27,251 bases of DNA from Catajapyx aquilonaris. Lineage: Eukaryota. Positions 1 to 27,251 of this stretch are shown here, one piece after another (within the stretch, counting starts at the first letter, position 1; every line of letters begins with the position of its first letter). The position numbers and the translations under genes are program-made. The notes under the pieces are model-generated. The model did no database searches, was not told the DNA's origin, and saw only the letters and a program-made list of their open reading frames with translations. The stretch spans positions 62,001-89,251 of the forward strand of contig KZ538268.1 in assembly GCA_000934665.2 (NCBI GenBank), read 5' to 3'.

Positions 1-331
1 ATCTATAGACAATCTCCACACTGTTTGTTGTCATTTGAGTTTACTTTACGTGCACTCCTGCTTACGATGCAACTCCTCTATTTGAAAATTCCAGAATATC
101 TGATTTTCACATTCAATATTCCAGTTTCATTTTTGTGCACACCATAGGATATTAAAGCTTGCTCTATGGTGCCTGTCTTGACATATTTGAAAAGGGGTAC
201 GCAACAAAAAAAGTTTGGGAAGCACGGTGCTAGGTGATTATTATTAACTACGAGGAGGATTACTCTGCTAGTTGATTTTTTTTTAGCCACGAAGAGGATT
301 AATCAGCTAGGTGCATTATTACCCATGGGGA

Positions 332-592
332 CCGAAGCAGTTTGAAGGAGGGGATATGGTGTCCGACTGCTAATCGGGAGGTCCTGGGATATAATCTCGG
401 GGCCAGGCTTTCTGTGGTTTCCCACGGTCCTTCCAGGAAAATTCCGAAGTTGCGTCCGTAATTAATAGGCCACGTCAGCCACTTCCTTCCGTCCCTATCC
501 TATCCCAAAGAGCACAGTAAAGTGCAAGCAAAGAGTTCCAGGAAAAACAAACTTCTCCCCCTACAGAGCCGATGGCTGATAATGGGGTATGA

Positions 593-642
<50 letters not shown>

Positions 643-663
643 CATTATCATCATCATCATCAT
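332..663 (+). mobile_element. tRNA-derived SINE, degenerate copy with (ATT)n(ATC)n tail
   Basis: Colinear similarity to 11361-11631 (ccgaagcag, ctgctaatcgggaggtcctggg, tttctgtggtttcc, ccagga.aattccg, ggccac..cttccttcc). B box decayed. TSD CCATGGGGA at 323-331 and 664-672. Confidence 0.8.
593..663 (+). repeat. (ATT)n/(ATC)n microsatellite (SINE tail)
   Basis: Directly visible trinucleotide runs. Confidence 0.95.
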
Positions 664-762
664 CCATGGGGAGGATTAATCATAATCTGCTAGGTGAATT
701 CTTATCCATGAGCAGGATTAAACTACCAGGTGAATTATTAGCCACGAATAAGATTAATCTAC

Positions 763-810
763 AAGAAGGGGGTAACTAGATGGGAATTCCCATCTAGTTA
801 CCCCCTTCTT
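763..810. repeat. Perfect 48-bp palindrome
   Basis: AAGAAGGGGGTAACTAGATGGGAA|TTCCCATCTAGTTACCCCCTTCTT: 24-bp arms, no spacer. Confidence 0.95.
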
Positions 811-1422
811 CCATGGAGCCCTTCAATTATTGTCTATGGGGAGGATTAATCTCTCTAAATCTGTGTTCAGCTAAATTCTGAGACAAGTGGTATGCCTTAC
901 ATCAGGATATTTTACCTGAGTTACTCTACACACTACAATTTATGTTAGAGTACTACTGTTCTTTTCACACATCTACAACTCTGGCGTCAAAGAGGCAAAA
1001 GTACATTCTGATTTGTTTGAAGTACATTACGGGGTTACTTCTTTGCCTCACACAAATTCTGTGGCAACATGAGACAGAGAACTCTTTGGTGTCCCCAGGG
1101 TCACGAGCATGTGATTTCACCCTCACTCATAGTAATTGCTTACTACAAAAGCAGCATACAGTGTATACCATAAAATGAGCTATTCACAGGTTTTAAATGA
1201 GCGACTGTACGTATACTGTATTCTACTTTGATAATAAGATTTTATCAAAATTAGAAAAATTCCTGCAGATTTTTAGTTTGTCTTCTGGAAAAAGTCTGTT
1301 ATATTTCTTTGCGAGAAACATTGATATTTTTTCAGACTTTCCTTTGTTTTAGTCATACACAGATAATAACCAGCACCCTGATAATCGGGATTACAGTTTA
1401 TTTATGAATAGCTGAGACTTAC

Positions 1423-4400
1423 TTGGCTGCAAGGACACTAGCTTGGTGAGATTATCCTCTGCCTTCATCCCAAGAGGCATGCAAGAGTCAGGCAATGCTG
1501 GTGCTCCAACCTTATATATCCTCACATCACTGAACCTGACATCGAATGAATGTGGGTAAAGTGGAGACCTAGCCCCTCCATAGAAGTATTCCCTGACCCG
1601 GCAATCCCTGGCTTCTGCCCTAGCTGTCTGGCTCCTCTCCACAACTCCACCACTCTTGGGGAGGAAGACCACTCTCACAAAATGAGGCATATCACGCCCC
1701 AGCTCATTGTACAAGCGCTCCTGGTCTAGAACCAGAATCACATCTATTTCAAATGCTTCTGCAACATGTGTCAGCTGGCGATAGCCCTCGCCTTTTACCC
1801 ATCCACATGTGTTGATGATCACACCAGAGGAGTGGGCTGTGAAAATTAAAACAATTCAAAAATAAAGAAATCTGCATGGTTAGACTGGTGGGGTGTAATT
1901 TATAAATACTCGCCTTTTCGGTTGGTTTGCATTCTCTCCTGCATGACTTCAGACAGCCTCGATACTAGTCGGTTGTACAGAGCCCCATTATGACCTGGTG
2001 TCTTGTGCCCGTAATGAAACACGAGAGGTGCCTGCTGGGAGAACCCTTCCTCTACAGAGGCAGGTCGCTCAACCAGCAATGCTCCAATAGCGCCTGGTAT
2101 GGAGATTGATCCCTGTCCCACATCCAGGTCAACATAGATGGGCCGGCGACCCACACGGACAGCATAGTTCAGCAGCATGCGGCAAAGGGTTGATTTGCCC
2201 ACATCTGTTGGGCCTACTATCAAACACTTTGGACCCCGGGCTAGAAAAAAATAGTAAATCATGATCATGCACATTATACAGAATTCAAAACAGTACAAAA
2301 AATGAAAATAAAGTAATAATTAGAATTACATAATATTGGCTGGGGTGGGGGATGGGACGGGTTGTTTATAGGTTTATTTTTACAAGTTTTAATTTAGTTA
2401 ATATTTTGGGTTAGCTTGTGGATCCCGTCATCGCTGACTACCCCTTATAGGGAAATGTCGTGATGGTGGTGGTGATGATGACGATGATGATGACATAATA
2501 TGGTGTAGCAATCATAACCTACTCTCATACATATTCTTTCTAAATTGCAAGACCAGGCAGTCCCCAACTTACTGTATATACTCGTAGATTGATTCAGACT
2601 TATGTAAAAAAAATCCAGCTGTTGCAAAAATTATGGAACAAACTGGTAACATATACTGTACTACAACGCTGGCAACTGCAAAAGAACATAATTATCCAAA
2701 TTATGGTGTGTGGCAGCATGAAGCTGCCTGCCTAGACTCATTCTTTCACTCATTTTACATGTGACAGAAATTTGTGACCAGATTCTGGGCCTTGTTGAGA
2801 ATCCCTTTCTGTTTCCAATGGCCTCAGTTAAATACAACACTGGTAAATGGTACAATTAAAATGTTCTGAGTTACCTAAAATTAGTCTGCACATAATGTTG
2901 CAGACAATCCACTTATGTACGTAAGTTGGGAACTGGCTGTACCAGTTATAAACAAGCAAATCTTACTTCCATCAGCTTCTGCCTTTTTTCTCATTTGTTC
3001 CAATACTGCATGGGTGTTAAGGTACATGATGACTGGTGTCTCCCTCGCAATGTAGGCCACCTCAGTGCGTCCTTTCAGCTCCAGTGCACATCCATGGTAG
3101 GTGTAGACAGCCACCTTGGCCCCCACACCAAAGTTGTACGACTTCCCCTTCACCAGTTCTGTTCCAAATATTTCTGCATGACCAGACTTCAGCTCCACCT
3201 GTAATACCATAAATTTATGCTCACCTCTCATATTGTCGTTAATATGACAAAAGGTCGAATTCGAAATTTTTGCTAAAATCGGATTACGGCCTCTGCCAGC
3301 ACCATCAAGTGTTTGGTCAAATTCTGACAAAATGGTGAACCCACGGAACAAATAGTGTCAGGGTTAGAACAGAAAATAAAAACACCACTCTATGTATTGC
3401 ATAGTGGTTTGCAGGTTTCTTAGGCTCTCCTGTACGATTATGTACATGTTGAATTTGTCCTTTTGTCAGATTAATGACGATATCTGCAATAATGGCTACA
3501 CATGTAGTGGTAAATGCGACGTTATAATTTCCTCACACTGCTCACTTCTATTGACGTGGATACATCCTTAAAATCGGATCAGGGGGCATGCAGGCAAACT
3601 CGAGCTTTACAGAAAAGCGTTACAGTCAGGGCCCCGCCAGGGGCCCCATGGTGGGGACATGCAGAGGGAGGGGGAGGGGGCAGCTGGGCAACGCTTTTCT
3701 GTAACGCTCGAGTTTGCCTGCATGCCCCCGCCATTATAGTCGAGAAATGTGAAACATAATGTACGTTGAGCCTGCAAAAGCTGTGACTTGTCCCCAACAC
3801 AACCTAATGTAATTTTTTATAGCAATAAAGTCATGCTGTACTTCCACAACTTTGATATGATTGCTGGTCATAAGTTTTTTCCATGACGAGCAGAAAATTG
3901 CATACTGTATATATTTTTTAAATTGCTACTAATTTAATTAAAATTCAGCCAGTTAAGTGTCTTCAAAGTGAGTTTGGCCATAAAGTATTTGTATAAAATA
4001 ATACGCCTCTACATGCAGGAAGATTTGCAACCATAAGCTGGGTATCCACGCCGGAGTTTCTCATGTCAGAATCCTCTTGCGCGAGAAATCTTATACATCA
4101 AGATGGATTCTCTGTCGCCTCAGGGCCCGCCTGGTCCCTCGGACGAGGGATTAAGTTGAAAATTTTCTACTTTTCCTCATTCCTTTAATCCGGGCAGTTG
4201 GCTTCTCTTGCAAGGGAAAACATTTACGTGGATATCCCGCTTTACCCAGGCCACATTACATGGTAAATTACTCTACAGCTGCCAAATCCTATGCTCCACC
4301 AAATGTCTGCATAGATTCATACCTCTCATATACATGGCTAATGTACACCTAAATTTACTTTTCCCCGTCAAATATGACATTTCTTCACCTCACCTGAACC

Positions 4401-4510
4401 TTCCCCTTTCCTTCAACTTCAAACCGCAGCTCCGAGTCCGGTTCCAGCTTGAACTCTTGCAAGGTCGATCCCCCAGCCGGCTTGTCCTTATCCTTCTCGT
4501 CTCCCATCAT
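1423..4510 (-). CDS. CLP1: CLP1 polyribonucleotide 5'-OH kinase / cleavage factor II subunit (3' end truncated by window edge)
   Basis: Exons 4510-4394 ([39 protein letters not shown]), 3198-2967 ([16 protein letters not shown]...), 2240-1914 (P-loop GPTDVGKST, Walker B DLDVGQ) and 1836-1423 ([36 protein letters not shown]). Phases are consistent (0,1,1,1). Intron 1913-1837 is GC-AG. I could not find the final exon in 1-1422. Confidence 0.96.
3233..3480. mobile_element. Degenerate MITE, Tc1/mariner-like (TA flanks)
   Basis: Left end TTGTCGTTAATATGACAAAAGGTCGAATTC vs reverse complement of right end TCGTCATTAATCTGACAAAAGGACAAATTC. TA at 3231-3232 and 3481-3482. Confidence 0.6.
3582..3729. mobile_element. 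MITE-like element with 40-bp terminal inverted repeats
   Basis: 3582-3621 and 3690-3729 are reverse complements with one mismatch, around a GC-rich 68-bp core. No clear TSD. Confidence 0.75.
4036..4241. mobile_element. Possible degenerate MITE (PIF/Harbinger-like ends)
   Basis: AGCTGGGTATCCACG at left vs CGTGGATATCCCGCT at right, internal inverted sub-repeats, TAA/TTA-like flanks. Confidence 0.4.
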
Positions 4511-4862
4511 TTACGTCCAACAAATAAGTAGCTCAAAATTTTCTCAAAAAGTCCAAAAAAAGAGCATCAAACGGTCGCCATGTTGGTTCAAGCCACTCCG
4601 TTCCTCGAGTTAGTTATCGGGCCGAATGGAGCACAGCGGCTTCTGCATAGCTGCTGCGCGTAGTCCACACCCTTGGCTGCTCTAGTGCTCTTGGCTGGCT
4701 GGATGCTCTTCATCGCGTACAATCTTCTGTTCTTTTTCTAGTTTCGAATTTCATCTCTCCTGCTGCGGAATTATTCGAGTACGCGCGACTAGGGGGGCTG
4801 GAGCGGCTGGAGGGACGGCGTCTGGACCATTGTTCGGCAGGCGACGAGAGGCAGACGAGCTG
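4511..4862. promoter_or_regulatory. Probable bidirectional promoter/5'UTRs shared by CLP1 and ARL6IP6
   Basis: The two start codons diverge with only 352 bp between them. The region is CpG-rich and has a YY1/Pho-type motif CGCCATGTT at 4576-4584. Confidence 0.65.
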
Positions 4863-6175
4863 ATGGAGGGGGGCACGGAGCTTTCCCGCCTGGACAAGGT
4901 GAAGAGGTACCTGAGGTTCTCGTCAGGTGAGGAGGATCATGAAGGACAACCAGCGGGAGAAGATGAGGGAAGGAGGAGGAGGAGGAGGGATGAAGACAAG
5001 CACCAGAGGAATGGGGAGTCTTGGTTTCCATTGTGGACCAGTGACAACGGCACAACGCAGGTGGATGAGGCGGAGGAGGAGGTAGAGGAGGAGGAAGAGG
5101 AGGTGGGAAGCGGGATGCTGGGACGACACTGCGACACCATCCTGCTGGTGCTGCTCTTTGCCTTTAGTGTCGTCATTGCCAAAGTCTACTATTACTACTG
5201 TGAGTATACTGTCAGTAGAGGCACATACACTGATTTAGCTAAGTGTAGGAATAGGCCACTGTCGTCGCTTGTAAGAAAGTCACTGTTATAATGACAACAA
5301 AGGTAATGTCATTACAAGCTATAAAAATTCAGAGTATGTGGCATGTGGAGATAATCTTGGCTATGTCACATGCAACAAATGATGGTCCGGATGTGATATG
5401 ATTTTTATTCAACCACAATAATATTGTGGTTGAATAAAAATCCTCCAATCACCAAACCTCCCCTGTAACCTTGGATAACATATTATGTTATCCAAGGTTA
5501 CAGGGGAGGTTTGGTCATTGCCAGAATAACTGTAGTATGTTTTAACAGTTTTAACCAGTCATGAAGGGGACTGCAATTATTATTAGTTATGGCAAGAGCT
5601 TGGTTATGGTAATGGTGAAAGATGTGGTCTTTTATAGGTAGTTAAAAATATTATTGGTATAGTGTCACTTGCTGTCTAACTTTGACAGCAGAAATAAGCA
5701 CAATGTTGCGCCCATTATGCCAATTGACTGATTCAACTTGTCATGTGCAGCCACCGAGGTACATGAGGCAGCTCACCAAGGAACTGTTTGGGCCACAACC
5801 CTGGTGACAAATGCCTCGATGCCTTCCTCAGCCACGGCCCGAGCCCTTGCTGCTTCCACTGTGGACTTGGCTCACTCTGTGGGATCAGCTGCTGGAGCTG
5901 CTGCTGCCAAGGTCTCATCCCAAGCGTCATGGTTTTGGCTGAAGGCTGGATGGCTGTTAGTGCCTGTGCTCTCTGGCCTTGCACTCACTGCATTCTCCTG
6001 GCTTATCCTGTACTTAGACAGTGCAGTCCCAGGTCAGCTCCCGCCCTCTCCATTCTCACCTCCCAGAATCCGGATAGGCTCAGGGTACACCTTCCACCTC
6101 AACTATGTGGCCACTGCATTCAATGGCATTGCGCTCTGCGCCGTTCTTCTTTGGGGAGAGTATGGTGCCCAGTAA
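4863..6175 (+). CDS. ARL6IP6: ADP-ribosylation factor-like 6 interacting protein 6 (multi-pass membrane protein), ~253 aa
   Basis: Exon 4863-5199 (T|GTGAGT, phase 1) joins exon 5751-6175 (tgcag|CC). The C-terminus FSWLILYLDSAVPGQLPPSPFSP..R..SGYTFHLNY...NGI matches the ARL6IP6 family signature YLDSxxPGxxPPxPxSP. Three hydrophobic segments. Confidence 0.88.
5400..5442. repeat. Palindrome, 21-bp arms, 1-nt spacer
   Basis: GATTTTTATTCAACCACAATA-A-TATTGTGGTTGAATAAAAATC. Confidence 0.95.
5451..5515. repeat. Palindrome, 32-bp arms, 1-nt spacer
   Basis: ACCAAACCTCCCCTGTAACCTTGGATAACATA-T-TATGTTATCCAAGGTTACAGGGGAGGTTTGGT. Confidence 0.95.
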
Positions 6176-7104
6176 CATTGATGATGACGAACTGATATCT
6201 TAAAATGCTTACTGCTACTTTCTGGTAAGTACAACTGAAGCTGGGTTCCTGTGAGAAGGGAGGCTAATTCAGCGCCTTCAACCATCCAGTGCTTTGGATA
6301 GCAAATGTAACAACAAATTGGTAATTTGGCTAATGTGGCCATCTTCCTTTTATGTTCTTAAAGTTATATCTCCTGCATGTCAGCCAGAAAATACCCCAAG
6401 TGTTGGAGGGAATTTTACTTGACTATAAGTAGCAAGTGTTTGTCATTAAGAATGTTCATTATATTTTTTTGAATTGTGTGTGTCTGCTAGCTGGCATTTT
6501 ATCATGATTTGTAATGACATTAGTGTAAGTTGCATGAGGTTTTAGACAAACAATAATGTTTAGAAGAGCTTTACGAATTACTTTGTAGAGTATTGTCTAT
6601 TGAAGTGCATAATAATTGTAATATTGACATGCCAAAGTGTCAGTTTTTTGGCATCATTTTTTTTTCACTGCAATCATACTGTTTGGCTGATAATAATATT
6701 TGTTGTTTGCAATACGGCAAATATGATGAGAATTTTTGACACAAAAATTTATTATTCATGAGATTGGGCCAGATATATTAAGTACATGCAGCAATTAATT
6801 ACCACCCAAGTCTGTATATTATGTTACCGACTGCTGGAAATAAGTACCATAATTATCTTCTTTGGAACCATGATGCGGCGTGGTCTTAAGTGTCACGTGT
6901 GGTCTTCTGTACCTGAAAATTGATATCAGTGGAAGAAACTTATAGAGCACAGATATATTAATCAAGGCATGGACGGAGTTACATTTATTGGATGCCTGGA
7001 GAGAAGACATTTATTATTGGGTCAAGATTCTCAAATATATTCATTTATGATTATAGGCCTACTGAGTTGATGTAATAAATTACAGAACTTATATATCAAA
7101 GTAA

Positions 7105-7468
7105 GGGCCAGTTGTATGAACATCAGTTAAAGCTAACTATGGAGTTAGTTTATACAGTATGTAAACCAGTGGCAGATCCAGCACAAGTTTTCGGGGGAGG
7201 GGGGGGGGGGGTNTTAATGAGCGCAAATACAGGGATGTAGGCAGAAAAAATATGGGGGGGGGGGGTTCAAGGTCACATGAGCTTAGGTGAATGTGGGAGA
7301 CTTGAATGGGTGTGTATTTGATGAAATTGGTAACACTTTTTCCAAAAAATCATGAATTAGTAATTTTTTCAGATTTATGGATAATAGCCTAGGTTTCCTG
7401 GATCTGCCACTGATGTAAACAAGAGCTAACCTCATAGTTAATAGTAACTCATGTTCATACAACCAGCC
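7105..7468. mobile_element. PIF/Harbinger(Tourist)-type MITE, interrupted by a younger insertion
   Basis: Left GGGCCAGTTGTATGAACATCAGTTA...AACTATGGAGTTAG vs right reverse complement GGCTGGTTGTATGAACATGAGTTA...AACTATGAGGTTAG. TAA at 7102-7104 and 7469-7471. Confidence 0.7.
7167..7412. mobile_element. hAT-type MITE
   Basis: Perfect 15-bp TIR CAGTGGCAGATCCAG / CTGGATCTGCCACTG. Perfect 8-bp TSD ATGTAAAC at 7159-7166 and 7413-7420. Internal poly-G runs. Confidence 0.9.
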
Positions 7469-7659
7469 TAAGAGACATTGATAAAAGAGCAGCTAAATTA
7501 CATTATGAATAGATATCATTTAATTGCACCTTACAATCACATAAGGTAGTTGTCACGTGTGCTTTATGAAGTGCCTGTTGTTTCTCATGATGAATAATAA
7601 TATGAAAATGACCATGATTTTCATTTGATAATTCCCAGTTTAATTATTTCAGGAATATA

Positions 7660-7968
7660 CACTGTACTCCTGATTATCCTGGTTTGGATTATCCGTGCAT
7701 CACTATAAAAAGGTTAGAATAAAAGTCTGAAAGAACGTCAATGTCTTGCAAACAACGAAATATAACAGACTTTTTCTGGAAGATACATGGAAAAATGTAT
7801 GGTAAGTTTTATTAGACCTTATTTAAACCTGCATACAGTAGTATGTACAGTAGTTCGTTAAAAATCGCAGAGTAACCCATTTTTACGGCATCTATCAACA
7901 TTTTCAGATTATTTGTGTTTTCCTACTTTCCTGTATATTAATTAGCATGGATAATTGGCAGTACAGTG
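7660..7968. mobile_element. Tc1/mariner(pogo/Tigger)-like MITE
   Basis: CACTGTACTCCTGATTATCC vs right reverse complement CACTGTACTGCCAATTATCC (17/20). TA on the left, TG on the right. Confidence 0.55.
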
Positions 7969-8159
7969 TGTTGGCATTTTCAGTGGGTCCCCTCTACCCC
8001 ATATTTTAGAGTGATATGATGTGCCATGAGATAATCTGGACACAATGAGCAGGAATCTGCAAATCTTTTTCCACAGCACAACCAATATTTAACGCTTAAA
8101 GCTCAAACTAGTGAAACTAATGGAAGCGCTAAAGCGACATGGAGAGAAAAAAATTCGAT

Positions 8160-8232
8160 TGCCTCCTGTGAGAGTCGAACTCACGACCCCTGGTTTACGA
8201 GACCAGTGCTCTAACCACTGAGCTAAGGAGGC
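8160..8232 (-). tRNA. tRNA-Thr(CGT)
   Basis: Reverse complement GCCTCCTTAGCTCAGTGGTTAGAGCACTGGTCT-CGT-AAACCAGGGGTCGTGAGTTCGACTCTCACAGGAGGCA forms a full cloverleaf with A/B boxes. T7 Pol III terminator at 8147-8153 (minus strand). Confidence 0.97.
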
Positions 8233-8606
8233 TTCACGTCAAATCCCGCTTCCAAAGACCATCCTTGAACTTGGATCCGATTGCCCTTCCCCTTCAACCC
8301 CGACCACGCACCTTCCCTCGAAGCACCTCCCTGCCCCCCCTGCAACCACTGCATCAACCTGCCCTTTGACCCTCTGCTGCCCTACATCAACCACGCAACC
8401 ACTCTGTCGATCTCCCGACCAAAGAGGTTGCCATTCCCGCCACCGTGTGGCGCCATACCCTCCACACAGTTATTCACACCATGCCAAGCTCCCCTGTTAA
8501 CGACCCAAGCTTGTTAATTCTAGTTAAATACGGCCCCGCTTCTTATTCCGGGCCTTATTCGTCCTATGCTCCCAAAAATTGAGGGACAAAATGTGAAAAA
8601 TAAGCG

Positions 8607-8680
8607 AGCCCCCTGTGAGATTCGAACTCACGACCCCTGGTTTACAAGACCAGTGCTCTAACCAACTGAGCTAAGGAGGC
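8607..8680 (-). tRNA. tRNA-Thr(TGT)
   Basis: Reverse complement GCCTCCTTAGCTCAGTTGGTTAGAGCACTGGTCT-TGT-AAACCAGGGGTCGTGAGTTCGAATCTCACAGGGGGCT forms a cloverleaf. T5 terminator at 8596-8600 (minus strand). Confidence 0.97.
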
Positions 8681-9369
8681 GTCCTCGTGCGAGCTGCTCT
8701 TCTATGCCTACTTGCCGGATCGAGGGGCGTAACATGGGCTGCAAGCCATGGAAGGCAAACGGCAGATGGCGGCCCTATTTGTATTCAGATCCCACCTGAA
8801 AGAGCGGCCAGAGAAAAAAAAATAAGGCGAAATATTGCCATTCATATCGCACCTCGCTCTATTGTCCAACCACCGGCATAGAGATGTTATCACACAGACC
8901 GCCAGTAATGGGAACCATTGTCAGGGAGAAAAATAACACATAAAGAAGCAATAGTGTGCGTGACTTGGCGATCTTCGAGTATGATTTCATTATTATCGGA
9001 GAGTTGGCACCATTTCGCTATTGCAAGGATTTAATGTACCGGAATAAACGTACAGTGATTACTTGTTAATAGGACCACATCTTTATGCTCGCGACACTGT
9101 GGACCAGATATGAATATTTGTGGAGTGTACATAATATTAGTGAAAGGCGGCAGACAGTGAAAAGTTTCTGAATTGTGGAGTTGGCGAGCGTATCGCTTCG
9201 GAACATCCGGATGGGAGGACCCCCAGGTATATGGCGGTCGAGGGCAGATGTCATCCGGATGCTGACGGCAGACAATGAGGGAAAAGCAGGCCGGAAGAGG
9301 AAAAAGGAATCATAGGATACACCTCGTCACAGGGAGGGATAAAATCGCAGTAGCAAAGGGGACATCGAC

Positions 9370-9571
9370 ATGGGAGCTAGGTCCAGCAGTATTATGGGGC
9401 GTCGAGAGGCGTCTTCAGCATCTCATCCGTCTTCATGGCCACCTTTGCCTGGATGCGGGTTGAAGTTCACGGTGGAACAGCTGAGGAGGCTGAATCTGAT
9501 ATTCGTCCAGCTGGATAGAGATAGCCAGAAGGGATGGAGCGACGCCCCCGACGCCCCGGATCAACAGCAAA
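9370..9571 (+). CDS. Probable first coding exon of the Mab-21-like gene (N-myristoylation motif MGARSS)
   Basis: ATG in gacATGG context, MGxxxS, helical segment EQLRRLNLIFVQLD, consensus donor A|GTGAGT at phase 1. That phase matches the phase-1 acceptor at 13252, giving ...DQQQ-K-RRANLELFARRIMRQVAARDPRF. The link across the 3.7-kb intron is inferred. Confidence 0.55.
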
Positions 9572-9675
9572 GTGAGTGGCGGAGATGTGCGGCTTTTGGT
9601 GCTGCCCGCCAAGTCGAGCGGGGATTTTCCTCTTTCCCTTACATGGTGCGCTCAGAAGGGGGAAGTTATTATCGG

Positions 9676-9748
9676 GCCCGGATAGCTCAGTCGGTAGAGC
9701 GTTAGGCTTTTAACCTAACGGTCCGGGGTTCAAGTCCCCGTTCGGGCG
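9676..9748 (+). tRNA. tRNA-Lys(TTT)
   Basis: GCCCGGATAGCTCAGTCGGTAGAGCGTTAGGCT-TTT-AACCTAACGGTCCGGGGTTCAAGTCCCCGTTCGGGCG; all stems pair. T7 terminator at 9756-9762. Confidence 0.97.
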
Positions 9749-11125
9749 GCTCCTCTTTTTTTCTAGTTTAATTAGGGAGCTGGCGTTTTGTAGGAGTTCA
9801 CTTACTAATTTTTTCGCACGTTGGATGCCGGCATGTTTTTATGGGAGGGTTTTCGTGTGGTGGTTATTGCAGTGTGTGGAGAGGAAGTTAAAATTGGGTG
9901 TCACGTACAGGCGTGAATTTTCAGTTGGCAGGGTCATGTAGGGCACACTTTTTTGGCTTTGTTTGCAACTCCCACCCCTGGCTGGGTGTACTACCTAGGT
10001 TACCCTCTGCCCCCTGTAATGACAGGGACAGCTGGTTGTTCAGTACTTTCTCCCCTGTTCCTGTATAGTGTATACCTTTGCACATACTGTATTTTTAAAG
10101 CATTTTTTAAGCAACTGCACGCAGAGATTTTCCTAACCTCTAATACTATTATTGAAAGCCATATTATGTCCGTACAGCCGCCGGATTAAAGCTACTTATT
10201 TCGACACGAGTATACACAGAATATATAATGAATAGTTTGTATTGTAAATGCCAGGTAAATCCAGTCTTTTACTGTAACACAAAAGAGAGCATTTCACTGC
10301 TGTGATGACAACATTATTTAGCCTACACGATATGAAAAGAAGATTTGCAATCATTATGAAAGCTGTAAATGGCCCGCAGGACAACGTAATTAATCACTTT
10401 AAGTGGGAGTTTTAATATCAACATGACTATTCGCAGCTATTCGCGCGTGATTTACTAGTTGCATTATCTACCGTTACTTGTTTTTGCATGAATGTTATAC
10501 TTGTATATCCAAAATGAACAGTAATAGTTATACACTGAACTTTAAGGCCTCATAAATAGACGCCAAAGCTCTAATTAAATATTAAAATGATTTTATTATC
10601 GTAAATGGCAGCGTTATACAATACATATTTTTAGAAACATAAATAGTTCACTACGGAAAGTATTCACGCTGCAGTTGATTACTTGAAACTACCTGTAGGT
10701 AACGGCTGCCGAGTGGGTGCAGGGGAAAGGCCTTGAAACTAATTACCTCACACGATTCACATTATACCATGTTCTATGCACGATTGTGGTGAGTGTGGTC
10801 CGAGGACTTATTCAGCTTGCACTGTAGAGTGTGTGTATGTATACAGTGCAACCACGATTACGCGGGCCCTTAATCATGAACTCTAATGTTGGTCTAGTGC
10901 CGAAGAAGAAAAAAACATTCCCATTTTTATCTATAGCAGTTGAATATAATTATATTATTGCATACTAGTAGGGCGCGCGACGGTAATAAATAGTATACCA
11001 CTGAAATGACGTTGCTGTAGGCCTACTTCTTTTTTAAAGAATATCCTGGAATTGGACGATTTGTACAATACGTATAATTGCCTCCTGTGTTACATAATAA
11101 TTGCCATTCGATGCAAAGCCAGAGG

Positions 11126-11203
<78 letters not shown>

Positions 11204-11217
11204 GCGACAACAATATC

Positions 11218-11250
<33 letters not shown>
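11126..11250 (+). repeat. Compound (AAT)n/(AAC)n microsatellite
   Basis: Directly visible. Confidence 0.95.
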
Positions 11251-11360
11251 AGCTCTCGAAACATAATCTTTGGTGGCTAGCAGTGCAGTGGCCTGCAGTG
11301 ATAAACTGCATCGGGGTTAATTAGTAATTATAGCAATACAATATTGTACATGACGTGATG

Positions 11361-11631
11361 AACCGAAGCAGGTTGGTGTAGGGGATAAGGAGCCCGCCTG
11401 CTAATCGGGAGGTCCTGGGTTCGAATCCCCGGGCCGGCGACCCTGACCATGGTTTTCTGTGGTTTTCCATGGTCCCCTCCAGGACAATTCCGGGGTCGTT
11501 TCAGTAAAAATTGGCCACAGCCGCTTCCTTCCTTCTCTATCCCTGGTCCCATCAAATGGTGGTAATCCACCCCCCTAAGGGAGCCTAAGGCTCTAGCACG
11601 GGGTGTGATAAATAAATATAAATAAATAAAA
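11361..11631 (+). mobile_element. Full-length tRNA-derived SINE (resembles insect Lm1/Talua-type central domain)
   Basis: A-box-like TGGTGTAGGGG, B box GGTTCGAATCC, central GGTTTTCTGTGGTTTTCC...CCAGGACAATTCCGGG...GGCCACAGCCGCTTCCTTCC, (TAAA)n tail. Perfect 13-bp TSD ACATGACGTGATG at 11348-11360 and 11632-11644. Confidence 0.9.
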
Positions 11632-13251
11632 ACATGACGTGATGCTACAACTTAAGCGCCCTTCCATTGTCTCCCTCTATAAACTATAATAAGGCAATAT
11701 AACCCATTTCGCACCATTAGGCTGTGTCGGGAGCTAGATGGTAATATTGTATACATAATTATGCATTATTCATGTTATTCATGTGTATACACTCCCGCTC
11801 TGTTATTCTACTGAGGGACTCTCAGTGCTCATGCAAGGACCACAGATAAGCGGTATAGTGCTGTCAAGTTGGACAGCGGCATCGTCCAGCGAAATTGGGG
11901 CCCTCTTGGACCAAGAGCTGCAGAAGTTTCAGGTTGGCGTATAGCTTCCAGCAGCCAAATCCCCTCCAGTATGGAATTCGTGCTCCTATCGGAAGAACTA
12001 ATTAACCAATTAAATTTACTACTGGCCTTCCGCAAGGAGAGCCAATGAGCCATATTCCTACCTCGATTCTAAGGGTGTTCAGCAGGGTGTCAACTTCGCC
12101 CTCGGACAGGAGGAGTAACTTGGGTTCCGTTTAGCACATGCCGACGATGTTAACTGATAATTCCCCTGCATCATAATACGTATGAATATCCTAAACGATT
12201 ATTTTGACGGAAACTATAAACATCTCTAAAACTATAAATATCTGATGATGATGATGATGATGATGATAATTAATAAATAAACTCCTGTGTATGACCCGGC
12301 ATCATAAATAAATTATAGTTGGGCAAACTTACAGATGCATAAAGCAAAGATTTTCCTCTCTGGTTCCGATCAATTATTCAAATGCTCTCTTTCCGCAAAA
12401 TTCAAAACCAATGGAATTAATTATAATGTTGATTCCCATGGGTCATCATGATAAACCAATGTAACACTAACAAGTAAGTAACATGTGTTTTATGAAGTGG
12501 GCAAAACATGGGGTGACCCCCATTATTTCGCGACAGCTTATACACAGTAGCTACAAAGCCATCAGTAAGTTATATAGGCCTGTACCTAGTTACAAACCTA
12601 CTCAGTAATAATTATGAAAGGAATCATTGTTACTTGATGACTGATATGCTTATCTCGTGTCGGGGTTGTGCTTCTGGGCTTGCTTCTTTGACAGGAATTT
12701 GAGAACTTAATCAAGATCCATTGAGTCTGTCACAGCGCAACCTGTTGCTGTTGCTGAACTTCTTACATGACTGTAATATTGTCGCATTATCCTGCTTAAC
12801 TTCGTGACAGTCTGAGATTACACGCGACGTGAGTTCGCGCCTAACGAACTGCTATATTTATTTTGCTGTAGCACAGCAGGATGGTATTCACGCTGTGGTG
12901 GATCCTAGCATACTCTACAGTCTACAGTACATAGGAATCAGGTACGTTTCGGGAAAATGCGATTTACGAAGGTCACTTCCGCTTTAGTCCCATGGTAATG
13001 AAATGTGCTACGACCTGATTAGCACCGAGAGCAGGCCGACTCGAGTTCTTCAGCTATTTCATTAGTACGTACTGTAGAGCACAAGTAACACGGTCCTAAG
13101 ACTCCGTGAAACTAACGACTCACAGAGTTTGAAAAATACTGTGCAGGGATTTCAGCACTTTACCTACGTTACAAGTGAAAATAAGTCGATAAGCAGCCAG
13201 CCATTAGCGAAACTATATAGTTCACTGATTCTATTTCGTTTATATTGTTAG

Positions 13252-16200
13252 AACGAAGAGCTAATCTGGAGCTCTTTGCACGTCGGATTATGCGACAGGT
13301 GGCCGCAAGAGACCCCCGATTTAGTTGCCGATGGCTAATGTCCACCGAATCACCTTGCGAAGACACTCAGGTAAGTCGCACAAAAACCTTCTGACCGCAT
13401 TAAGTAACGCAATGTGATTCAGGTTGGCGAGGATGAAGAACTGGAGCTAGTGGTTCGTCTGGACCAGTTGTCGTCGCCGGTAACCTGGGGCGAAGAAATC
13501 CCAGGTTGCCGCTTGGTGGACGGGGATGACCTCCCGGAGGAAGACGATTCACCATACGACGCCCTTGACGGCGGACGAGATGCCAACTGGCCTCCAGGTC
13601 ATGTACAGCTGAGGGCACAGGGTCCTGCAATGGAGTCATTTGCCGAGTACATATGCCCAAGAGGATTCATCTGCTCGGATTTGCTCCTGGATGCTTTTTA
13701 CCATTTAGTTTCACAAGTGGTGCAGGAGCACATGCAAGGCGGTGGCCATCATAGCGACGAGTCAGATTCCAAGCCTCCTTATGTCATGGACGCTGATGTC
13801 CTGCAAGAGATTACAGCGGAGGTGCCCACCGAAGAACACCTCCTCCTTGTTGGTTAGTCATATTTTGTGGGGTCAAATCAGCAGGCTGTGTCTAATCGTT
13901 CTAAAATACAGAGACAGGAAGTGCGGACCAAACTGACTTTACGGATTGGTCAGTTGAGGTTATTGAGGAGGTCAGTGCAGTCAAGATACGGATAGTCAGC
14001 CCTGACGCGACTCGGAGGTCAACATTTAGGTTTCTACTCGGTGTGGCAATGGAAGGATGGCCGCGGCAATGCGACTTCCCTCAAAGAGTACCGCTGGGCC
14101 ATCTCGACGCTCTTCCTTTTCACCACTCGGCTTTACTGGTACAGGTTGCATTCAGCAATGCGCAGGTTACTATCTAATAATGCATTGCATTGCCAGGGAT
14201 TTTACTGCATACCGGGTGGCGAAGAGAGTGCTTCTGGTGTCGGCTCCTGGCGCTTGTATTTCCCTGCATCTCGGTCGTCACTGTTGGCTCACTATGGACC
14301 CGAAAGCGCTGTGGCGACGACGTTGAGGACACTTAGGGTGGTGGTGGCCCAACTGGGTGACGCGTCACATCCGCTCTGGCGCAGTGGGTGCGTCGGAGAT
14401 GACGCCAAACGTCTTCCTCCGTCACTGGCGTCTCGTTTCAAAGTACTGACTCGTGACGCTCTCGATGCAGCTTTTTTGTTTGCTTTGGAGAATTCTCCTG
14501 ATGCTCCCGGTCACTCGGACCATCCTGGTAATCACTTTAGTAATGATATTAAAATTTTAACAAATAAGACCTAAAAATTGTTATACACGCAGGTGAAGAG
14601 TGGGACAATGCCATGGACGCAACCGACGCTTGGCGTCTGGAAAGGATGTCAGCTCGCGTGTTAGGAGTGTTGGACCTCCTGATGGTTGCCCTTCTCAAGC
14701 GTCAACTTCGAAGTTTCTTTGTACCTGGAATGAACGTGCTGGCTGGGCGTCGTGGCACCACTGACGAAGACTATGACGCCGACGCCTCAGTTCTGCGCCA
14801 TTACATGAAAGCACTGCATGAGCTGTCCTATTACCCTTCAGCAGCGTCGGGCCAATCGGACCTCAATTCTTCAGGTGGCATTATTTTTCTTTGAAAGTTA
14901 TACCTTAATACTCGGAACTAATTTCTTTATAGGGTCACCCGAAGACGACTGGGTGAAAGAACTCTGCTTGCGAGAAAGTCTGGAAAAGATGCTTCTGGAG
15001 CAATGGCGTGTTGTACAACGATCACTATTGAGGACACGGCGTCCGCTGACATCAGCAACGTCGGTGGCGTCGGATCCGGCCGCTCGTTTGCAATTGGAAT
15101 ATGTCACCCAAGTAATGGATAGCGTCCTGCGGGTCAAGCAAGCCGTGAGGTTGTCGTCTGAGGGAATAATTCTGCCAACTTGCGGCGGCTCCAGAGTCGT
15201 CGCTGACGTTCTTGGCGTCGTTCTGGCGCAGTTGGGCGTCGCTGCTACCAGAACCAACATGAAAAATTACCACCCACGCAGCACACGCATCATAGCCCAG
15301 GCTTTGTTACATGTACGTGCCCGTTTTATGCATGCATAATAGTTTTTTGCCAATTCAGGCCATTTATTTTTCAGGAAGCGGAAGCCAATTGCCGGTCATC
15401 CGTGACACGGGTCGAGGACCTTTTTCCAGCACGGACTGTTATAGGGTGGTTATCGGCTGCCACGAGGACAAGGCCATTCGGGGCATGGGCACATCACTAT
15501 CTGAGAATGATGTGCTACAGTGCAGCTGCAAATGCATGCTTCCTGCAGGTCAGCGGCAGTGGTCTCAGCGTTTTTCCACAGTTTTGCTGACGGGGGATTT
15601 TTTTTTCTTGGTCCTGACAGGAATATCGAAAGCGTAACAGTGGATCTGAAGTAGGAGCTGCCAGAAGTTTGGCCCGATTCTTGTCATCTGAGAAGGAAGC
15701 GGACTTCCGATGCGCTCAAGAAGCGCTGTCGGATGCGGCTGCTAAAGGATGGGGATGGGCACAAGCCACGCTGCAAACACCGGCACGTCTGGACGGCACC
15801 TTCGTTCTGGTTGTGGAGCCGATGATGAACCACGTGCTGGCCTTTAACCTCTTGCCAACCTCTACTGCAACGATGACCCTGACAAAGACCAGTTCAACCA
15901 TATCTGCATTGTTGCGTCAGGATCACCGTGATCTTGGTAAGGCTGGCTGGCATGCAAATCTACAGATCTCTATCCCTTGTGTGATTTCAGTTAGCCACAC
16001 ATGATATATCATGTAGGCCATGAAGTTGTACGTGACTAAAATTGTACTACTTTTTATTTATAAATGAGATTTCCTGTAACACGATTCTTCTGTTCGTGCG
16101 ACAAACCTTTGCTAATTTGGGAGATAGTAGTGCAATGGCCAACTGGTCAAGTAAGCTGGATCTAATCCTAGTGGAGACCAAATATTAGCGATGAAAAATT

Positions 16201-17128
16201 AAACAAAAGTATATGGACAGTGCAGGTAACTGCACCCGAGGAGAAACTAGCTGATTACTTTTAACTTTTTAGATACATTAAAATATAGTAGTTTTCCTAT
16301 AGTGTGGTTACCTCCTAAAATATCAGGCACACGTGACTGCTGATCGTTGTTAATTTTTATCAGACATTGAGAATTTATAGCGGTAGGCTACGCCATTTGC
16401 GTCAGTAATTTTTCTCAACCGTTACCCGTTTCCCCAAGTAGGTCCCCTATTAATTAGTCGAACTCTTGGACAGAAACACTGGAGCTGGTTTTACGAGGGC
16501 TTCCATTGGATCGCAACGTAAGCTGCAAAAGACGCGCTAAGCTGCTGGAAGGATGTCCTCTGGCGGCGTCGGTGGCGTCTCGACGGCGTCAGGGATATCA
16601 GAGGGGACTAGGAAGCATCGTCGGAGCGCTAGTGACACTAAGGAGCTTTGGCTCTCTTCGACAAGTTGCAACCGTGCTCCCTGAGAAACGTGCTCAGGAA
16701 GCTCTAGCCGCCATCCAGAGGCTGTCCAGAGGCAGCGAGCGCAGTCTGGCCCGATCACGTCGAATGCGCGCCTCCGATGCAACTCAATTCAGGTCAGTCA
16801 GTGAGACACAATCAATATGTGTGGCTACAAATTTGTTAGAAAATTGAATCTCAATGACAGTTGAGGGCAAAACGCTATTTCTAATGGATGTTTCTGACCG
16901 TTTAGAGATGGGCAAGTGGCTACATTCAGGAGGCGAAACCACCAGCAGTACGCCTCCTTCCGGGATGACACCAACGATGCCCTGGAAACATCCGGAGCAC
17001 GTCCACTTAATGCCAAAGTGCGCAGAGCCAAAAGTTTACACAACCTTTTCCGCCGGTCAGCCGCCGGATATCAAGTTAATCGCTTCACTGATGCGTCCGA
17101 CCCTGTAGACAACGTCACCAGGCTCTGA
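13252..17128 (+). CDS. Mab-21 / cGAS-like nucleotidyltransferase-fold protein with long C-terminal extension
   Basis: Exons 13252-13370, 13423-13852, 13912-14138 (or -14144), 14197-14527, 14593-14874, 14933-15312, 15375-15548, 15621-15936, 16474-16792 and 16906-17128; all GT-AG and phase-compatible. Mab-21 landmarks appear in order: IMRQVAARDPRF, VGEDEELELVVRLDQL, PPGHVQLR, FAEYICPRGFICSDLLLDAFYHLV, VKIRI, MEGWP, GFYCIP, WRLYFP, W..ERMSARVLGVLDLLMVALLKRQLRSFFVPGMNVL. With exon 9370-9571 the CDS is 3003 nt (1000 aa). Confidence 0.85.
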
Positions 17129-17399
17129 CACGTGAAAACAGGGCAGGATGGTTTATTCAGTAGCTTTCTCGCACCGGTGTGTACCTAACCCCCCTTCTAT
17201 ATACACAGTCACGTAGGTCGATTCGTATTTAATGAACAAGTGCATGATTGTTGAGCCCCCTAGTAATTTAGCAACCATAATGTGATTTTATCGAGTGTGA
17301 TTCTTCAAAGTGCCGGTTGACATGGACAGCCTAGTTTGCGGCCGAATTCACTCACACCTTTAATGAAGTGCTGCTCTGTGAACAACACGATTGTGTGCA

Positions 17400-17720
17400 A
17401 ATAGGCCAATTAGAGGCTTCCCCCCCACAGCATCTCCCCCCTGGTGAATGAATTGAACAGTAGAGATTGGCTGGAACGTGCGATTAGGGCGACAAGTGTG
17501 GGATGAATCGACACGTTCATTCCACATAATCCCATGTATGTGACCAATCGTATCTAGTAGTTTAAAAGCTGTTTCATGGGGCTCATCTCTCCGGCCTTGA
17601 CCCGGACTATCGGAAAGGACGATTTGACAACGATGCAAGTCGGAGAGATAAGGCGAGGGTCAGACGTGCAATCGTCTCCGCTTCACATTTCTCGACGGGT
17701 GCTCCAGAAGGAAGAAGACA
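17400..17720 (+). promoter_or_regulatory. Putative promoter of the methyltransferase gene (clustered CCAAT boxes)
   Basis: CCAAT 17406-17410, ATTGG 17466-17470 and CCAAT 17544-17548 lie within ~320 bp upstream of the ATG at 17721. Confidence 0.35.
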
Positions 17721-19577
17721 ATGCCGGACGATCGGAAGGATATGGAAGCTATCTTGGAGAAGCGGGAGGAGCAATGTTTACACAAGGACTTGACCAAGAG
17801 CCAAGTGCAGGAGGGATACGACAACTGGGCCAAAGAATACGATCAAGTAAGTTTTATTTGAGTTGGTCCAGTTTGTAGCAGTGTCAGGGTGGAGGGTGAC
17901 ACAGTGGCCGAGCAGTGGTGGTTATGTCACTCGTCAGGAAGATTCGCTTGTGGTATATTCACAAAGTCGCTAAATTTTTTTTACAAGCCTCGATAAGCGC
18001 CTTGAGATATATGGCGAATGATATTCTAAGCTGATTTGTGAAAAAGGACTGTTGTGTGAACAGGTATTGTACGGCATGCTTTTTCATTTGGCATGTGAGG
18101 GGGTGAAATGCAGAGAGAAACCCAACCGTAGGACATCTGACCGAAAGAATATTGGAAAAGGAGAAAATGGTTCATTACGCTTACCATAATCTGCTTCACT
18201 TTCAACTGATTTTATTTGTTGTATTATCTTCTCAGATAATCTACTGAACTCACCATTCGATTATGCAATGACGATTGCATGACCCCAAAGTACTTGTACT
18301 TATCATTTTGTTGTAGATTTTGTCATCATTTCACCCCTTTAAAGAAAATTGTCCGTGCATAAAAGATGGAAGCATTGTGATCAAGATAATTATGCTGTCC
18401 GCACCGAGCGTTTCATTGCCCATGCAGAAGTTAACTCTCCTTAACTTCTCCCCCCATGGCAAGTGCACCATTCTGTACAGGGCTCTTGTATTGTACGTAC
18501 TTTATAGTCCCTGTATGGTCGTTCAAGAACAGGCTGTTTACTCCAATTTCCCAGTGGAACTTTGTAAATCGCCATTGTAACTAGCGAAGCCCTCTTTGTT
18601 GATTGATTAAAACGATAAGTTACCATGCTGTTGACGACCGAACTTCCGATTCAAGATTCCGAATAGTTTGTATCAATCATTCTGCCGCATTTGGGAAGCA
18701 ATGTTCCTGACGCAATGCACTTGTAGCGATCCACATCCAGCATTTGTTACTAGTGTCCTTCCTAATTTATTTACAGGAAATGGCGAACAACAAGCTCTAC
18801 ATGGCACCGGTTGAAGCTGCCCGCGCAATAGCCCAAGTTTTCCCGGAATCCCAAAGGCCCGCAGTCCGCATTCTAGACGTCGCCTGTGGTACCGGGGTCA
18901 TCGGAGTCGAGGTCTGACACATCCACAATAAGCCCCTAGCCTCATGAAACACGTACTTGCACAGACCCTACTTAACTCACATTACTTTCACACTGTAAAA
19001 CGTGCCGATTGACATTTCAGTTGCACAAACTCGGATTTCGTCGCATACACGGAGTGGATCCCAACTGGAAGATGGTATCAGAGCTGCTGCCTAAATGCGT
19101 GTACCGGCAGGTCATACTGGCCACAGTGGGAGAAACCAACAGCCCGGATGATGCCTCTAATGGAGACATTCTGGACGAGTACTACGACGGCGTGGTTCTG
19201 GCCGGAGGATTTACGCACGGCCATGTGCCATACACCGCCGTTTACGATATGCTCAGGGCGTGCAAGAAAGGCTAGTTTACTGCATTTAAACACTTCCTAC
19301 ACCGAAATTAAAGTACTAATACGTATAATTACTACTAACTATACAAGTGTCGTATAGGCATTTCTGGTAGATGAAACAAATGCTGATTGTTTCAGGAGGC
19401 GTGGTGGTGATAAGTATGCGTCCAGTGGTCCTGACTGAACACGAGGACTACCTGCCCTTGGGTCCCTTGATGGAGAGGCTGGAGAAGGAAGGCAAGTGGA
19501 AGCTGGAGAGGAAGCACGAATTTGAAAACTACTGGCGCTCGGATTCCGGTGTGGCGCTGACCTACCGCAAGTGCTGA
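17721..19577 (+). CDS. METTL27: Methyltransferase-like protein 27 (WBSCR27 family) class I SAM-dependent methyltransferase, ~230 aa
   Basis: Exons 17721-17846 (..GYDNWAKEYDQ), 18777-18911 (YMAP..., ILDVACGTG motif I), 19021-19270 (LHKLGF..IHGVDP..M, YDGVVLAGGFTHGHVP, R.CKK) and 19396-19577 (GGVVVISMR ... LEKEGKW ... GVALTYRKC*). Intron 3 is GC-AG. AATAAA at 19659-19664. Confidence 0.88.
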
Positions 19578-19804
19578 GCATTTATCAACCGGGATCTCCC
19601 CGACGTCATAGTTGATGGGGGGTTCTCCCCTCGCTCTCCGTATTGGAAACCGATCAAGAATAAACAGCGATACTAAATCTTGGTGCGGTGTACTTATTGT
19701 AATGTTGACACATATTTTTTCCTTGGACGGGTCGGAATCAATCCGAGACACTTGCAAGTTACGATCAGATCAGTGACCTCTGAAGACCTGCAGGGTCGTC
19801 GTAA

Positions 19805-20335
19805 ATTTCCGCCCCCGACTCGGCTGCCCCCCACCTATACAGGGCTCCTATTGGCCAAGGGCCAACACCCTTTTTCACCCCCCCGTCCCCCCCTTCCCCC
19901 CCCCCCCTATTTTCTCCCAGCACTTGTATGACGTCAGAGGAGACGCGGTCGATGCTGGCAGCCGAACCAGGGCGTAACCACCACTACCGTCATAAAAGAT
20001 CAATCTAACCACCCCCTGGACCGCAATTTAATTTATTCATTACTGTTTACCAGCTCCCCAACGTTGTCCTTTTCTTCCGGGGAACACATTTTCCGACTGG
20101 ACGTCACTCTTCCTCCTGATTGTACACTGGAGTAGGTGATTAATGCTGCTCTTTTTGGATGGGGACATGTCGACGTGCTTTTTCGTTTCGTGGGTGGGCT
20201 ATCCATTTGGTGTGGAGTGTACCCCGCACCCCCCCTCACCCACCAAACCAGCCGGCCCACCCACCCACCCAACTCACCCCCAGAAGAGTAGTAGGAACAG
20301 CAGCAGCAGCATCCCGCCCGTGTCCATGGCAACGG
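19805..20335 (+). promoter_or_regulatory. Putative promoter/5' region of the downstream membrane-protein gene
   Basis: GC box CCGCCC 19809-19814, ATTGG 19850-19854, C-tracts 19878-19907, full CRE TGACGTCA 19929-19936 and X-box-like GTGTCCATGGCAAC 20320-20333. The GC-rich stretch ends at a consensus donor cag|GTAATT near 20596. Confidence 0.4.
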
Positions 20336-22589
20336 CCCCCATCGGCGCCTGCGTCACGGGGCGTCTGTGGCGTCGATGGCAGAGGACGACGGGCCGGTGC
20401 AGCCTCTCCTTCTCCCTCCTCCTCCCCCCCTTCAACCCGCCGCCTCCACCTTCTCTTGATCCTCTTCCCGGACCATCCCGCATCCATCTATCCCTAGTTC
20501 CACCTAGTCCTATCTAGGTTATCTCCCAGAATCCACAGTGCTCCAATTGGGATTTACCACAGAAGGAAAAACCTCCGCTACCATCCAATAGCTCAGGTAA
20601 TTTTACCTCTAGTTCACCTGCCTTATACTGAATCACGTGCATATTACTGCACACTTAAAAGAGCAGATTATTCCCCCCCCCCCCTAACCCGCCCCTTCTA
20701 AAACCTCAACTTTCCCCCAAACTTAAACCACAACAATCGGATCTTAATTTAAAAATGCAACCTCCTATCTGATGTGGTCAGATATCTTTTTATCGGAAGA
20801 GCAACCGGTGTTCTTTGAAGCTTTATCGCTTAATCATAGCAGTTTATCGCCTGATAATAGTTGGAGGGTAGAGATTAGTTTGCTTTTTCCTCATCTCGCT
20901 CCATCTGTTCGCGTGTATCGATCAGTTGCTTGGCATGCAGCCTCTCAAACGTCTTCCCAGGCTTTTAGGGGTCCAGGGAGTAGGACTAGTAAGGGGGCAG
21001 GGGAGGGGGGAGGAAGAGAAGATTTCAACCTTTGCACTACTTTAAGCTGAGACACTTGAGCTGGTTGATTGTTGTAAGGGGGTGGGTTCTCCAAGTGGCG
21101 TTTGTTGTGTGCACTTCGGTCAACCGGGAGGGATTGTGTTATGACGGACCATTTCGCGTTGGTATGGAATCGATAACGCAATAATTATACGTTGTACGAT
21201 GCTATTTTATGCTTTAAATCAATACATGTCCATTAGAGCGTGCGTCTCCAAGGACCAAGGACGCTGACAAACGCAATTTTCTCTGCAGGAAGGTTTACTT
21301 CCGCTTCCCGTTCAAATTAAAAGTGACAAATAGAGGGTTAAACATTTATACAAGGGGAGGCTATCTATTTATTTATGGTGTTTAATTCTGCAGGAAAACA
21401 ACAGGTGATTCTACATCTTTTGGGGGGGGGGGGTTTCAAGTAATTCGACCGTGGTTTTAAACCACTCGTTTCTTTGAATTAATTTTTAAGGATGCAAAAA
21501 GCCGCATAGCAGACACTGCTCCTGCAAGGACAATTAAGCAGTAGAGCACCAAACTTCAAAAGGAATATTACACTTGCCATACAATGTAGCCAAGAATAAA
21601 TGTTCACTGCTGCAGTACAGTGATGGCCGCTACAAAAGGGTGCATGGTTAGGATTACACAATTTAATTAGCACTATTGATATTTTGTGGCATCGACTGCA
21701 GGCTACCTGCCTGTCAAGTACTGTAATAAGCTCGGTGTTCCATTAATTCTTTAACTGAATTCAGGATTTGTTGTTAGAAATTAAGTTCAATCATCGAAGC
21801 TTATTGTTGTCATTCTTTGGTGCAGTTTGGTGACACGCTAAAATTATGTCCTTGTCCATGATTACATATTTTTACAAAGGTTTTAGGGTACTAATTTTGC
21901 AAATAGAGAGAATCTGCATGAAAGATGCGGATTTATGCCATGACAGTGAACCTCAATGTGGACGATTAGGTCTTCTCAATATGTAAATTTAAGCGGATCA
22001 AGTTAAAGGTGAGAATTATTTTACGTCCGTCTGCTATTTTGACAGCTATTTTTGCATTTCTAGTGGCTACGGACCTATAATTGTTCCGATTAAGTAATAA
22101 TTTCATATCCTATGATTATTCAACATTTGATGTGATTTTATTCACACTGCATTGCTTTATTAACCTATCCAAAATATCATGCACCTACAGAATTGTCAGT
22201 GTAAATATATCCTTAGTGAAACGATCAGTAGTTAGGTGAGACACTCTATTTCGGACTCCATAAACTCCATGAATATTACATAATGCAGTGTCTTCGAGCC
22301 AATAGTAATTTACCTGACGTCACATTCCGAGCAAAACAAAAGCTGTTGTCAAAATACAGTGCAACAGCTGGACTCTTTAGAGATGGACGCTATACAGTGC
22401 AGTGTAAAAATAGACATACCTTAATTCAATATTTTAAGCTGTATGGTGTCAAGATGAGAATTAAATACACCCTGTCTCTCTAGTAATTCCATCCTAAGAG
22501 GAAGAGATTAGGTTTTGCTTTCGTTTTTATTATAAACCTGCCTTTTACAGTCTGCTGGTGTAACCCAGCTTGTGCTGCATTTACATAAA

Positions 22590-23880
22590 TCACCCATCAT
22601 TTTTTATAACGAATCGGTTAACTTTGTAAGTACCTTTCTCCGTTCTAAGAAGTGATAATGGTAGCTCAATTTCTCCTCACTGCATGAGTAGATTATGCCA
22701 TTTTGTTCTACTACAACATAGATTTAATATGTATGCGAAATGTTGTAATGTAATTGCGTAATTATCATTCACTAGAAACAATGAAGCATGTGCACTGGTG
22801 AAAACAAGAGCACGCGAGTTACCTTGTTACGATAATGTCAATAATTCCTAACTGGGTCAGTTGCGCTCGTCTGTAATTGAAAGTAGAGCGACCGACCTCC
22901 CACCTATTCAATTTCAGTTCAATTTAATTCCCTGTGTTTTGTGCACGTCGTGCAGCTGACTAGAATCAAATCACGCCATTGGAAAAAGTTCCTCTGATTG
23001 CTCCCATCCAATATTGTCACTCGACTTTGTCCTCGGCGTATAAAGTATCTGGAGAGTTATAGACTCGAATATAGACCCTGCTGCAGCCAGGGAAAAAATG
23101 CGCTTCATTTCCTAGGTGTAAGCTTAGATCATTAAAAAGAACGGAAATTGGGAGATGCCGAGAACCTTGTGTAACTGCAACCTTCCATTGATTCACTTGA
23201 GTCTTATTGCTATTAACATGCAAGAAAAATGAACAGTGCGCTGATTCGCACACCTTGTGTTTATACAGGATATTTGAGTTTAATGAGTTTACTCTTCCGA
23301 AACGCGATACTAATAGATTCTACAACCTGTAGGCGTATAATTAGCAGCAGCCACTTGAGTATAACCCCAAATCACTCTAAGGTGCCTGCATGCCCGAATT
23401 GTATTGGTAAAAAAATAATTGCCTATAGCAGCTATAAATGCACTCTTTCCGTTTAAGTTGAATCGTTTAATCCTTTGTGTATGAAGCTATTGCCCCATAA
23501 ATAACTCCACGGGCAGTGCTTAACTGAGCTTCATAAAACTGGTCATAGCCTAAACTAATCAGTGACATTACGCCATTGAAAATCCCAATCAGCAGTGATC
23601 AAAATAGTCGCCATACGCCTATAGAGCAGATTGTCCGCCACATCATCCATTCGGTTTGAAATATTTTGTGTATTGTACATCAGAGTTCGAGGACTTTAAA
23701 CACTGTTTGAGGTCATGCGGAAGTTACCGCTGTAACTAATCACGAAGGGGATTGCAAGTTGCCGGATGATAAGAATTTATTCATAAGTCCGCAGTTCTGA
23801 AATTTTATTGCCGCATTTCAAAAGAAAGTGGTACACTGTTTTGGAGTTAAATATTTAAATAGCATTTCCCACAAAATTCA
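22590..23880 (-). mobile_element. Heavily decayed non-LTR retrotransposon (LINE) reverse-transcriptase remnant
   Basis: Ordered RT-like motifs on the minus strand across broken frames: EMLFKY (~23860), ISNRMDDVADNLL (~23650), GF..GRNVTD-like (~23575), VTQGSRHLPISVLFND (cf. GVxQGxxLSPxLFN, ~23150), TLYAEDKV (cf. YADD, ~23035) and QSEEL. Confidence 0.5.
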
Positions 23881-25202
23881 ACCGAATTCAACCACCTCAC
23901 ATAAACATTTTGTCGATCGAAGCATATCTCTAACCATGGTAATGTATCTTATTATAGGCTATAGGGTCAGATCGGAGTCAAACCTATTCCTTCACATATT
24001 GGCCAATCTTGTGTTCTCACCAGACAAAACTTTTCTGGAGATGGCGGGACAAGTGAAGATCGTTCGGCTCAAGGTCTCCGAGGTACGGAATAATTGGAAA
24101 GGCTCATAAGGAGTTCCAGTTAAATTCTTTAAGAGGAACATGCAGGACAATGGCTGGTTGACTGCTATACGGGCAGTCCATATTATATGCGAGCATTACT
24201 TAAAGTCTGGGAGCAGTTAGGGCATCTTTGATCACTTCAGATATTTCACCTCATAATTTTCACTAATTTCGCCACCTCCAGATATATTTGGGCAAGCCTA
24301 TGGAGTGTTCCACAGAGACCACTGGATCGGCTTGGCGGCGAAAGTGCTCGACGTAAGCTGCTAAAATCCCATTTGGAAAAGTACCTTATTCGAAAGGCTT
24401 GGTATATTTGCATGCAATGGCAGCTCAGTAAAGACAGGAGCCATTATGTAGCTGCAGTATGTTGATTTTTTGGTGGTGGGGAGGGAGGTGCTCTGTAAAA
24501 AATCTTAGGGCCAAATAGCACAAACTTTTGGAATAGTATACGTATTGCAGTCAGGGAGAATGAAAGGGCAAAAGACCACGCTCCTTAACTTTATAACAGG
24601 CAAAAAATATGTGTTACTCTGAATAGATGGAATTGGTTGTTTTACAACATTTTCCACTCAGCATTATCCAACCTACACCTATACATCTTTAATGAATCCT
24701 AAGTTCAGTATATTCTGAAAATGATAGACATATTTAAGTTGCCTGATTTGAGCTCACTCTTTTCTGAATATACTTCCTTTCTTAAAGTCGCTGTCTGCAG
24801 GTGGTGCAATGGGAATTGAGACATAACCATATTGTACCCCATCAGGGGCAACGCATTTACCAATATCTGTTTAGGAAAAAAGGGCCTTTACGCTTCATGA
24901 TTTCTCATGGTTCCGTTGAAAAGCCGACAGCATAATATATCGTATCCTCCTGAGATCCGAGAAAAAGTTAGTAACACAATGTCAGTTCCTGTAATACAAT
25001 TAAAGTGCATTTCCTTGTGGGCGTATAGGTACAGGCAGACTGTACAGAAAAGTTACATCCCATTCGGCGAAAATTATTATTATTCGAATATGTCGACACC
25101 AGGTCTCTGTGTTTGACCCATTACAAACCCACGTGTTGATGCGGCTTGTCGAAACATGCAAAAAGCTACAGGGTGTGCATCCTTATACTCAGGTGGGAGA
25201 AC

Positions 25203-25295
25203 ATGGCGTCGGCGACGGCGGCAGAGCGTCGTCGTCGTCGGCGACGGACATCCCCGGAGCAGAGGCACCACCACCACCACCATCATCGGCAATAA
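25203..25295 (+). other. Upstream ORF (30 aa, poly-Arg/poly-His)
   Basis: aacATGG start, [30 protein letters not shown], beginning 10 nt after the acceptor-like ccttatactcag| (25192) and ending 28 nt before the main ATG. Confidence 0.45.
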
Positions 25296-25323
25296 TAATA
25301 CTATTATCTAGTCGAGGGTCAGG

Positions 25324-26577
25324 ATGGAGGCGGTGGGCGGCGCCAACAACAGCAGCACGTCGCTGGAGACGATGGTCACCGGCGACGTGACGGCCACGGA
25401 AGCAGGCGTCGAAGGTCAGACCGACGATGGGAGCGAGGGCATGACCTCCACGTCGTTGCTGCTGCTCTCCTTCGGCGCCACGGTGGTTCCCTTGGCCTGC
25501 GCCGCCGCCGCCTTCCTGGTCATTCGACGCTGTTGGACCAAGTTTCGGCAGGGCTACAGGGGCGACCTTCAGCGGCGGAGTAGCAGTGGACAGCAGGCCC
25601 CGGGACCAACGTCGGGGACGTCGCAAACCTCACCTTCCGAGACACCCAATCTCAGACTGGTCGACGATGGCGGAGGAGGACCCATCTCTCCCAGGTACAC
25701 GACACGCAGCATCACGCAGCTGTGGCTTATAAGTAACAACGATCTTCCTTTCCCCCAAGCACGGTGGACGTTGTGCCGACACTGTCGGCCAGCGTGGGAA
25801 CGACGAGCGTCTCCAAAGTTGGTATGGGCCATCAAATGGTGGCCAATCACAACAGCAGCTGTAAAAGAGGACCAGACGGCTCCCTTATTACACTGACCCT
25901 AGAAAATAATCACCTAATAGTCGAGACCGAAGAACCGAACCCTATCCTGTACGCGGACGCCGACGTCAGCGACGTTCCTGACGTGGCCACTTCTTCCGAG
26001 CTCCTTCAGTCATCAGAAGGAGGAGACTCTCATTCTCCACAAGGCAACGATGCTGCAGAGTAAGTCATCTTTCTCATGACTTTGTATAGGGGACGTATAG
26101 GAAGTGACCTTTGGTGACCTGTTTCAGAAGTGGAGGCGAGCGAGACGACGGACAATCTGAACGGGTCAGCACCATAGCGAGGTGCAATACTGGACTGTCA
26201 CAGTCGGACGCCAGCTTATGTTCAACCGAAGGCACCTCTTCCAACCCCAGCTACCAGTACGGCAACCAGCTGGGTTACCTCTCCGGATATTTCGGGTACC
26301 CGCATCAGCTGGGATACGCGCCTTGGATCAGCGGCTACCCGGCCCCGGGGCCGCCCTCTCAACAGGTCCAGGGTCCCCCGCTTCCAACCCTCCCTTCCTT
26401 CACTCCTCAACATCCTCTCCCGGTGCCCATGCTGGCCACCACTCCCACAGAACCATGCCAAACCAGCCCTCCTCCAGACACGCAACCCGCTGGGGGTTCC
26501 AACCCGAATAATGAAAGTGGAGAATCCAATCCGGTGCCCAGTGCGTTGTACGTCCCGGGGCACTCCAGGACCACCAG
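25324..26577 (+). CDS. Uncharacterized single-pass (type III-like) membrane protein; 3' end uncertain
   Basis: Exons 25324-25694 (N-glycosylation sequons NNS/NSS, TM LLLLSFGATVVPLACAAAAFLVI followed by RR), 25760-26059 (KRGPDGSLITLTLENNHLIVETEE) and 26128-26577 (NTGLSQSD..., SYQYGNQLGY, Pro-rich). All junctions are GT-AG phase 2. In-frame TAG at 25309 upstream of the ATG. The end is either a terminal exon such as 27052-27067 (..RVFQV*) or read-on to 26809. Confidence 0.7.
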
Positions 26578-27153
26578 GTCAGACTATTTTCTGCTTTATC
26601 GTATTCTCAAGTACACTACAGTCGGAGTCAGCAATAGTTGTACTATGAACCGCACAAAGAATGTCCGCAAGATTCTTCGTTCATCCTGGCGGCCAAGCAA
26701 TCCATTGCACAGGTGTGTACACACACACGTGTGTGTACGTCCGTGCTTATCTGCTGGTTTTTTTTCCTCCTCCCTTATCTACCCTTCTCGAGCTTATCTG
26801 TCTTTGTAACCGAGCTATCTCAAAAGTGCAAGGCAATGTGTGTCCAGAAATTAAAGTATATGATATTATGCATAAAAAAATGCTATTTATTTTGCTGCTA
26901 CTGGTAGATTATACTGATTTATTCCGATCACATGCCCGTGTTAAGTTCAGAGCAGATAATTATGTGCCTGTGGATCAGACCAAACTGACTGTCAGTATTC
27001 ATAAACATATCTAAAGCGAAGAAAATGATATTTAAAGCCAATCATATTCAGGGTGTTCCAAGTGTGAAGGATGCCGTTTAATAGGGAATGTCGCTGGAAA
27101 CTATCTTGTATCTGTGTATCTTGCGTCCTGATCCAGACGGGTTCAAGCGGAAT

Positions 27154-27154
<1 letters not shown>

Positions 27155-27196
<42 letters not shown>
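27155..27196 (+). repeat. (AAT)n microsatellite
   Basis: Directly visible. Confidence 0.9.
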
Positions 27197-27198
<2 letters not shown>

Positions 27199-27251
27199 CG
27201 AAAGGGGAAATTCAAAACAACACATATATCTAAATTTGTCAAATATGCATA

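Follow-up and report, generated by a model that had tools for sequence, protein, structure and literature searches.

A candidate very divergent cGAS/Mab-21 superfamily member with an acidic core and a basic tail in Catajapyx aquilonaris

The window analysed here, a stretch of 27,251 nucleotides of Catajapyx aquilonaris DNA, raises the question of whether a gene near its middle encodes an enzyme of the cGAS/Mab-21 superfamily or a protein of that fold put to another use. An earlier note, made by a model from the sequence without database searches, had marked 13252-14874 as a divergent cGAS-like fold with a degenerate catalytic site. We asked how far the gene extends, which parts of its product can be assigned to the superfamily, what its active site retains, and how it compares with known relatives.

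Gene structure and the 5' end

Read from the sequence, 13252-17128 on the forward strand consists of ten exons with canonical GT-AG borders, agreeing phases and a first stop at 17126 (Table 1), and the splice joins that the earlier note had assumed within this stretch are canonical and consistent in phase. The peptides that it quoted lie where it had placed them on the plus strand (ORFs 13221-13394, 13408-13857, and 13905-14177), and because the exon model holds together they are real. Its feature of 13252-14874, though, takes in only the first five of the ten exons, or about half of the gene: five further exons follow 14874 and reach the stop codon TGA, and there must be additional coding sequence upstream of 13252. 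By this model the locus is an intact multi-exon animal gene with a predicted product of ~934-1002 residues.

Table 1. Coding features of the gene, with positions in the window.
Feature	Coordinates	Strand	Content	Basis
Putative first coding exon	9370..9571	+		First ATG of its ORF; gtgagt donor; ends in phase 1
Exon B	13252..13370	+	Presumed end of spine helix; Asp-Pro-Arg-Phe; Thr-Glu-Ser (13344-13352) replacing the [QT]-Gly-Ser loop	Acceptor ttgttag, donor CAG/gtaagt; ORF open from 13221
Exon C	13423..13852	+	Glu-Leu-Glu-Leu strand (13438-13449); Ile-Pro-Gly-Cys; acidic insert 1 (~13519-13599); long helix; start of insert 2 (~13747)	Sequence; 3/2000 shuffles stop-free
Exon D	13912..14144	+	End of acidic insert; two presumed strands; Phe-Arg-Phe (14025-14033); Gly-Trp-Pro (14055-14063)	Sequence; fit of splice sites and phase
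Exon E	14197..14527	+	Trp-Arg-Leu-Tyr-Phe segment; linker; presumed start of C-terminal lobe	
Exon F	14593..14874	+	C-terminal helical lobe	Pfam Mab-21_C match on 14619-14753
Exon G	14933..15312	+	Start of C-terminal extension	Acceptor tttatag; phase fits exon F; 3/2000 shuffles stop-free
Exon H	15375..15548	+	Part of C-terminal extension	
Exon I	15621..15936	+	Part of C-terminal extension	
Exon J	16474..16792	+	Arg-rich part of C-terminal extension	
Exon K	16906..17128	+	Basic tail; stop codon TGA at 17126-17128	

Several properties of the DNA support the gene model. The introns measure, from 5' to 3', 52, 59, 52, 65, 58, 62, 72, 537, and 113 bases, with a GC content of 0.23-0.50 vs 0.53-0.58 in the exons. 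Mononucleotide shuffles were stop-free in 3-52 of 2000 trials for exons C-G, I, and J; the short exons B, H, and K gave 133-364 of 2000, with the highest count for the 39-codon exon B. Synonymous-codon use in exons B-F correlated with that in exons G-K at 0.325 in frame and at 0.085 and 0.164 out of frame. Contigs of the DNA run X1, possibly the source of the window itself, span 12282-17200 with zero differences. Over 9300-17200, run X5, whose kind is not on record, covered nothing but the 11150-11675 repeat and a single 161-base contig that matches 17012-17172 without differences and overlaps exon K; splice joints were found neither in this run nor in X1 over the same stretch. Self-comparison of the protein revealed no internal repeats.

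The start of the protein lies upstream of these exons. Exon B opens at an acceptor in phase 1 and its own ATG, at 13290, leaves only ~10 residues ahead of Asp-Pro-Arg-Phe, so upstream coding sequence must exist. We rejected 13290 as the protein start, as ~10 residues are too few for the spine helix described for the MAB21L1 structure (PMC4897736), and 12881-12941 as a coding first exon, as its sole ATG frame stops after 17 codons. The sole coding-like candidate upstream of 13252 is 9370-9571, with a GC content of 0.567 vs 0.411 in the 3680-base stretch down to 13251. That stretch (9572-13251) is AT-rich and contains a tRNA-Lys gene, microsatellites, and a high-copy repeat. The candidate begins Met-Gly-Ala-Arg-Ser-Ser-Ser, which fits Met-Gly-x-x-x-Ser, and we take a Met-Gly-x-x-x-Ser/Thr start of this kind to be an N-myristoylation-like consensus. 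Its phase agrees with that of the exon at 13252, an agreement expected by chance once in three, and it matches no Pfam family. Joining it to 13252 as the first exon is a speculative guess, which would give a protein of 1002 residues; without it, 934 residues run from the acceptor at 13252. A non-coding exon ending at 12941 is the other candidate for the first exon.

The 3' end could also be drawn differently, with the protein ending after exon F at the stop at 14892-14894 (~540 residues) and exons G-K belonging to an alternative isoform or to a separate transcription unit. Mab-21 proteins for the most part stop shortly beyond the C lobe, so that ~540 residues would be typical of the family, an in-frame stop does lie six codons past the exon F donor (ORF 14568-14894), and the junctions are known from sequence alone. 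We nevertheless regard this as unlikely: exons F and G are separated by just 58 bases with a GT donor, a pyrimidine-rich AG acceptor, and matching phase; exons G-K are open, GC-rich, and share the codon bias of exons B-F; a separate gene would have neither an in-frame start nor space for a promoter; and a shrimp Mab21 protein of 1042 residues is on record (PMC12928593).

Family assignment and search for relatives

In scans of 104 window ORFs and of 18 exon pieces or slices, a single family exceeded its cutoff within this gene: Pfam Mab-21_C (PF20266), which matches exon F with an E-value of 3.5e-5 and 24.3 bits against a cutoff of 24.1, covering 45-89 of the 102 profile positions. The same match came up again in the scan of all stop-to-stop ORFs of at least 70 residues in the window, and a slice scored 24.6 bits. 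When exon translations were searched, one of seven pieces matched, then none of five further pieces; exon B found nothing in Pfam or among PDB sequences, exon D no family in either, and exons G, H, I, and J no Pfam family. The Mab-21 nucleotidyltransferase family itself, PF03281, gave no match at E-values up to 10 with single exons and six slices (five of them from exons C-E). With phmmer, exons B-F drew two chains from the whole set of PDB sequences, both unrelated and at E-values above 1; no chain of cGAS or MAB21L1 appeared at values up to 10. Elsewhere in the window, ORFs matched CLP1 and ARL6IP6, along with a weak methyltransferase match; the neighbourhood runs CLP1, ARL6IP6, a tRNA cluster, this gene, and the methyltransferase.

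The C-terminal lobe is thus assigned by computation and the N-terminal lobe is not, because Mab-21_C matches while PF03281 and the PDB are silent; the nucleotidyltransferase half went unrecognised by Pfam, PDB sequence search, exhaustive HMMER, and the ESM Atlas. The superfamily membership that the earlier note had proposed accordingly holds through exon F and finds no counterpart in PF03281 or PDB chains, and the profile comparison that it had put forward as a check bears out one lobe of the two. For the N-terminal half, the evidence is the order of landmarks. In the 1002-residue model, whose numbering is used throughout, Asp-Pro-Arg-Phe at 88 is followed by Thr-Glu-Ser at 99, Glu-Leu-Glu-Leu at 113, Ile-Pro-Gly-Cys at 133, and a long helix, and then by Val-Lys-Ile-Arg-Ile-Val at 274, Phe-Arg-Phe at 289, Gly-Trp-Pro at 299, Trp-Arg-Leu-Tyr-Phe at 346, and Phe-Phe-Val-Pro at 480, presumably the same order as in human MAB21L1 and cGAS. 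This motif order, placed by eye, is the ground on which the N lobe may be called a nucleotidyltransferase lobe. Taken jointly with the role proposed below, we lean somewhat towards the first half of the protein belonging to the cGAS/Mab-21 (cGLR) superfamily, as a member that has diverged very far.

Structure predictions for exon pieces came out at low pLDDT, too uncertain for a comparison of folds. Single-sequence AF2 of exon C alone (pLDDT 40.4) had residues 6-12 as a strand and 86-105 as a helix, and exon G alone came out all-helical (pLDDT 47.6); co-folding of exon D with exons C, E, and F gave ipSAE values of 0.00 and 0.00. The expected layout would be a two-lobed nucleotidyltransferase cage with a pair of acidic inserts in its loops.

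It may instead be that the likeness to Mab-21 is confined to the C-terminal helical bundle, or that the Pfam match arose by chance, in which case the N-terminal half would be unrelated and lineage-specific and its motif order a coincidence. The match clears its cutoff by 0.2 bits over 45 residues of Leu-rich helix, PF03281 is silent on all exons and slices, the Atlas named no family, and the AF2 model of exon C reached a pLDDT of just 40, all of which speak for this possibility. Yet about 122 pieces were scanned, so only ~0.004 chance matches would be expected at an E-value of 3.5e-5; the match sits where the C lobe would presumably lie relative to the nine ordered landmarks; and, for a family this divergent, single exons of 39-143 residues make short queries. 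We therefore hold an unrelated N-terminal half to be improbable and retain the reading of the whole first half as a divergent superfamily member.

Searches for relatives came back empty at every level. Word-based searches among longer proteins gave 187 candidates for exon F, none at an E-value of 1e-3 or better, and 70 for exon D, none at 10 or better; for exon C, among proteins of near length, 19 candidates included none at 1 or better. Exhaustive HMMER with exon E against 1.84 billion representatives produced three matches at 1e-3 or better, which we rejected as artefacts: these are tandem-repeat proteins with 5-8 matched stretches each and no Pfam Mab-21 family. None of 407 pattern matches to exon F at metagenome loci was confirmed, the best ESM Atlas score for exon C was 0.79 with no family, exon E had no usable match among named Atlas clusters, and PADLOC matched none of eight exon pieces. 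As the queries were single exons of 77-143 residues, these blanks show strong divergence from catalogued proteins and are not proof of an orphan gene. Keyword searches of the open-access literature turned up no Mab-21 protein described with such an architecture, and nothing relevant on Mab21 combined with myristoylation, a pseudoenzyme, or a C-terminal extension.

Active site, charge, and probable role

Active cGLRs have been defined by the motif h[QT]GS X8-20 [DE]h[DE]h X50-90 h[DE]h (PMC9980059), and a regular-expression search of the spliced protein found zero full matches. The test depends on catalytic positions that were placed by eye. The loop reads Thr-Glu-Ser at 99-101, with Ser kept and Gly replaced by Glu, so that h[QT]GS is absent, as the earlier note had observed in reporting a change from GS to ES. 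Relaxed to [QT]-x-S X8-20 [DE]h[DE]h, the expression has one match, joining this loop to Glu-Leu-Glu-Leu at 113-116 across a gap of 11 residues; the [DE]h[DE]h pattern occurs six times in the whole protein. Glu-Leu-Glu had been counted as a degenerate element in the earlier note, but it still satisfies [DE]h[DE]. The loss of the third acid stands: Phe-Arg-Phe occupies its expected place, by eye, and the 15 residues (283-297) before Glu-Gly-Trp-Pro include neither Asp nor Glu. Spacing was said to be kept, which is true of the 11 residues between loop and acid pair and not of the third position, 172 residues past the pair vs 50-90 in the published motif (PMC9980059), a distance that arises because the two acidic inserts add length. 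The catalytic site is hence degenerate in its loop and third acid while the acid pair survives.

In this alignment the protein thus lacks two of three features that mark an active enzyme, and it most likely makes no cyclic-nucleotide signal. By the logic applied to MAB21L1 (PMC4897736), synthesis would be unlikely because of the Glu in the activation loop and the Arg/Phe at the second-metal position. Within the second acidic insert, the string Gly-Gly ... Asp-Ala-Asp-Val at 213-233 is likewise compatible with the first two elements of the motif. We read it as a chance match, lying directly after the long helix in an acidic run.

An active nucleotidyltransferase with a non-canonical site would need either Glu-x-Glu and Ser assisted by an acid from elsewhere or the Gln-Gly-Gly ... 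Asp-Ala-Asp-Val site in the insert. Such an enzyme would have Glu-Leu-Glu and Ser in place, and the string at 213-233 fits G[SG] X8-20 [DE]h[DE]h and lies ~56 residues before the strand that precedes Gly-Trp-Pro, inside X50-90. We nonetheless consider activity quite unlikely, as no Asp or Glu is available at 283-297 under either placement, the full motif has no match, and 213-233 has no preceding strand in a region where 7-9 acids per 30 residues let such strings arise easily. Arginine at a metal site repels Mg2+ and would be expected to do so here. Residual activity was left possible for MAB21L1 by the authors of its structure, where the third residue is likewise non-acidic (PMC4897736).

The distribution of charge is the other conspicuous feature of the protein. 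The earlier note had described one acidic insert, and acidity is borne out in two, with 7-9 acidic and 0 basic residues per 30-residue window at 226-270. Net charge is -31 for the Mab-21 region and +27 for the tail of 469 residues, which has 57 Arg and 13 Lys against 43 acids. cGAS binds nucleic acid through basic surfaces, whereas the domain here is strongly acidic, which speaks against the domain itself binding nucleic acid as cGAS does. No transmembrane segment was seen, the best 19-residue hydropathy being 1.62 at 621, within the tail. The new elements are an acidic Mab-21 region, a basic helical tail of ~470 residues, and the lack of detectable relatives.

We suggest, with slightly better than even confidence and by analogy with known non-catalytic relatives, that the protein is a non-enzymatic scaffold or ligand-binding module. 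The acidic Mab-21 cage would then do the docking or sensing, and the basic helical tail may serve partner binding or electrostatic autoinhibition. A more elaborate version, which we offer as a long shot, is a lineage-restricted, membrane-tethered (N-myristoylated) pseudo-cGLR in which Arg stands in for the metal-B aspartate and allows metal-free binding of a nucleotide or cyclic dinucleotide; as a receptor, sponge, or switchable adaptor, it might have its basic tail freed from the acidic cage by ligand and so bring in a kinase of the IKK-epsilon/TBK1 type. A gene copy that is decaying and not expressed would fit the lack of relatives but is very improbable given ~934 codons in ten exons with no stop or frame break and all splice sites intact.

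Relatives of cGAS are numerous in animal genomes, but cataloguing and screening have been limited to those whose active sites are complete (PMC9980059), so that this gene would be expected to be missing from the catalogue. Those with incomplete sites are mostly uncharacterised, and the work on MAB21L1 and shrimp Mab21 shows that signalling without nucleotide synthesis is possible. The build found here, with its acidic cage, Arg at the metal position, and long basic tail, is unusual; provided that the gene is expressed, it could shed light on the re-use of the cGAS fold as a scaffold. At present it is a gene-annotation result and not a new kind of system.

Comparison with known systems

As the earlier note had held, the protein is not an ortholog of MAB21L1/2, which are ~360 residues long: by phmmer, exons B-F find no Mab-21-family chain in the PDB, MAB21L1 and MAB21L2 included. 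Those two proteins are exceptionally conserved (PMC4897736), and the PDB entry for MAB21L1 is 5EOM, as cited in PMC12928593. MAB21L1 retains E73 and E75, carries Q169 as its third residue, and showed no activity (PMC4897736). Two of three carboxylates are thus kept in both (E73/E75 there, Glu-Leu-Glu here) and the third is replaced (Q169 vs Phe-Arg-Phe), and a Zn thumb is neither described there nor seen here. Features particular to the Catajapyx protein are the two acidic inserts, the long tail, and Arg rather than Gln at the third position.

Compared with active cGLRs and cGAS, as outlined in the published motif, the protein keeps the motif order, the loop Ser, the [DE]h[DE]h strand, and the 11-residue spacing on what is presumed to be the same fold. 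It differs from them in the change of Gly to Glu, the missing third acid, and the extended distance to the third position. Looser parallels are MiD49/MiD51, ITPRIP, TMEM102, and MB21D2, in which the Mab-21 fold is re-used for non-cGAMP roles, a likeness drawn from descriptions. MiD51 binds ADP without catalysis, and these proteins carry N-terminal membrane anchors or signal sequences, unlike the protein here, in which no transmembrane segment was seen. Together with MAB21L1-4, they are listed as cGLR-superfamily paralogs (PMC10732462).

The nearest functional precedent, by analogy, appears to be the shrimp Mab21 proteins. LvMab21-1, -2, and -3 are described as binding neither dsDNA nor dsRNA and making no cGAMP, and as activating IKK-epsilon by direct binding (PMC12928593). 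LvMab21-1 has 1042 residues with its Mab21 domain at 373-716 (PMC12928593), so both proteins are of ~1000 residues, whereas the domain is N-terminal here, a comparison made by description. The undescribed biology that the earlier note had seen in this gene was overstated in light of MAB21L1 (PMC4897736) and of the non-cGAMP shrimp Mab21 (PMC12928593), which precede it: a pseudo-cGLR is a known kind, because MAB21L1 lost its third acid and shrimp Mab21 proteins signal without cGAMP. The Catajapyx gene probably adds a new and very divergent member, of unusual build, to the well-known non-catalytic members of the superfamily.

Possible alternative first exon and tRNA genes

A strong splice donor, CAG|gtacgt at 12941/12942, lies directly 3' of a short frame upstream of the well-supported exons of the predicted Mab-21 gene. 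The segment that ends at the donor might serve that gene as an alternative first exon, itself non-coding and carrying an upstream ORF. We also detected a small cluster of three tRNA genes in the window, two for tRNA-Thr and one for tRNA-Lys; the latter starts ~100 bases beyond the donor of the putative coding first exon, and therefore would fall within the first intron of the Mab-21 gene.

Features around the predicted Mab-21 gene
Feature	Position	Strand	Remarks
CLP1 gene, multi-exon (polyribonucleotide 5'-hydroxyl-kinase)	1394-3357	-	Pfam CLP1_N, CLP1_P, Clp1
Acidic, Arg-rich ORF	4686-5288
ARL6IP6 ORF	5732-6172	+	Pfam ARL6IP6, E 3e-16
tRNA-Thr(CGT)	8160-8232	-
tRNA-Thr(TGT)	8606-8680	-
tRNA-Lys(TTT)	9676-9748	+
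Trinucleotide microsatellites, long	11117-11259 and 12236-12281		AAT/AAC and GAT runs
Dispersed repeat	about 11360-11600
Short ATG-led frame, 17 codons	12881-12941	+	ends right before donor
Next gene 3' of Mab-21 gene	about 17700-19272	+	weak Pfam matches
Long open frames	25312-26806	+	Pro/Ser/Thr/Gly-rich, GC up to 0.57

High-copy repeat and microsatellites

The dispersed repeat is present in very high copy, with a summed contig depth in DNA sequencing run X1 of 61,000-173,000 vs ~35 on the flanks, and contigs of the same run show numerous variant positions within it. Its 5' part resembles a tRNA by eye; neither ARAGORN nor Rfam called a tRNA there. The microsatellites were left out as repeats during read placement.

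Neighbouring genes

The acidic ORF lies 5' of the ARL6IP6 ORF and may be the first exon of the ARL6IP6 gene. Far downstream, a Pfam scan of the long open frames returned no family. The next gene 3' of the Mab-21 gene appears to encode a small methyltransferase of class I; its Pfam matches, to Methyltransf_25 (E 0.003) and Methyltransf_11, are weak.
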